Origin: Actinomycetes bacterium
GTDB taxonomy: Bacteria > Actinomycetota > Acidimicrobiia > Acidimicrobiales > Aldehydirespiratoraceae
NCBI GenBank assembly: GCA_024276495.1
Contig: JAJRXC010000023.1
Span: 3,484-67,483 of the forward strand
DNA: 64,000 nucleotides
Reading direction: 5' to 3'
Positions within the stretch are counted from its first letter, which is position 1. The number at the start of each line of letters is the position of its first letter. Below, in pieces: positions 1-64,000 of the stretch. Made by a program: the position numbers and the translations under genes. The notes beneath the pieces are model-generated. The model was not told the origin of the DNA and made no database searches. It was given only the letters and a program-made list of their open reading frames with translations.

Positions 1-66
1 CAATTTGGGCGGGACCTTACCGGCGGGGGTTCCCCGTCGACAAGGACTTCGGGTTAGGTTCGTCCG

Positions 67-876
67 ATGAGCGAACGCGACCACGATCTTCTCGTCGAAC
101 GCGACGGCCACGTGATGGTCCTGACCATGAATCGTCCTTCCCGGTTCAACGCCTTGTCGGGCGCGATGCTGATTCGGATGTTCGACGCCTACGAGGAGGC
201 GTCGGCGAATCCCGACGTCCGCTGCATCGTCGTCACCGGAGCGGGCGGCAACTTCTGTTCGGGGGCGGATCTCAAGGCGATGGCCGGCGACGGCGACGAC
301 GGAGATCCGCTCGACACCCGGGCCCGCCTGGCCGAGGATCCCGACATCGTCTACAAGGCGCTGTTTCGTCACTACCGCCCGACGAAGCCCATCGTCGCCG
401 CCGTCGAGGGGGTCGCCATCGCCGGGGGAACCGAGCTGCTCCAGGCCATGGAGATCCGGGTGGCGGGAGAGAGCGCCCGGTTCGGTGTGAGCGAGGCCCG
501 GTGGTCGTTGTATCCGATGGGCGGTTCCGCGGTCCGCCTTCCCCGCCAGATTCCCTACACCCACGCGGCGGAGATCCTGCTCACCGGCGCACACCTCACC
601 GCGGCCCAGGCTCGCGACATCGGCTTGATCGGTCACGTCGTGCCCGACGGTGATGCCCTCGACCGGGCACTCGAGATCGCCCGGGTGGTCGCGGCCAACG
701 GCCCGCTGGCCATCGCGGCGATCACCCGAACCCTCCACGAGTGCGACGGGATGGAGCTCGACCAGGCGCTCCGCCACGAATGGGAGTACGGACAGGCGGT
801 CTTCGCCAGCAACGATGCCAAGGAGGGACCACGGGCCTTCGCCGAGAAGCGCGACCCGTTGTTCACCGGCACCTGA
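67..876 (+). CDS. enoyl-CoA hydratase/isomerase (crotonase family)
   Basis: 269-aa ORF with crotonase-type core (VVTGAGGNFCSGADLK, later AAVEGVAIAGGTELL); length typical of the family. Confidence 0.85.
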   Translation: MSERDHDLLVERDGHVMVLTMNRPSRFNALSGAMLIRMFDAYEEASANPDVRCIVVTGAGGNFCSGADLKAMAGDGDDGDPLDTRARLAEDPDIVYKALFRHYRPTKPIVAAVEGVAIAGGTELLQAMEIRVAGESARFGVSEARWSLYPMGGSAVRLPRQIPYTHAAEILLTGAHLTAAQARDIGLIGHVVPDGDALDRALEIARVVAANGPLAIAAITRTLHECDGMELDQALRHEWEYGQAVFASNDAKEGPRAFAEKRDPLFTGT

Positions 877-973
877 CGACCGCGGCCCGGGACCGGTGTT
901 TGCACGGGTGGGAGACGGCCCGTAGCCTTCTCAAAACCAGAACACGTTCTAGTTCTTTACCCAGGAGTGTTAC

Positions 974-2179
974 ATGGAGTTCGGCCTGTTCTTCAACGGC
1001 TACCTTCCCGGCCCGGCCGCACACGATCCCGACGCCGAGCATCGCATGCTCATGAACGAGCTGGCCTACGCCATCCACGCCGACGACTTCAACTGGAAAT
1101 ACGCCTGGTTCGGGGAACACCACGCCTTGACCGAGTACAGCCACATGTCCTCACCCCACCCCGTCATGGGCTACGTCGCAGCCAAGACCGACCGCATCCA
1201 TCTCGGTTCGGCGATCACATCGCTCCCCACGACGAAGATCCACCCGGCCCGAATCGCCGAGCGCGCCGCGATGATGGATCACATCACCGAGGGCCGGTTC
1301 GAGTTCGGCACCGGTCGCGGCGCCGGCAGCCACGAGGTCGCGTTGTTCGACGGCACCGAGCTCAGCCAGACCAAGGCGATGTGGGACGAGGTCGCCCGTG
1401 AGATCCCCCGCATGTGGGAGCAAAAGGACTACGAGTACCACGGAGAGCACTTCAGCGTTCCCACGCCGCACAACATCTTGCCCAAGCCCTACGGGAAGGG
1501 GCATCCGCCGATCTGGCTCGCCTGTGGCAACCCGGCCACGTTCGCGAAGGCCGGCGCCCACGGCATCGGCGCAATCGCGTTCAACTTCGAGCCGATCCAC
1601 AACCTCAAGGGCCGCGTCGCCGCCTACAAGGAAGCCGCCGAGAACGTGACCGACCAGATCGGTCAGTACCAGAACAACAACGTGATGATGACCAACGCCG
1701 TGATCTGTCTGGAAGACCGCGAAGAGGCCCGAGCGATGGCCAAGCGCAACCTCCGCGGCTATCGCGTCACCATGGTCAACCTCTACCACGACTCGATGCC
1801 CAAGAGCCCCGACGCGATCGTCTGGCCCAAGTCGCCGGCCCGATTCGAGCTCGACGACGAGACGCTCGACGCCGCCATCGCCGGTGGCTACATGCTGTGC
1901 GGCAACGCCGAGGAGGTGTGCGAACAAGTCGCCGCCTACGAAGAGGTCGGCTGTGACCAGCTCGTCTTCGGCACGCCCGACGAGGGGTACACCCACGAGC
2001 AGACGCTCGAGATGATCGAGGTCTTCGGCACCCACGTGATCCCGGAGTTCGACAAGGATCCCGTGCACTCGACCACCCGGATGCGGGAGGCGGCCGTGCC
2101 CCGGTTCCCGATGTTCAACGGCGATGTCGACACGATCGTCAACGAGGCCGTTCCGCCCCAGTACCCGGTGAGCATCTGA
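974..2179 (+). CDS. LLM-class (luciferase-like) flavin-dependent oxidoreductase
   Basis: 401-aa ORF starting MEFGLFFNGY...; luciferase-like monooxygenase N-terminal pattern (WFGEHH); stop overlaps next start (TGATG). Confidence 0.8.
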   Translation: MEFGLFFNGYLPGPAAHDPDAEHRMLMNELAYAIHADDFNWKYAWFGEHHALTEYSHMSSPHPVMGYVAAKTDRIHLGSAITSLPTTKIHPARIAERAAMMDHITEGRFEFGTGRGAGSHEVALFDGTELSQTKAMWDEVAREIPRMWEQKDYEYHGEHFSVPTPHNILPKPYGKGHPPIWLACGNPATFAKAGAHGIGAIAFNFEPIHNLKGRVAAYKEAAENVTDQIGQYQNNNVMMTNAVICLEDREEARAMAKRNLRGYRVTMVNLYHDSMPKSPDAIVWPKSPARFELDDETLDAAIAGGYMLCGNAEEVCEQVAAYEEVGCDQLVFGTPDEGYTHEQTLEMIEVFGTHVIPEFDKDPVHSTTRMREAAVPRFPMFNGDVDTIVNEAVPPQYPVSI

Positions 2180-2949
2180 TGGCCGCGCTGAAGGTCGGCG
2201 TCCAGATCCAGCCGCCCGACACGACCGTTGCCCACATGCGCGACACCTGGCGGGCCGCCGACGAGATGGGCGCCGACTCGATCTGGGTCTGGGACCACTT
2301 CTACCCCCTGTTCACCGATCCGAACGGCACCCACTTCGAAGGCTGGACACTGCTGTCGACCATGGCCGCCGACACCTCGCGGGCGATGCTCGGCACCCTC
2401 GTGACCGGCAACAGCTACCGCAACCCGGCGCTGCTCGCCGACATGGCCCGCACCCTCGACCACGTCAGCGACGGTCGGCTCTACCTCGGTGTCGGTTCCG
2501 GCTGGTTCGAACGCGACTACACCGAATACGGCTACGAGTTCGGCACCGCCGGAAGTCGGCTCCGCCAACTCGAGACGGATCTGGGCCGCATGAGGTCACG
2601 ACTCGCCAAACTCCATCCCGGCCCCGTCGGCCGACTCCCGATCCTGATCGGCGGCTCCGGCGAGAAGGTCACTCTCCGCCTCGTCGCCGAGCATGCCGAC
2701 GCGTGGAACACCTTCGGACCGCCCGACAACTTCGCCCGGCTCAACCGGGTGCTCGACCGCTGGTGCGAGAAGGTCGGCCGGGACCCCGGAGAGATCGAGC
2801 GGACCGTCGCCATCGAGTCCGACGACACCGACGACATCAGCCGCTATGTGGAGGCCGGCGCCGACCACGTCATCGTCATGATCGCCCAACCCTTCGACCT
2901 CGCTCCGCTGCGATCGCTGCTCGACCAACGCGACCGACTCGCCGACTGA
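2179..2949 (+). CDS. LLM-class F420-dependent oxidoreductase
   Basis: 256-aa ORF; short LLM/F420-type TIM-barrel pattern (GADSIWVWDHF, YLGVGSGW); translationally coupled to upstream LLM gene. Confidence 0.75.
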   Translation: MAALKVGVQIQPPDTTVAHMRDTWRAADEMGADSIWVWDHFYPLFTDPNGTHFEGWTLLSTMAADTSRAMLGTLVTGNSYRNPALLADMARTLDHVSDGRLYLGVGSGWFERDYTEYGYEFGTAGSRLRQLETDLGRMRSRLAKLHPGPVGRLPILIGGSGEKVTLRLVAEHADAWNTFGPPDNFARLNRVLDRWCEKVGRDPGEIERTVAIESDDTDDISRYVEAGADHVIVMIAQPFDLAPLRSLLDQRDRLAD

Positions 2950-2958
2950 GTCGGGCGG

Positions 2959-3441
2959 TCACTCGGACACGTCGAACTCTCCGACCAGAACCGACGCGGT
3001 TCCGAGGGGTGAGTCGCCCCCGGCCAGGAAGTGCTCGTAGTAGCGCCGGAATCGGCCCTGGAGATGCTCGTCGATCTGGGCCCGGGAGTAGTCGAGGGTG
3101 AAGAACGAGCCCACGCCCATCTCCTCGGCTGCGGCCTTCGCGGCATCGGCGTCGTCCACGGCCCAGACCACACCGATCAGACCCTCCCCCTTCTCGGCGA
3201 TGATCGCCTCGATGTAGCTGTCGGCCCCAACGATCGGCGCCACCAGCTCCACACCGCCGTCCCAGCTGAACAGCACGCGAACGCCGAAGCGGGCGGCTTC
3301 CTCGTCGTCGCCGTGGTGGAACGTGCACCCCAGCAGACGTTCGTAGAACGACCGCCCGGCGTCGAGATCGCGAACGGCCATCACCACCCGGTTCACTCCC
3401 CGCTGACGAGTCGCCGACTTCTCCGGTCCTGTTTCGGTCAT
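2959..3441 (-). CDS. VOC family (glyoxalase/bleomycin-resistance fold) protein
   Basis: Track ORF 2959..3528. I prefer the ATG at 3441 (MTETGPEK...), preceded by a GGGAGG RBS. VOC-like motif VNRVVMAVRDLDAGRSFYERLLG. Confidence 0.7.
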   Translation of the reverse strand: MTETGPEKSATRQRGVNRVVMAVRDLDAGRSFYERLLGCTFHHGDDEEAARFGVRVLFSWDGGVELVAPIVGADSYIEAIIAEKGEGLIGVVWAVDDADAAKAAAEEMGVGSFFTLDYSRAQIDEHLQGRFRRYYEHFLAGGDSPLGTASVLVGEFDVSE

Positions 3442-3511
3442 CTGCCCTCCCGGCACCATCGGGGTCACGGTAGTGGGATACTCAGATGAGCTCGAAACGC
3501 CGGGAGGCCTG

Positions 3512-6500
3512 ATGACGGACGCCGACACCTACCGCCTCAGCGATCGCTACCGCCGCGACGAGGGCACGGTGTTCATGACCGGCATCCAGGCTCTGGCCCG
3601 TCTCCCGATCGAGCAGCTCCGGATCGACCGTCGCAACGGCCGCTCGACCGCCGCGTTCGCGGCCGGCTACCCGGGCTCCCCACTCGGCGGCCTCGACGGG
3701 GCCTTCGCCGCGGCGGCCCGCGAGGCGGCCGACCTGCCGATCATCCTGCGGCCGTCCGTCAACGAGGAGCACGCGGCCACCGCGGTCATGGGAAGCCAAC
3801 TCGCCACGACCCGCGCCGACGCCCGCTACGACGGCGTCCTCGGCTTGTGGTACGGCAAGGCACCCGGCGTCGATCGGGCCGGCGACGCCCTTCGTCACGG
3901 CGCGTTCGCCGGCTCCGACCCCCTCGGGGGCGCGGTGGCCCTCGTCGGCGACGATCCGAACGCGAAGTCGTCGACCCTCCCGTCGACATCGGCCGGCACC
4001 CTCGCGTCGATGCACATCCCGGTGATCTACCCCGGTGATCCGGCCGAAGCGCTCGACCTCGGCCGCCATGCCATCGCGCTCAGCCGGGCCAGCGGGCTGT
4101 GGGTCAGCTTGAAGATCGTCGCCGACGTCGCCGACGGATCGGGCACGGTGACCCTCGATCCCGACCGGATCGATCCGGTGATTCCCACCATCGACGGCCG
4201 GCCCTACGCCCATCGGCCCAACGGAATGCTGGTCACCCCGTTCAGCCTCGACATCGAAAAGGAGATCATCGAGACCCGTCTTCCGCTCGCCCTCGAGTAC
4301 GCCGCGGCCAACCGTCTCAACCACACGACCATCGATCCGTCCGACGCCTGGGTCGGGTTGGTCTCCTCCGGCATCACCTATCGGGAACTTCGTGAAGGGC
4401 TGCGTCGCATCGGGCTCGAGGACGACCATGACATCGAAGCCGCCGGAATCCGCCTCTTGAAGCTGGGGATGCCCATACCGTTCAACGCCTCGACGATCCG
4501 AGACTTCGCCCGGGGCCTCGACCTCATCGTCGTCGTCGAGGAGAAGACCCCGAACGTCGAGTCCCTGCTGAAGGACGCCCTCTACAACGCGAGCCACCAT
4601 CCGACCGTCATCGGTCGGACCGACGAGCACGAACGACCACTCATCCCCGCGGCCGGCGCCCTCCACGCCGACGACATCATCCCGATGCTGCGCACGGTCC
4701 TGGCTGAGCGGCTGGGTGAACGACTCCGCCCCGATCGGCCGGCGCGCGAGAAGATCCCGCTCTCCGTGCGGCGCACGCCCTACTTCTGCTCGGGTTGCCC
4801 TCACAATCGCAGCACGGTCGTCGACGACGGCACGCTGGTCGGTGCCGGCATCGGATGCCACACGATGGTCCTGCTCGGCGGCGAGCCCCGATACGGCGAC
4901 ATCGGCGGCCTGACGTGCATGGGCAACGAGGGAACCCAGTGGATCGGGATGGCCCCGTTCGTCGAGACCGGACACATGGTCCAGAATCTCGGCGACGGCA
5001 CCTTCTTCCACTCCGGACAACTCGCCATCACCGCGGCCATCGCCGCGGGGGTCGACATCACCTACAAGCTGTTGTGGAACGGCACCGTCGCCATGACCGG
5101 CGGTCAGGACCCGACCGGCCGCATCGACATCGACCGGGTCTGCCGCCAACTCCTCGCCCAGGGAGTGGCCCGCATCATCATCACCTCCGAGGACCCGGCC
5201 CGGGCCCGGGCCCGTCGACTCCCACCCGAGGTCGAGACCTGGGATCGGCGTCGACTCGCCGATGCGCAGCGCGAGTTGGCGGCGATTCCCGGTGTCACCG
5301 TGCTGATCCACGACCAGCGCTGCGCGGCCGAGTTGCGCCGCGACCGGAAGCGGGGACGAATCGAACCGCCCCGCACCCGCACGGTCATCAACCATCGGAT
5401 TTGCGAGGGGTGCGGCGACTGTGCCGCAGTGTCGAATTGCCTCTCGGTCCAGCCCCTCGACACCGTGTTCGGCCGTAAGACCACGATCGAGCAGGACAGC
5501 TGCAACTTCGATCTGTCCTGCATGGAGGGTGACTGTCCGGCCTTCATCTCGATCACCTCACCTCGACGGCGTTGGTGGCGGCCCTCGCGGCGGGTGGACC
5601 GGCCGACACGATCAAGGCCGCCCGTCCCACAGGATCTCCCCCCGCCGGAGGCCCGCGCCGCCGACGATGTCAGCGTCCACATCACCGGAATCGGCGGGAC
5701 CGGCGTCGTCACCGTCTCCCAGATGATCGGCACCGCGGCGATGCTCGAAGGAGCCGACGTACAGGGCCTCGACCAGATCGGCCTCTCGCAGAAGGCCGGA
5801 CCGGTCGTGTCCGATGTCCGGATCGCCCACGGCGCGCGGGCCGGCAGCAGTCGGGTCGGCGCGGGAGAAGCCGATCTTCTCCTCGCCTTCGACCTGCTCG
5901 TCGCCTCCTCGTGGACGGGGCTCGATGCCACCGACCCGTCACGAACGTCGGTCGTCGGCTCACTCGACCTGACACCGCCGGGCACGAAGACCGCGCATCC
6001 CGAAACCGCGATGCCCACCACCGAGCATCTCCTCGCCCGCATCGACGAGGGCACCCGAGAGGGCGCCCGGCACTGGGCCGAGGCCGCCGCCACGTGTCAC
6101 GACCTGGTCGGTGACACCGTCGGCGCCAACATCTTCGTGGTGGGAATGGCCGTGCAGGCCGGGCTTCTGCCGGTCGAGCCCGCCTCGATCGAACGGGCGA
6201 TCGAGCTCAACGGTGTCGCGGTCGACCTGAACCGGGACGCGTTCCGATGGGGTCGATGGCAGGTGGCCGACCCTCGACGGGTCGACGCCGCCCGGGATTC
6301 CACCGCCGAGACGGCGCCGGTCGTGGCGCTCCGAGACGAGCTCCGATCTCGGGTCGAACATCTGACTGGGGCCGGTTCGCCGTTCGCCGAGACACTGACG
6401 CGTCTCACCGCGGAACTGATCGCGTTTCAAAACGATGCCCTCGCGCACTCCTACCTCGACACGTTGGAGCGCATCGCCAACGAGTCCGGCGGCTCACCCG

Positions 6501-6988
6501 AGCTGCTCGAGGAGAGCGCGGCCGGTCTCTTCAAGCTCCTCGCCTACAAGGACGAGTACGAGGTGGCCCGCCTGATGCTCGACGCCGACGGCCACTCCCC
6601 TGTCGATGCCGTCGCGCGACCCGGCGACCGGGTCGCGTGGCGCCTGCATCCCCCGCTGCTGCGAGCGCTCGGCCGGCGCGACAAGATCTCCGTTTCGATC
6701 CGGTGGCGACCGGCCATTCGCCTCCTCGCGGCGGGCAAGCGGCTCCGGGGGCGTCGGCTCGATCCGTTCGGACGGGCCACAGTCCGCCGCATCGAGCGGG
6801 CCCTTCCCGGGGAGTACGCTGCGGCGATCCTCGCCGTGCTCGCCTCGCCGGCCGAAGATCGGCTGTCGGTCGCGCTCGACGTCGCCCGCACGGCCGACCT
6901 CGTGCGCGGATACGAGGACATCAAGCTCGCGAACGTCGCCGCCTTCCGAGCGCGTCTCGCCGAGCTCTCCGGCCTCACGTCGAGCTGA
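3512..6988 (+). CDS. indolepyruvate ferredoxin oxidoreductase family protein (fused alpha/beta type)
   Basis: About 1158 aa; N-terminus YRLSDRYRRDEGTVFMTGIQALARLP typical of the fused IOR family; 4Fe-4S Cys cluster CEGCGDCAAVSNC; ATG at 3512 has GGGAGG 6 nt upstream. Confidence 0.85.
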   Translation: MTDADTYRLSDRYRRDEGTVFMTGIQALARLPIEQLRIDRRNGRSTAAFAAGYPGSPLGGLDGAFAAAAREAADLPIILRPSVNEEHAATAVMGSQLATTRADARYDGVLGLWYGKAPGVDRAGDALRHGAFAGSDPLGGAVALVGDDPNAKSSTLPSTSAGTLASMHIPVIYPGDPAEALDLGRHAIALSRASGLWVSLKIVADVADGSGTVTLDPDRIDPVIPTIDGRPYAHRPNGMLVTPFSLDIEKEIIETRLPLALEYAAANRLNHTTIDPSDAWVGLVSSGITYRELREGLRRIGLEDDHDIEAAGIRLLKLGMPIPFNASTIRDFARGLDLIVVVEEKTPNVESLLKDALYNASHHPTVIGRTDEHERPLIPAAGALHADDIIPMLRTVLAERLGERLRPDRPAREKIPLSVRRTPYFCSGCPHNRSTVVDDGTLVGAGIGCHTMVLLGGEPRYGDIGGLTCMGNEGTQWIGMAPFVETGHMVQNLGDGTFFHSGQLAITAAIAAGVDITYKLLWNGTVAMTGGQDPTGRIDIDRVCRQLLAQGVARIIITSEDPARARARRLPPEVETWDRRRLADAQRELAAIPGVTVLIHDQRCAAELRRDRKRGRIEPPRTRTVINHRICEGCGDCAAVSNCLSVQPLDTVFGRKTTIEQDSCNFDLSCMEGDCPAFISITSPRRRWWRPSRRVDRPTRSRPPVPQDLPPPEARAADDVSVHITGIGGTGVVTVSQMIGTAAMLEGADVQGLDQIGLSQKAGPVVSDVRIAHGARAGSSRVGAGEADLLLAFDLLVASSWTGLDATDPSRTSVVGSLDLTPPGTKTAHPETAMPTTEHLLARIDEGTREGARHWAEAAATCHDLVGDTVGANIFVVGMAVQAGLLPVEPASIERAIELNGVAVDLNRDAFRWGRWQVADPRRVDAARDSTAETAPVVALRDELRSRVEHLTGAGSPFAETLTRLTAELIAFQNDALAHSYLDTLERIANESGGSPELLEESAAGLFKLLAYKDEYEVARLMLDADGHSPVDAVARPGDRVAWRLHPPLLRALGRRDKISVSIRWRPAIRLLAAGKRLRGRRLDPFGRATVRRIERALPGEYAAAILAVLASPAEDRLSVALDVARTADLVRGYEDIKLANVAAFRARLAELSGLTSS

Positions 6989-7009
6989 GCATCGGCCTAC
7001 TCTGGCGCG

Positions 7010-8170
7010 ATGCGATCCGCCCCCGTCGTCGCCCAGTTGAACGACGATCTCGTCGCGCTCCACGAACAGACCCTCGAGTTCGTCGCGAAGGAGGTGACCC
7101 CCCACGGCGACGAGTGGGAGCTCGACGGGCACGTTCCCCGCGAGGTCCTGCGAAAGATGGGCTCGCTCGGGATGTTCGGGCTGCGCGCCCCTCAGGAGCG
7201 GGGCGGTCTGGGACTCGGACCGTTGGCCTCGCTGACCTTCGCCGAAGCGCTCGGCTCGTCGACCTACGCGGGCTTCGATGTCACGGTTCTCGTCCACACC
7301 GACATGGCGCTGCCCCACCTCCTCAACTCGGGAAGCGACGACCAGCTGGACCGCTACCTGCCGGAGGTGCTCGCCGGCGAACGCATCCTCTCCATCGGTG
7401 TGACCGAACCCGATGCCGGCTCCGATGTCGCCGGCATCCGGACCCGGGCCGAAAAAGACGGCGATGGCTGGCGGATCAACGGGGCGAAGCTGTTCATCAC
7501 CAACGCGGTCCACGGCGACATGACCATCATCGCCGCCCGTACCCAGCCCGATGACCGCTACGGCATCTCGATGTTCCTCGTCGAGAAGGGCACCGAGGGG
7601 TTCTCCGTCGCCAAGGCGCTCGACAAGACCGGCTGGCGATGCTCCGACACCGCGGAACTGCATCTCGACGACGTGTGGGTAAGCGACGACCAGCTGCTGG
7701 GCACCGTTCATCGCGGCTTCTACGAGACCATGCGCAACTTCCAGAACGAACGTCTCGTGCTCGTCGGCATGGGTGTCGGCGCGGCCCAGGCCGCGATCGA
7801 CTTGACCGTGTCCTACACCCGAGACCGGGCCGCCTTCGGTGGCCACCTGTTCGACCTCGGCGCCATTCGCCAGCGACTGGCCATGGCCCAGGCCCGGGTC
7901 GACGCCGCCCGGGCATCGATGTACCACTGCGCCTGGCTCGCCGAGCAGGGCACGGAGCCGGTGCGGGAAGTGTCGGGCCTCAAAGCGTGGGCATGCGAGA
8001 TGATCAACCAGGTCATGTACGAATGTGTGCAGTTCCACGGCGGCATGGGTTACATGCGCGAGACCGCGGTCGAACGAATGAGCCGGGACGCACGCATCCT
8101 GCCCATCGGCGGAGGCGCGACCGAGGTCATGCTCGAAGAGGTCGCGAAACGACTCGGTCCCGCCCGATGA
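7010..8170 (+). CDS. acyl-CoA dehydrogenase
   Basis: 386-aa ORF; ACAD architecture and motifs (TEPDAGSD, C-terminal QFHGGMGY...RDARILPIGGGATEV). Confidence 0.85.
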   Translation: MRSAPVVAQLNDDLVALHEQTLEFVAKEVTPHGDEWELDGHVPREVLRKMGSLGMFGLRAPQERGGLGLGPLASLTFAEALGSSTYAGFDVTVLVHTDMALPHLLNSGSDDQLDRYLPEVLAGERILSIGVTEPDAGSDVAGIRTRAEKDGDGWRINGAKLFITNAVHGDMTIIAARTQPDDRYGISMFLVEKGTEGFSVAKALDKTGWRCSDTAELHLDDVWVSDDQLLGTVHRGFYETMRNFQNERLVLVGMGVGAAQAAIDLTVSYTRDRAAFGGHLFDLGAIRQRLAMAQARVDAARASMYHCAWLAEQGTEPVREVSGLKAWACEMINQVMYECVQFHGGMGYMRETAVERMSRDARILPIGGGATEVMLEEVAKRLGPAR

Positions 8171-9015
8171 GCGGCCTTCCGACGCGGTTGCGGTCGCTGC
8201 TTTTCGCCCCGGCCGTTCGACCGGACCTCGTCGCCAAGACGCCCACGGCCGGTGCCGATCTGGTGGCCGTCGATCTCGAGGACGCGACCCCCGTCGTCGC
8301 GAAGTCTGCCGCCCGCGGCGAGCTGGCGGGGCTCGTCGCCTCGGTGATCGACCGGGCTGCGGTCGCCGTGCGGGTCAACGACCCGTCAACCGAATGGTTC
8401 GAGGACGACATCGGCGCGCTCCCCGACGGCCTCGCCGCGATCCTCGTCCCGAAGATCGAAACGGTCGACGGGCTCGATCACGTCCGGGCCGTTCTCGAGT
8501 CGACCGGCCGATCCGGGCTTGCGGTGATCGCCGGGCTCGAGACCGCGCTCGGTGTCGCCGACGCCCGGTCGCTGGTCTGTCACCCCGTCGTCGGGGCCGC
8601 GTACTTCGGGGCGGAGGACTTCATCGCCGACATGGGTGGCGTGCGCACGGCAACCAACCACGAAGTGGCCTTCGCCCGCAGTCAGGTGGCGCTCGCCGGG
8701 CGGCTGGCCCGGCGCCCCGTGCTCGATCAGGTCGTCGCCGACTTTCGAGACGACGACCGCTCCCGGCGGGAGAACGAGGAGGCCCGAGCGATGGGGTACG
8801 CCGGCAAGTTGTGCATCCACCCGGCTCAGGTCACGATCGCGAACGACGTGTTCACCCCGTCGGCCGATGAGATCGACCGCGCGGCTCGTCTTCTTGCCGC
8901 GTACGAGGAAGCAGCGGCCGGCGGCATCGCTGCCATCGACTTCGAGGGACAGATGGTCGACGAGCCGGTTGCCGCTCAGGCCCGCCGGCTCCTGACCCTC
9001 GCGGAGCCGCGCTGA
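8167..9015 (+). CDS. HpcH/HpaI aldolase / citrate lyase beta (CitE)-like acyl-CoA lyase
   Basis: Real start MSGLPTRLRSLLFAPA at 8167 inside track ORF 7639..9015; ATGA overlap with ACAD stop; CitE-like motifs (LFAPA..., DLVAVDLEDA, GKLCIHP). Confidence 0.8.
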   Translation: MSGLPTRLRSLLFAPAVRPDLVAKTPTAGADLVAVDLEDATPVVAKSAARGELAGLVASVIDRAAVAVRVNDPSTEWFEDDIGALPDGLAAILVPKIETVDGLDHVRAVLESTGRSGLAVIAGLETALGVADARSLVCHPVVGAAYFGAEDFIADMGGVRTATNHEVAFARSQVALAGRLARRPVLDQVVADFRDDDRSRRENEEARAMGYAGKLCIHPAQVTIANDVFTPSADEIDRAARLLAAYEEAAAGGIAAIDFEGQMVDEPVAAQARRLLTLAEPR

Positions 9016-9016
9016 C

Positions 9017-9529
9017 TCACGCCGGCCGCCGGTGCATCAAGGCGTTGCGTACGGCTCGACAGACCAGCGCGTCGTGCTGGTTGAGTCCCCGATGCTCGAA
9101 CGTGACCACTCCCTGCGTGGGTCGGGACGTCGAGGGGCGGGCAGCCAGCACCTCGGTCTCGACCCGAAGCGTGTCGCCGTGGAAGACCGGGGCGGGGAAC
9201 TCGATGCGGTCGAACCCGAGGTTGGCGACGGTCGTGCCGAGGGTCGTCTCGTGAACCGAGATACCGATCACGATTCCGAGCGTCAACAGGGAGTTCACCA
9301 GGGGCCGTCCGAACTCGGTGTCGTTTTCGGCGTAGTCGAAGTCGAGATGCAACCAGGCCGGGTTCATCGTCATGGTCGTGAACGCCACGTTGTCGTACTC
9401 TGTGACGGTGCGACGAACGGCGTGGTGGACGATGGTGCCGATCAGGAGGTCCTCGAACCAGCGGCCGCCGACGGGTCGACCCGACGCATCCACTCGTGGG
9501 CCGATCGGCTCGTCATCATCTCCGGTCAT
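9017..9529 (-). CDS. MaoC-like (R-specific enoyl/acyl-CoA) dehydratase
   Basis: 170-aa hot-dog fold pattern ([31 protein letters not shown]). Confidence 0.8.
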
Positions 9530-9642
9530 CGTCCCATTCTCTCAGATCGACTGGTCCTCGGGTGATCCACGTGCCGCCCCGGCCGGGGGGCCATGATCTC
9601 GCCATGTCCTGCGAGGCGGCCGCGATCCTGCCCGGAGTCTGA

Positions 9643-10773
9643 GTGACCCCCGAACCCGAAGATCCCCTCGATGGCGCGCTCGTCGCGCTCGCCCACCCCG
9701 ATGGCGTGCACGAGGCCGATCGGGTCTTGGCGGCGTTCGGGAGCCCGCTCGAGTCTGCATTCCTCGCCGAAGTGGCACGCCACCGGCTCGAAGCCCCGCT
9801 GGTCGACGCGCTCGTGTCCGCCGGCCAACCGGTACCACCCCTGCTCGAACGCATCGTCGCCGATGATCGGCTGACGCGGCTGCGGGTGGGTGCGGTCCTG
9901 GCCCGAATCGCGCCCCGGCTCGATGCCAGTGGGATCGAGTGGCTCACGTTCAAGGGCCCGATGATCTCCTCGCTCATGAGCCGTCCGGAGCTGCGCACCT
10001 TCAACGACCTCGATCTTCTCGTCGGCCCGGACCGTTTCGCTGACGCGGTCGATCTCCTCGTCACCGCGGGCGCAGAGGAGCTCAACCACAACTGGCTGCC
10101 CTACATCCGACATCGTGTCGGTGAGGTCCCGATGGACATGCAGGGGGCCACCGTCGACCTCCACTGGCACCTCATCGGGCTCTACCACCATCGCCGGGCC
10201 TTTCGGCTCCCGGTGTCGGCCATGCTCTCGCGGCGGCGCCACCGCCGCATCGGCGATCGGGAGCTCCCGGGATTCGACGCGGAGGATCAACTCCTCCAGC
10301 TCGCCCTCCACGCCGCCATGTCGGGGGCGACCCGTCTCGATCAGCTCCGCGATCTGGCGGTGGTGGCGGCTGCGGACCCCGTCGATTGGCCCCGGTTCGA
10401 GTGCCGGGCCCGCGACGCCCGGGTCGGCGTTCTCGTCGCGCACGCGCTCGACCGGGCCGGTCGCGTGCTGGGGGCACCCGTCGACAACGATGTCGTCGAC
10501 CGCCTCGGCGGACGCCTGGTCTCGGTCCGGCGTCGCCTCGACGGCACGCGGGTGCGGGGGCTACGGGCGTTCACCGTCGTCGCCGGTCGTGACTCCGTCC
10601 CGGCGACGGTCGTCGCCACGAGTCGGCGGCTCCGCGACATCACCGCGGGAGCGCTCGGCCGTGGACGTGGTTGGGACTTCACCGACGAACGCGGGCGTCT
10701 GTTCGCCTCGCGAGCCAGCGGTGGGCCGTCGGCCCGCGCGACCTTCCTGCGGAGCCTGCCCGACTGGGCGTGA
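9643..10773 (+). CDS. nucleotidyltransferase family protein (uncharacterised NTP_transf_5-like type)
   Basis: 376-aa ORF; pol-beta-type NTase signature around LTFKGPMISSLMSRPELRTFNDLDLLVGPDRF. This family is commonly found beside PqqD / HprK-like genes. Confidence 0.7.
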   Translation: MTPEPEDPLDGALVALAHPDGVHEADRVLAAFGSPLESAFLAEVARHRLEAPLVDALVSAGQPVPPLLERIVADDRLTRLRVGAVLARIAPRLDASGIEWLTFKGPMISSLMSRPELRTFNDLDLLVGPDRFADAVDLLVTAGAEELNHNWLPYIRHRVGEVPMDMQGATVDLHWHLIGLYHHRRAFRLPVSAMLSRRRHRRIGDRELPGFDAEDQLLQLALHAAMSGATRLDQLRDLAVVAAADPVDWPRFECRARDARVGVLVAHALDRAGRVLGAPVDNDVVDRLGGRLVSVRRRLDGTRVRGLRAFTVVAGRDSVPATVVATSRRLRDITAGALGRGRGWDFTDERGRLFASRASGGPSARATFLRSLPDWA

Positions 10774-10784
10774 CCGGACGCGCA

Positions 10785-10810
10785 CATGGGAGCGGCGAAC
10801 CGCTCCCATG
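10785..10810. terminator. perfect hairpin between convergent nucleotidyltransferase gene and precursor peptide A1
   Basis: catgggagcgg-cgaa-ccgctcccatg: 11-bp stem, 4-nt loop. It lies 12 nt after the NTase stop and 20 nt after the A1 stop. No T-tract. Confidence 0.5.
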
Positions 10811-10829
10811 TCGTCGCGTCCGTTCGGGA

Positions 10830-10955
10830 TCAGTCGGGGGTCTGCTCCCACACGCGGCCGCTCCCGCGGCGGATCGGCTTCACGCCGTTCTCGCCGTGGG
10901 CGAGCGATCCCTCGAGCGAGACCTGGGCCTTGATCGCCGGCTTGCCGTACTGCAT
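10830..10955 (-). CDS. RiPP precursor peptide candidate A1 (41 aa): MQYGKPAIKAQVSLEGSLAHGENGVKPIRRGSGRVWEQTPD
   Basis: Not in the ORF track (below its size cutoff). ATG at 10955 preceded by AGGGAGA RBS, TGA at 10832-10830. Paralogous to A2 (26/36 identical N-terminal positions). Lasso-type Y-x-K-P-x-I leader motif. Confidence 0.6.
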   Translation of the reverse strand: MQYGKPAIKAQVSLEGSLAHGENGVKPIRRGSGRVWEQTPD

Positions 10956-10989
10956 CTGACTGTTCTCCCTTGTGTCGCTAACATCACTC

Positions 10990-11018
10990 AGCGTAGCCAT
11001 TCGAATACGCGAAGTAAA
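10990..11018 (-). promoter_or_regulatory. putative promoter of A1 (-35 TTTACT, 17 nt spacer, -10 TACGCT on minus strand)
   Basis: Manual match to TTGACA/TAnnnT about 35 nt upstream of the A1 ATG; equivalent arrangement upstream of A2. Confidence 0.3.
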
Positions 11019-11103
11019 GAATGGTTCGCTGCGTCGGAGAGGTGACCCGACGTCGTGAACACTACCACTCCACGTGAGGCGGGGCGGGATCCCGGACCGG
11101 AAC

Positions 11104-11139
11104 GCGAGAGTGGGAACGGCGAACCGTTCCCACTCTCGA
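11104..11139. terminator. hairpin downstream of precursor peptide A2
   Basis: cgagagtgggaacgg-cgaa..-ccgttcccactctcg: about 14-15-bp stem with the same cggcgaaccg apex as the 10785-10810 hairpin. It lies 20 nt after the A2 stop. Confidence 0.5.
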
Positions 11140-11158
11140 GCTCAATTGGCTGACGTTG

Positions 11159-11290
11159 TCAGCGCGCCAAGGTGTCGTCAAGCCAGCCGCGGCCGCTGCC
11201 ACGCCGGATCGGCTTCAGTTGGCCTTCGCCCTGCGAGAGTGAACCCTCGAGCGAAACCTGCCCCTTGATCGTCGGCTTTTCGTACTTCAT
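11159..11290 (-). CDS. RiPP precursor peptide candidate A2 (43 aa): MKYEKPTIKGQVSLEGSLSQGEGQLKPIRRGSGRGWLDDTLAR
   Basis: Not in the ORF track. ATG at 11290 preceded by GAGGAGA RBS, TGA at 11161-11159. Paralogue of A1 with its own promoter-like region and hairpin. Confidence 0.6.
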   Translation of the reverse strand: MKYEKPTIKGQVSLEGSLSQGEGQLKPIRRGSGRGWLDDTLAR

Positions 11291-11325
11291 TCCATCTCTC
11301 CTCACCAAAAGTGGTTACCCCACGA

Positions 11326-11355
11326 ACCGTAGCATTTTTCCTACGTTGCGTGCAA
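11326..11355 (-). promoter_or_regulatory. putative promoter of A2 (-35 TTGCAC, 18 nt spacer, -10 TACGGT on minus strand)
   Basis: Manual match about 36 nt upstream of the A2 ATG; mirrors the A1 arrangement. Confidence 0.3.
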
Positions 11356-11428
11356 TGGGCGCAATGACCCCGAATCGACGACCCGGGCATCCCCACGATA
11401 CCACTCCGGGTGAGACGAGTCGGTGACC

Positions 11429-11869
11429 TCACCGTCGACCGCTCGACCACACGCGACGGCGCACGGTCCGGGCGACCCGGCGAAGACGAAACGCGGCGGC
11501 GCTCCCCAGACGGTCGAGCGTTCCAAACCCTTTCACCGAGCCATCCGGGGCCACGACCGTCGTGACCCGACCGATCGCCTGCGCCAACGGCACCGGGGGG
11601 TCGTCGACGGGATTCCCCGAGCCCCGGCCGGTGACATGGTCGCCGTCCACCTCCCGCACACGGTGGACCACGATCACTCCGGCATCGTTGGTGAAGCCCC
11701 AGATCTCGCCGCGCCGGGGCGCACCCGCCCCTTCCACCACGACCGTCGAGCCCGACTCGATCACCCCGACCATGCTCGATCCGCTCACGGGCAACTCGAT
11801 CGGGCCGGACTCGAGGCGCCGTCGAAGCAGCCGGGCCGTGGCCACCGGATCCAGCGGGCTCTCTGACAT
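11429..11869 (-). CDS. S26B-type (SipW/Sec11-like, Ser/His) signal-peptidase-like protein without membrane anchor; candidate leader peptidase
   Basis: 146 aa; catalytic-Ser box VSGSSMVGVIESGSTVVVE, His box VIVVHRV, and GRGSGNPVDDPPV resembling the GDNN..D box. No hydrophobic N- or C-terminal segment. Confidence 0.65.
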   Translation of the reverse strand: MSESPLDPVATARLLRRRLESGPIELPVSGSSMVGVIESGSTVVVEGAGAPRRGEIWGFTNDAGVIVVHRVREVDGDHVTGRGSGNPVDDPPVPLAQAIGRVTTVVAPDGSVKGFGTLDRLGSAAAFRLRRVARTVRRRVWSSGRR

Positions 11870-11930
11870 TCGGCGACCGTACCGCGGCCCGATCCCCGAT
11901 TCCGAGGATCATCTGGGCTTTCATGGGCCC

Positions 11931-12866
11931 ATGGCGACGAACGACCAGCCGTGGACGGTGCAACTCGATGTGGCCGGTGTCTCGGTCGCCACCACGGCGC
12001 CGCGCCCCTACGCGCCGTGCATCCGGGGGCGCCTCGGAACCGTCGAGTCCGACGCGGCGACCGAGCTCACCCTCATCGTGCGCGAGACGGCCCCGCCACC
12101 CCCGGACCGCGCACCCGACCAGTCGATCGAGGGATTCGACGCCTGGGAGGAAGAGGGTGTGCTCTGGATCGGCCGGGGCTGCACCCACGCCCGCGTCGAG
12201 GGCGACACCGTCGAGGTCGGGGGGCCACTCGAGGGCGACGCCGACGAGGACACGCTCGACGATCTCCTCCAGTTCTCCATCGCCCAGGCACTCGCCACCC
12301 CCGGACGAATCATGATCCACGGTGCGGTGATCTCCACGGCCGACGACGCCGTCGTCGTGGTCGGCGGCAGCGGCCAGGGAAAGTCGACGCTCGCTGCCGC
12401 TGCCCTCGTCGGCGGCTGGCAGCTCCTCGGCGACGACCTGGCCCTGGTCGACACCGGCCGCTCACTCGTACGGGCGGTGCAACGGCCCCCCATGGTGCCG
12501 GCCGACATCGCCGAACGGCACGGGCTCGGCGGACAGCCGGAGGCGGGTGGGCGGGGCCGGGTCCGGCTTCCCGTCGACGTGCTCCACGCCGGGTCCCGTC
12601 GTCTGGTCGGAGTCGTCTCGGTTGCCCACGGCGACGAAGGCGGCGTGACGATCAGCGACGGTGCCGACCTCCGCACGCTCGACGCCGCGCTCGCGGTCCC
12701 GCCATTCCGGGCCGTCATCCGCCGTCATCTCGCGGCGGGCGCGGCGCTGCTCGCGAGCCCGACCGTTCGCCTCGAACACGCCCGGGACCCATCCCGCCGG
12801 ATCGAGGTCGCGATCGAGTCGATCCGGGCCGCGATCGACCTGTGTCGATCCGCCGACCGTCAGTAG
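11931..12866 (+). CDS. HPr kinase C-terminal-domain-like P-loop protein (HprK-related putative peptide kinase)
   Basis: Start MATNDQPW at 11931 inside track ORF 11562..12866; Walker A in HprK-like context IHGAVISTADDAVVVVGGSGQGKSTLAAAAL...LGDDL. Confidence 0.7.
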   Translation: MATNDQPWTVQLDVAGVSVATTAPRPYAPCIRGRLGTVESDAATELTLIVRETAPPPPDRAPDQSIEGFDAWEEEGVLWIGRGCTHARVEGDTVEVGGPLEGDADEDTLDDLLQFSIAQALATPGRIMIHGAVISTADDAVVVVGGSGQGKSTLAAAALVGGWQLLGDDLALVDTGRSLVRAVQRPPMVPADIAERHGLGGQPEAGGRGRVRLPVDVLHAGSRRLVGVVSVAHGDEGGVTISDGADLRTLDAALAVPPFRAVIRRHLAAGAALLASPTVRLEHARDPSRRIEVAIESIRAAIDLCRSADRQ

Positions 12867-13669
12867 GTCGCGAGGGTGCCCGCACGGCGGGCCTCGGTGA
12901 CCGCCCGCCGGAAGACGAGGATCGCCAGGGGCATCGCGACAACCGCGAAGCCGGCCAGGACCGCGATCTCGAAGGTGACATCGCCGAGTCCGGCGTCGCC
13001 CTGGACGAGCTGTCGCGTCGCCCGCACGCCGTAGGTCGCAGGGACGATCTTGGCGACCGCCGCGAGCCAACCGGGCAGCACCGACAACGGGTAGAGGGCA
13101 CCGGACAGCAACAACGTGAGCTGGCGGGCCGGGCCGCTGAAGGGGTCACCGCGCTTCACCAGCACGATGAAGGCGGCCGAGAAGATGCCGAGGGGAACGA
13201 ACGAGGCCGTGGTGAGCAACAGCAGCGGGATGGCCTTCAGCAGGCCACCGACGGGTATTCCCGCCCCGAAGATGCCGAGACCGACGATCACGAGCACGAT
13301 CGTCTCGGCGATGACGAAGATCGCGGGAACGATGTAGCTGGCCGCCAGAATCGTCCACATCGGCGTAGGGGTCGCGAGGATCGCCTCGAGGGTTCCCTCG
13401 TTTTGCTCCTCTCTGATCTGACCGCCGAAGGACTGCATGCCGACGATCGCGAAGCTCGTCACGATCGCCCCGATCAGGACGAACTCGAAGTATCCGCCAT
13501 CGAGCTCACGGATGCTCTCGGGATCGCCGACGAACTCCCCGATGAAATAGAACGAGATCGCGAAGTACCAGAGATTCAGGATGTTCATGATCATGTTGAT
13601 CTTGTACGACGTGAGGGTGATGAGTTCCTTCTTGCCGATCGCCCGAATCCTCCGAAGGTCCGCCCTCAT
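12860..13669 (-). CDS. ABC-2 type transporter permease
   Basis: Start MRADLRRIRAIGKKEL at 13669 (ATGA overlap with the ATPase stop); six hydrophobic segments; ABC-2 permease pattern. Confidence 0.8.
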   Translation of the reverse strand: MRADLRRIRAIGKKELITLTSYKINMIMNILNLWYFAISFYFIGEFVGDPESIRELDGGYFEFVLIGAIVTSFAIVGMQSFGGQIREEQNEGTLEAILATPTPMWTILAASYIVPAIFVIAETIVLVIVGLGIFGAGIPVGGLLKAIPLLLLTTASFVPLGIFSAAFIVLVKRGDPFSGPARQLTLLLSGALYPLSVLPGWLAAVAKIVPATYGVRATRQLVQGDAGLGDVTFEIAVLAGFAVVAMPLAILVFRRAVTEARRAGTLATY

Positions 13670-14433
13670 GAGTCCGCCTCCGCGACCAGCCGCTCCAGGT
13701 GGGCGCCCAACCCGGCGGGGTCGCCGGCGATCTCCTCGGCACTGCCCTCCCATTCGATCCGCCCGTTGATGAGCGCGAGGACCCGGTCGCACGCGATCAC
13801 GACCTCGTCGAGACGGTGGCTCGCCATGAGCACGGCACGACCGTCGGCGGCGAGCGCCCGGATCTGCTCGCAGAGCTGGCGACCGGCGATGGGGTCGAGG
13901 CTTCGGGTCGGTTCGTCGAGCACCAGGAGGCCCGGATCGTGGAGCATCGCCCGGGCGATGCCGAGTTGGGCGAGCATGCCCGACGAATAGCCGAACACCG
14001 CCTTGTCGCGCGGGGCGAGGCCCCGTTCCTCCATCGCGGCGTCGACCGCGGCCTTGGTCCGGGCCCGGTCGAGCCCGGCCAGGGCGGCGAAGTACTCGAG
14101 GTTCTGGCGCCCGGTCAGGCGCCAGTGAAACGAGCGTTCCTCGGGAAGCGACAGACCGAAGAGCGTCTTGACCTCCTCGTCGTCGGGATCCACGCGCCGC
14201 CCACCGACGAAGATCTGCCCTTCGCTCGGGACCAGCAGCGTCGTGATCGCCCGTAGCAGCGTCGATTTTCCGGCGCCGTTGGGCCCGCCGAGCCCGACCA
14301 CCTCACCTCGGTTGACCCGGAAGCTGATGTCGCTGAGGGCGCGCACCGGTTCCTTCGTGGCCGAACGAATCAGCACGCCCAACACGCCCCGCGGCGGCTG
14401 ATACGTCATCCCGACGCCGTCGACCACGAGCAT
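13666..14433 (-). CDS. ABC transporter ATP-binding protein
   Basis: Walker A GPNGAGKST, signature YSSGMLAQLG, Walker B LLVLDEPT. Confidence 0.9.
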   Translation of the reverse strand: MLVVDGVGMTYQPPRGVLGVLIRSATKEPVRALSDISFRVNRGEVVGLGGPNGAGKSTLLRAITTLLVPSEGQIFVGGRRVDPDDEEVKTLFGLSLPEERSFHWRLTGRQNLEYFAALAGLDRARTKAAVDAAMEERGLAPRDKAVFGYSSGMLAQLGIARAMLHDPGLLVLDEPTRSLDPIAGRQLCEQIRALAADGRAVLMASHRLDEVVIACDRVLALINGRIEWEGSAEEIAGDPAGLGAHLERLVAEADS

Positions 14434-14435
14434 CG

Positions 14436-14699
14436 TCAGTCCAGCTCGACGAGCTTCGACTCGAGGAGCGACTCCACGAACGTGATGATGTCGGCTTCCA
14501 GCTCCTCGACGGAAACACCGTCGAACCGTGCCACGAGGTCCTTCGCCAGCGCGGCCGCGTCACGCCGACCATCGAGCTCCTGCCAGATCGCGGCGCCGAC
14601 CGGGTTGAGGGTGGTCATCACCGTGCCGTCGGCATCGAGAATCACCACCGTGTCTCCACTCGGTTCGAAAGAGACGCCGTCGCGTCGTCGAATCGCCAT
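14436..14699 (-). CDS. PqqD family protein (RiPP recognition element)
   Basis: 87 aa; PqqD pattern (LNPVGAAIWQELDGRRDAAALAKDLVARF...E.DI..F...L); 2-nt gap to the ABC ATPase start. Confidence 0.8.
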   Translation of the reverse strand: MAIRRRDGVSFEPSGDTVVILDADGTVMTTLNPVGAAIWQELDGRRDAAALAKDLVARFDGVSVEELEADIITFVESLLESKLVELD

Positions 14700-14779
14700 G
14701 TCCCCACTCTCTCATTCGCGGTCCGGTCTCCATCGGCATTCAAGTCGCGAATCCGAGGACGAGCGCGGAGGCCACCGCG

Positions 14780-16291
14780 TCAGACACGGATCTTCGACAT
14801 CGAGTCGTCGAGACCACCCGGCCGGCTGCTGGACAACCACCCCGTCCGCATCGCCTCGACGACCGGGGCGATCTCCGCGGGCTCGGGGACGAGGGCCGGG
14901 CGGCCGTCGAGGTCGAGGCGATGCGCGGCACACAACCGTCGGAGACCGAGATGGGCCAACCGACAAGCCGCCTCCATCTCCCGCGCGACGATCGCTCCTC
15001 TCGGTCCTCCGACCGGGCCCGATCCGAACAGCTCGATCGCGTCGAGCAGCGAGCGATGGGCGGCATCGAAGGCATCGACGTCGGGGGTGCCGAATGTCGG
15101 GGCGGTGCCGGTCGTCATCGCGGCGTGCAGCGGCGACCCGTTCGGGCTGGACAGTCCGAGCGACTCGCCGATCCGCCCCAGTCGATCGATCAGGCTGCCG
15201 GTGCCGGGGTCGAACCCGGCGATCTCGTCGATCGTCGCGGCGACGGCGTCGGCGTTGGGGACTTCACCGGTACGGGCCGCGAGCCCTGCTCTCACGATCG
15301 ACGGGAGGGAGACGGCGAGGGGCTGCCAATGTCCGTTGTCGCCCCAGTCGGTGAGGAGAATCCCGGGACACCTCTGGGCCTGTCCGACCGCGACCGCGTC
15401 AGCGATGTTCGCGGTGGCGTTTGTGTTGCGACCGATGATCGAGTTCCACGTCGAGGTGCCCGGCGCGACCCAAAACGGAGTCCCGGACTCGATGAACAGT
15501 CGGGCATGGGCGCTGAACCCCTCGGACGCGTCGGGGGGAAGTCCGAGCCGCTCCGTCTGGGCGGGGGTGAGGTGATCCATCCAGCCCTCGACGCCGGGAG
15601 CTTCGTAGTTCCAGACGACCGCGACTGCCCCGTCGGGTATCTGCTCGATCAACGACGCGTCCCGGCGGAACAGGTCGGCCCAGAACATCACCTCGTGTCC
15701 GTCGCCGACCAGAGGCTCGATGATGCGCCGAAGATGGTCGAGATACACATGGTCGCGGCCTCGGCGTGCGACATCGGCGGCCGACGCGCCATCGCCGAGC
15801 TCGAAGGGTTCGTCGGCACCGATGTGGATCCGGTGATGACGAATCACCGATGCCATCTCACGGGCGAGCGCCACCGCGAAGCGAGCGTTCGCCGGGATGG
15901 GGGCAAGGCATCCCGGTGGGGTGAGCGAGCCGTCGAACGGGCTGACGTAGCCGAGTGGGCACTCGGCCATCGTCCGGTACTCGTCGTGCTCGAGCCAGCG
16001 GGCCATGTGCCCGAAGCCGTTCATGTTGGCCACGAGGTCGAGGCCGACCGACGCGCACCGGTCGTCGAGCCATCGGAGGTCGTCGTGGGTGAGCGGCGAG
16101 GCGCACCTCCAGACCGTCTCGTGTCCCCGATAGGTGAACGTGTGCTCGACGTACAGCTGCAACTCGTTGAACCCGGCCGCGGCAAGGACATCGGCGAGCC
16201 ATTCGAGGGTGGCGCGCGTCGGCACCCGGTCTCGGCTCACGTCGAGCATGAATGCCCGCCGCGACAGGCCGATCCCGTTGTTCCGGCTCAT
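14780..16291 (-). CDS. glycoside hydrolase family 20-like (beta-N-acetylhexosaminidase-like) protein
   Basis: 503 aa; FMLDVSRD and catalytic-type IHIGADEPFELG motif. Confidence 0.7.
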   Translation of the reverse strand: MSRNNGIGLSRRAFMLDVSRDRVPTRATLEWLADVLAAAGFNELQLYVEHTFTYRGHETVWRCASPLTHDDLRWLDDRCASVGLDLVANMNGFGHMARWLEHDEYRTMAECPLGYVSPFDGSLTPPGCLAPIPANARFAVALAREMASVIRHHRIHIGADEPFELGDGASAADVARRGRDHVYLDHLRRIIEPLVGDGHEVMFWADLFRRDASLIEQIPDGAVAVVWNYEAPGVEGWMDHLTPAQTERLGLPPDASEGFSAHARLFIESGTPFWVAPGTSTWNSIIGRNTNATANIADAVAVGQAQRCPGILLTDWGDNGHWQPLAVSLPSIVRAGLAARTGEVPNADAVAATIDEIAGFDPGTGSLIDRLGRIGESLGLSSPNGSPLHAAMTTGTAPTFGTPDVDAFDAAHRSLLDAIELFGSGPVGGPRGAIVAREMEAACRLAHLGLRRLCAAHRLDLDGRPALVPEPAEIAPVVEAMRTGWLSSSRPGGLDDSMSKIRV

Positions 16292-16402
16292 GTTCTCGCC
16301 TCATCGAGGGTCGTGGAGAACGTCGCGAAGACGACAGAGCGGGGTGGGTGGAAACAACGCGCGGTCGGTCGCCGGTTCATCGACCGAAGCTAGCCTGCGC
16401 CC

Positions 16403-17764
16403 GTGAAGAGCTTCGACTTGATCATCATCGGCGCCGGCTCCGGCAACTCGATCATCGGGCCCGAGCACGACGACTGGGACATCGCCATCGTCGAACGCGG
16501 GCTGTTCGGCGGAACCTGCATGAATGTGGGCTGCATTCCCTCGAAGATGTTCGTCTACGCGGCCGAACTGGCCGAGTTGGCCCGACGCGGACCGGCGCTC
16601 GGTGTGCACACTCACGCCGACGGGGCCGACTGGGCGGCGATTCGTGATCGGGTGTTCGGCCGGATCGATCCGATCGCGGCCGGAGGTGAGGAGTATCGCA
16701 GGGGCCTCGACAACGTCACCGTCTTCGCCAACGACGCCCGTTTCGTCGGACCGCGGGAGCTTCGCGTCGGCGACGAGACGATCACGGCGGACAAGATCGT
16801 GATCGCGGCCGGAGCCCGGCCGTTCGTTCCGCCGATTCCCGGGTTGGTGGATGCCGGGTTCCACACGTCGGACACGATCATGAGGGTCGACGATCTTCCC
16901 CGGCGTCTGGCGGTGATCGGTGGTGGCTACATCGCGGCCGAGCTCGGCAATGTGATGGGCGCGTTCGGTTCCGAGGTGAGCTATCTCCTCCGCAGCGATC
17001 ACATGCTGCGGGGTCAGGATCACGACATCTCCGAGCGGTTCACCGACATCTACGCGGCCAAGCACGACGTGTGGTGTGGGGTCGGGATCACCCGGGTCGA
17101 TCGCGACGGCGACGAGTTCGTGATCCAGCTCGTGGATCGGGCCGGCGGCGACACCGAGGTGAGAGCCGACATGCTCCTCGTCGCGACCGGCCGGGTGCCC
17201 AACGCCGACGAGCTTGGCGTGCACGAGGCCGGGGTCGCGGTCGATGCCAACGGGTATGTCGTCACCGACTCGCGGATGCAGACCAGTGTCGAAGGGATCT
17301 GGGCGCTGGGCGACATCACCAATCCGGTGCAGCTCAAACATGTCGCCAACCACGAGGCGAAGGTGGTCGCGAACAACATCACGCATCCTGATCGTCCGAT
17401 CGAGGCCGACCATCGTTTCATTCCGTCGGCCGTGTTCGGTCATCCTCAGGTGGCGAGCGTCGGCCTCACCGAACAGGAGTGTCTCGAGGCCGGGCTCCCC
17501 CACCGGGCCCATGTGCAGGAGTTCGGCTCAGCGGCGTACGGCTGGGCGATGGAGGACACCGAGAGCATCTGCAAGCTGATCGTCGACACCGAGACGCGAC
17601 TCCTGTTGGGCGCGCACTTTCTCGGTCCGCAGGCGTCGACGCTGATCCAGCAGCTGGTGCAGGGGATAGTGTTCGGGTTGACGGTGGATCAGATGGCGAC
17701 GGGCCAGTACTACATCCACCCCGCCCTCCCCGAGGTTATCGAGCAGGCACTGCTCGAGTTGTGA
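16403..17764 (+). CDS. mtr: mycothione reductase (pyridine nucleotide-disulfide oxidoreductase)
   Basis: 453 aa; IIIGAGSGNS...GGTCMNVGCIPSKMFVYAAE closely parallels the mycobacterial Mtr N-terminus. Confidence 0.75.
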   Translation: MKSFDLIIIGAGSGNSIIGPEHDDWDIAIVERGLFGGTCMNVGCIPSKMFVYAAELAELARRGPALGVHTHADGADWAAIRDRVFGRIDPIAAGGEEYRRGLDNVTVFANDARFVGPRELRVGDETITADKIVIAAGARPFVPPIPGLVDAGFHTSDTIMRVDDLPRRLAVIGGGYIAAELGNVMGAFGSEVSYLLRSDHMLRGQDHDISERFTDIYAAKHDVWCGVGITRVDRDGDEFVIQLVDRAGGDTEVRADMLLVATGRVPNADELGVHEAGVAVDANGYVVTDSRMQTSVEGIWALGDITNPVQLKHVANHEAKVVANNITHPDRPIEADHRFIPSAVFGHPQVASVGLTEQECLEAGLPHRAHVQEFGSAAYGWAMEDTESICKLIVDTETRLLLGAHFLGPQASTLIQQLVQGIVFGLTVDQMATGQYYIHPALPEVIEQALLEL

Positions 17765-17796
17765 GACGGCAGGCACTGCTCGTGGGGTGATCTGCG

Positions 17797-19440
17797 TCAG
17801 AGGCCGGTGAGCTTCTCGGCGACCGATTTGGCCCATTGGTAGTCGGACTTGCCGTTGGGGCTCCTGACGAAGTCGTCGACCCGCAGGATGCGCTTCGGTG
17901 CCTTGTAGGCGGCGATGCGGGTGCGGGCGTGGGCGATGATGTCCTCGTCGGCGACGTCGCTGCCGGGTTCGATGGCGACGACGGCGTTGACGGATTGTCC
18001 CCAGCGGTCGTCGGGGAGTCCGACGACGTTGCAATCCAGCACCGAGGGATGGGTTTTGACGGCTTCTTCGACTTCCTCGGGGTAGATCTTCTCGCCTCCG
18101 GAGTTGATGCACACCGATCCGCGACCGAGGAGGGTGATGGTGCCGTCGGCTTCGACGCTCGCGTAGTCGCCGGGGATCGACCAGCGGATTCCGTCGATCG
18201 TCGGGAACGTCTCGTCGGTCTTGGCCGGATCCTTGTAGTAGCCGAGTGGGTTGGGTCCGCGGTTGGCGAGCCGGCCGATCTCTCCGGAGCCGGGTTCGAC
18301 CAGTCGTCCGTCGTCGGTGATCACCTGGGTGGTCGGGCCGAGCGAGAATCGTCCGGTGTCGGCGACGGTCTCGTTCTTGCGGGTGAGCTGCATCGCCTGG
18401 CCGACGGATTCGCTGGACCCGAGGCTGTCCAGCAGGGTCATCGGCTTGTGGTCGAGGAAGGCCATCTTCGATTCCTGGGACCACATGACCCCCGAGGAGA
18501 TGATCTGGAAGACGCTGCTCAGGTCGTGGGGCCGACCGGCGGCTTCGGCCCGGTCGAGGGCGTCGAGCATCGGTCGGGCGAACGCCTCTCCGACGATGGT
18601 CAGCATCGTCAACCGGTGGTGGGCGACGGTGGTCCAGAGCTCGTCGGGGTCGAAGCTGCGACTGGTGAGGGTGGCGACGAGGCCGGCGGTGGTCAGGGTG
18701 TGCAAGGCGTTGATTCCGGAGGTGCCGTGCATGAGGGGCGCGGCCGCGAGGAGGCGGGTGGTGCGGTTCCGGGCGTGGAGCTCGATCGCCGCGTCGACCG
18801 CTTCGGTTGCCGTGGTCGGGATGTCACGGTCGAGGACCCGGTAGTGGGCGACCATGTTGGCGATCATCTGGTCGTGGGGCCACATCACCGCTTTCGGGTT
18901 GCCGGTCGTGCCGCCGGTGTAGAGAAACCACAGGTCGTCGCCGCAACGGGGGATGCGGTCGGCGGGGTCGTGGGCCATGAGGTCGTCGTAGGCGACGGCG
19001 CCGTCGATGAGTTGGCCGCCGCCGACTTGGACCCACAGCCGCACGTCGGGGCAGCGTTGCCGCACGGTTTCGACGCGGTCGGCCAGGCTGGTGTCGAAGA
19101 AGAGCACCTTGGCGTCGGCGTTGTCGAGGAGATAGGCGAGCTCGTCGGCGAGATAGCGATAGTTGACGTTGCACGGGACGGCGCGCTGTTTGAACGCCGC
19201 GAACTGCGCCTCTTCGTATTCGAATCCATTGAAGAGGAACAACGCGACCTTGTCGTCGGCGCCGATGCCGGCGCCTTCGAGAGCGCCGGCCAGGCATGCG
19301 GCGCGATGTTCGAAGGTGGCCCAGTCGTGGGATCGGGTCCCGTGGGCGGTCGCGTCCTTGTCCGGCAGCGCGTCGGCGATGCCTTCCCAGATCGTGGCGA
19401 AGTTCACCGCATCGGTGCGCTGGTTGTCGGTCGCGGCCAT
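17797..19440 (-). CDS. AMP-dependent acyl-CoA synthetase/ligase
   Basis: Start MAATDNQRTD at 19440 inside track ORF 17797..19923; AMP-binding motifs YTGGTTGNPKAV, GYYKD, GDY...DGTITLLGR. Confidence 0.85.
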   Translation of the reverse strand: MAATDNQRTDAVNFATIWEGIADALPDKDATAHGTRSHDWATFEHRAACLAGALEGAGIGADDKVALFLFNGFEYEEAQFAAFKQRAVPCNVNYRYLADELAYLLDNADAKVLFFDTSLADRVETVRQRCPDVRLWVQVGGGQLIDGAVAYDDLMAHDPADRIPRCGDDLWFLYTGGTTGNPKAVMWPHDQMIANMVAHYRVLDRDIPTTATEAVDAAIELHARNRTTRLLAAAPLMHGTSGINALHTLTTAGLVATLTSRSFDPDELWTTVAHHRLTMLTIVGEAFARPMLDALDRAEAAGRPHDLSSVFQIISSGVMWSQESKMAFLDHKPMTLLDSLGSSESVGQAMQLTRKNETVADTGRFSLGPTTQVITDDGRLVEPGSGEIGRLANRGPNPLGYYKDPAKTDETFPTIDGIRWSIPGDYASVEADGTITLLGRGSVCINSGGEKIYPEEVEEAVKTHPSVLDCNVVGLPDDRWGQSVNAVVAIEPGSDVADEDIIAHARTRIAAYKAPKRILRVDDFVRSPNGKSDYQWAKSVAEKLTGL

Positions 19441-19464
19441 GGCACGGCAGCGTAGGCTGACCGG

Positions 19465-21207
19465 ATGCCAGCATCCACGTCCGAGTCGTGCACGGCGCCC
19501 GGTTCGCTGGGCCCTCGACAACGGGCATCCGATCTCGATCGGCTGCGCAACGAAGAGTTCGATGTGCTCGTCATCGGCGGCGGTGTGACCGGTGTCGGCT
19601 GCGCGCTCGACGCGGCGACGCGGGGCCTGTCGGTGGCTCTGGTCGAGCAGCGGGATCTGGCGAGCGGCACCTCGAGCCGATCGTCGAAGCTCATCCACGG
19701 CGGGCTCCGCTATCTCGAACAACGGGACTTCGCCCTCGTGCGGGAGGCGTTGCACGAACGCAGCGTCCTGACCCAGACGGTTTCGCCACACCTGATCCGT
19801 CCGGTCACGTTCCTGATTCCGCTGACCCACCGGATCTGGCAGCGGCTCTACTACGGGGCCGGGGTGTTCCTCTACGACCTTCTCGCCTGGATCGGCAAGA
19901 GCAAGCTTCCACGTCACCATCATCTGTCACGACGGGGGGCGTTGAAGTTGGTTCCGGGCCTGAAGCGATCGTCGTTGATCGGCGGCATCGTCTACTCCGA
20001 CGCGCAGGTCGACGACGCCCGACACACGCTCGCGGTGGCACGAACCGCGGCTCGGCACGGCGCCGCGGTCGTCACGAGCGTTCAGGTGACCGGGCTGATC
20101 TTCGACGAGGAGGCCGACCCGCGCACCGTGGTGGGGGCCGAGCTCACCGATCTGGAATCCGGCGACGCGCTGCGCTGCCGGGCGAAGAAGGTGGTCAATG
20201 CCACCGGGGTCTGGGTCGACGACATCCAGGACATGGCCGGCCCGGCCGGTCTCAGTGTCCGTGCCGCGAAGGGGGTTCACATCGTCGTCCCCCGCGACTG
20301 CATCGACAGCGACAGCGGCATCGTCCTTCGTACCCCGCGAAGTGTCCTGTTCATCATCCCGTGGGGTGCGCACTGGCTCATCGGCACGACCGACACGGAG
20401 TGGGATCTCGGAAGGGCCCACCCGGCCGCCTCGCAGGCCGACATCGACTACATCCTCGAGCACGCCAACGAGGCGCTCGAACGGCCCCTGACCGAAGACG
20501 ACATCGTCGGGGTCTACGCGGGGCTTCGGCCGTTGGTGAGCGGGGAGGCCGACGACACCGCGAAGCTGAGCCGCGAGCACGCGGTTGCCCAACCGGTCCC
20601 CGGTCTGATCTCGATCGCGGGCGGGAAGTACACCACCTACCGGGTGATGGCGGTCGACACGATCGACATGGTCGTCGAGGGTCTCGACCGGGCTGTGCCC
20701 GAGTCGTGCACCGAGCAGGTGACGCTGGTGGGCAGCCACGACTGGGACAGCTGGTCGAACCGGGCCGAGGAGTTGGCGGTGGCGCACGGTCTCGACCCAC
20801 AGCTGTGCACCCGACTTCTGTGGCGTCACGGCAGCCGGATCGTCGACGTCTTCGCGATCGCCGACGCCGACCCGGCGCTGTCGGTGGTGCTGCCGGGCGA
20901 TCTCTACATCGCCGCCGAGGTCGTTCACGCGGCCCGTCACGAGGGCGCGTTGCATCTCGAGGACGTGCTCGCCCGGCGCCTGCGGATCTCGATCGAAACG
21001 GAGGCCCGCGGGACCGATGTCGCCGAGGCCGCCGCCGACTTGATGGCCGCGGAGCTCGGGTGGACCGAAGCCAAGCGGGCCGACGAGGTGGCCGCGTGGT
21101 ATCGGCGGGTCGACGCCGAGCGGGCCGCCAACGACGCCCCCGACGATGCCGCGGCCTATGCCCTCCGTCAGGTCGCGGTCGATCCCCGCGGCATTCTCGA
21201 CGTCTGA
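19465..21207 (+). CDS. glpD: FAD-dependent glycerol-3-phosphate dehydrogenase
   Basis: 580 aa; DVLVIGGGVTGVGCALDAATRG...SSRSSKLIHGGLRYLEQ. Confidence 0.85.
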   Translation: MPASTSESCTAPGSLGPRQRASDLDRLRNEEFDVLVIGGGVTGVGCALDAATRGLSVALVEQRDLASGTSSRSSKLIHGGLRYLEQRDFALVREALHERSVLTQTVSPHLIRPVTFLIPLTHRIWQRLYYGAGVFLYDLLAWIGKSKLPRHHHLSRRGALKLVPGLKRSSLIGGIVYSDAQVDDARHTLAVARTAARHGAAVVTSVQVTGLIFDEEADPRTVVGAELTDLESGDALRCRAKKVVNATGVWVDDIQDMAGPAGLSVRAAKGVHIVVPRDCIDSDSGIVLRTPRSVLFIIPWGAHWLIGTTDTEWDLGRAHPAASQADIDYILEHANEALERPLTEDDIVGVYAGLRPLVSGEADDTAKLSREHAVAQPVPGLISIAGGKYTTYRVMAVDTIDMVVEGLDRAVPESCTEQVTLVGSHDWDSWSNRAEELAVAHGLDPQLCTRLLWRHGSRIVDVFAIADADPALSVVLPGDLYIAAEVVHAARHEGALHLEDVLARRLRISIETEARGTDVAEAAADLMAAELGWTEAKRADEVAAWYRRVDAERAANDAPDDAAAYALRQVAVDPRGILDV

Positions 21208-21265
21208 GCGGCACACCCCGCAATAGCACCGGGCCGACCCCTCCGGCCCCGTACACTTCGAGTCG

Positions 21266-22369
21266 ATGGCCAGCACGTTCGGCACCCTCTTTCGGGTCAC
21301 CACCTTCGGCGAGTCCCATGGGGGCGGCGTCGGGGTCGTGATCGACGGCTGCCCGCCGCGGCTGGCCCTCACCGTCGCGGACCTCCAGTCCGACCTGGAT
21401 CGTCGACGTCCGGGCCAGAGCCGTCTCGTCACCCAACGCGACGAATCCGACGAGGCGGAGATTCTCTCGGGGATGTTCGAGGGGTTCACGACCGGCACGC
21501 CGTTGGCCGTGCTGGTTCGCAACAACGATCACCGCAGTGGGGCCTACGACCATCTGAAAGACGTCTATCGCCCCTCTCATGCCGACTTCACCTACGACGC
21601 GAAGTACGGGTTCCGCAATTGGGCGGGAGGGGGCCGGGCCAGTGCCCGCGAGACGATCGGTCGGGTGGCTGCCGGGGCGGTCGCTCGCCGGTTGCTCGCC
21701 GAGGTCGCCGGGATCGAGGTGCTCGGCTGGGTCGACCGGGTGCACGACATCGACGCCTCCGTCGACGCGGGAGCGGTCACATTGGCCGACGTCGAAGCCG
21801 ACCCGACGCGTTGTCCGGATCGCACCGCGGCCGCGGCCATGACCGCCGCCATCGAGCAGGCCCGCCGCGATGGCGACTCGCTGGGGGGCGCGGTGCGCTG
21901 TGTCGCGCGGCGGGTCCCGGCCGGCCTCGGTGAGCCGGTGTTCGACAAGCTCGACGCGGATCTCGCCCGTGCCCTGATGTCGCTGCCGGCCGCCAAGGGT
22001 GTCGAGATCGGCAGTGGGTTCGCCGGCACCCGCATGACCGGTCTCTCCCACAATGATCCGTTCGAACCCGGCAACGACGGGCCCCGGACCACCACCAACC
22101 ACTCGGGCGGCATTCAGGGCGGCATCTCCAACGGAGAGGACATCACCTGTCGCGTGGCGTTCAAACCGACCGGCACGATCGCGAGCGAACAGCAGACGGT
22201 CACCCGGGACGGCGAGGCCACCACCCTCGCCGCCAAGGGCCGCCACGATCCGTGCGTCTTGCCGCGGGCGGTGCCGATGGTCGAGGCCATGATGTTGCTC
22301 ACGCTGGCCGACCACTGGCTGCGCCAGCGGGCCGTCGATGTGTTGCCCGTGTTCGACGAACGCCCCTGA
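21266..22369 (+). CDS. aroC: chorismate synthase
   Basis: 367 aa; [48 protein letters not shown]. Confidence 0.95.
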
Positions 22370-22390
22370 ACCGCGGCACACTCACGCGCC

Positions 22391-23254
22391 ATGGAGTTCC
22401 AGCTCTTCCTTCCCCAGATGAGAATGACCGTGCCGACGATGGTCGAACGGGTGCAGACCGCGGTCGATGCCGGCTTCGACGGGGTCGCGCTCATGGACCA
22501 CATGGCACCCCCGATGGCCGAGGACCGGCCGATGTGGGACGCGATGGTCACGGCGAGTTGGCTCGGCGCCCACACCACCGGCACCGTCGGCCATCTCGTG
22601 TTGTGCGATGCGTTCCGTCATCCTGCGGTGCTGGCCCGCCAGGCGGTGACGCTCGACCACGCCACCGGCGGTCGGTTCGAGCTGGGCATCGGTTGGGGAA
22701 GCGTGCCCGGCGAGTTCGCGACCTTCGGGATCGGCGACGCGACACCCCGGGCCCGTGTCGATCGCCTGACCGAGACGCTCGAGGTCGTCACCGCGCTGTG
22801 GAGCGCAGAGACCGTCTCCTACGAGGGAGCCCACCACCATCTCGTCGATGCCCGTCAGGTGCCCGGCCCCGAACAGCGGATCCCGATCGTCATCGGCGGT
22901 GCCGGTCCCCGCACCCTCGATCTGGTGGCCCGGTTCGCCGACTGGTGGAACCTCCCGATCCACAAGCTCGACCGGTTCGACGAGTTGCGTGAGCGGGCCG
23001 GCGCGGCGCGGGCGTCGGTCCAGGAGCGGGTCACGCTGATTCCGGAGGGTGGCGACCGTGACGCGATCGTCGAGGTCGCGTTGCGTCGTTTCGGGTCCAC
23101 CGGCCACACGATCGGTGTTGCCGAGCAACTGGTCGAACATTTCGCCGGCCGAGCCGACACCGGTATCGACCGCGTCTACGTGTGGACGAGCGACTTCGCC
23201 GATCCCGACACCCTCACCGAGTTCGGCGAGACGGTCATCGGCCCACTGTCGTGA
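22391..23254 (+). CDS. LLM-class F420-dependent oxidoreductase
   Basis: 287 aa; LLM pattern (GFDGVALMDH, GRFELGIGWGS). Confidence 0.75.
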   Translation: MEFQLFLPQMRMTVPTMVERVQTAVDAGFDGVALMDHMAPPMAEDRPMWDAMVTASWLGAHTTGTVGHLVLCDAFRHPAVLARQAVTLDHATGGRFELGIGWGSVPGEFATFGIGDATPRARVDRLTETLEVVTALWSAETVSYEGAHHHLVDARQVPGPEQRIPIVIGGAGPRTLDLVARFADWWNLPIHKLDRFDELRERAGAARASVQERVTLIPEGGDRDAIVEVALRRFGSTGHTIGVAEQLVEHFAGRADTGIDRVYVWTSDFADPDTLTEFGETVIGPLS

Positions 23255-23266
23255 CGCCGACGGGTG

Positions 23267-24058
23267 TCATCGCCCGTTGTGGGAGAAGTGCTGGTAGTCG
23301 ACGGTAGAGATCCAGTCCCCGCCCCAGAACCAGCCGATCTCGGCGAACGCCGACGTGACGGCGTCTCCGGCCCGGATGAGACCGGGAACGTCGGCGGACC
23401 GATCGACATAGGGTTCCCCGCCGGGCGGATCGACGAGTGAACCCCGGACCCAGGGGTTCACCAACGGGTTGATGTCGATCGCGCCACCGAACGCGTGCTG
23501 GCTCCACACTCCGGGGCGGCCGTCGATCTCCCGACAGTTGAAGCCGGACGTGTTGTTGGCGGCCATCGACGCGTCGTCGTCGGCGCCGAACTCCGCGATC
23601 GGCCGCAGCGACTCGATGGGAAACCTCGCGTCGAAGAGCGCGGCGAAGACGCGCACCACCTTCTCGGCCTGATCGGCGTGCACGATCACGGCTCCGACGG
23701 CCGGGGCGCCCTGGTAGTCCCAGTAGGCGAGGTCGAGTCGTCGCAGGTCTTCCACCGGGACCGGACAGTCGGGTCGCCACGAGGTGCCGAGCTCCTGTTC
23801 GGTTATCGTCCCGATCAGGGCGGTGAACACCGGTATCGCCTCGGTGGTCGGTGGCGGGCCGGGGGTCGGCGGGGTCGTCGTCGGAATCGTTTGGTCCGGC
23901 GGCGGTGTCGGTCGGCGGCCGTTCTCGGCCACGGGCGCCGTCTCGGGGGGATCGGCGTCGCCGCCCGACTGCCGTGCGCATCCGGCCAGGAGCACGACCA
24001 ACGAGAACGGGATCAGCCAGGACGCGTGCACCGGGTCCAGTCTTGCACGCCGAAACAC
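23267..24058 (-). CDS. M15 family metallopeptidase (D-Ala-D-Ala carboxypeptidase-like) lipoprotein
   Basis: C-terminal SQHAFGGAIDINP and WGGDW...DYQHF motifs; lipobox LLAGC. I prefer the GTG at 24058 because the upstream part of track ORF 23267..24385 is P/S/R-rich shadow sequence. Confidence 0.7.
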   Translation of the reverse strand: MFRRARLDPVHASWLIPFSLVVLLAGCARQSGGDADPPETAPVAENGRRPTPPPDQTIPTTTPPTPGPPPTTEAIPVFTALIGTITEQELGTSWRPDCPVPVEDLRRLDLAYWDYQGAPAVGAVIVHADQAEKVVRVFAALFDARFPIESLRPIAEFGADDDASMAANNTSGFNCREIDGRPGVWSQHAFGGAIDINPLVNPWVRGSLVDPPGGEPYVDRSADVPGLIRAGDAVTSAFAEIGWFWGGDWISTVDYQHFSHNGR

Positions 24059-24128
24059 CGAACCGGTCCGTCCGACGGCCCGGGAGGTGGGCGGTCGGCG
24101 GACCGGTTCGTGGGGGGAGACGGAGGCT

Positions 24129-24353
24129 TCAGGCGGCCAGTTGGAGATCTTCGATGAGTCCGAACCGGGCGGCCAGCGCGGCGGCTTCGAGCTCGAGCTC
24201 CGCGGCCCGGCGACGATAGGTCGTGGAGAGCGGGCTGGTGATCTCACTCGCGGTGTGACGCAGGTCGGCGGCCTTCGAACGCAGGAGGGCGACGTCGAGC
24301 AGGGCGCGGCCGTCGACGGAGGCGTGAGCGACAGTGGATGAGGTGGTGGACAT
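24129..24353 (-). CDS. hypothetical small helical protein (74 aa)
   Basis: Protein-like composition (unlike the overlapping frames); GAGGGA-like RBS before the ATG; no recognisable family. Confidence 0.35.
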   Translation of the reverse strand: MSTTSSTVAHASVDGRALLDVALLRSKAADLRHTASEITSPLSTTYRRRAAELELEAAALAARFGLIEDLQLAA

Positions 24354-24443
24354 GGGGTCCCTCGTGGTTTGCGGAGCTTCACCACCTACAACCGGACGCC
24401 TGCGGCCGGTGTTCCCGTCGAGAGGATGACTGTGGTCACATGT

Positions 24444-25511
24444 TCAGACGAAGGGTGGCGAGGTGACCACTGCCGGTACGGGGGTTCCCCGCATGTCGAT
24501 CGTGACCCCGGTGCCGGGTGCCGTGCCGGGTGGAAGAAAGGCGAGCGCGATGCCCTGGCCGAGCCCGGGCGAGAAGTTTCCGCTGGTCACCACACCGATC
24601 TCGTCGCCGTCTCGCGACACGACCTGGCCCTCCCGGGGTGGGCGTCGGCCGTCCACGACCAGGCCGGTGAGGACCCGGTGCGGTCCCCGCTCCTTTTCGG
24701 CCAACAGCGCGGCCCGGCCCCGAAAGTCGTCCTTGTCGAAGCGCACCACCCAACCGAGACCGGCCTGCAACGAGGTGATTCCCGGCCCCAACTCGTGGCC
24801 GTGCAGCGGCAGACCGGCTTCGAGGCGAAGGGTGTCGCGGGCGCCGAGCCCGGCGGGGGTGATCCCGGTCGAGCGCACCAGGTCCCACACCGGTTCGGCG
24901 CCATCGGCCGGCACGGCGATCTCCAGCCCGTCCTCTCCGGTGTAGCCGGTGCCGGCCACGACGACGGGAAAACCGGCAACCTCCGTCTCCATCACCCGGA
25001 ACCGACCGACCTCGGCGGCTTCGGGGGCGACCGTGGCGAACCGTTCCCGGGCGTTGGGGCCCTGCACGGCGAGCACCGCTCGGGTGGCGGTCACGTCGGT
25101 GATGTCCGGCGCGGCGGGACCGTCGGCCAGGGCCTTCTCGACCCGACTCGTGTTCGATGCGTTGGGCATGACGTCGAAACGGTCGTCGGCGATCCACCAC
25201 ACGATGATGTCGTCGAGGACCGAGGCATCGGACGGATCGAGGAGGTGGGTGTACTGGGCCCGGCCCGGACCGATCCGGTCGAGATCGTTCGTGAACGCCC
25301 ACTGCAGGGCGTCGAGTGCCCCCTCGCCGCTCACCCGGACCGTGCCGAGGTGAGAGACGTCGAACACGACCGCGTCGGATCGACACGCCGCATGTTCGGC
25401 GAGGGTGCCGTCGCCATAGGACAGCGGCATCTCCCAGCCACCGAAGGGAACCATCTTGGCCCCTGCGGCCAGATGGACATCGTGCAGGGGCGAGCGGCGG
25501 TCGTTCGGCAC
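24444..25511 (-). CDS. gcvT: glycine cleavage system aminomethyltransferase (T protein)
   Basis: 355 aa; SPLHDVHLAAGAKMVPFGGWEMPLSY...VFDVSHLG. Confidence 0.9.
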   Translation of the reverse strand: MPNDRRSPLHDVHLAAGAKMVPFGGWEMPLSYGDGTLAEHAACRSDAVVFDVSHLGTVRVSGEGALDALQWAFTNDLDRIGPGRAQYTHLLDPSDASVLDDIIVWWIADDRFDVMPNASNTSRVEKALADGPAAPDITDVTATRAVLAVQGPNARERFATVAPEAAEVGRFRVMETEVAGFPVVVAGTGYTGEDGLEIAVPADGAEPVWDLVRSTGITPAGLGARDTLRLEAGLPLHGHELGPGITSLQAGLGWVVRFDKDDFRGRAALLAEKERGPHRVLTGLVVDGRRPPREGQVVSRDGDEIGVVTSGNFSPGLGQGIALAFLPPGTAPGTGVTIDMRGTPVPAVVTSPPFV

Positions 25512-25546
25512 GGGAGAGGCCTCCGGGGACGTAGGTGGTTCGACGC

Positions 25547-25879
25547 TCAGGCGGCGTCAGCGAGACCGTACTTCGCGCCGAGCCGTTCGAGGTCCCGGCG
25601 ATACAGGATCTTCACGCGGACATCGGGCCGCTGGTCGGCGAGCATCCTGATCTTGCGGTGCTTGCGGGTGACGAGCGGCTGCCGCAGCGTCGTCAACTCC
25701 ACATAGGTGTCGAACGCGGGAAGGTAGAAGTCGGGGGTGAACGCACAGGTCGGGTTGCCGGCCGCGTCGCGGTCGAGCACGAAGGTCGTGGGCTCGTAGT
25801 GCCACTCGATGCCGTAGCTGTCGAACAGGTCGGCGACCTCTCGTTCGGAGGAGTGGGCGAAGTCGACCACGGGTTTCAA
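25547..25879 (-). CDS. conserved hypothetical protein
   Basis: 110 aa with protein-like composition; overlaps the upstream MerR gene stop by 4 nt; position matches small conserved genes in actinobacterial garA-gcv neighbourhoods. Confidence 0.6.
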   Translation of the reverse strand: MKPVVDFAHSSEREVADLFDSYGIEWHYEPTTFVLDRDAAGNPTCAFTPDFYLPAFDTYVELTTLRQPLVTRKHRKIRMLADQRPDVRVKILYRRDLERLGAKYGLADAA

Positions 25880-26343
25880 GCGTCGCCCACGGCCTTCGGG
25901 ACGTCGCGCACGGCGTCGGCCATGTCGGGGTAGAGCGACACGATCCGGGCGTCGACTTCATCTTTCACCCCGGCGAGCGGCAAGACGTTGAGCACTCCCT
26001 GGCCGTTTTGCAACAGATCGATGAGCTCCTCGCCGGTGTTGACCAGCACGGAGTTGGAGCCGTCGATGACGAGGTTCGCCGAGGCGACGTCTTCGCCGAG
26101 ATGGTTGCGCATGTAGGCGAAGACCTTGCGCACCTGTTCGAGGCGGATGCCCGAATCGAGGAGGCTCTTGATGACCTTGAGCTCGAGCAGGTCGCGATAG
26201 CTGTACTGGCGGCGACTGCCGGATCCCTTGGCGTCGGCCATGGACGGCCGCACCAGATCGGTTCGCGCCCAGTAGTCGAGCTGGCGGTATGTGATGTCGA
26301 CGATCTCGGCGGTGCGCTTCCCGCTGAATCCCTGTTCGCTCAT
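25876..26343 (-). CDS. MerR family transcriptional regulator
   Basis: 155 aa; N-terminal HTH (TAEIVDITYRQLDYWARTDLVRPS...RQYSYRDLLELKVIKSLL). Confidence 0.8.
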   Translation of the reverse strand: MSEQGFSGKRTAEIVDITYRQLDYWARTDLVRPSMADAKGSGSRRQYSYRDLLELKVIKSLLDSGIRLEQVRKVFAYMRNHLGEDVASANLVIDGSNSVLVNTGEELIDLLQNGQGVLNVLPLAGVKDEVDARIVSLYPDMADAVRDVPKAVGDA

Positions 26344-26440
26344 TCCACTCCCCGTTTCCGGTCCCCGTCCACGACGAGTCGTCGGGCGACACCGTCGAAA
26401 TTACGTCGTTGTGAGTGTGGATGACCCTACGACGTCCGCC

Positions 26441-26463
26441 CGCGCGGGTCAACGACCCGCGCG
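26441..26463 (-). terminator. GC-rich hairpin downstream of the bifunctional nuclease gene
   Basis: cgcgcgggtc-aac-gacccgcgcg: 10-bp stem, 50 nt after the stop at 26513. Confidence 0.4.
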
Positions 26464-26512
26464 AACAGGCGCGCGCTGCGCGCGAACACGAACGCGCGTC
26501 CGCGCCCCCCGA

Positions 26513-27010
26513 TCAGTCCTCGAAGTCTTCCGGCGTGATCGTGTCGAGGAACTCCTTGAACTCCTCGACCACCTCCTCGGATTGACCCGGATCGGCAACC
26601 GCCTCGGTCAACTCGTTGTAGCCGACGTCGTCGACCACCGAGTCGGCCGCGAAGATGGGTGTGCCGGTGCGCGCCGCCAAGGCGATCGCGTCGGACGGGC
26701 GACTCGACACGACATGGGCCTCCCCGTCGCGTCGCAGATGGATCTCGGCGAAGAACGTCTTGTCGTGTAGATCGCTCACGACCACCCGTTCGACGTCGAC
26801 CGCCAACTCTTCGAGAAGATCACGCATCAAATCGTGGGTCATCGGCCGCGGAGTCGTCACACCGTCGAGGGCCAGCGCGATCGCCGTCGCCTCGGGAGCC
26901 CCGATGTAGATCGGCACGGTGCGACCCTCGCCACCCCGCTCGCGCAGCAGGACCATCGGCGCGTTGGTCGGCATCTCCACCCTCACACCGATGAGCTCCA
27001 TCTCGTGCAT
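26513..27010 (-). CDS. bifunctional nuclease family (DUF151-type) protein
   Basis: 165 aa; LIGVRVEMPTNAPMVLLRE...VPIYIGAPEATAIALAL...RPMTHDL pattern. Confidence 0.75.
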   Translation of the reverse strand: MHEMELIGVRVEMPTNAPMVLLRERGGEGRTVPIYIGAPEATAIALALDGVTTPRPMTHDLMRDLLEELAVDVERVVVSDLHDKTFFAEIHLRRDGEAHVVSSRPSDAIALAARTGTPIFAADSVVDDVGYNELTEAVADPGQSEEVVEEFKEFLDTITPEDFED

Positions 27011-27019
27011 GGGACCACA

Positions 27020-27583
27020 CTAGGCCGGGTACAGCGCTCCGACGTAGGCATCGGGGTCTTCGGCGAGAACTTCCGGCGCGGCGCTGGCCAGAACCCGCAG
27101 GTTCCGGTATCGACCCTCGTGATCGAGGCCGTAACCGATGACGAACCGGTCCGGGATCTCGATCCCGACGTGGTCGAGCTCGACGGGCACCACGCGCCGC
27201 GCCGGTCGATCGACGAACGTGCACACGCAGACGCGGCGCGGAGAGCGACGGGACAACTCACCGTGGATGAACGCCGTCGTGAGGCCGGTGTCGACGATGT
27301 CCTCCACGATGACGACGTCGCGACCGACGATGTCGATGTCGAGATCCTTCAACATGCGAACCCGGCCTGTGTTGGGGGCATACGGCGTGATCGCGATGAA
27401 ATCGATCAGCGGCCGGATCGTGATCGCCCGGACCAGATCGGACAGGAACGGCACGCTTCCCCGCAGCAGGCCGGCCAACACCACTCCGTCGGTGAACCGG
27501 GTGCTCAGCTCGGCGGCGAGCCGCGCCACGGTCGACTCGATCTCTTCTTCGGTGAGGAGGATCTCCAATCCGGGTGCCGTCAT
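27020..27583 (-). CDS. hpt: hypoxanthine phosphoribosyltransferase
   Basis: 187 aa; PRPP-binding motif VVIVEDIVDTGLT plus flanking HPRT pattern. Confidence 0.9.
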   Translation of the reverse strand: MTAPGLEILLTEEEIESTVARLAAELSTRFTDGVVLAGLLRGSVPFLSDLVRAITIRPLIDFIAITPYAPNTGRVRMLKDLDIDIVGRDVVIVEDIVDTGLTTAFIHGELSRRSPRRVCVCTFVDRPARRVVPVELDHVGIEIPDRFVIGYGLDHEGRYRNLRVLASAAPEVLAEDPDAYVGALYPA

Positions 27584-27587
27584 GGCA

Positions 27588-28544
27588 TCAGTCGAGCCGG
27601 CCGCTGAAGCTTCGGCGCAGAACCGATCGCTGGATGCCCTCGCCCAGCCGGACCAGCTCGTTGAGCTCGGCGCGCGCCGAACGTCGGCTCTCGCCGCCCT
27701 TCTTCAGTTTCGGGGCGACGAGTTGTTCGAGGATGCCGGCCTGGCGATCGGCCGCGACCTTGAACATGCGCAGGTGGCGCGCCTCGACACCGCGGGCCCG
27801 AAAGACGGCCGCGGCCCGAGCCACCACCAGCGCTTCGTGGTCGAACGCCTCCGTGCCGCCCGCGGCAACCGTCTCGATCAGTCCGAGCCGCTCGAGCTCG
27901 GCGATGAGGCCCAGGTCGACACCGGCGCTTTCGGCCAGCTCCAGCGCCGACAGGCTGACGGAACCGGCCGGCACGTCGAGTGGATCGCCTTCGGCGACCG
28001 CCGGCGGCGCCGGCACGGGTTGCGCGACCGGCCCCGACTCGGGCTCGGGCTCCGGCTCCGGCTCGGAGACGGGTTCCGACCCGGCTTCCGACGCCGGCAC
28101 CGGCTCGGCATCGGGTGGGTCGGACTCCGCCGGGTCGTCGGATTCGACACCCGAGTCGTTGCCCGTGGCCGGCGGCGGGGGGTCGTTCCCGGTCCCGGAC
28201 TCCGCCTCTTCGGGAGCCCGGGCCTCGGCGGTCTTCGTGAACAGGGTCGGTTCCGGCAGCGGGCCGTCGACCGCTCCCCCCGCGGTGGCGGGGTCGAAGC
28301 CCGCTTCCTCGAGGCGACGCTTGATCACCTTCAAGGGCAGGAAGTTGTCGCGCTGTTGGACCAGAATCCAGCGCAGACGGTCGATGTCGTGGTCGTAGAA
28401 CTTCCGGTAGCCCGATGGTGTGCGTTCGGGAGCGATCAGGCCCTGGCTCTCGAAGAACCTGATCTTCGAGATGGTGACATCGGCATGCTCGTCCTTGAGC
28501 ATCGCCAGGACCTCGCCGATCGAGTGATGAGGTGATTCGGCCAC
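27588..28544 (-). CDS. MerR family transcriptional regulator with acidic low-complexity linker
   Basis: 318 aa; N-terminal HTH (SIGEVLAMLKDEHADVTISKIRFFESQGLIAPERTPSGYRKF); central EPEPEPEPE region. Confidence 0.75.
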   Translation of the reverse strand: MAESPHHSIGEVLAMLKDEHADVTISKIRFFESQGLIAPERTPSGYRKFYDHDIDRLRWILVQQRDNFLPLKVIKRRLEEAGFDPATAGGAVDGPLPEPTLFTKTAEARAPEEAESGTGNDPPPPATGNDSGVESDDPAESDPPDAEPVPASEAGSEPVSEPEPEPEPESGPVAQPVPAPPAVAEGDPLDVPAGSVSLSALELAESAGVDLGLIAELERLGLIETVAAGGTEAFDHEALVVARAAAVFRARGVEARHLRMFKVAADRQAGILEQLVAPKLKKGGESRRSARAELNELVRLGEGIQRSVLRRSFSGRLD

Positions 28545-28557
28545 GGAAACCCCCGTC

Positions 28558-29028
28558 TCAGCCCGCGCCCGTGCCGTGCACGAACACCAGCTTGAACTTG
28601 CCGACCTGGAGCTCGTCTCCGTCGGTCAACTCGCGGTCGTCGGCCCGCTCCCGGTTGACATAGGTGCCGTTGAGCGAGCCGACGTCTCGCACCCAGTAGC
28701 GCGACCCCTCACGGCGAACCTCGGCATGACGCCGAGACACCGTGATGTCGTCGAGGAAGATGTCGCTGTCGGGATGGCGGCCGATCGTGACGGTGTCGGT
28801 GTCGAGCGCGTAGCGGGCGCCGGCCTTCGGCCCCTGAGGCACGACGAACAGACCCTCGTGGGGTCCGAACCCGGACCGGTCGATCTCCTCGACCGCCTCG
28901 TTCTCGATCTCGTGGATCGACAAACCGCTCGTGATCTCGTCGCCGGGAATCGCCACACCACACGAGGAACAGAAGTTCGCTCCCGTCGGATTCTCATGGC
29001 GGCACTCGCGACAGACGACACCACTCAC
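28558..29028 (-). CDS. zinc-ribbon + FHA domain protein (GarA/OdhI-position homologue)
   Basis: 156 aa; N-terminal CRECRHENPTGANFCSSCG; C-terminal FHA (TIGRHPDSDIFLDDITVSRRHAEV...SLNGTYVN). Confidence 0.85.
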   Translation of the reverse strand: MSGVVCRECRHENPTGANFCSSCGVAIPGDEITSGLSIHEIENEAVEEIDRSGFGPHEGLFVVPQGPKAGARYALDTDTVTIGRHPDSDIFLDDITVSRRHAEVRREGSRYWVRDVGSLNGTYVNRERADDRELTDGDELQVGKFKLVFVHGTGAG

Positions 29029-29032
29029 GCGA

Positions 29033-29413
29033 TCACCCCTCGGTCAGCGCCGCATAGGCACTCGCGTCGAGCAGCCCGTCGAGCTCCGCTGGGTCCGACA
29101 TCCGGATCGCGAGGATCCAGCCCGCACCGTACGGGTCCTCGTTGAGCTTCTCGGGGGCGTCGGCCAACTCGTCGTTCACCATCACGATCTCGCCCGACAC
29201 CGGGGCATAGAGCTCCGACACGGACTTGGTCGACTCGACCTCACCGAACGAGTCGGCCGCGGCGATCTGCGCACCCGCGTTCGGGAGGTCGACATAGACG
29301 ACATCGCCCAGCGCATCCTGGGCATAGTCGGTGATCCCGACGCGGGCGATGCCGTCCTCGACGGCGACCCATTCGTGGTCGGACGAATAGCGGAGTCCTT
29401 CTGGCACGTTCAT
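29033..29413 (-). CDS. gcvH: glycine cleavage system H protein
   Basis: 126 aa; lipoyl-lysine motif VESTKSVSELYAPVSG. Confidence 0.95.
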   Translation of the reverse strand: MNVPEGLRYSSDHEWVAVEDGIARVGITDYAQDALGDVVYVDLPNAGAQIAAADSFGEVESTKSVSELYAPVSGEIVMVNDELADAPEKLNEDPYGAGWILAIRMSDPAELDGLLDASAYAALTEG

Positions 29414-29457
29414 GCCGAGAACCTAACCCATGACCGCAGGGCAGTCGCGACCCCCGC

Positions 29458-31947
29458 TCAGGACCGGACGAGTTGCTCGATCCGGCGTACGTACTCGTCG
29501 ACCAGCCGCTCCGCCGCCGCGTCATCGACTCCCTCCGCGGTGACCCGTGTGATCGGGTCGTCGGGGTCGGGAAGAACGAGCGCCCAGCCCTGCGGGTGAT
29601 GAATGCGCACACCATCGACGAGGTCGACCTCGTGCGTCTTCGCCTGCTCGACGAGGACCCGCATCACCGCCCCTTTCTGCTCCCAGGGCGTGACGACCTC
29701 GCGGGTCATCATGTGGGTCGACGGGAGACCGTCGACGACGCTGCTCAGCGGCTGGTCCGACACGGCGAGCAGGTCGAGCAGGGAGACGAAGGTCGCGATG
29801 GCGTCGAAGGCCGGCATGAACCCGGGCACGACGAATCGACCGCTGGTGTCGGCGGCGAAGCACACGTTGGGATCCGACGCGGCCTTCATCACCGCGGCGC
29901 CCGAGGTGGGCGTCAGCACGACCGAACCGTGGCGGCGCTCCACGAGCTCGGTGGCGCGGGTCGTCGCGGAGACCGGCAACGCCACCCGAGCCCCAACGAG
30001 CGTCGGGCCGCGGAGCTCGATCAACGCCAACAGGAGCTCGGTGTGGTCGAGGAGCCGGCCGGCGTCGTCGATGACGCTGAGCTGCTGTCCCCCGGGGCTG
30101 AACATAACGCCGAGCGCGGCCCGAGAAGAGGTGACGAGCTCGGCGACGACCTCGGCGTTTCGCTCACGGTCGAACGCCGCGGCACCCGACGTCGACGCGA
30201 ACGGGTTGACCGCGAGCACGTCGGCGCCCAGCTTCGCGAGCAGGTTCGGCATGATGAACGACACCGCGCCGTGGCCGTAGTCGACCACCACCTTGGGCGC
30301 CGCGGCTCGGATCGCGGGCAGGTCCACGGTGGACTCGATCGCCGTCGCGTAGTGCTCGAGGGCGCGGGGGGCGTAGTCGATGTCGCCGATCTCACCCGGG
30401 AAGACCCGGCGGTAGTCCTCGCGGTTGAAGATCCGTTCGATCTTGCGGTGCCCGTTCTCGCTCATGTCGGCACCGTTGACGTCGAGGAACTGGACGATCA
30501 CGGTGTTGGGGTCGTCGCCGTCGAGCCGAAGCGCGACCCCGCCGGCGATGGCCGGGCGCCGGGTGACGAATCGGGCGACGGGAAGGGGGACGAGCTCCAG
30601 GTCCTGCACCGAGATGCCGGCGGCGTTGAGCCCGGCGTGGACCGCTCGTTTGAGCATCCGGGCAGAACGCGACGAGTCACGGGCCGTGATGACGATGTCG
30701 CCTTGTCGCAGCGTCGAGCCGTACGCCATCGCGAGTCGGGTGACGAGCTCGGGCGTGATGTCGACGTTGGCGAGGCCCGAGACCCCGGAACGTCCGAAGA
30801 GGCTGCGGGCCCCCTTCGTCTCCCACACGATCGACGAGTTGACCGCCGCACCACCCTCGATGGTCTTGAACGGGTAGATCTTCACCCCGGCGCCGACGGT
30901 GGCACCCTCCCCCACGAAGCACTCGTCGCCGATCACCGCGCCCTCGTCGACCTTCACCCCGGCCCGGAGATCACAGGCCCGTCCGATGACCGCCCCCCGC
31001 ACGCTCACCGCCTCGGCCAGATAGGCGTTGTCGCCGATCACCGACCGTTCGATGTCGGCTTCGGCCCGCACCCGCACGTTCGCCCCCAGAACCGAGTAAG
31101 GGCCGATCCGGGCGCCGGCCTGGATCCGGCAGTTGGCGCCGATGACACCCGGGCCGGCGATGACGGCATCTGGATGCACCGCGACGTTCTCTCCGATGAA
31201 CAGCCCTCGGTCCTGTTCGAAGCCGTCAATGTCGACCTCGACCGTGCCGTCGAGGATGTCGGCGTGGGCTCGCACGTAGCTCTCGAGGTTGCCGACGTCT
31301 TCCCAGTACCCCTCGGCAACCGCGCCGTAGAGGGGTTTCCCGTCGGCGAGCAGCGCGGGAAAGACCTCGCTCGAGAAGTCGACGGGCCGATCCGGTTCGA
31401 TGTAGTCGAAGATCGACGGTTCGAGGACGAAGATCCCCGAGTTGATCGTGTCGCTGAAGACCTGCCCCCAGCCCGGCTTTTCGAGGAAACGCTCGATCGA
31501 CCCGTCGTCTCGGGTGATCACGATCCCGAACTCGAGCGGGTCCTCCACCCGAATGAGGCCGATCGTGGCCATGGCCTGCTTCTCGTGGTGCGCGGCCACG
31601 ATCTTGGTGAGGTCGATGTCGGTCAGCACGTCGCCGGAGATGACGAGGAACGCCTCGGTGAGCTCGTCCATCGCGTTGCGCACCGACCCGGCGGTGCCGA
31701 GCGGCGTCTCCTCCGTCGCGTAGACCATGCGCACGCCGAAGTCGGAGCCGTCGCCGAACCAGTTCCGGATGTGGTTCGCCATGAACGCGACGGTGACGAC
31801 GATCTCATCGAATCCGTGACGCTTCAGGAGCTCGACGACGTGCTCCATCATCGGCCGGTTGGCCAACGGCATCATCGGCTTCGGAACGTTGGAGGTCAGG
31901 GGACGAAGGCGTGTGCCCTCTCCGCCCGCCATGATCACGGCCTTCAC
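29458..31947 (-). CDS. bifunctional sugar-phosphate nucleotidyltransferase / phosphohexomutase (PMM/PGM-type) fusion
   Basis: 829 aa; N-terminal MAGGEGTRLRPLT NTP-transferase plus left-handed beta-helix region; C-terminal alpha-D-phosphohexomutase-like half. Confidence 0.8.
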   Translation of the reverse strand: MKAVIMAGGEGTRLRPLTSNVPKPMMPLANRPMMEHVVELLKRHGFDEIVVTVAFMANHIRNWFGDGSDFGVRMVYATEETPLGTAGSVRNAMDELTEAFLVISGDVLTDIDLTKIVAAHHEKQAMATIGLIRVEDPLEFGIVITRDDGSIERFLEKPGWGQVFSDTINSGIFVLEPSIFDYIEPDRPVDFSSEVFPALLADGKPLYGAVAEGYWEDVGNLESYVRAHADILDGTVEVDIDGFEQDRGLFIGENVAVHPDAVIAGPGVIGANCRIQAGARIGPYSVLGANVRVRAEADIERSVIGDNAYLAEAVSVRGAVIGRACDLRAGVKVDEGAVIGDECFVGEGATVGAGVKIYPFKTIEGGAAVNSSIVWETKGARSLFGRSGVSGLANVDITPELVTRLAMAYGSTLRQGDIVITARDSSRSARMLKRAVHAGLNAAGISVQDLELVPLPVARFVTRRPAIAGGVALRLDGDDPNTVIVQFLDVNGADMSENGHRKIERIFNREDYRRVFPGEIGDIDYAPRALEHYATAIESTVDLPAIRAAAPKVVVDYGHGAVSFIMPNLLAKLGADVLAVNPFASTSGAAAFDRERNAEVVAELVTSSRAALGVMFSPGGQQLSVIDDAGRLLDHTELLLALIELRGPTLVGARVALPVSATTRATELVERRHGSVVLTPTSGAAVMKAASDPNVCFAADTSGRFVVPGFMPAFDAIATFVSLLDLLAVSDQPLSSVVDGLPSTHMMTREVVTPWEQKGAVMRVLVEQAKTHEVDLVDGVRIHHPQGWALVLPDPDDPITRVTAEGVDDAAAERLVDEYVRRIEQLVRS

Positions 31948-31996
31948 GAGCCGAACCTACCTCTCACCGACGGCGAGCGACAGGCGCCGGCGATGA

Positions 31997-32647
31997 TCAG
32001 GTCGGCTCGTCGCGGGCGGCGTCCTCGGCCCGGTCGAGTCGGCCCTCCTTCAACGCCTCGAGACTGAGCGGGACGTATTGGGCGGCCGACAGGTAGCTGT
32101 AGACCAGCGACGGCACGGCGATGATCCAGCCGGCCCATCGGAACCAGTCAGCGATGCCCACGTCGGACGCGCCGGCCAACAGGAACGGGAACGCGAAGTA
32201 CAGACCGAAGGTCGCGACCTTGCCCCACCACGTGACGTCGATGCGTCGTCCGCCGAGGGCCCCGAGCACCAGGCCGCCGATCGCGACCAGGACCTCCCTG
32301 GCCAGGGTGATGACGACCAGCCACCATGGAACCGATCCGTCGACGCCGACGGCGAAGATGCCGACGATCAACACCGCCCGATCCGTGAGCGGGTCGATGA
32401 GCTTCCCGAACTCGCTGACGACATCGAACTTTCTCGCCCACCAGCCATCGACCCAGTCGGTCGCGCCGACCAGCCCCCACAACCACGCCGCCCCGTAGCG
32501 ATTCTCCTCGCTGAAGATCAGCCAGAGGAAGACCGGAATGCCGGCGAGGCGAAGCAGCGAGATCAGGTTGGGAACCGTGAGGATGCGATCCTCGAAGATC
32601 CCCTTTTGCCGTTCTCGGCCCGGTGCCCCGTCGTCGGCCATCGCCAC
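31997..32647 (-). CDS. CDP-alcohol phosphatidyltransferase family protein (PgsA-like)
   Basis: 216 aa; DWVDGWWARKFDVVSEFGKLIDPLTD matches the D-G-x2-A-R-x8-G-x3-D-x3-D motif; multiple TM segments. Confidence 0.85.
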   Translation of the reverse strand: MAMADDGAPGRERQKGIFEDRILTVPNLISLLRLAGIPVFLWLIFSEENRYGAAWLWGLVGATDWVDGWWARKFDVVSEFGKLIDPLTDRAVLIVGIFAVGVDGSVPWWLVVITLAREVLVAIGGLVLGALGGRRIDVTWWGKVATFGLYFAFPFLLAGASDVGIADWFRWAGWIIAVPSLVYSYLSAAQYVPLSLEALKEGRLDRAEDAARDEPT

Positions 32648-32664
32648 CAGCCTACGATCTCGGT

Positions 32665-33075
32665 GTGCCTTCCATCTTCACCCGCATCATCGACGGCGAG
32701 ATTCCCGGCCGCTTCCTCTGGAAGGACGATCGTTGTGTCTCCTTTCTCGACGTGCGACCGCTCGCCCCTGGTCACGCCCTCGTCATCCCGCGCGTCGAAG
32801 TCGACGAATGGACGGATCTGCCGGCCGACACCGCCGCACACCTGATGACGGTCGCGCACACCGTCGGGCGAGCCCAGAAGAAGGTGCTGGCGCCCGCCCG
32901 GATCGGCCTGATGATCGCCGGCTTCGAGGTACCCCACGTCCATGTGCACGTCGTCCCGATGGACTCCATGGCGGCCCTGGACTTCGCCCAGGCGAACCCG
33001 ACACCGGACCCGGCCGAGCTCGACGCCCTGCAGGACCGGATCGTCGCGGCGCTCGATCGACACAGGGCCGGGTAG
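32665..33075 (+). CDS. HIT family protein
   Basis: GTG at 32665 (VPSIFTRIIDGEIP) avoids overlap with the divergent pgsA-like start; histidine triad HVHVHVVP. Confidence 0.8.
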   Translation: MPSIFTRIIDGEIPGRFLWKDDRCVSFLDVRPLAPGHALVIPRVEVDEWTDLPADTAAHLMTVAHTVGRAQKKVLAPARIGLMIAGFEVPHVHVHVVPMDSMAALDFAQANPTPDPAELDALQDRIVAALDRHRAG

Positions 33076-33809
33076 TGCCACGGCTGGCCGACTTCGACAC
33101 CCTCATCTTCGATTGCTACGGGACCCTGATCGACTGGGAGTCCGGCATGATCGACGCCCTCGGTCCCCTGACGAGTCGGCTGGCGCGCGTCGACCGCGAC
33201 GATGTGCTCCAACGCCACGCGTTCCACGAGTCCGAGCAGCAGCGCCGCACGCCGACCAAGCCCTATCGCGAGATCCTCGCGATCGTCTATCGCCGCCTGG
33301 CCGACGAGTGGGGACTCCCGGTCGAGGAGGCCGACTGTCGCCGCTATGGTGAATCGGTGAAGGACTGGCCGGCCTTTCCGGACGCGGCCGTCTCGTTGGA
33401 GGCGTTGGCTGCGCACTACCGCCTGGTCATCTTGTCCAACGTGGACAACGAGAGCTTCGCCGCGTCGAACGACAAGCTGGGGGTGCGCTTCGACGCGGTC
33501 TACACCGCAGAGGACATCGGCTCCTACAAGCCGGCCGACGCGAACTTCGTCCACATGATCTCGGAGTTGGCCGGTCTCGGCGTCGACAAGTCGAAGATCC
33601 TGCACACCGCCGAGAGCCTCTTCCACGACCATGGGCCGGCCAACCGTCACGGGCTGGCCTCCTGTCGGATCCACCGACGCCACGACCGGCCCGGCTTCGG
33701 GGCGACCCGGCGACCGGACACCACACCGACCTACGACTTCCGATTCGTGAGCCTGGCCGAGATGGTGGCCGCCCGGCGGGCCGAGGACACCGATCGCCTC
33801 ACTCGCTGA
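33075..33809 (+). CDS. HAD superfamily hydrolase (haloacid dehalogenase type II-like)
   Basis: GTG at 33075 overlapping the HIT stop; motif I FDCYGTLID; later SNVD and YKPA motifs. Confidence 0.75.
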   Translation: MPRLADFDTLIFDCYGTLIDWESGMIDALGPLTSRLARVDRDDVLQRHAFHESEQQRRTPTKPYREILAIVYRRLADEWGLPVEEADCRRYGESVKDWPAFPDAAVSLEALAAHYRLVILSNVDNESFAASNDKLGVRFDAVYTAEDIGSYKPADANFVHMISELAGLGVDKSKILHTAESLFHDHGPANRHGLASCRIHRRHDRPGFGATRRPDTTPTYDFRFVSLAEMVAARRAEDTDRLTR

Positions 33810-34521
33810 TCGGCTCGGCTTCCTCGATCAGTTCGGGACCGTTGTTCCGAACGTTGTTGACGTCGGTCGAGACGGGGTGCATCCGGATCAGCTGCGACGG
33901 CGCCGGCACGAGCAGCCCCCGGAGCGCGTCGGTGTCGTGGTTCTCGCGGTCGAGCCATCGGTCCCACACGTCGGGCGGCAGAATCACCGGCATGCGGTCG
34001 TGCACTGCGGCGACCGCCTCGTTCGGCTCACCGGTGATGATCGTGCAGCTGAACAGCTGGAGCGGCTCGCCGCTCGTGTCGGTGTGGTTGCGGTCCTTCC
34101 AGACCTCCCACACGCCGGCGAAGGCGAACGGTTCGCCGTCGACCCGGCTCATGTACATGGGTTGCTTCTTCTTTCGTCCCTCGATCGTCTTCCACTCGTA
34201 GAAGCCATCGGCGGGGATGATGCACCGACGGCGGGCGAACGGACGTGCGAAGGACCTCTTTTTCGTGATCGTCTCGGCGCGAGCGTTGATCATGCGGTTG
34301 CCGATCTTCGGGTCCTCGGCCCAGAACGGCACCAGTCCCCAGTGGAAGGTGTCGATCCGGCGGACGCCACCATCTTCGAAAACGGTGTAGACGCCCTGAG
34401 TCGGGGCGACGTTGTGGTTCGCTCGCGCCGGCACGTCGTCGAGCAATCGCTCGGCCATCTCCGCCCCGAAGTACTTCGCGAGTTGGTCGGGCGGCGTCGT
34501 CGATGCGAACCGGCCACACAT
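33799..34521 (-). CDS. SOS response-associated peptidase (SRAP/YedK family)
   Basis: Start MCGRF at 34521 (catalytic Cys2); FHWGLVPFW, NARAET motifs; TGATG overlap with the upstream gene. Confidence 0.85.
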   Translation of the reverse strand: MCGRFASTTPPDQLAKYFGAEMAERLLDDVPARANHNVAPTQGVYTVFEDGGVRRIDTFHWGLVPFWAEDPKIGNRMINARAETITKKRSFARPFARRRCIIPADGFYEWKTIEGRKKKQPMYMSRVDGEPFAFAGVWEVWKDRNHTDTSGEPLQLFSCTIITGEPNEAVAAVHDRMPVILPPDVWDRWLDRENHDTDALRGLLVPAPSQLIRMHPVSTDVNNVRNNGPELIEEAEPISE

Positions 34522-35654
34522 CACGAACGACCGGGAAGATCTCCGGTGATGGTGCAACGACCGACCCGGTCGGCGCCCAGGTCGAAGGTCAACTCCTCGC
34601 CGATCTCCCCACCGAAGCGGGGGACCGCGACGGAGTCGGCGGCCCCCACCTCGATCGTTCCCCGCAAGGTCAACACCTCGTAGTCGGGGTCGTCGGCGAT
34701 CAGTTGGACCCGTACCTGTTCGGCGAACCCGGATCCACCCTCGGGAAGGGCGACCTCTCCGGCCGGGACGACGAGATCCAACAGGACCGCGGACGGACCG
34801 AGACAGCCGACCGATGCCGGACGTCCGACGGGCTGACCGCACGGGCCATAGGTCACCGTGTCGAGCGGTCGGAGGTTCGCCGTCACGACGCTCGCTCTCA
34901 GGCAACTGTTGTCGGTGAACCCCTCGGGGCCGACGAAGACGACATGGGCCCGGCCCGCGTACTGGAACAACGACGCGCGGATCGAGCCCGGTGGATACGG
35001 ATAGACCGAGAACGGCGCGACCGTGATCCGCGCCGCCTCGGGTCCGTCTCCGGTGGCGACCGCGACGGTGGTCGTCAGCGCGGTGGTCAGGCTCGGCTCG
35101 GTGACGGGGGGACCACCGCCCCGGGCGGCCTCCTCCGGGGTCTCGTCGACGACTTCGAACTGGAACGCGCCCTCACTTCGCGGTTCGTCGTCGAGGAGCC
35201 GCTGGGAGAGCAGATAGGCGCCGCCGGTCAGCACGATCACGCCGACGAGCGCCAGCGCCAGATTGATGGCGCGCTGGCGCCGGCCCACCTGCAGGGCCTC
35301 GTCGACCTGCTTCTCGTCGAGCTTCTCCTGCAACGTCAACGGGCCGAACGCCTCGGAGTTGGCCCCACCGGCGATCAGGTCGCGCCACGCGGCCACCCGC
35401 GGCTCGGGCATTCGCGCGAGGTAGGACCGGAACGACGCCTGCACCGCCTCGGAGAACAACAACATGAGCCCGTTGGCCCGGGCGTGCTCGACTGGGTCGT
35501 CGAGGAACTGCGGGATGTCCCGCGCACCGGCGACGACCCGCAAGAAGTCGTGGGCCTGCTCGTCGGCTTCGTCGAACGTCCACATCGGGCCCTCGGGCGC
35601 CGGCGGCGGCACGTTGGCCTCTTCACCGGCGCGCAGAAACCCCGACTTCACCAT
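34521..35654 (-). CDS. hypothetical single-pass membrane protein
   Basis: 377 aa; one central TM (INLALALVGVIVLTGGAYLL); no recognised family; start uncertain. Confidence 0.55.
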   Translation of the reverse strand: MVKSGFLRAGEEANVPPPAPEGPMWTFDEADEQAHDFLRVVAGARDIPQFLDDPVEHARANGLMLLFSEAVQASFRSYLARMPEPRVAAWRDLIAGGANSEAFGPLTLQEKLDEKQVDEALQVGRRQRAINLALALVGVIVLTGGAYLLSQRLLDDEPRSEGAFQFEVVDETPEEAARGGGPPVTEPSLTTALTTTVAVATGDGPEAARITVAPFSVYPYPPGSIRASLFQYAGRAHVVFVGPEGFTDNSCLRASVVTANLRPLDTVTYGPCGQPVGRPASVGCLGPSAVLLDLVVPAGEVALPEGGSGFAEQVRVQLIADDPDYEVLTLRGTIEVGAADSVAVPRFGGEIGEELTFDLGADRVGRCTITGDLPGRS

Positions 35655-35805
35655 GAAGGCGTCGGGGTGGATCTCCAGAGAATCATCCTCGGCGGGAAGC
35701 TCGGTGGGATCGGGGGCTTCGAGGCGTTCGTCTTCGATTCCGGAAGGGTAGGCGCGCCGGCGGCGGGGGCGGTGGCGCCCGGCCCGAAGATGTCAGACTC
35801 TCCGG

Positions 35806-36408
35806 GTGACCGATCCGCAGCTCATCCTCGCTTCCGCCTCGCCGCGCCGCCACGAGATCCTCGGTCGGCTCACGTCGGGCTTCGTGGTCCGGGTCGCGGA
35901 CATCGACGAGTCGCCCCGTCCCGGCGAGGACGCGACGGACTACGTGACCCGCGTAGCCGTCGAGAAGGCGAACGCGGTGGCCACCGCCCACTCGGTGGTC
36001 ATCGGCGCCGACACCACCGTCGTCCTCGATGGTGAGATCCTGGGCAAACCCCGCGACCGGTCCGACGCGGCAACGATGCTGCGTCGCCTCTCCGACCGGG
36101 CCCACGAGGTCATCACCGGGCTTGCCGTCGCGGTCGTCGACCCGGCCGGCGTGACCGCCCTGCACCGCGCCCACGAGACGACAGAGGTCGTCTTCGATGC
36201 GGTGAGCGACGAGCGAATCGCCTGGTATCTCGCCACCGGAGAGGCCGACGACAAGGCCGGTGCCTACGGGCTCCAGGGTGCCGCCGCCCTGTTCGCCGAT
36301 CGTGTCCGCGGAAGCGTCTCGAACGTGATCGGGCTGCCGCTGGGTCGACTGGACCGACTGTGTCGAGCGGCCGGGGTCGATCTCGTGTCGTTCGGATCTG
36401 CCCGATGA
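35806..36408 (+). CDS. maf: Maf family nucleoside triphosphate pyrophosphatase
   Basis: 200 aa; LILASASPRR...GADTTV...KAGAYGLQG. Confidence 0.9.
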   Translation: MTDPQLILASASPRRHEILGRLTSGFVVRVADIDESPRPGEDATDYVTRVAVEKANAVATAHSVVIGADTTVVLDGEILGKPRDRSDAATMLRRLSDRAHEVITGLAVAVVDPAGVTALHRAHETTEVVFDAVSDERIAWYLATGEADDKAGAYGLQGAAALFADRVRGSVSNVIGLPLGRLDRLCRAAGVDLVSFGSAR

Positions 36409-37892
36409 GGCCGAGCGAGGAGCTGCTCCGGGCGCTCGTCGATCGGGTTTCCGGCCACGTCCTGCGACCCCCGGCGACCACGGACCCGGTGATCCGCTAC
36501 GCCACGCCCGCCACGATCGCCGACGCGTTCGCCGCGTCGGTCGGCCTCTCGTTCGCCGCGAACGAGGCCGCCCACTCCGACGATGCGCTCGTGGCCGCCA
36601 CCGACGAGGTCTTCCGGTGGTCGGTCCACACGTCGCACCCGAGCTTCGTCAACCAGAACTTCGCCGGACCCGACCCGATCGGGGTCCTCGGCGATTGGAT
36701 CGGCGCCGCGCTCAACACCACCGGCGCCACCTACGAGGTCGCGCCGGTCTTCACGCTCATGGAACGCGCAGTGCTCGACAAGTTGGCCTCGCTCGCCGGG
36801 TTTCCTTCCCCGGCCGGCGACGCCGATCCACCCGCGGGGATGTTCTGTCCGGGGGGCTCCGTCGGGCTGCTCTTCGCGCTCCAGCTCGCCCGATACCGCC
36901 TCGATCCCGACATCATCGACCGAGGGAGCGACGGCCGCCCCGTCGCCGTCTTCGTCTCCGAGTCCGGGCACTACTCGACGAAGAAGGCGGCCGTGTTGCT
37001 CGGCCTCGGCCTCGATGCCGTCGTGACCGTTCCCACCGACGCCGACGGTGCCATGCGACCCGATGCCCTCGCGGCCGAGATCGCGACGGCTTCGGCCGCC
37101 GGTCGGCGGCCGCTCGCCGTCATCGCCACGGCCGGAACGACGGTGACGTGCGCCTTCGATCCGCTCGTCGCCATCGCCGAGATCTGCGCCGACGACGACA
37201 TCTGGCTCCACGTCGACGGCGCCTACGGGGGATCCGCCCTCTTCTCCCCCACCCAACGTCGACGACTCGACGGGCTCGAGCGGGCCGATTCCTTCGTGTG
37301 GGACCTCCACAAGATGATGGGCATGACCCAACAGTGTTCGGTGCTGCTCGTGCGTGAACCCAGCCGACTCGAACCGTGCTTCGCGACCCGGGCGGACTAT
37401 CTGTTCCAACCGGACAAGCGCAATGCCGAGCTCGACCCGGGCGACCGGACCTTCCAGTGCGGTCGCCGGGTCGACGTCATGAAGCTGTGGCTGACGTGGA
37501 AGGCCCACGGCGACGCCGGCTTCGCGGCCCGCGTCGACCACGCGATCGAGGTCGCCGACCACGTGCGCGCACGAATCGCGGCGAGCGACGGCCACTTCGC
37601 CCCGGTGGTCGCCGGTGACTTCACGAACATCTGCCTCTTGTGGGTGCCCCCCGAGCTTCGGCCGCTGACCCTCGGCGACCTCGACGACCACACCCGATCC
37701 CGACTCCACGCCCTCGGCCCCCGAGTCAAGATCCGCATGCAGGACGAGGGCACCGCGTTGATGGGTGTGCAACCGGTCCACGGGATCAACTGCTTCCGGC
37801 TGCTCTTCATGAATCCCCGCGTCGAACGTGCCGACGCCGACTCCCTGCTCGATCTGATCGACCGGTACGCGACCCGGGAGTGGGTTTCGTAG
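36405..37892 (+). CDS. group II PLP-dependent decarboxylase, animal GAD/CSAD-like
   Basis: Start MRPSEELL at 36405 (ATGA overlap with maf); PLP-Lys region WDLHKMMGMTQQCSVLLVRE and DYLFQPDK...FQCGRRVDVMKLWLTWKAHG parallel GAD65/CSAD. Confidence 0.85.
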   Translation: MRPSEELLRALVDRVSGHVLRPPATTDPVIRYATPATIADAFAASVGLSFAANEAAHSDDALVAATDEVFRWSVHTSHPSFVNQNFAGPDPIGVLGDWIGAALNTTGATYEVAPVFTLMERAVLDKLASLAGFPSPAGDADPPAGMFCPGGSVGLLFALQLARYRLDPDIIDRGSDGRPVAVFVSESGHYSTKKAAVLLGLGLDAVVTVPTDADGAMRPDALAAEIATASAAGRRPLAVIATAGTTVTCAFDPLVAIAEICADDDIWLHVDGAYGGSALFSPTQRRRLDGLERADSFVWDLHKMMGMTQQCSVLLVREPSRLEPCFATRADYLFQPDKRNAELDPGDRTFQCGRRVDVMKLWLTWKAHGDAGFAARVDHAIEVADHVRARIAASDGHFAPVVAGDFTNICLLWVPPELRPLTLGDLDDHTRSRLHALGPRVKIRMQDEGTALMGVQPVHGINCFRLLFMNPRVERADADSLLDLIDRYATREWVS

Positions 37893-37902
37893 CCTTGATG
37901 CC

Positions 37903-39078
37903 GTGACCGATCCGACCGCCGCCCCTGCCGGCCAGCCGCCCGCCGCGCCCGGTGAGTTCGCCGCGATCTCGATCGGCGGTCTCGAGGTCTGGCCCCCGGT
38001 GGTCCTCGCGCCGATGGCCGGAGTCACCAACGCCCCGTTTCGCATCCTGTGTCGACGCCATGGCGCCGGCCTCTACGTCAACCAGATGGTCACCGCCCGG
38101 GCGATCGTCGAGGGCCACCGCAAGAGCCTCGAGCTCGCCGCGTTCGCGCCCGGAGAGTCGCCGCGAAGCATCCAGCTCTACGGCACCGAGCCGTACTCGA
38201 TCGGCGAAGCCACCCGCCGACTCGTCGACGGTCACGGCGTCGATCACATCGACATGAACTTCGGCTGTCCGATGAAGAAGGTGACCCGTCACGGCGGCGG
38301 TGCGGCGCTCCCATGGAAGCGCGACCTCTACCGTTCGATCGTGCGAGCCGCAGTGGCCGCCTCAGGCGACGTGCCGGTCACCGTGAAGTTCCGGGTCGGC
38401 ATCGACGACGACGCGATCACATTCCTCGACGCGGGTCGCATCGCCGAGGACGAGGGCTGTCGGGCCGTCGCCCTCCACGCCCGCACCGCCAACCAGCTCT
38501 ACAGCGGGACCGCCGACTGGACCCGAATCGCCGAGTTGAAGAACGCGGTCACGACGATTCCGGTCCTCGGCAACGGCGACATCTGGGAAGCCGACGATGC
38601 CCTGCAGATGATGCGCACCACCGGCGCCGACGGCGTCGTGGTCGGCCGGGGGTGCCTCGGACGACCGTGGCTGTTCCGGGATCTCGCCGCCGTGTTCGAG
38701 GGTCGCACGATCCCACCGCGACCCGATCTCGGCACCGTCCTCGACGAGATGATCGAACACGCCGAGCTCCTCGCCGAATGGATGGGCGAAGCCCGCGGCA
38801 TGCGCGACTTCCGCAAGCACACCGGCTGGTATCTGAAGGGCTTCCCCACCGGCAACGAGATCCGTCGTCGTCTCAACAAGGTCGCCTCGCTGGAGGAGAT
38901 GCGACAACTGGTCGGCGGGCTCGATCGTTCGATTCCGTTTCCCGAGGGAGGCATGCGAATGGTCCGCGGCCATCACGGCGCACCCAAGGACGTGCAGCTC
39001 CCGGAGGGATGGCTCGCTGACCGCGACGGCGCGGTCGCGTTGCCGCGAGGGGCCGAGCAGCTCGTCAGCGGCGGCTGA
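37903..39078 (+). CDS. dus: tRNA-dihydrouridine synthase
   Basis: 391 aa; LAPMAGVTNAPFR, DMNFGCPMKKV, HARTANQLYSGTADW. Confidence 0.85.
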   Translation: MTDPTAAPAGQPPAAPGEFAAISIGGLEVWPPVVLAPMAGVTNAPFRILCRRHGAGLYVNQMVTARAIVEGHRKSLELAAFAPGESPRSIQLYGTEPYSIGEATRRLVDGHGVDHIDMNFGCPMKKVTRHGGGAALPWKRDLYRSIVRAAVAASGDVPVTVKFRVGIDDDAITFLDAGRIAEDEGCRAVALHARTANQLYSGTADWTRIAELKNAVTTIPVLGNGDIWEADDALQMMRTTGADGVVVGRGCLGRPWLFRDLAAVFEGRTIPPRPDLGTVLDEMIEHAELLAEWMGEARGMRDFRKHTGWYLKGFPTGNEIRRRLNKVASLEEMRQLVGGLDRSIPFPEGGMRMVRGHHGAPKDVQLPEGWLADRDGAVALPRGAEQLVSGG

Positions 39079-39150
39079 CACCCACGATGCTCCCGGCCCG
39101 ATCGGCGGGCGGGTCCGGGGTCGTGGAACCGTCACGTCGACGTCGTGCCC

Positions 39151-39897
39151 TCAGCCCCATCGCCAGCCGGATCCGGCCACCAACTCCGCGGCCGCGCTCA
39201 GCACGGCGATCTCACCGAGTTGCTCGGCGGCGCCGAGCACGTCGCCAGTCACACCCGAGAAGGTCCGACGAGCGACAACGACCGTCGTCACGGCGATGAT
39301 CGCCACGGCGGCCACTCCGACGCCAGTCGCCGGGCCGAGACCGACTCCGATCAGCGCACTCATCGCGACGACGGTGGCCGCTGCACCGCCGGGTGCGGTT
39401 TCGACCGTCGCGGCCATGCCGTCCGGCCGGGCGGGCGGTCCGGCCTGTAGCACCGCCACCGCACCGGCCCGCCCGAGCCCGTGGGCCGCCACCAACGCGA
39501 CCAACCCGTCGACGCCGCCGAGCGACGCCAACGCGACGACCTTGAGGCCCGTGGTGAGGACCAACGCCAGGACCCCGAACGTGCCGAGCCGGGAGTCGCG
39601 CATGATCTCGAGTCGACGAGCCGGGGACGTGCCCCCGAAGGAATCGAACGTGTCGGCCAAGCCGTCCTCGTGGAACGCACCGGTGACGATCGCGCCGACG
39701 CCGACGGCGAGCAGGGCGGCCGTCGGCGACGACACGACCTCGACCAGCCCCAGATAGACCACACCGACGATGCCTCCGACCGCCAGGCCGACCAGAGGAA
39801 ACCACGGCACCGCGGCGCGAAGCGACTCGTCGGACCGCGGCAGGGCACCACCGGGAAGCCGAGTGAGAAGCGACCAGGCCAGCCGGGCCGACCTCAC
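39151..39897 (-). CDS. cobS: adenosylcobinamide-GDP ribazoletransferase (cobalamin synthase)
   Basis: GTG at 39897 (GTGA overlap with cobU stop); LLTRLP, GAFHEDGLADTFD, polytopic membrane protein. Confidence 0.85.
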   Translation of the reverse strand: MRSARLAWSLLTRLPGGALPRSDESLRAAVPWFPLVGLAVGGIVGVVYLGLVEVVSSPTAALLAVGVGAIVTGAFHEDGLADTFDSFGGTSPARRLEIMRDSRLGTFGVLALVLTTGLKVVALASLGGVDGLVALVAAHGLGRAGAVAVLQAGPPARPDGMAATVETAPGGAAATVVAMSALIGVGLGPATGVGVAAVAIIAVTTVVVARRTFSGVTGDVLGAAEQLGEIAVLSAAAELVAGSGWRWG

Positions 39898-40451
39898 CGC
39901 GGTCCCGAGCCCTCGAACACTCCCGCCGGTGTGCACAGCTCCACGAGCTGTCCGGCGACACACAGATACGCCCGGTCGGCCGCGCCGACCATTCGTTGAT
40001 TGACCGACCCGAGAAGGTCTCGGAACCTCCGGGCCGACGCGTTGGCCGGCACGATGCCGGAACCGACCTCGTTCGTGACGACGATGCTCAGCCCCGGTCG
40101 CGTCGACACCGACTCGGCCAACTCGTCTGCCGCGCCGATCATCGCCCGGTCGTGCGCCGGCGACCGGTTCCCGTCGGCCATGAGGTTCGACAGCCACAAC
40201 GAGAGGCAATCGATGACGAGGGTGGCGCCGACCCCCGTCGCGGCGATCGCGCCGACGAGATCGAGCGGCTCCTCGACCACCGTCCACTCCGCGGGTCGCG
40301 CGGCGCGATGGAGACGAATGCGCTCGGCCATCTCGTCGTCGGCGGCCTCGGCCGTCGCGAGGACGACGACCGGCGCGTCGCCGGCGGCCGCCATCGCGGC
40401 CGCGGCCGACGACTTCCCGCTTCTCGCCCCGCCGGTCAAGACCACAAGCAT
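39894..40451 (-). CDS. cobU: bifunctional adenosylcobinamide kinase / adenosylcobinamide-phosphate guanylyltransferase
   Basis: Start MLVVLTGGARSGKSS at 40451; P-loop and VTNEVG motif; 1-nt overlap with cobO stop. Confidence 0.85.
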   Translation of the reverse strand: MLVVLTGGARSGKSSAAAAMAAAGDAPVVVLATAEAADDEMAERIRLHRAARPAEWTVVEEPLDLVGAIAATGVGATLVIDCLSLWLSNLMADGNRSPAHDRAMIGAADELAESVSTRPGLSIVVTNEVGSGIVPANASARRFRDLLGSVNQRMVGAADRAYLCVAGQLVELCTPAGVFEGSGPR

Positions 40452-41026
40452 CAGAAGTCGATGCCCTTCTTCGCGGCGAGGCCCGCGTCGTACGCGTGCT
40501 TGACCTTCACCATCTCGGTGACGGTGTCGGCGAGGTCGATCATCCACTGCGGAGCGTCACGACCGGTCAACACCAGCGAGACCCGCTCGGGACGGGCACG
40601 AAACGTTGCTTCGACCTCCGCCGCGTCGATCCATCCCCAGTTCAGCGGATAGGTGATCTCGTCGAAGATCACCAGCCGGTAGTCGCCGGATTCGACCAGG
40701 GCCCTGCCCTGGCGCCACGCCTCCCGGGCTTCGGCCTCGTCCTTGGCCAGGTCGTCGCTGTCCCAGCTGAAGCCATCCCCGAGCGACCAGAAGTCGATGC
40801 CCAACTGTGGGGCCATCAACTGCTCGCCGGTCACCCAGTCGTCGGACTTGAGGAACTGCACGACCGCCACCGGCCAGCCCCGGGCCCGGGCCCGCACGGC
40901 GACGCCGAACGCGGCCGACGACTTGCCCTTCCCGTCGCCGGTGTGAACGAGCACGAGGCTCTTCGCCACCGCCAACCCGTCGGGTCGGGGATCCTCGGTC
41001 AGTGGTTCCTCGATCGGATCGGTCAT
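40451..41026 (-). CDS. cobO: cob(I)yrinic acid a,c-diamide adenosyltransferase
   Basis: 191 aa; HTGDGKGKSSAAFG...DEITYPL...TGR.AP. Confidence 0.9.
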   Translation of the reverse strand: MTDPIEEPLTEDPRPDGLAVAKSLVLVHTGDGKGKSSAAFGVAVRARARGWPVAVVQFLKSDDWVTGEQLMAPQLGIDFWSLGDGFSWDSDDLAKDEAEAREAWRQGRALVESGDYRLVIFDEITYPLNWGWIDAAEVEATFRARPERVSLVLTGRDAPQWMIDLADTVTEMVKVKHAYDAGLAAKKGIDF

Positions 41027-41811
41027 GGGGACTCCCGGTTGGGACGACGCACGGCGGGCACGATGATCGGCCCGTCGACGTCGTCGATGATGCGCACGTC
41101 GGCACCGAAGTGAGCGGAGATGAGCGACTCGGTGAGGATGTCGGACGGGCCGCCGTCGGCAACGATGACCCCGTCGGACAACACCGCGATGCGGTCGCCG
41201 TAGCGGGCCGCGAGGGTGAGATCGTGAAGCGTCGCCAACACGGTCAGGCCCCGCTCCGATCTGAGGGCGTCGACCAGGTCGAGCATGTCCTGTTGATGAC
41301 CGAGGTCGAGGGCCGTCGTCGGCTCGTCGAGGAGCACGATCGACGACTCCTGGGCCAATGCCCTGGCCATGACCACCCGTTGTCGCTCACCCCCGGAGAG
41401 TGTATTCACCTCTCTTCGCGCGAATCGGCCGAGATCGAGCCGATCGAGAACCTCGGCCGCCACGTCGAGGTCGTGGCCCGAGTGGGCCTGGAAGAGGCCC
41501 CGGTGCGGGGTGCGGCCCAGCAACACATAGTCGATCACGGGCACGCCCGGCGGAACGACCGGACTCTGGGGTACGTAGGCCACCGCCCGGGCGCGGCTCA
41601 TCGCGTCGCCGTCGCTGCGTCCGTTGATCCCGATCCGACCGTCGAAGTCGACCGCGCCAAGGAGGGCCCGCAGCAACGTCGTCTTGCCCGCGCCGTTCGG
41701 CCCGATGACGTTCACCCACTCCCCCGCGGCGACGTCGAGGTCCACCTCCCGGAGCACGACCGTGTCGCCGAGGGTCACGGCAAGGCCCTCGACGGACACG
41801 GCGGCGCTCAC
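41023..41811 (-). CDS. ABC transporter ATP-binding protein (iron-siderophore/cobalamin FecE/BtuD type)
   Basis: GTG at 41811 (GTGA overlap with the permease stop); GPNGAGKTT, LSGGERQR, LLDEPT. Confidence 0.85.
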   Translation of the reverse strand: MSAAVSVEGLAVTLGDTVVLREVDLDVAAGEWVNVIGPNGAGKTTLLRALLGAVDFDGRIGINGRSDGDAMSRARAVAYVPQSPVVPPGVPVIDYVLLGRTPHRGLFQAHSGHDLDVAAEVLDRLDLGRFARREVNTLSGGERQRVVMARALAQESSIVLLDEPTTALDLGHQQDMLDLVDALRSERGLTVLATLHDLTLAARYGDRIAVLSDGVIVADGGPSDILTESLISAHFGADVRIIDDVDGPIIVPAVRRPNRESP

Positions 41812-42881
41812 CAGACCTCCTTTCGACTCGATCGAAGAACCAGGGCGAAGAACGGGGCACCGATGAACGCCGTCACGACCCCGATCGGAAGCTCCGCCGG
41901 TTCGAGCACGGTCCTCGCGGCGAGGTCGGCGGCGACCATGAACGCCGCGCCGAACAGGACCGACAGCGGAAGCACGATCCGGTTGCTGGCACCGAACGCG
42001 AGTCGGACGGTGTGGGGAACGATGATGCCGACGAAGCCGATCAGGCCGCTGACCGCCACCGCGGCGGCGGCCCCGAGCGACGCCGCCAACACCACGACGA
42101 GACGGACACGACCCGGGTCGACCCCGAGCGACGCCGCCTCCTCGTCTCCCACGGCCAACACGTCGAGGGCGCGGCGGTAGCGCAGCACGACCGCGACGGA
42201 GATCAGGAAGTACGGCGCGAGCAGGGCCGGTTCGTTCCAGCCCGACGTGCCGATCCTCCCCAGGATCCACGTGTAGACCTCTCGGATGACATCACTGTTG
42301 GCCTGCAGCACGTAGGTCTGCAGCGCGGTCAGAAAGCTCGCCACCGCGACGCCGGCGAGGATCAACGTCACCGGCGAGCGGCCGGCCACGTTGCCGGCCA
42401 GATACGAGATCCAGACCGCGCCGAGACCGCCGACGAACGCGGCCAGGGGCACCGCGTCGAGCACACCGGCGCCGTCACCGAGGCCTTCGGTGATCGCGAT
42501 CGTCGCGCCGAGGCCGGCGCCGGCCGCGATGCCGAGCAGGTAGGGGTCGGCGAGCGGGTTGCGGAACGCGCCCTGATACGCGGCGCCACTGAGGGAGAGG
42601 CTCGCGCCGACCATCAGGCCGAGCACCACCCGAGGCAACCTGATCTGGGTGACGATCGCTGCTTCGGTCGTCGACAGGCCCGAGTCGAGCTCGACGAACG
42701 GCAGTCCGTCGACTAGCTCGCGCACGACATCGAGGGTCGCGATGTCGACCGGTCCGATCGTCAACCCGCCGGCGACCGCCAACACGATCGCGGCGATCGC
42801 CGTCGCGACCGCGCCGGTCCCCAATCGAGCGCCCTGTGGCATCTCGACTCGGAACCCGGCGGGTCGCGGCGGTGCGGTCAT
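41808..42881 (-). CDS. FecCD/BtuC family ABC transporter permease
   Basis: 357 aa polytopic; RLPRVVLGLMVGASLSLSGAAYQG motif. Confidence 0.85.
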   Translation of the reverse strand: MTAPPRPAGFRVEMPQGARLGTGAVATAIAAIVLAVAGGLTIGPVDIATLDVVRELVDGLPFVELDSGLSTTEAAIVTQIRLPRVVLGLMVGASLSLSGAAYQGAFRNPLADPYLLGIAAGAGLGATIAITEGLGDGAGVLDAVPLAAFVGGLGAVWISYLAGNVAGRSPVTLILAGVAVASFLTALQTYVLQANSDVIREVYTWILGRIGTSGWNEPALLAPYFLISVAVVLRYRRALDVLAVGDEEAASLGVDPGRVRLVVVLAASLGAAAAVAVSGLIGFVGIIVPHTVRLAFGASNRIVLPLSVLFGAAFMVAADLAARTVLEPAELPIGVVTAFIGAPFFALVLRSSRKEVW

Positions 42882-42883
42882 CG

Positions 42884-43864
42884 TCAGGCCGGCGCGGCCA
42901 CCGTCTCCAACGCCTCGGCGATCTGACGGACGAACTCGACGACCCGGGGTCCCCAGCGGGACGCCACATCGTCGTCCAGCTCGATGACCGCTCCGTTGCG
43001 GACTGCCGACAGGTCACCCCAGCCGGGTCGGGCCGCGACGGTCTCTGCCGTCTGGGCCGCGAAGATCGTGTCGGCCAGGAAGATCAGATCGGGGTCGGCG
43101 CCGAGGATGAACTCCTCGGACAGCGGCAGGTAGCCGTTGAAGGCCTCGCCGCCGGCCTGGTCGCCGATGCTGGTCAGCCCGAAGAGGGCGTACACCTCGG
43201 CGATGAACGAGTCGCCGTTGAGCGAGTAGTAGTCGGTGCCGAGCTCGTGGTAGTAGGTCAGCCCGCTCGCATCGGGCGCCTGTTCGCGGAGCGCCGCGAT
43301 CTCGGTTTGCATCTCGAGCACCAGCTGGGCCGCCTCGGCGATCCTCCCGGTGGCTGCACCCAGCTCTTCGATCTGGGTGTAGATGCCATCGAAGGTGGCG
43401 GGTGCGTCCCGCTCGATGACCGTGATGCCGAGTGCTTCGAGGTCGGCGGCAGCCGCGTTGGTCTGCATCGTGACGAGCTGGGGATCGAACGCGGCGATCG
43501 CCTCGACATTGGGCGTGAACCCGTCGAGGTCGGAGGCGGGAGCCTCGGCCGGATAGTTCGAGTAGGCGTCGACGGCGACGACGAGGTCCCCGGCTCCGAT
43601 CGCGAAGAGGATCTCGGTTGCCGTCGGCGAGAGCGAGACGATTCGCTCGACCGCGGCAGGGTCGTCGGCGACAGGCTCGTCGGAAGCAGAGTCGTCGGCG
43701 ACCGGCTCGTTCGAATCCGCACTCTCCGCCGCGGTCTCGTCCGGGGCGGCGTCGCCCGAATCCTCGGGCGCGGCTTGCGCCGACCCGGCTTCGGTCGAGT
43801 CGTCGTTGCCGCAGGCCGCGGCGGCAAGCGCCATGACCAGCGCCAGGGTGAACAGCTTCTTCAT
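42884..43864 (-). CDS. ABC transporter periplasmic (cluster A, BtuF/FhuD-like) substrate-binding lipoprotein
   Basis: Start MKKLFTLALVMALAAAACG at 43864 with AAGGAGG RBS; lipobox; periplasmic-binding-protein pattern. Confidence 0.8.
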   Translation of the reverse strand: MKKLFTLALVMALAAAACGNDDSTEAGSAQAAPEDSGDAAPDETAAESADSNEPVADDSASDEPVADDPAAVERIVSLSPTATEILFAIGAGDLVVAVDAYSNYPAEAPASDLDGFTPNVEAIAAFDPQLVTMQTNAAAADLEALGITVIERDAPATFDGIYTQIEELGAATGRIAEAAQLVLEMQTEIAALREQAPDASGLTYYHELGTDYYSLNGDSFIAEVYALFGLTSIGDQAGGEAFNGYLPLSEEFILGADPDLIFLADTIFAAQTAETVAARPGWGDLSAVRNGAVIELDDDVASRWGPRVVEFVRQIAEALETVAAPA

Positions 43865-43889
43865 CGGATTCCTCCTTGTGGCTCGAGGT

Positions 43890-44055
43890 CGTGCACGAGC
43901 GACAGGTGGATCCGGCCGCACGAGCGCCCCTTCCTCGAGGGTCGGTTCGTGGTGCCAGGCGAGGCGACCGGACTCGTTCTTCGCACCGAGGTGCTCGGAC
44001 ATCACCGTTGCGGGACAGCGCCGGAATCACACCGGACTTCGCTCGTCTGAACAGG
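43890..44055 (-). promoter_or_regulatory. cobalamin (B12) riboswitch
   Basis: The minus strand reads ...GTCCGGTGTGATTCCGGCGCTGTCCCGCAACGGTGA... followed by a B12-box-like GAGTCCGGTCGCCTCGCCTGG. It sits directly upstream of the btuF-like gene. Boundaries approximate. Confidence 0.75.
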
Positions 44056-44062
44056 CTGGAGC

Positions 44063-45133
44063 CTAGGCGCAAACCGCGTCGAAGCGGGCGGTCGCCTCCG
44101 CGACGATCCGGGTGATGAGCTCATCGCAGGTGGGCAGGTCGTCGACCACGCCGACGCACTGGCCGGTCGGGAGGATTCCGACCTCCAACCTTCCCTCGAC
44201 CATCGTGGCCCGGGTGAGCATCGCGGCGTTGGCCGCCATGGCCACCTGCGCCCAGGTCAGGTCCTGGTTCTTCTTCATCGAGCGGCCCTCGCGGAGGAGG
44301 TCACCGATCGACGTGTCGGTCAGGCGCCGGAACTTCAACGCGTTGAGGGCCGCACGGGGCAGCTTCAAGAGCCCGGTACGTTCGAGGTTCTCGATCACTG
44401 CGGTTCGGATGACCCGTTGTGGGGCGCCGTCGATGGCGGTCGACACGACGGTTCCGGTGACGGGGGTGTCGAGATACACCGATTTGACCTCGTCGGGAAC
44501 CCGACTCTCGGCGGTCAGGAGGAACCGGGTCCCCATCGCGATCCCCGCGGCTCCCCAACTGAGCGCCGCGGCGAGCCCACGGCCGTCGTAGAACCCGCCG
44601 GCGGCGATCACCGGGATGTCGACGGCGTCGAGCACCTCGGGCAGGAGCAGGGAGGTCGGGACGGTGCCCGTGTGTCCTCCGCCTTCGCCTCCCTGGCACA
44701 GGACGGCGTCGACGCCCCATTCGGCCACTTTCTCCGCATGGCGGCGGGCTCCGACCGTGGGAACGACCACGACCCCGCCGTCCTTGAGCTTCTTCACCAT
44801 GTCGGGTCGGGGGGCCTGCGCGAACGATGCGACCTTCACCTGCTGGGCGATCAGATGGTCGACGCGCTGCTCGATGTCGACGGCATCGGTGCGCAGGTTG
44901 ACCCCGAAGGGCCGGTCGGTACGGGACTTCACCTCGACGATCGCCGTCTTCATCTCCTCGAACGTCATCGTGGCCGACGCCAGGATGCCGAGACCTCCGG
45001 CGTTGGCCGTCCCGGTCACGAGCGATGGCCCCGCGACCCAGCCCATGCCGGTCTGCACGATCGGGTGATCGACGCCGAAGAGCGCGGTCGCCCGGGTCTT
45101 CAGTCGCGGGTCGATGGTCCCGGGATCACCCAT
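44063..45133 (-). CDS. nitronate monooxygenase / NAD(P)H-dependent flavin oxidoreductase (NMO family)
   Basis: 356 aa; PIVQTGMGWVAG, GGEGGGHTG, AAGG..DGRG motifs. Confidence 0.8.
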   Translation of the reverse strand: MGDPGTIDPRLKTRATALFGVDHPIVQTGMGWVAGPSLVTGTANAGGLGILASATMTFEEMKTAIVEVKSRTDRPFGVNLRTDAVDIEQRVDHLIAQQVKVASFAQAPRPDMVKKLKDGGVVVVPTVGARRHAEKVAEWGVDAVLCQGGEGGGHTGTVPTSLLLPEVLDAVDIPVIAAGGFYDGRGLAAALSWGAAGIAMGTRFLLTAESRVPDEVKSVYLDTPVTGTVVSTAIDGAPQRVIRTAVIENLERTGLLKLPRAALNALKFRRLTDTSIGDLLREGRSMKKNQDLTWAQVAMAANAAMLTRATMVEGRLEVGILPTGQCVGVVDDLPTCDELITRIVAEATARFDAVCA

Positions 45134-45223
45134 CTCCTCACCCTAGGACCCGACCCTGCCGGGCGAGACACGGGGAACGCGCCGGACCATCAAGTTCGGG
45201 CCGGGAATGCCGACGATCAGGAC

Positions 45224-45997
45224 ATGGCCTCCACGACGACCGATGGCATCGCGCCCGCACTGACCGGCGAGGATGTCCCGGTCTCCGATCCGAGCCCGCC
45301 ACCGCGGCAGGTCCTCTCGGTGATCATGCCGGTCTACAACGAGGCCGCGACCCTCGCCGAGGTCGTGCAGCGGGTGCTCACGGTCGATCTGGGTCTCGAC
45401 ATCGACCTGATCGCCGTCGACGACGGAAGCAGTGACGACTCGGTCGCGATCCTCGACGCGATTCCCGACCCTCGGCTGCGCATCGCGCTCCACGGCAAGA
45501 ACCGCGGAAAAGGGGCCGCGATCCGGACCGGACTCTCCGTCGCCACGGGCGACATCGTGGTCATCCAGGACGCCGACCTCGAGTACGACCCGGCCCAGTG
45601 GGCCCGCCTGCTTCGCCCGATCCTCGATGAGGAGTGCGATGTCGTGTACGGGAGCCGCTTTCTCGGCGACTCGACCGGCATGCGTTGGCAGAACCGCCTG
45701 GCGAACAAGGGGCTGACCGCCCTGACGCGTCTGCTTTTCGGAACCGGCATCACCGACATGGAGACCTGCTACAAGATGATCCGCCTCGACGTGCTCGACG
45801 ACGTCTGCTTGGAGGCCGACAAGTTCGACATCGAGCCCGAGATCACGGCTCGTCTGCTCCGACGCGACGTCACCATTCGGGAGCTGCCGATCTCCTACGA
45901 GGCCCGGACCCACGACGAGGGCAAGAAGATCGGCTGGCGCGACGGCTTGTCCGCCGTGCGCACCCTCGTCAAATGGCGGCTTCGACGCACAGTGTAG
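45224..45997 (+). CDS. glycosyltransferase family 2
   Basis: Start MASTTTDG at 45224 inside track ORF 44417..45997; SVIMPVYNE, AVDDGSSD, QDADLEYDP. Confidence 0.85.
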   Translation: MASTTTDGIAPALTGEDVPVSDPSPPPRQVLSVIMPVYNEAATLAEVVQRVLTVDLGLDIDLIAVDDGSSDDSVAILDAIPDPRLRIALHGKNRGKGAAIRTGLSVATGDIVVIQDADLEYDPAQWARLLRPILDEECDVVYGSRFLGDSTGMRWQNRLANKGLTALTRLLFGTGITDMETCYKMIRLDVLDDVCLEADKFDIEPEITARLLRRDVTIRELPISYEARTHDEGKKIGWRDGLSAVRTLVKWRLRRTV

Positions 45998-46030
45998 GGA
46001 ACTCGGTGTAGGGAACACGGTGTGGAGATC
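45992..46030 (+). repeat. three 14-bp-phased direct repeats (GTGTAGGGAAC x2, GTGTGGAGATC) upstream of ddaH-like gene
   Basis: gtgtagggaactcg / gtgtagggaacacg / gtgtggagatc read directly. They span the GT2 stop codon to 22 nt before the ATG at 46052. Confidence 0.5.
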
Positions 46031-46051
46031 GCCACTCGGTAGTGTCGGCGG

Positions 46052-46834
46052 ATGTCGACGGCGAACCTTCGCAGCGGACCGGGAGTCGCCGTCGTGCGCC
46101 GCCCGGGCCCCCGACTGGCCGAGGGTCTGCGCACCCATCTCGCGCCGAGCCCGGTGGATCTCGCGCTCGCCCGGCGTCAGTGGGAGGCCTATGTCGGGGC
46201 GTTCGTCGATGCCGGCTGGCGCGTCGTCGAGGCCCCCGCGGCCGATCAGTGCCCCGACGCGGTCTTCATCGAGGATGCCGTGGTCGTCTTCGATGACCGT
46301 GCCGTCATCACCCGGCCCGGCGCGCCGAGCCGCCGTCACGAGACCAGCGGGATGGATGTGGTCTTTCGCGACCTGGGCCTGGAGGTCACGACGCTCCCGG
46401 GGCCGGGATCGCTCGACGGCGGCGACGTGTTGAAGATCGGCCGCACCGTCTACGTCGGAAGGACCGGACGCACCGATGCGGCCGGGATCGATGCGCTCGC
46501 CGCGCTCCTCGGCGGATCCTGGACCGTCATCGCGGTGCCGATCACCAGGGTGCTCCACCTGAAATCGGCCGTTACCGCACTTCCCGACGGCACCGTGATC
46601 GGCTGGGAGCCGGTGGTCGACGATCCGGCGGCATTCCCCTCGTTTCGGGCCATGCCCGAGGAACCGGGCGCGCATGTGGTCGAGCTCGGTCCCGACCATC
46701 TCCTGATCGCTGCAGATGCCCGGAAGTCGATTCGGCTTCTCGAACAGGACGGCTACACGGTCACCGCGGTCGACATCGGTGAGTTCGAGAAGCTCGAGGG
46801 GTGCGTGACCTGCCTCTCGACGAGGATCCGCTGA
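46052..46834 (+). CDS. dimethylarginine dimethylaminohydrolase-like amidinotransferase-fold protein
   Basis: 260 aa; DAVFIEDAVVV, LDGGDVL, HLKS, C-terminal catalytic-Cys context EGCVTCLS. Confidence 0.8.
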   Translation: MSTANLRSGPGVAVVRRPGPRLAEGLRTHLAPSPVDLALARRQWEAYVGAFVDAGWRVVEAPAADQCPDAVFIEDAVVVFDDRAVITRPGAPSRRHETSGMDVVFRDLGLEVTTLPGPGSLDGGDVLKIGRTVYVGRTGRTDAAGIDALAALLGGSWTVIAVPITRVLHLKSAVTALPDGTVIGWEPVVDDPAAFPSFRAMPEEPGAHVVELGPDHLLIAADARKSIRLLEQDGYTVTAVDIGEFEKLEGCVTCLSTRIR

Positions 46835-46859
46835 TCGGTCCGCCGTCGTCCTCGTCGGG

Positions 46860-47438
46860 TCAGAACCGCGCGATCGCCGTGATCCGACGGATGAGCGGCT
46901 CGAAGTGTTCGAGCGGAAGCGTGTCGTAGTCGGGATCGAACGCCTGATGATCCCAGTCGTCGGTGAACTCCTCGCACAGCGAGAACCACGGCTCGTCGAC
47001 GAACTGGTCGCGCAGGTTCGTCGGCACACCGAAGTGTTGGTAGTAGTGACGACCCTGGAAGTCCTGGTGGTGCATGATCGACTTGTACACGTCGTCTCGC
47101 ACGTAGGGCTTGATCATCTCAGCCGAGATCGGCCCGTGGTTGGGCACCGAGATCGCCTTGCCGATGTCGTGACAGAGCGCGCCGAACACCATCTCCTCGT
47201 CGGCTCCGGCCCGCTCGGCCATCGTCGCCGTCTGGAGGCAATGGGTGAGTTGGTCGGTGATGAAGCCGTCGCTGATCGACGAGAGCGATTCCAGCAACAT
47301 GATCATGCGGTCGGCGACCCGTCGCTGGTTCTCACGGGTCCGCTCGCCGATCACCGCCCACTGTTCGGCCGTGGACTCGGCCATCCGTCGGAAGCTGTCG
47401 GGGTTGGCATCGATCGGGGATGGGTCGGTGACCGTCAT
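46860..47438 (-). CDS. HD domain-containing protein (PhnZ/MIOX-like candidate)
   Basis: 192 aa; H...HD pattern (QLTHCLQTA...GALCHDIGK...HHQDF...H) resembling HD-domain diiron oxygenases; assignment tentative. Confidence 0.65.
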   Translation of the reverse strand: MTVTDPSPIDANPDSFRRMAESTAEQWAVIGERTRENQRRVADRMIMLLESLSSISDGFITDQLTHCLQTATMAERAGADEEMVFGALCHDIGKAISVPNHGPISAEMIKPYVRDDVYKSIMHHQDFQGRHYYQHFGVPTNLRDQFVDEPWFSLCEEFTDDWDHQAFDPDYDTLPLEHFEPLIRRITAIARF

Positions 47439-47513
47439 CGCGGGGTTCCTCTCTCGGCGGCTCGTTCAGCGTAGCGATCAGGAGTTCGCGGCGCCCGGCT
47501 CTAGGGTGCCGAA

Positions 47514-48668
47514 ATGGAGTTCGTGAGTGCGGTCGTCGTGGGTGGCGGCATCGCCGGCGTGTCGGTGGCCGCGGAACTGGCCGAGGCCGATCCGCGAGTC
47601 GTGTTGGTCGAGACCGAGCCGACGCTCGCCTTCCACACGACGGGTCGCTCCGCCGCCCAGTACCTGGAGAACTACGGGAACGACGTCGTTCGACGTCTGA
47701 CGCTCGCCTCCCGCTCGTTCTTCGAACGCGGCGACGACGCTGCGCTGTGGTCGCCGCGTGCGTTTCTGCGAGTCGGGCTCGACACCCACGTCGACATGTT
47801 GCGAACCGAGGCGGCGGCGCTACGCGAGCTCGTTCCCTCCACGGAGTTTCTCGATGGCGACGCAGCCCGCGACATCCTGCCGGTTCTCCGCCCCGAGGTC
47901 GCGGGCGCCCTCCACGAACCGGGCGCGATGGAGCTCGACGTCGCCGCGATCCACCAGGCCTTCGTGCGGGCGCTTCGGGCATCGGGTGGCGAGGTTCGCA
48001 GCGCCACCCCCGTCGTCGGCCTGGACCGCGTCGGCGACCGCTGGCGGGTCACGCTGGGCGACGCGACGACGATCGAGACCTCCGTCGTGGTCAACGCGGC
48101 CGGTGCGTGGGGCGACCTGGTCGGCGAGATGGCCGGCGCCGAACGCCTCGGTCTGCACCCGTTGCGGCGAACGGTCGCGGTCGCCTCCCTTCCCGACGGC
48201 GTCGACGCCTCGGGGTGGCCGCTGACCGCCTTCGAGGCCGACGACGGCTCGATGGACGGGTACTGCAAGCCGGAACCGGGAGGCCTCCTCGTGTCACCGG
48301 CCGACGAGACCCCTTCCGTCCCGTGCGACGCCCGCCCCGAGGAGATCGACGTGGCCCGCGGACTCGATGTCCTCTCTCGCTGGACGACCCTCGACCCGCG
48401 TCATGTGCGGGCCACGTGGGCCGGGTTGCGGTCGTTCACCGCCGACCGCACCCCGGTGGCCGGGTTCTCCCCGCAGGCGCCGGGGTTCTTCTGGCTGATC
48501 GGACAGGGAGGCGTCGGCATCCAGACCGCGCCGGCGCTGGCACGCGCTGCGGCCGGCCTGATCCTCTCCGGCACGCTTCCGCCCGACCTCGTCGACGCCG
48601 GTGTCCGCGCCGCCGACCTCTCGCCGATCCGCCCGGGCCTCGACGGCCCCCTGCTGCCCGCGCACTGA
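47514..48668 (+). CDS. FAD-dependent oxidoreductase (DAO/glycine oxidase family)
   Basis: 384 aa; N-terminal VVVGGGIAGVSVAAELAE dinucleotide-binding motif; DAO-family length. Confidence 0.8.
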   Translation: MEFVSAVVVGGGIAGVSVAAELAEADPRVVLVETEPTLAFHTTGRSAAQYLENYGNDVVRRLTLASRSFFERGDDAALWSPRAFLRVGLDTHVDMLRTEAAALRELVPSTEFLDGDAARDILPVLRPEVAGALHEPGAMELDVAAIHQAFVRALRASGGEVRSATPVVGLDRVGDRWRVTLGDATTIETSVVVNAAGAWGDLVGEMAGAERLGLHPLRRTVAVASLPDGVDASGWPLTAFEADDGSMDGYCKPEPGGLLVSPADETPSVPCDARPEEIDVARGLDVLSRWTTLDPRHVRATWAGLRSFTADRTPVAGFSPQAPGFFWLIGQGGVGIQTAPALARAAAGLILSGTLPPDLVDAGVRAADLSPIRPGLDGPLLPAH

Positions 48669-48671
48669 GGG

Positions 48672-50909
48672 TCAGGCAGTGATGGTTCGCGTGCCCGCAT
48701 CGAAGTCGAGCTCGAGAACCTGACCGTCGCGTTCCCAGCGGTGGACCGGATCGAGCCGATCGACGGTTCCCCACGGGGAGTCGTGGCGGGGGTGATCCGC
48801 GATCTGGCGCGCGTGCCCGTCCACCACGAAGGGAGCCTCCCAACCGAACGTGAGTGGACCGGCCGTCGGTGAGGTCCACGACACCGAGACCTCGCTGCGT
48901 TCGCCGACCACGATCGGCTCGTCCGCGGTCACCGCAGCGACGAAGTCGTCGAACGAGCCGTCCGCCACCGTGCCCACTTCGACGATCCACACGTTGTCCG
49001 GGCCGCCCTCGGCGACCAGGTCGAACGGTTCGGTCATCCCGTCGGTCGCGTGGATCTCGGGGTCGTAGACCCGCCAACTCGTCGCCCGTCTCGACCACAA
49101 CGCGATGTGGCCGCCACGCTTGGTCCCCATCGTCCAGTTACCGACCTGGCGCACCTCGTCGAAGTGGTTCTGGGGGAAGTACGCGTGGGTGAAGTCGCGG
49201 TAGCGGAACACGAGGCCGAGGATCGGATCGGTGTTCTCGTCGTAGAGCGGTGAGTAGATGTGGATCGCCGTGCGCTCGAACTGAGCGGTGCGCGGCATCG
49301 ATGCCTCCCCCGTCCAGTAGCCGGGGATCGGATCGTCGCGCCAGTTGGTCGATTCGGGGAGCGCCGTCATCGGGTGGGTCGTGAACACCCTCGCATCAGG
49401 GTCGATGGTGGCCTGCCAGATGTGAACCTGGTCGCGCATCTGCCCCTTGCGGTGATCGAGCACGCTGGCCAGGCTCACGTGGGGACTTCGCCACACATAG
49501 GTGTTGGCCTCGTCGAGGCCCCCGAGGTTGAGGATCATGTAGTTGTCGTACACCCACTGTTCGATCCGCTCGACATCGCCGCCCATGACATCGCTGAGCT
49601 GCTTGATCTGGGTGAACACGTCGCCTTCCCACAGCCGGTACCGGTCGGCTTCCGCCGTGCTGATCTCGGCGAGCTGCCAGAGGCCGATGCCGCCGGTGGA
49701 CCACCAGAACGCGAGGTTGGCCGGGTCCTTGAAGTCGTAGCCGAACGGCGCCTCGGGCGAGTCGCTGATCGGTTCGCGCGAGTTCACGTGGATGCCGTGA
49801 CGCTCTCGGGTGACCGTCACCGAATCGTCGCGGGCGATGTCGATGATCAGCTGTGGTGGCCGATACCGATCGGCCAGACCGAAGTAGGTGGCGGTGGTGC
49901 TGTCCGTGGTCTCGAAGCCGCCGGGCGTGCGATCGAAGAGCAGCTTCGCGACGTCGAAGGTGTCCTCGTCGCGCGCCGTCATCTTGTCCTTCTTGTACGT
50001 GCGGCCGTGCGGAGCCACGTAGGCGCCGCGGTGATGGTGGGTCGCCATGTCGAACAGGCACAGATCGAGTCCCCGTGCGGCCGCTTCGACGATCTCGATG
50101 TCGTCGGAGAGCTCGCACAGCATCAGCAACGGGGAGATGTTCTTCGCCATGTACACGTTGGAATGCCACTCGAAGAACCCGAACCGTCCCCGTTCCCTCA
50201 CCCATTCGAGGATCTCGGGTCGGGCCCGCGCCGCCTGCTCGGCGCCGGTGAGGCCGGTGACGGTGAAGACCTCGTCGGGGAAGAACTGACCGGCGAGCAA
50301 CTCGTTGGCCAAGGTGATGATGCGATGGTTCTCGGACCAGTACCAGAGGTGGTCGACGCGGTCCGCGGGAAGCGGATCGTCGTAGCGATACCGGTTGTCG
50401 ATCATGCGTCGGGTGATGGCGTCGATCAGCGCGGGATCGAGACGGGTCATCGGCGTGTCGCCCTGCCCGTGGACCAGCAACCAGTTGAAGTACATGAACT
50501 GGAAGTCGCGGGTGTCGCGCCACTCGTCGAGCTGCGTCCACCGGTCGGCGAATCCGTCGACGGTCACCGCTTCGATGTCCCACTCGTAATCGGGGTCCCG
50601 TCGGGCCAGGGCCAGCTGCACGGCGACACCGGAAGCCGACGCGGGCCGAAGGGTCGCCCCGGCGAACCGCAGGTACTCCTCGACCCGGGCCTGGAAGTAG
50701 GCCTCGTCGACGAGGCCAGGCGATCCGGGAACGGCCAACCCGGCCGGCGCGGGCGCGGTCGTCGGCGGCGGCGGCGGCGGCAAACCCAGCCCGGTCGTGG
50801 GCGGCAGGGTCGTCGTCGGGGCCGCGTCGGGGCCCGGATCCGAGCAGGCGCCGAGCACGGCGAGGCCGGTCGCGCCGAGCAGGAACGATCGCCGATCGAG
50901 AGGATTCAT
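48672..50909 (-). CDS. Tat-signal lipoprotein of unknown function (745 aa)
   Basis: N-terminus MNPLDRRSFLLGATGLAVLGACS (twin-Arg + lipobox); protein-like composition throughout; no family I can assign with confidence. Confidence 0.7.
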   Translation of the reverse strand: MNPLDRRSFLLGATGLAVLGACSDPGPDAAPTTTLPPTTGLGLPPPPPPTTAPAPAGLAVPGSPGLVDEAYFQARVEEYLRFAGATLRPASASGVAVQLALARRDPDYEWDIEAVTVDGFADRWTQLDEWRDTRDFQFMYFNWLLVHGQGDTPMTRLDPALIDAITRRMIDNRYRYDDPLPADRVDHLWYWSENHRIITLANELLAGQFFPDEVFTVTGLTGAEQAARARPEILEWVRERGRFGFFEWHSNVYMAKNISPLLMLCELSDDIEIVEAAARGLDLCLFDMATHHHRGAYVAPHGRTYKKDKMTARDEDTFDVAKLLFDRTPGGFETTDSTTATYFGLADRYRPPQLIIDIARDDSVTVTRERHGIHVNSREPISDSPEAPFGYDFKDPANLAFWWSTGGIGLWQLAEISTAEADRYRLWEGDVFTQIKQLSDVMGGDVERIEQWVYDNYMILNLGGLDEANTYVWRSPHVSLASVLDHRKGQMRDQVHIWQATIDPDARVFTTHPMTALPESTNWRDDPIPGYWTGEASMPRTAQFERTAIHIYSPLYDENTDPILGLVFRYRDFTHAYFPQNHFDEVRQVGNWTMGTKRGGHIALWSRRATSWRVYDPEIHATDGMTEPFDLVAEGGPDNVWIVEVGTVADGSFDDFVAAVTADEPIVVGERSEVSVSWTSPTAGPLTFGWEAPFVVDGHARQIADHPRHDSPWGTVDRLDPVHRWERDGQVLELDFDAGTRTITA

Positions 50910-50931
50910 CGGGTGGGTCCCGGGTCGTCGA

Positions 50932-52293
50932 TCAATCGAAGACCGGCACGGCTGCCATCGCGGTGTCGAGCGAAGCCTGGGACAGCTCGTGGTCCACCAT
51001 CTCTCCGGACAGGAAGTTCTCGTAGGCCGCGAGGTCGAGATGGCCGTGGCCGCACAACGCGGTCAGGATCACCTTCTCCTCACCGCTCTCCTTGCATCGC
51101 AGCGCCTCCCGGACCGCGGCGGCGATCGCGTGGGTCGGCTCGGGGGCCGGGACGATTCCCTCGGTGCGGGCGAACTCGAGCGCAGCGGTGAAGCATTCGG
51201 TCTGGCCGATCGACTCGGCTTCGACCAGGCCGGTCTCGTAGAGGTGCGAGACCAGCGGCGCCATGCCGTGATACCGCAGGCCGCCGGCGTGGATCGGATC
51301 GGGGATGAACGAGTGGCCGAGAGTGTGCATCTTCACCAGTGGCGTCATCCCGGCGGTGTCACCGAAGTCGTAGCGGTACTCGCCCTTGGTGAGGCTGGGG
51401 CAGGCGGCCGGTTCGACGCAGCGAATCGTCGGGTTCATCTTGCCCTTCAGCTTCTCGCGCAGGAACGGAAAGCTCAGGCCACCGAAGTTCGATCCGCCGC
51501 CGGTACATCCGACCAGCACGTCGGGAGTCTCGCCGACCTTCGCGAGCTGCAACAACGCCTCTTCGCCGATCACCGTCTGGTGCAACAGCACGTGGTTGAG
51601 GACCGAGCCCAGCGCGTAACGAGTCGTCGGGTCCTCGACCGCCATCGAGACGGCCTCGGAGATCGCGATTCCGAGGCTGCCGGGATGCTGCGGATCATCG
51701 GCCAGCAGCGAGCGGCCGAACTCGGTGACATCCGACGGGCTCGAGTGCACGCTCGCACCCCAGATCTCCATCATCGTCTTGCGGTGGGGTTTGACCTCGT
51801 ACGACGCCGCGACCTGCCACACCTCGCACTCGATGCCGTATTGGGCGCACGCGAAGGCCAGGGCGCTCCCCCACTGGCCCGCCCCGGTCTCGGTGGTCAG
51901 CTTCGTGATGCCTTCCTGATGGTTGTAGTACGCCTGGGGAACGGAGGTGTTGGGCTTGTGCGACCCGGCCGGGCTGACGCCCTCGTACTTGTAGAAGATC
52001 TTGGCCGGGGTGTCGAGGGCCGCTTCGAGGCGCCGGGCCCGGAACAGCGGGCTGGGACGCCACAGCCGGTAGACGTCGAGAACCTCACCGGGGATGTCGA
52101 TGTAGGACTCCTCGGAGACCTCCTGCATGATGAGCGCCATGGGGAACAACGGCGCCAGGTCGTCGGGGCCGATCGGCTCGCGGGTTCCGGGATGCAGCGG
52201 CGGTGGCGGGGGCGTCGGCAGGTCGGGTACGACGTTGTACCACTGGGTCGGGATCTCGGACTCGTCGAGAAGCACCTTCGTGTAGTTGTCCAT
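50932..52293 (-). CDS. TrpB-like PLP-dependent enzyme (tryptophan synthase beta, TrpB2 type)
   Basis: 453 aa; [16 protein letters not shown] (PLP Lys), [17 protein letters not shown]; long N-terminal extension typical of TrpB2. Confidence 0.9.
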
Positions 52294-52513
52294 TGCCGTC
52301 TCCGATTCCCGTCGCGGTGCCGGTCACCGCAGGGTGCCAGAACTTACCGGGATCGGCGGACGGGTGAGAACCTGACGCCGCCCGTCGCCCTTCCCCCTTC
52401 CCGGCCGACTCGCCACGTTCGCAATGGCGACGACCCTGGCACATGCCCCGCTCATCGTGGCTCCCCGGTGGGCACCATCGAGGTCAGGACCGAACCCGAC
52501 ACGAACGGCCGCC

Positions 52514-52819
52514 TCAGAGGTCGAAGCCGACCGCGGCCACCGGTGTGGTGACGTTCATCTGGGGCGGCCCGGCCATCAGGGGGCCGAAATCGGCCATTGC
52601 GGCCTTCATGGCGTCCCCCTGGCCGTGGTTCTGCATCGCCTCCTGGCCGCTCATCAACGCGAAGAACCAGAAATCGTTCCCCTCGCCACGGAGGTAGGTG
52701 TAGATCTCGACTCCGGGCTCGTCGCGGGCGGCCTCGACCATCCGGGCCAGAACTTCCGCCATCTCGTCGGCCTTCCCGTCTTGGCTGGTGATCGTGCCGA
52801 CCATCGAAACTTTGCTCAT
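52514..52819 (-). CDS. antibiotic biosynthesis monooxygenase (ABM) family protein
   Basis: Start MSKVSMVGTI at 52819 with GAAGGAGA RBS; about 100-aa ferredoxin-like ABM pattern. Confidence 0.65.
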   Translation of the reverse strand: MSKVSMVGTITSQDGKADEMAEVLARMVEAARDEPGVEIYTYLRGEGNDFWFFALMSGQEAMQNHGQGDAMKAAMADFGPLMAGPPQMNVTTPVAAVGFDL

Positions 52820-52936
52820 CTTCGTCTCTCCTTCGCGACCGAGGCCGCTCCGACATCGTCGACGCGGTGCCGACATCACTACCACGAACGAGATCGTCGA
52901 ATTCGACAGACCGGGCGGGATTTCTCGGCTCCGGGT

Positions 52937-55057
52937 TCACCCACCCTCTCCGTAGCCCTCGAAGAGCGACTCCGTCGTGAACCTCCACCGAACGGTTCCC
53001 TGCCGGAACGGGACCGCGAGGTCCATTCCGACCGTGAGCTCGCGCCGGCCCTCGATGACGATGCGCCCGTCCGGTTCGGTGCTCGAAGGCGAGTTCAGCA
53101 TCTCGTCGAGCGAGACCCTCGGTTCCACCGGGCTCAGGAATCCGAACCCGTCGATCAACTGTGTGGTGTAGGGGTCGATCACGAACTCTTCGTCGACGAT
53201 CGAGTCCGAGATGTTCTCGCACGGCACGATGAACGAGTAGATGTCGAGCCGGGTCTGGATCCTGAGGCCGGTGTCACCGACGAGGCGCGGCGGGGAGACC
53301 GAGAACCGGGGCGGCTCGTGGAAGCCGTCGAACTCGAGGCGGGTGGGCGCGGCGCCGCTGGCGGCTCGCCGGATCAGGTCGGCCACGTCACCCGGCCCGA
53401 TCCGCGGCTCGCCGCGGCCGATCCCCTCCACGGTGAAGTCCTCCCAGTACTCGCCCTGGCAGGGCTGATCCGGAGTGGTGAGATCGAGCCGGAATCGCAA
53501 CGGGACGAAGCTCGCGACGTCGGTCACCGTCCCCTCGAGTTGACCGGACTCGGGGTCCACCGTGATCATCACGGATGCGGTCTCGACCCACTCGTCGATG
53601 CCGCGGTCCTCGTAGCGGGCGCCGGGCGGCACCGAGCTGAAGATCTCCCACTGGTCGGGCGCCGGGAACCGGTACTCGATGGTTCCGGTCCACAGGTATC
53701 TGCACTCGAGCTCGATGTCCGTCAACAGGTCGACCGCGTCGCTGATCGCCGAGGCCCTCGCCCCGACCGACGAGATCATCTCTCCTTCGGCGACGACACC
53801 GACGAGGTCCGGGATGTAGTCGCATCGTGGCTTCTTCGCCTGGCGGGCACCGTCGATCACCTCGGAGGCGACACGTTCGTAGGCGTCGCTCAGGACATCG
53901 ATCGCGTCGGAGGCGGTGATGCCGTACTCCCCGCCGAGGGCGATCATCGAGGCCAGACGATCCTTCGTGGCCCGGCTCGGTGCCGAGCGGGCCGCGGCGA
54001 CCGCCGAGTCGAGAAGGGCCTGCAGACGAGCCGACAGCTCCTCGCCGGCTTGTTCCTCGAGGCTGTCGATGGTCTGCTTCAACTCTTCGGCTCTCGCCTG
54101 GGCGTCGGCTTCGGGACTGCCCGAGGTGCCCTCCGAGTTTCCGGGCGGGTCTGACGGCTGCCCGCCCACCGGTGTGTTCAGCGAGAAATGCGGCACCTCG
54201 CACTCGACTCCGGAACCGGCCGGGAGGCACGCGCCGCTTTGCACCCACCGCCCTGCGGCGAGGTCGAACGTCGCGATCGATGTGACCCCGCCGAGCGCCG
54301 TCACATCGTCGAGCCGCAGCGTGAGCGGCGCGGCGGGCTGGACCTCCGCACCGTCCTCGCCGCGCGCCTCGAACGAGAAGACTCGGCTGAGGTGGCCCCC
54401 GTCGACCGGCGCCCACGGGGCCGAGAGGTGCCGGGCCGGCACCTCGGTCACCGTCAGCCAAGTGCCGGCGGGCAGGGCGCCGGCGGGCACGGCCACCGAG
54501 ACGCCTTCGGCCGGGATGATCTGTTGCTCGTCGGATTCGATCACGACCGGTGGCGCGCTCGGCGTCAATTCGACGTCGATGACGTCGTAGCCGCAGATGG
54601 TCACCACGGGGCGGGCGAAGGTCGTGACGTAGCCGAGCGCGCCCACCTCGTACCAGCCCGTCGGATCGGCCGGCCCGGCAGCCTGGCCGCGGCCGTCACC
54701 GGCCTCGCCGTTGACGTCGGGCCACGGCACCAGCGACCCGTCGGCCTTCGTCACGTTCGCGATGAACCGATCCGCCGACGAGGTCGATCCGACCGGCGCA
54801 GCGTCGCCTTCTTCGGAGCCCGGTTGCCCGTCGGTCGACACCGCCCCGTCCGAACTCGATGCCGGGTCGGTGGGGCCGCCGGTTTCCTCGGTGTCCGGGT
54901 CGACGATCGAGCATGCCGCGGTGAGCAGCGCGAACGTCACCAGCGGCACCGCCATCCGACGTCGGCGTGCACCTGCAGATGAGAGCCTGCGCCGCTTGTT
55001 CCACTCCGTTCGTTCGTTCTGACTCGGGTCGGTCTTGTCGAAGACACCGCGCCCCAC
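52937..55057 (-). CDS. large secreted lipoprotein of unknown function
   Basis: Up to 706 aa; likely start at 54955 (MAVPLVTFALLTAACS, lipobox); acidic S/G/D-rich linker then a large uncharacterised domain. Confidence 0.65.
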   Translation of the reverse strand: MGRGVFDKTDPSQNERTEWNKRRRLSSAGARRRRMAVPLVTFALLTAACSIVDPDTEETGGPTDPASSSDGAVSTDGQPGSEEGDAAPVGSTSSADRFIANVTKADGSLVPWPDVNGEAGDGRGQAAGPADPTGWYEVGALGYVTTFARPVVTICGYDVIDVELTPSAPPVVIESDEQQIIPAEGVSVAVPAGALPAGTWLTVTEVPARHLSAPWAPVDGGHLSRVFSFEARGEDGAEVQPAAPLTLRLDDVTALGGVTSIATFDLAAGRWVQSGACLPAGSGVECEVPHFSLNTPVGGQPSDPPGNSEGTSGSPEADAQARAEELKQTIDSLEEQAGEELSARLQALLDSAVAAARSAPSRATKDRLASMIALGGEYGITASDAIDVLSDAYERVASEVIDGARQAKKPRCDYIPDLVGVVAEGEMISSVGARASAISDAVDLLTDIELECRYLWTGTIEYRFPAPDQWEIFSSVPPGARYEDRGIDEWVETASVMITVDPESGQLEGTVTDVASFVPLRFRLDLTTPDQPCQGEYWEDFTVEGIGRGEPRIGPGDVADLIRRAASGAAPTRLEFDGFHEPPRFSVSPPRLVGDTGLRIQTRLDIYSFIVPCENISDSIVDEEFVIDPYTTQLIDGFGFLSPVEPRVSLDEMLNSPSSTEPDGRIVIEGRRELTVGMDLAVPFRQGTVRWRFTTESLFEGYGEGG

Positions 55058-55166
55058 GTCGAACCCCGCGGAATACTGTCCAGCATACGCCCGCGACTCT
55101 CCCGGGCAAGACTCGGGTGGGGTCGGGAAAACGGAAAGAATCCCCGCCGAGGGCGAGGATTCTCAG

Positions 55167-55211
55167 GGGTCGGGCTGAGAGGATTTGAACCTCCGACCTT
55201 CGGTCCCCCAG
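55167..55211 (-). other. partial tRNA-Pro-like 3' fragment (anticodon-loop to acceptor end); candidate att site
   Basis: The minus strand reads CTGGGGGACCGAAGGTCGGAGGTTCAAATCCTCTCAGCCCGAcc. T-arm GGAGG-TTCAAAT-CCTCT, acceptor CAGCCCG with discriminator A (C1:G72 type as in tRNA-Pro). No complementary 5' acceptor strand or D-arm upstream. Confidence 0.55.
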
Positions 55212-55469
55212 GCGCCTAGAGACCTTCTCGCTGCTCCCGCGCCAGGGCAGACAAAACCGCCCCGACGCCTTGTCCCGACTGATCAAGCCCGAGCTTCTCG
55301 ACCCACGGACGTTCACGACCGTTTCGGGTCGTTCTTCGTCGTCTCGCGTCCAAAACGCGTCCAAGGCGTCGCCGAGCGCCTGCGTCCACTTTCCGCCTTA
55401 ACGCTTTGGGCCCGCGCCTAGGTGAGGTACTGTCCGTCGTTCAGACGTTGCGGCGGAACAGGGGCGAAG

Positions 55470-56384
55470 ATGTCGGATACGTCGCAAGGCCAAGGCTGGT
55501 GGCAGGCGACTGACGGGAAGTGGTACCCGCCGACCGAACAACCAGGCAAACAACTTCCGCCTCCGCCCTCGCGACCCACGCCGGTCGCTGTCCCGCCGGC
55601 CGCCCCCGCAGCTGAATCCGGCGGGAATCCACAGTGGGCGGCGGATCTACATCGGTCGCAGTTCGGTTGGCGCGTCGCGTTTCGAGTCCTCTGGTGGGTG
55701 ATTCTCTTCTGGATCGCAGTCCCGTGTTGGGCCGCCACGCTTCCGGACAAGCGTGCGCGCATAGGCGTCTGGATCGCGGTAGCCGTCCTGCTTCTTGCCG
55801 GCGCCCTATCGAACGCCGCCGATTCTGAAGCAGAGCCCGATGCCGCCACTGCCGACACTCCAGCGCCCGACACAGGCACGCCAAGCAGCTCAGGTTCAGC
55901 TTTGGCAGACAACCCGACCAGCACCACCACCACGACGGAGGAACCAGCCGCGACGACCTTCGCCCCACAAACATCAGCGGAGGCAACGACATCCACAGAG
56001 GCACCGGCCACATCGACAACACCCACTGAGCCGACTCGTGATCAGATCGACCAATGGTTCATCGACATGGGCGCTGAAAGCGCGAAGGTGCAGGGCTTCA
56101 TCGACAGCTACGATCGCCTGGAGACCCTCTCAGAGGCCCAGGTTCTGTGCCTGGCCGAAAGAGAGTTGTTCGATATTGAGCGCGTTCGCCAAGTCGCCGA
56201 GCGAGCGCCAACATCCACGATGGCCGAGTTCGGGGCCGGGTTGTTCGATGCCTTTGGCCGGTTCCTCGACGCGTGCGTCGCTGGCGACGCTCCCGCGATG
56301 AGCGCCGAGGTCGCCAACTACGGCGCCAACCTCCGCCACCTCATGGCCGAGGGGGATGCGTGGATTGAAGAGCTCTCCGGCTAG
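55470..56384 (+). CDS. hypothetical membrane protein with N-terminal GWWQATDGKWYPP (DUF2510-like) motif
   Basis: Start MSDTSQGQGWW at 55470; Pro-rich linker, two TM segments, T/S/P-rich region, C-terminal helical domain. Confidence 0.55.
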   Translation: MSDTSQGQGWWQATDGKWYPPTEQPGKQLPPPPSRPTPVAVPPAAPAAESGGNPQWAADLHRSQFGWRVAFRVLWWVILFWIAVPCWAATLPDKRARIGVWIAVAVLLLAGALSNAADSEAEPDAATADTPAPDTGTPSSSGSALADNPTSTTTTTEEPAATTFAPQTSAEATTSTEAPATSTTPTEPTRDQIDQWFIDMGAESAKVQGFIDSYDRLETLSEAQVLCLAERELFDIERVRQVAERAPTSTMAEFGAGLFDAFGRFLDACVAGDAPAMSAEVANYGANLRHLMAEGDAWIEELSG

Positions 56385-56499
56385 AGAACCAACGTAGGAC
56401 GTGCGTTCCTGAGGAAGAACGGGTCGTACAGCGTCGCTGCACGACCGTAGATCCTTGTCGGCCTCAAGTCGGCGAACCTCTCTGGCCCGATGGGGCGAC

Positions 56500-56826
56500 C
56501 TACATGATCCGTTGCCGACGCCGGTCGAGTATCTGACGTTCGGCGAGCGAGAAGCCGCGGAAGGGAGCGAAGTAGGACTGCGATACCTCCGCGTCGATGC
56601 CGAAAGACTCCGTAGATCGCGTGAAGTCTCCACCGTGAATGCGACTGGCGATGAGATGAGCGACTGCGTCTAGGTCGCGGGGCCAGTCCTCGTCGTCTAT
56701 CTCTGGACAGCCGACCCCTCTCGTGTAGGAGCGGATGAGCGCTCGGGCAAGCGACAGCTCCGCCGCGGAATACGCGGTCGACGTACCGAATTCGTGGCGA
56801 AGATCGAACGCGTCGAGAGCAGCCAC
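56500..56826 (-). CDS. phage head-tail connector (gp6-like adaptor) candidate
   Basis: 108 aa immediately downstream of the capsid gene; size, position and AELSLARALIRSYT-type N-terminal helix typical of gp6-like adaptors. Confidence 0.5.
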   Translation of the reverse strand: MAALDAFDLRHEFGTSTAYSAAELSLARALIRSYTRGVGCPEIDDEDWPRDLDAVAHLIASRIHGGDFTRSTESFGIDAEVSQSYFAPFRGFSLAERQILDRRRQRIM

Positions 56827-56831
56827 AACTA

Positions 56832-57713
56832 TCAGCCGGTGATGCCGCGGAGCATGACCACGGCGGCAGGGTTGAGCGATGCAACGTCGTAGCGGGCAAC
56901 GACTCGGATGGCTTGCTGGTCGTAGTCGCCGAACGTTTGGTCGAGGATCTTCACCGACGGGGATAGGTCACGGGCGACGGCGATCTGGGAGAAGTCGGCG
57001 AGCACGATCTCGGACTCGTCGGAACCTGCGCCGCCGTCGATCGGAAGTCGATTGGTGATGGTCACCGGCAGGCCGAGAAGTTGGAACGCGCCCTCGCGGG
57101 TGGGGTCGGGCTGGAGTTGGTAACGGTCCTGGAGGTCTTTGATCTTGCGAAGGTTGACGAAGTCCCGAGAGGGCATGAGCCACCGCATCCGTTCGGCATC
57201 CGCGTTCGATCCCATCGCGAGGCCGACGGCGTCGTGCAGGTCGTCGAGGGCGATCACGCCGACGCCGGTCAGCTCTTGGGTGCCGGTCCAGTTCACGATC
57301 CCTTCTGGTTCGGTGCCGGATGGGGTGCCGCCGTCCCCGGTCAGGAACGCCTGATCGATCTGAGACGCAACGTCGCGCACCATCCGGTCCCGCAACGCGG
57401 CTTCGAGAGCGACGACGGACTGGCGGGCCAGCTCGTTGCTGAACCGGGTCAGTGACTTCACGGATTTCAGCGTCGAGGGCAACAGCGTGATCTCGCCGAA
57501 ACCGGCGTCCACTTCGTCGATCAACTCGTTCTCGCCGTGCCACGACGGCGTCGTCATCGACGTGAGCTTCGGCACCCGAACCGGGGAACCGTCCGTGTCG
57601 AAGATCCGCGGCCCCGCAGCGAGGAACACGCTCGCTGTCTCCAACGGTTGGACAAGTATCGCCTGAACCTGCTCTTGCGTCAGTTCTGCGGCGGTGGTGG
57701 TATCTGCGGCCAT
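56832..57713 (-). CDS. phage major capsid protein, HK97 fold
   Basis: 293 aa; HK97-family pattern (...TLLPSTLKSVKSLTRFSNELARQS...DQAFLTGDG...RYQLQPDPT...LLGLPV...). Confidence 0.85.
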   Translation of the reverse strand: MAADTTTAAELTQEQVQAILVQPLETASVFLAAGPRIFDTDGSPVRVPKLTSMTTPSWHGENELIDEVDAGFGEITLLPSTLKSVKSLTRFSNELARQSVVALEAALRDRMVRDVASQIDQAFLTGDGGTPSGTEPEGIVNWTGTQELTGVGVIALDDLHDAVGLAMGSNADAERMRWLMPSRDFVNLRKIKDLQDRYQLQPDPTREGAFQLLGLPVTITNRLPIDGGAGSDESEIVLADFSQIAVARDLSPSVKILDQTFGDYDQQAIRVVARYDVASLNPAAVVMLRGITG

Positions 57714-57853
57714 TGGCCCTCCAAGGTCTCGAACGGATCATCTCGTTCGCCTTGGCCGCCAGGGCCTCGCAGCGTCTCGTCGGCACCAGGCCGACCCGTG
57801 TGATTATATCTCCTAGAAGGTCAGGCGCTTGTCCATAGAGCAGGAGCGGGGCG

Positions 57854-58567
57854 TTGAAGGACGTACGGGTAGACCGCGAGGGAGACTTCCGATGCTGGAA
57901 ATGCGGAGGCAAGAACTTTCTCGCTAAGCGGACAGGGCGGGCGCACGTCCTTGGCTACGTCACAGTTGGAATCGGGGCGCTGGCCACTCAGAAGAAGCTG
58001 AAATGCCAGGGGTGCGGCAGCTACAACCAGGTCGGCAACGCCAAGCCCTACGTTCGCGACCTTCCGAAACCAAGAGGGATCATCAAGGACACTAAGCCGA
58101 TGAACAAGGTCATTGACCCGGAACTCGTTGGGATCACTCCGGACGACCCAGCCTGGACCCGCGGTATGTCAGACGAAGAGATCCGCGTCATGAACGAACG
58201 CAGGCTTCCGGCCGCTACTCCCAGCCCTGGCCCGGATTCCACGCCTGACGATACGGCGACCGAAGGAAAGTGCTGCCCATTCTGCGCTGAGACGATCAAG
58301 GCCGCCGCCATCAAGTGCAAGCATTGCGGGGAGTTCCTCGCCGACTCGACGAAGTCAGAGTTCGATGTTGTGCTCGTGAGCGCCGGAGAGAATAAGATCC
58401 AGGTCATCAAGGAACTCCGAAGTCTCGTTCCCAACCTCGGCCTCAGAGAGGCAAAGGATCTCGTCGACCATGCCCCGACTCCGGTGGCGCTCGGTCTTCC
58501 CGAGGGTTCGGCCGAGCGCCTCAAACTCTTGCTGGAACATCACGGCGCGATCATCGAATTGCGATAG
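57854..58567 (+). CDS. zinc-ribbon protein fused to ribosomal protein L7/L12 C-terminal domain
   Basis: TTG start with AGGAG RBS. Two CxxC...CxxC ribbons (CWKCG...CQGCG; CPFCA...CKHCG). The C-terminal 70 aa EFDVVLVSAGENKIQVIKELRSLVPNLGLREAKDLVDHAPTPVALGLPEGSAERLKLLLEHHGAIIELR align with the bL12 CTD. Confidence 0.75.
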   Translation: MKDVRVDREGDFRCWKCGGKNFLAKRTGRAHVLGYVTVGIGALATQKKLKCQGCGSYNQVGNAKPYVRDLPKPRGIIKDTKPMNKVIDPELVGITPDDPAWTRGMSDEEIRVMNERRLPAATPSPGPDSTPDDTATEGKCCPFCAETIKAAAIKCKHCGEFLADSTKSEFDVVLVSAGENKIQVIKELRSLVPNLGLREAKDLVDHAPTPVALGLPEGSAERLKLLLEHHGAIIELR

Positions 58568-58597
58568 CCCGATTGCCCCTGAGGCGAAAGTTCTCGA

Positions 58598-59032
58598 CTA
58601 CCCAGCCATGCGACGAAGCGTCCCAGCAAGATCGACGTGCGCCACCGGGTGGCCCTGGCTGCCCTGGTCGATGTCGCCTCGGGGTCGGACGGCGAGGTGG
58701 GGCTTGGCTGCGACGAGGCTGTCGGCCGCGGCGCGTATCGCTGCGGCGTTGGGGAGGCCGTCGTCGTCGAGCAGGGTCGCTGGGTCGGTGAGGTCGAGGA
58801 GGTCAGCCGGGTCGGCAAGGACGCCGTTGAGGGTCGTTCTGAGGGTGAGGTCGAGGAGTCGATCGGCGAGGAGGTCGGCCCGCTTGGCCTTCACCCGGGC
58901 TTCGGCCGCTTCGGATCGGAGCTGTGCGACGTACTCCCGCGGGAACGTCTCGGGCGCATCATCGACGTTCTTGTCGCCGTCGACGGGCTCGTCGCTGGTC
59001 TGGTCGTCGTCGGTGGCTGGGTTGTCGGTCAC
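58598..59032 (-). CDS. phage scaffolding protein candidate
   Basis: GTG at 59032 (GAGGAGA RBS, GTGA overlap with MuF stop); acidic N-terminus then coiled-coil EYVAQLRSEAAEARVKAKRADLLADRL; located between the MuF and capsid genes. Confidence 0.6.
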   Translation of the reverse strand: MTDNPATDDDQTSDEPVDGDKNVDDAPETFPREYVAQLRSEAAEARVKAKRADLLADRLLDLTLRTTLNGVLADPADLLDLTDPATLLDDDGLPNAAAIRAAADSLVAAKPHLAVRPRGDIDQGSQGHPVAHVDLAGTLRRMAG

Positions 59033-59604
59033 TGTAGGTCTCCTCGTAGAACAGGCCCGGGCACGCACGCGCATCCAGGGTGGGAAAACATGTCGGTGTC
59101 GGGCGGCAGGATCGGGCCGAGTAGCGACGTGCAGAGCTTGCAGGGATTTTCGTCGGGAACTCGGGTCCAGCCGACGACCTGGCCCGAGCGGGCCATGGCC
59201 GCGGTCATCGTTGCTCGACCGGCCGACGCGGATTCGTGCTGCACGATGCGGCGCACGGACGCGGCTGCCTGTTCGGCCTCACGAACGAGGGCGGTTTCGA
59301 ACGCGGCGGAGAGACGATCGGCGTCGAGTTCGCTTCCGATGCCGAACGCGGCGACCACGGTGCCGGTCTCGGCTGCGAGTAGATCGAGAAGCGTTCTTTC
59401 GGCGCGGATAGCTTGACGGCGCGCCGACGCCAGGAGTACGCCGATGAACACGTCGATTGTGTCGTCTTCGTCGAGGTCATCGAGATCGAGGGTGCGCAGC
59501 GCGGCCGCGACGGCTGCTTCGGCCTCCTTGGCGAGGGCGTCCTGCCACCGGCGCAGAAGAGCCGTCCCTGCCCGCGACAGGCCGGGGTCGGTCGCGGTCG
59601 TCAC
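59029..59604 (-). CDS. phage minor head protein, MuF / SPP1 gp7 family
   Basis: 191 aa; C-terminal PCKLC...SHPGCACVP matches the C-x2-C...H-P-x-C-x-C motif of the family; follows portal. Confidence 0.7.
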   Translation of the reverse strand: MTTATDPGLSRAGTALLRRWQDALAKEAEAAVAAALRTLDLDDLDEDDTIDVFIGVLLASARRQAIRAERTLLDLLAAETGTVVAAFGIGSELDADRLSAAFETALVREAEQAAASVRRIVQHESASAGRATMTAAMARSGQVVGWTRVPDENPCKLCTSLLGPILPPDTDMFSHPGCACVPGPVLRGDLQ

Positions 59605-60920
59605 GAGATCGCTCCGAGGTCGATGCCGAGGCTGTCGAGGGTTTCAGCGCGGCGAGAAGCGCGCATGGCCTCGATCTGTTGCGGGCTGTAGCCGAGGTCT
59701 TCGGCGAGTTGCGCGAACGGGATCCCGATGTCGGCCTTCTTGAGCGCGGCGTCGGCCGCTTGTGCGACCGTCGGGGTTTCCGGGTCACGCCACACGGTTT
59801 CGAGCCGGTCGAGGCCATGGTGTCCGTCGCGGACCAGCATCGCGAGGCGCATGGCGTCTTCCCATCCTCCGCCGAAGATGCGTTGGCGACGACGAACTTT
59901 TTGCACGAGCCCGGCCTCGGCGGCTCGGATGGCGTCGGCGGAGGCGGGCTGGTCCCGTTGCAGGCCGAGGTACGCGGGAGGGGTGGAGGTCAGCGACGCG
60001 ATCTGGCGGCTGATCTGATCAAGCGCCGCGATGTAGCCGGACAGGTCGGCTTCGGGAAATTGGCCGAATTTCGATTCGGGTGACTCGCTGAGCCAGACGC
60101 GGCCAGCGATTTGGGAGAAGGTGGCGAGTTCGTTGCCGTCGTCGTCGACCGGTAGATCGACACCGGTCATCCATCGCCGCGGCATCGACGCGAATTCCGA
60201 CGACGTGAGGAGATCGGTCGCCAGCTTCGCGGATGCGTCGATGAGCGATATGACTTCGTCGAACTCGGGTCGGCCGTCGAGGTCATCGAGCGATGGCCGG
60301 TTCGCGAACGCGACGACCGGGGTGAGCCCGAGCGGGTTCTCGATCGGATCGCTTCGTTGAGTCCACGCGCTCGCGCTCAACGGTGCGGGACCGTCTGGCA
60401 CCTTCGATTTGGTCTGCCACCGCGTGATCACATCGGGTCCGTACACGGTCGCATACCCGCGCTGCTCTGCCTGGTCGGTCCAAATCTTCAGTGCGACACG
60501 TACGGCGCCGGTGGCCGGGTCGCGATCGGTGATCATCTGCGTCGGCGACTCAGGCCGGATCGTCGGCTGGCCGTCAGCGTCAGCCCACACGCTCACGTAG
60601 GCCCGACCGTGGATAAGCGCCGACTGGTGAACCAGCTGCGATGCCTCATCGAGGGAGTTCGACTGCCAAAAGTCCCACAGGTCATCGACGGCGTCCTCGC
60701 CGACCCGAAACCCGGATACGTCGAGTCGTTGCTCGACCGCCGACACGATCAGCGACGCCCACGCCGGGATCACCGGGAACAAGACCGGCCGAGCCGTCTT
60801 GATTTCCGAAGGCAGCAGCCCGGTCGGCAGACGGCCGTCGTGGTACTTCCGGGCCCGGGCGAGCGCACCCTGCGCCTCGCTCAGCCGCGTTCCGAGCCGT
60901 TCGATCGCCTCAGCCGTCAT
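59601..60920 (-). CDS. phage portal protein (SPP1 gp6-like)
   Basis: Start MTAEAIERL at 60920 (ATGA overlap with TerL stop); about 440 aa; portal-family pattern and position. Confidence 0.85.
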   Translation of the reverse strand: MTAEAIERLGTRLSEAQGALARARKYHDGRLPTGLLPSEIKTARPVLFPVIPAWASLIVSAVEQRLDVSGFRVGEDAVDDLWDFWQSNSLDEASQLVHQSALIHGRAYVSVWADADGQPTIRPESPTQMITDRDPATGAVRVALKIWTDQAEQRGYATVYGPDVITRWQTKSKVPDGPAPLSASAWTQRSDPIENPLGLTPVVAFANRPSLDDLDGRPEFDEVISLIDASAKLATDLLTSSEFASMPRRWMTGVDLPVDDDGNELATFSQIAGRVWLSESPESKFGQFPEADLSGYIAALDQISRQIASLTSTPPAYLGLQRDQPASADAIRAAEAGLVQKVRRRQRIFGGGWEDAMRLAMLVRDGHHGLDRLETVWRDPETPTVAQAADAALKKADIGIPFAQLAEDLGYSPQQIEAMRASRRAETLDSLGIDLGAIS

Positions 60921-62368
60921 CCGATCACCACCATCTTCCTGGAGCGCTTCGCCCCGTTCTGCGCATGCCACGCGGCGCGGTCGAACGCGATGACCGCGCT
61001 GACCGCTGCGTCTATCTTTCGACGACTGTTCTTGCGTTCTTTGGTGATCAGGTCGCCGTGGGCAGTCGACTTCGCCACCGCGTTGCGCATGTGCGTCGCC
61101 AGGACCTGATCGCCGTCATGGGAAACGGTGCCCTCAGAGATCGCAGCGAACAACCGGTCGCACGCCGGCCCCATTCTCGATGGGATATTCGTCGGCAGCT
61201 CGAGAACACGACCGGGCCAGCGTCGGCCCCACTCCTCGATCTCGCTCCGCCAACCCCACGGATCGCAGCTCAACTCGCGCACGTCGAAAGTCTCCATCAC
61301 TTCAGTCACACGATCATCGACATCGGCTCTCGGAACCCGCCACCGAGGATCGTTCGGGGCTTGCCAAGCACCGAGCATGAACAGATGCGGATCGTCGATC
61401 GTGCACCCAACCAGAGTCGTGCTGTCGCCGGACGCTGATCCGTCGAACGCGACCGTGATCGGCCCCTCAATCATCCGTGACGGGTCGGCCAGCGGCTCCC
61501 ACACACCCCACGGCAGCCAAGCATCGAGCACGCCGGTCCACTCGTTCATGTGGTAGCGGCGAAAGACCGCCTCGCGGGTTGTCTCGACGACGGTGCGGAG
61601 ATGCTCGACCGCCAAAATGTCGCCAAGGCCGGGATTGGCTGCTGCCCACGCCGACTCATCACGCACGTCCGCTCCGGGCGGAGCTGACCATTCCCACAAC
61701 CGAATCGACGCGTCACCAGCGCGTCCCTTCTCCAGCAGACGCCAGAGAAGCGAGTCGCGATCGCCGCCCGCTGTCGTCAACCCGAGGATCAGCGGAGCCG
61801 GTCGCGTCCCGGTCGCGAGGGCCATGGCGTCCCACACGGCCTCGTCGACTTCGTGAACTTCGTCAGCAATCGCCATGGTCGGATTGCGGCCCTGCAACCG
61901 AGCGGCCGTCGCCGGGAGCACCTCCAACGACGACCCCGAAGCCGGATGCAGAATCCGCTTCTGGAAGACCTGACAGCAGCCGAACAGCCGGGCGTCGAGT
62001 TCGACCATCCGAGCACACGTATCGAACAGATGCTTCGCCGTGCGTTCATCGGTCGACACAATCACCACCGACCGGCCCTCGCCCTGCTCCGCATCGGCAA
62101 ACAAGCCGAACAACGCCAGACACGCCGCGAGCCCTGACTTGCCGTTCTTGCGGCCCATCGTGATCAACGCCTGCCGAGGCCGATCATCAAACAAACCCCG
62201 CACAATGTCGACCTGCCAGTCACGCAGCCGCAACCGCTCCCCCGCCTCCAGACTATGCGGCAACCGACAAAACTCAGCAACGAAACCGAGCACACGATCC
62301 GCCCCACCCGCCGGAAGTGCCGACAAATCGAGCGATTCGACCGGATCGACCTTCGGACCCGCCCTCAT
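60917..62368 (-). CDS. phage terminase large subunit
   Basis: Start MRAGPKVD at 62368 (GGAGG RBS, ATGA overlap with HNH stop); Walker A-like GRKNGKSG, IADEVHE Walker B, C-terminal nuclease region. Confidence 0.9.
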   Translation of the reverse strand: MRAGPKVDPVESLDLSALPAGGADRVLGFVAEFCRLPHSLEAGERLRLRDWQVDIVRGLFDDRPRQALITMGRKNGKSGLAACLALFGLFADAEQGEGRSVVIVSTDERTAKHLFDTCARMVELDARLFGCCQVFQKRILHPASGSSLEVLPATAARLQGRNPTMAIADEVHEVDEAVWDAMALATGTRPAPLILGLTTAGGDRDSLLWRLLEKGRAGDASIRLWEWSAPPGADVRDESAWAAANPGLGDILAVEHLRTVVETTREAVFRRYHMNEWTGVLDAWLPWGVWEPLADPSRMIEGPITVAFDGSASGDSTTLVGCTIDDPHLFMLGAWQAPNDPRWRVPRADVDDRVTEVMETFDVRELSCDPWGWRSEIEEWGRRWPGRVLELPTNIPSRMGPACDRLFAAISEGTVSHDGDQVLATHMRNAVAKSTAHGDLITKERKNSRRKIDAAVSAVIAFDRAAWHAQNGAKRSRKMVVIG

Positions 62369-62742
62369 TCGACCTCCAGCCGAGTGTGTAATGCGGACCA
62401 AGGCTGAACGGCGGGTCTCAGGGCGGATCGGTTGAGGGTGTCCCCCCTGCCTTCGGGTGTGCGTGGCGTCGCTCCTCGTCGGCTGTTGCAGCTTCTGCAG
62501 ACGACTGCGAGATCGTCGAGGGAGCGGGCTGGCCAGCGGAGGTGGTCGGCGGTGAGGTCTTGGGTTGCTCCGCAGTCCTGGCACCACGGCTGAGAACGAC
62601 GAGCACGAACGCTGAGGCGTCGCCACCGGCTGCCGTATCCTCTGCTGGCTGCGGATGGTCGGCGATCTGGCAGGGCGCAGTCGACGCATCGGCTCGCGGT
62701 GGTCGGCTGGCCGCAGGCGAGGCAGGGCTTGCGGACCGTCAT
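62365..62742 (-). CDS. HNH endonuclease
   Basis: Start MTVRKPCLACG at 62742 (ATGA overlap with the upstream ORF); CxxC...CxxC zinc sites and DLTADHL...CRSCNSRRG HNH motif. Confidence 0.8.
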   Translation of the reverse strand: MTVRKPCLACGQPTTASRCVDCALPDRRPSAASRGYGSRWRRLSVRARRSQPWCQDCGATQDLTADHLRWPARSLDDLAVVCRSCNSRRGATPRTPEGRGDTLNRSALRPAVQPWSALHTRLEVE

Positions 62743-62993
62743 CGCGGCGGCCTTTCGTTGAGCCATGACTCAACTTGATCGCCGAGGTCGTGCTCCAGAG
62801 CGCGGTGGGCGAGCTCGATCAGGCCAGGCTCGACGGCCGCGTGCCCTTCGGGATCGTGGACCTTGCCCCAGTCGCGCACTTCGGCAAAGTCGACGGCCGC
62901 TCGACCGTGCACCAGCTCGAACGCGGCTTGGGCACCCAGGAGCCAGTGGGTCGCCCCTGCGGCAAGCGCCTCGGCGGCCGTATCGGCACTCAC
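62739..62993 (-). CDS. hypothetical phage protein (84 aa)
   Basis: GTG at 62993, GTGA overlap with the upstream ORF; translationally coupled in the packaging operon; no family recognised (small terminase not excluded). Confidence 0.45.
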   Translation of the reverse strand: MSADTAAEALAAGATHWLLGAQAAFELVHGRAAVDFAEVRDWGKVHDPEGHAAVEPGLIELAHRALEHDLGDQVESWLNERPPR

Positions 62994-63571
62994 TGCGCGT
63001 CCTCAAGGATTTGTGTCGCTTCCTCGACAACCTGTTCCCCAAGGTGTCGCTGTTGTAGCTCGCGATAGGCGAAAAGCCCAGGGACATACTTGGCGAACTC
63101 GGGATCGTTGGCCTGAAGCCACTGCAGAACCTCCCAGTCCCCAAGCGGCTCACGCGGGTAGACGGTGCAGAACGCGCGCCATCCGGCGATGACGTACGTG
63201 ACCGCGTCGAGGGCGGCCAGATGCATCGCATCTTCGGCTTCGGCGTTCTTGGACACAGTTCTCCCTATGGACGCACCGGAAGAGGTGTGCCCGTGGTCGG
63301 ATGTTCTTGGGGGTGTCTCACTCGCACTCGATCTCCCAACTGACCCCGTTACTCGGCCAGCCACAGCCCCTGTTTCGTCGGAAGGGATCAGATCCGTCGG
63401 CCGCTGGTCTCCGGCTCCCAGTGTTCCCGGCCTCGATGTCGAGGCTCGGTCGGTGAGCTGCTCCGGAGGGCGGAGGTGCCCCGTGAGGGGTCCGCATTCG
63501 TCCGCTGTGTCCCCGTTGAGGGTTGAGTGAGCAGATTTCGTCCAGCCCTGCTGGGGTTCCATGTCGTTCAC
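62990..63571 (-). CDS. hypothetical phage protein (start uncertain)
   Basis: 193-aa track ORF. The C-terminal about 80 aa (MHLAALDAVTYVIAGW...) look protein-like. The N-terminal half is low-complexity. GGAAGGTG RBS before the ATG at 63571. Confidence 0.4.
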   Translation of the reverse strand: MNDMEPQQGWTKSAHSTLNGDTADECGPLTGHLRPPEQLTDRASTSRPGTLGAGDQRPTDLIPSDETGAVAGRVTGSVGRSSASETPPRTSDHGHTSSGASIGRTVSKNAEAEDAMHLAALDAVTYVIAGWRAFCTVYPREPLGDWEVLQWLQANDPEFAKYVPGLFAYRELQQRHLGEQVVEEATQILEDAQ

Positions 63572-63676
63572 CTTCCGGACTAGGATTAGTTCCGGGCCTG
63601 GCCTCCGTTTCTTGATGGTTCGGGGATTTGGTCTTCACGGCTCCGGGAGTTGCTGCTCTCGGGGCCGTTCTGGTTC

Positions 63677-63880
63677 TCAGCGGCGATTTGCTGCCGCGTC
63701 GGCCTGGGCGCGCTCGTCGAGCCACGCCAGCACGTTCACCATTCGGAAGCGCACGTGCCGGCCGAGCTTCACTGCCGGAGGACCGGTGCCGCTGTAGCGC
63801 CACTCGTAGATCGTGGAGCGGGGCACGCCAAGCCACTCGGCTAGCTCGGCAGGGCTTAGAAACTCCTGGGGTGAGTCCAT
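63677..63880 (-). CDS. helix-turn-helix DNA-binding protein, excisionase (Xis/HTH_17) family
   Basis: Start MDSPQEFLSPAELAEWLGVPRSTIYEWRYSGTGPPAVKLGRHVRF at 63880 with GGGAGA RBS; classic excisionase-family winged HTH. Confidence 0.75.
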   Translation of the reverse strand: MDSPQEFLSPAELAEWLGVPRSTIYEWRYSGTGPPAVKLGRHVRFRMVNVLAWLDERAQADAAANRR

Positions 63881-64000
63881 CGAATTCTCCCTCTGTTCCT
63901 GACGATGCCGACTATTGCGGATGGATGCCGTATCATCCATAGATGGCAGAGAAACGTGCATTCCGGGAACTCCCTCCTCACGCGAAGGCGGGATACCCAA

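Follow-up and report, generated by a model that had tools for sequence, protein, structure and literature searches.

An apparently satellite-like element of an Acidimicrobiia-type host carries an antisense gene fusing zinc ribbons to a ribosomal bL12 C-terminal domain

The window analyzed here, a 64,000-nucleotide stretch of DNA, contains a leftward series of phage genes within which lies a single rightward gene, the candidate of this study (57854..58567, plus strand). In the direction of transcription, the series runs from an HTH/AlpA-like xis (63677 to beyond 64000) through two small genes, HNH, TerL, the portal gene (59601-60971) and VG15 (59029-59604) to the gene for the head scaffolding protein (58598-59074, minus strand; phrog_4708 and phrog_233 matches). 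Past the candidate it continues with the major capsid protein (MCP) gene (56832-57713, minus strand; Pfam Phage_capsid, E=1.7e-39) and a 108-aa gene (56500-56826), after which a terminator-like hairpin is found (56446-56422). The scaffold and candidate genes are convergent, with stops 30 bp apart, and a divergent intergenic region (57714..57853) extends from the capsid start to the candidate start. The original prediction described the candidate as the only plus-strand gene inside the structural operon, which holds for the head operon; however, a second cargo gene on the same strand (55422-56384; GC3 0.71) is located immediately outside it. Host-type genes (GC3 of approximately 0.88) resume at 55057, and the genes of the element have GC3 values of 0.68-0.82.

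No tail genes follow the capsid module in the window, and the integrase end of the element lies outside it. The capsid protein has 51 relatives in IMG/VR (40-68% identity), nearly all on contigs of approximately 9-14 kb with the same gene order; in one of them, L111, a tyrosine integrase is located at one end and host genes lie past the capsid module. Capsids of cultured phages are less than 29% identical to the MCP of the element. Owing to this tail-free gene order, the 51 small relatives, the two ends of L111 and the distance from cultured-phage capsids, the host element resembles a satellite, namely a presumably integrative island of approximately 10 kb that encodes a capsid but no tail. 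PICI-type satellites related to phiRv1/phiRv2 have been described in Mycobacterium (de Sousa et al., PMC10085698).

According to the ORF listing of the window, the candidate encodes 237 aa, with the stop codon included in its coordinates. Its TTG start yields MKDVRVD, in agreement with the homologous N-termini MKDVEID, MEDVRVD and MKNVKVD, and a Shine-Dalgarno-like AGGAG (57840..57844, plus strand) is read in the sequence 7 nt upstream. The protein contains two Cys4 clusters, C14/C17/C51/C54 and C141/C144/C155/C158, along with an additional C140, so that the position, strand and both zinc ribbons proposed originally were confirmed. The protein begins with a basic zinc ribbon, hereafter the N-module (aa 1-68; 57854..58057). 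It is followed by a Pro-rich acidic linker (aa 69-135; 58058..58258), a second ribbon recognized by sub-threshold Pfam and clear PHROG matches (aa 136-167; 58259..58354) and the C-terminal domain (CTD) of bL12 (L7/L12; aa 168-237; 58355..58564). The gene is thus intact and conserved, and its product has four parts: a basic ribbon, a disordered linker, a UPF0547-like ribbon and a bL12 CTD.

An ORF in a scaffold-capsid spacer might instead be a non-functional remnant or a mis-called frame. This would be compatible with the failure to detect a promoter or terminator, described below, and with the fact that the exact candidate sequence is a singleton. However, the frame is open over its full length, a Shine-Dalgarno sequence is present, GC3 is coding-like at 0.73, and the opposite-strand ORF within the candidate (58048-58524) has no homologs. 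Moreover, full-length homologs exist (P0002, P0003 and P0010), and P0002, from an Acidimicrobiales MAG, is 51% identical over 100% of the length and shares the eight zinc ligands as well as the core of the CTD. The remnant or mis-call reading is therefore very unlikely.

The placement of the gene is that of cargo. Homologs of the candidate were found in none of the 51 related capsid elements. The scaffold-MCP gap measures 884 bp here versus 29-609 bp in the relatives, in which this slot is empty in 20 of 43 cases and is otherwise occupied by no more than one short ORF (55-148 aa) of the same orientation; no convincing antisense gene was found there. The candidate also has a lower GC content than the flanking genes (0.60 vs 0.65-0.69) and a lower GC3 (0.73 vs 0.81-0.82). 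Because of its absence from the relatives, the widened gap and the lower GC, the interpretation of the candidate as antisense cargo in a variable scaffold-capsid slot is well supported, in line with the moron-like placement that had been proposed.

Being antisense to the operon, the candidate needs a promoter of its own within 57714..57853. An AT-rich promoter-like region had been placed at 57790-57850, a proposal that our analysis does not support: no sigma-70-like site was found in 57714-57853, although this consensus may not fit Acidimicrobiia promoters, and the GC content of the region drops only mildly (approximately 0.59-0.62 vs 0.64-0.72 in its neighbors). Similarly, no terminator was detected between the candidate and scaffold stops, where the predicted folding of the 3' region is not more stable than that of shuffled sequences (z=+0.77), and late transcription must run antisense through the candidate. 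Since the gene opposes the late operon, its expression would be expected during the integrated state, when the head genes are off.

The C-terminal 70 aa of the candidate are a bona fide bL12 CTD. Pfam family PF00542 was matched with E=1.1e-19, residues 170-236 covering profile positions 1-66 of 67, and a phmmer search against PDB sequences recovered bL12 chains down to E=1.3e-14. In the AlphaFold2 model, residues 169-236 form a beta-alpha-alpha-beta-alpha-beta arrangement with pLDDT values of 85-91. Foldseek superposed this model on the Mycobacterium tuberculosis bL12 CTD (8yeq) with a target-normalized TM-score of 0.94 and an rmsd of 0.7 Å, and on Escherichia coli 1ctf with 0.95 and 0.9 Å. 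The original prediction that the last approximately 70 residues constitute a bL12 CTD, for which failure to reproduce the fold had been named beforehand as one possible refutation, was thus borne out by sequence and by predicted structure alike. ClpS has the same fold as the bL12 CTD. A ClpS-like identity of the domain was considered and rejected, given E-values above 0.1 and target-normalized TM-scores of approximately 0.5-0.6 in Foldseek, as against 0.94 for bL12.

The remainder of a ribosomal bL12 is missing. The N-terminal dimerization and uL10-binding domain, PF16320, had no Pfam match in the candidate at E<=0.1; where bL12 has this domain, residues 1-167 are made up of the two ribbons and the linker described above. 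The L12 equivalog model TIGR00855 of NCBIfam was aligned only over positions 50-124, and the score of 62.2 bits falls short of its threshold of 84.4. Lacking the uL10-binding domain and falling below the equivalog cut-off, the candidate cannot be a normal stalk subunit. Both the loss of the N-terminal domain and the impossibility of normal seating on the stalk had been anticipated.

Sequence comparison places the CTD with actinobacterial bL12 without making it a recent copy. Its closest canonical bL12s, annotated as Acidimicrobiia or Acidimicrobiales, are 58-62% identical to it, whereas those Acidimicrobiia proteins share 75-87% identity among themselves. The CTDs of the candidate's own relatives are even more distant, at 49% identity for P0002, 41% for P0003 and 47% for P0010. 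The candidate CTD has a 5-residue alpha4-alpha5 loop that is also present in a minority of these Acidimicrobiia bL12s. These identities, together with the loop, indicate a CTD of actinobacterial type that, judged against these Acidimicrobiia proteins, is not a recent copy of rplL. The window contains no further bL12 match, and the host rplL is not in it. Recent capture from the host rplL, a possibility raised by the original prediction, was rejected on the same contrast between 58-62% and 75-87% identity.

The divergence of the CTD is unevenly distributed. Identity to Acidimicrobiia bL12 amounts to 75% in the beta1-alpha4-alpha5 half, which binds factors, and to only 37% in the back half, compared with 89% and 73% for the same two halves among canonical bL12s. 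In Escherichia coli bL12, the residues needed for factor binding are K65, V66, I69, K70, R73, L80, E82 and K84; all eight are retained in the candidate, as K181, I182, I185, K186, R189, L197, E199 and K201, respectively. The bL12 CTD is the landing pad of the ribosome for all translational GTPases, and the candidate CTD keeps the surface that bL12 uses for EF-Tu, EF-G, IF2 and RF3. Across 264 non-ribosomal CTD copies, the factor-face residues of helices 4 and 5 are kept at 74-95%, figures that are biased because the homolog set was chosen by similarity to the query. This conservation could partly stem from constraints of the fold. Furthermore, the full-length relative P0003 (205 aa) is without equivalents of I69, K70 and R73, so that GTPase binding is not universal in the family.

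Since the CTD retains the factor-binding surface of bL12, we tentatively propose that the candidate engages at least one translational GTPase off the stalk, with its two ribbons supplying localization or oligomerization; on the present evidence, this reading falls somewhat short of an even chance. Titration or re-targeting of these GTPases, as suggested originally, would follow from the identity of the domain. A different view is that the CTD is an exapted module, serving as a generic interaction or solubility domain with a partner outside translation, while the ribbons carry the function. The strong divergence of the back half and the loss of key basic residues in P0003 are in keeping with such a role, as is the occurrence of the CTD in diverse architectures, including tandem arrays, placements behind signal peptides or transmembrane segments, and combinations with ribbons. 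The N-module, too, has many C-terminal partners (SHOCT, DUF2510 and transmembrane helices), as if they were interchangeable. Nevertheless, the front half of the domain and real bL12 share 75% identity, and the basic surface residues K65, K70, R73 and K84 are kept within the above range in the non-ribosomal copies and without exception in the candidate. Such retention is hard to explain otherwise and favors the ancestral ligand or a mimic of it; exaptation is accordingly possible but doubtful.

In the N-module, the knuckles C14-x2-C17 and C51-x2-C54 flank a hydrophobic insert rich in Gly, Ala and Val (aa ~30-45), which in the candidate comprises 15 aa with a mean hydropathy of 1.58 and ranges from 12 to 34 aa across the at least 58 N-module proteins retrieved. 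The net charge of the module is +10. It matched no Pfam family above threshold, and AlphaFold modeled its ribbon strands with a pLDDT of approximately 80 and the insert with less than 50. A Foldseek search returned no specific structural neighbors, all matches having E>1. Elsewhere, the N-module is combined with SHOCT, DUF2510, transmembrane helices or further copies of itself, and it constitutes an undescribed, promiscuous domain. A basic ribbon with a hydrophobic loop could possibly hold the protein at a membrane; given that the insert is short and modeled without confidence, membrane association is speculative.

The linker is mostly disordered (pLDDT 34-66) and has no Pfam match. According to the alignment with P0002, the two proteins have in common a short helix at aa 107-117 that includes a GMSDEEIR motif. 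A SHOCT remnant was sought in the linker and detected in neither the candidate nor P0002; P0010 has a near-threshold SHOCT at that place. Ribbon 2 (C141-x2-C144 ... C155-x2-C158) is of the CPFCAE..I...A.KCKHCGE type. Its Pfam matches, UPF0547 (E=1.5e-4) and Zn_ribbon_3 (E=1.4e-3), both fall under the cut-offs, and it matches two PHROG families without assigned function, phrog_8032 (E=4.8e-10) and phrog_8436 (E=1.4e-9).

Alternatively, these ribbons might attach the protein to the ribosome at a distance from uL10, through rRNA or a ribosomal protein, the extra CTD then biasing translation as an add-on. The charge of +10 on the N-module and the frequency of zinc ribbons among ribosomal proteins are compatible with this arrangement. 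In addition, mass spectrometry of purified 70S ribosome fractions revealed a peptide of a 418-aa bL12-domain protein of a Salmonella phage (Mizuno et al. 2019, Nat Commun 10:752, PMC6375957). However, affinity purification of ribosomes through a tagged viral bL12-domain protein failed in the same study, which indicates a weak or inefficient association (PMC6375957). The N-module also resembles no ribosomal zinc-ribbon protein, and its fusions with transmembrane helices and SHOCT better fit an envelope or membrane-proximal role. We therefore consider a ribosome add-on improbable.

The distribution of the modules was examined to place the candidate among its relatives. In a search of 1.84 billion cluster representatives, the sole full-length match was P0002, and the order of N-module, ribbon and single CTD is limited to about 4 sequence clusters. 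P0010 and P0122 have a near-threshold SHOCT in place of ribbon 2. In P0024, P0027 and P0072, all three modules recur in permuted order (ribbon 2, CTD, N-module-like ribbon), a recurrence which argues that the three modules function jointly. By contrast with this rarity, the CTD is frequent in proteins other than canonical bL12, with 6743 matches at E<=1e-3, many of them with 2-8 tandem copies. Our own HMM counted 2-7 copies in 84 of the 191 CTD proteins retrieved, and other non-ribosomal CTDs follow signal peptides, transmembrane segments or single ribbons. The original prediction had called the fusion unusual, an assessment that stands for the exact architecture but not for a CTD without its N-terminal domain, which is both abundant and known in phage proteins (PMC6375957). 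The fusion itself, for which a survey of actinophage and satellite genomes had been suggested, was carried by none of the cultured phages, plasmids or IMG/VR sequences searched, in which the N-module or the CTD was matched separately.

The genomic settings of the family are mostly accessory. P0010 adjoins an IS3-type transposase and AbiGi; P0003 sits among an ISL3 transposase, a serine recombinase and a GIY-YIG nuclease; P0002 belongs to a 3-gene islet of low GC3 (0.76-0.81 vs 0.87-0.93) within core genes; and a MazE/PIN pair lies 2 kb from a relative other than P0010. No partner gene is conserved across the neighborhoods of family members. In temperate Gordonia phages, the N-module heads a protein with C-terminal transmembrane helices. 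One of these phages, EnalisNailo, encodes two integrases, a repressor and an excise, and carries its N-module gene (gp17) in antisense orientation between those for the tail assembly chaperone and the tape measure.

Such settings also bear on a role in defense or exclusion, in which the CTD would bait a phage protein that targets the stalk or the GTPases, and the ribbon with the hydrophobic loop would damage the membrane, resulting in abortive infection or superinfection exclusion. The antisense placement is of the lysogeny type seen for the N-module genes of temperate Gordonia phages, the proximity of AbiGi and of the MazE/PIN pair in two relatives is suggestive, and defense-type cargo is common on satellites and prophages (PMC10085698). 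Against this, no PADLOC model matched the candidate, neither a recognizable effector domain nor a partner gene conserved across contexts was found, and the hydrophobic segment is below the length of a transmembrane helix. Defense or exclusion is thus a slim prospect.

Off-stalk binding of translational GTPases is the reading that we prefer, and its benefit to the element would lie in modulating the translation of the host or of a competing or helper phage. Isolated monomeric bL12 CTDs bind factors weakly, and titration would need avidity. That multivalency is important in the wider CTD family is suggested by the proteins with several CTDs in tandem. In a more specific version, the candidate would be a "stalk decoy", a free, anchored or oligomerized CTD that captures EF-G, EF-Tu, IF2 or RF3 and thereby throttles or redirects translation; it would act in the conflict of the satellite-like element with helper or competing phages. 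Taken as a whole, this version is rather unlikely. If it were true, the proteins with 2-8 tandem CTDs would represent multivalent versions, and together these proteins would form a previously unrecognized class of translation-factor sponges in bacteria and mobile elements. A landing pad that is detached from the ribosome and expressed by an element could offer a simple means of manipulating host or rival-phage translation. Conversely, should the CTD bind no GTPases, the family would provide a clean case of a ribosomal domain recruited elsewhere. Detached bL12 CTDs are widespread, keep the factor face, recur with the same two ribbon modules and occur mostly in accessory or mobile DNA, which turns what has been a scattered annotation curiosity into a concrete, testable family.

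The novelty of the candidate lies in how its three modules are combined, in how seldom this combination occurs, in the host lineage and in the placement of the gene as antisense cargo of a satellite-like capsid element; bL12 domains inside larger phage proteins had already been described in 2019 (PMC6375957). Relative to RplL, the candidate has the same CTD fold (rmsd 0.7-0.9 Å) and the actinobacterial-type 5-residue alpha4-alpha5 loop. Unlike RplL, it possesses neither the N-terminal domain nor the Ala/Gly hinge, having ribbons instead, and its gene is flanked by those for a phage scaffold and capsid rather than belonging to an rplJL operon. The tandem-CTD and ribbon-transmembrane proteins (P0123, P0129, P0262 and P0257) likewise have a detached CTD with the helix 4/5 residues kept, often preceded, as in the candidate, by a CPFCAE...KCKHCGE ribbon. 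However, most non-ribosomal CTD proteins carry 2-8 CTD copies or a true transmembrane anchor, whereas the candidate has a single CTD.

The N-module has its own counterparts. The layout of a LITAF/SIMPLE-like ribbon (PF10601), in which a hydrophobic stretch separates two CxxC motifs, resembles that of the N-module, and the hydrophobic stretch of LITAF dips into the membrane. However, the N-module insert is shorter and Gly-rich, structural support for the relationship is lacking, and PF10601 was not matched in the N-module, a Gordonia homolog reaching only 13.6 bits (E=0.078), well short of the 23.8 required. EnalisNailo gp17 is comparable in being an opposite-strand gene in the structural operon of a temperate element, and its N-terminal ribbon module is 49% identical to that of the candidate over aa 1-95. 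In contrast to the candidate, gp17 ends in transmembrane helices and not in a bL12 CTD.

The nearest precedent is provided by the proteins of Mizuno et al. (PMC6375957), which bear out the original statement that virus-encoded homologs of ribosomal proteins are known. A functional study of non-ribosomal bL12 CTD proteins beyond that work was not found in the literature. BFVD lists phage "bL12 C-terminal domain-containing" proteins. In the 2019 study, bL12 domains were variably placed in larger phage proteins, kept the residues that contact elongation factors, and were attributed to multiple independent acquisitions, with their function unassigned (PMC6375957). The candidate is similar in that PF00542 lies inside a larger non-ribosomal polypeptide of a mobile element, the contact residues are kept and the genomic context varies, a variation which points to independent acquisitions of bL12 domains. 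Nevertheless, the earlier proteins belong to podoviruses of Proteobacteria and have other flanking regions without the two ribbons, whereas the candidate combines two ribbons with an antisense position in the head operon of a tail-less element of approximately 10 kb from an Acidimicrobiia-type host, and its relatives occur in non-viral accessory DNA as well.

The host element occupies the window from about 55100 to 64000 and runs past the window end. Its family consists of tail-less, integrative, capsid-encoding elements of ~9–10 kb, whose genes are arranged as int, xis, regulators, HNH, TerL, portal, VG15/DUF6093, scaffold and major capsid protein (MCP), followed by one or two small genes. 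A total of 51 relatives were found in IMG/VR (loci L065–L115), with MCP identities of 40–68%, whereas capsids of cultured phages share less than 29% identity with the host-element MCP. The element looks like a putative capsid-forming satellite of the cf-PICI-like or phiRv1/2-like kind.

Across this family, the scaffold–capsid junction is a variable cargo slot. When the scaffold–MCP interval (window 57714–58597) was compared with the same interval in the relatives, 20 of 43 were found to contain no gene there, and the remainder carried differing small co-oriented ORFs of 55–148 aa, which, judged by eye, seem mutually unrelated. The left edge of the element carries a second + strand gene (55422–56384; 320 aa, GC3 0.71), for which no significant family match was obtained in Pfam, NCBIfam or PADLOC. 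Its product combines an N-terminus rich in Trp with hydrophobic segments and a linker rich in Thr, Pro and Ala, and is probably a further membrane protein carried as cargo. Directly outside the element, a − strand gene (52937–55057) with a host-type GC3 of 0.88 encodes a predicted 706-aa lipoprotein carrying an LLTAACS lipobox-like motif, for which a Pfam search returned no match.

The N-module of the candidate (window 57854–58057, aa 1–68) represents an undescribed zinc-ribbon domain of ~65 aa with a net charge of +10 and a Gly/Ala/Val-rich hydrophobic insert of 12–34 aa between its knuckles. It also occurs at L009 (6001–6573) and L064 (1–219), and at least 58 small proteins start with this domain, its partners being SHOCT, DUF2510, TM helices or a bL12 CTD. 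In temperate Gordonia phages, the N-module gene is antisense and is flanked by the tail assembly chaperone gene on one side and the tape measure gene on the other. Circularly permuted relatives of the candidate were also identified: P0024, P0027 and P0072 begin with a CPFCAE-type ribbon, followed by the bL12 CTD and a C-terminal N-module-like ribbon with a hydrophobic insert, and P0065 has the same two ribbons in that order but is missing the bL12 CTD.

In an Acidimicrobiales MAG, P0002, the closest full-length relative of the candidate, shares an islet with two unannotated genes (L001 8059–10702), with rpmB/rpmG on one side of the islet and murI on the other. Given the low GC3 of this three-gene islet (0.76–0.81 versus 0.87–0.93), its seemingly chromosomal context is probably acquired DNA too.

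Metagenomes commonly encode proteins composed of 2–8 bL12 C-terminal domains in tandem (e.g., P0123, P0124, P0125, P0129 and P0136), and a literature search for such proteins turned up nothing. The arrays, some preceded by a signal peptide or TM segment, retain the factor-binding residues of helices 4/5, and their CTD copies are similar in number to those of the multi-copy ribosomal stalk.
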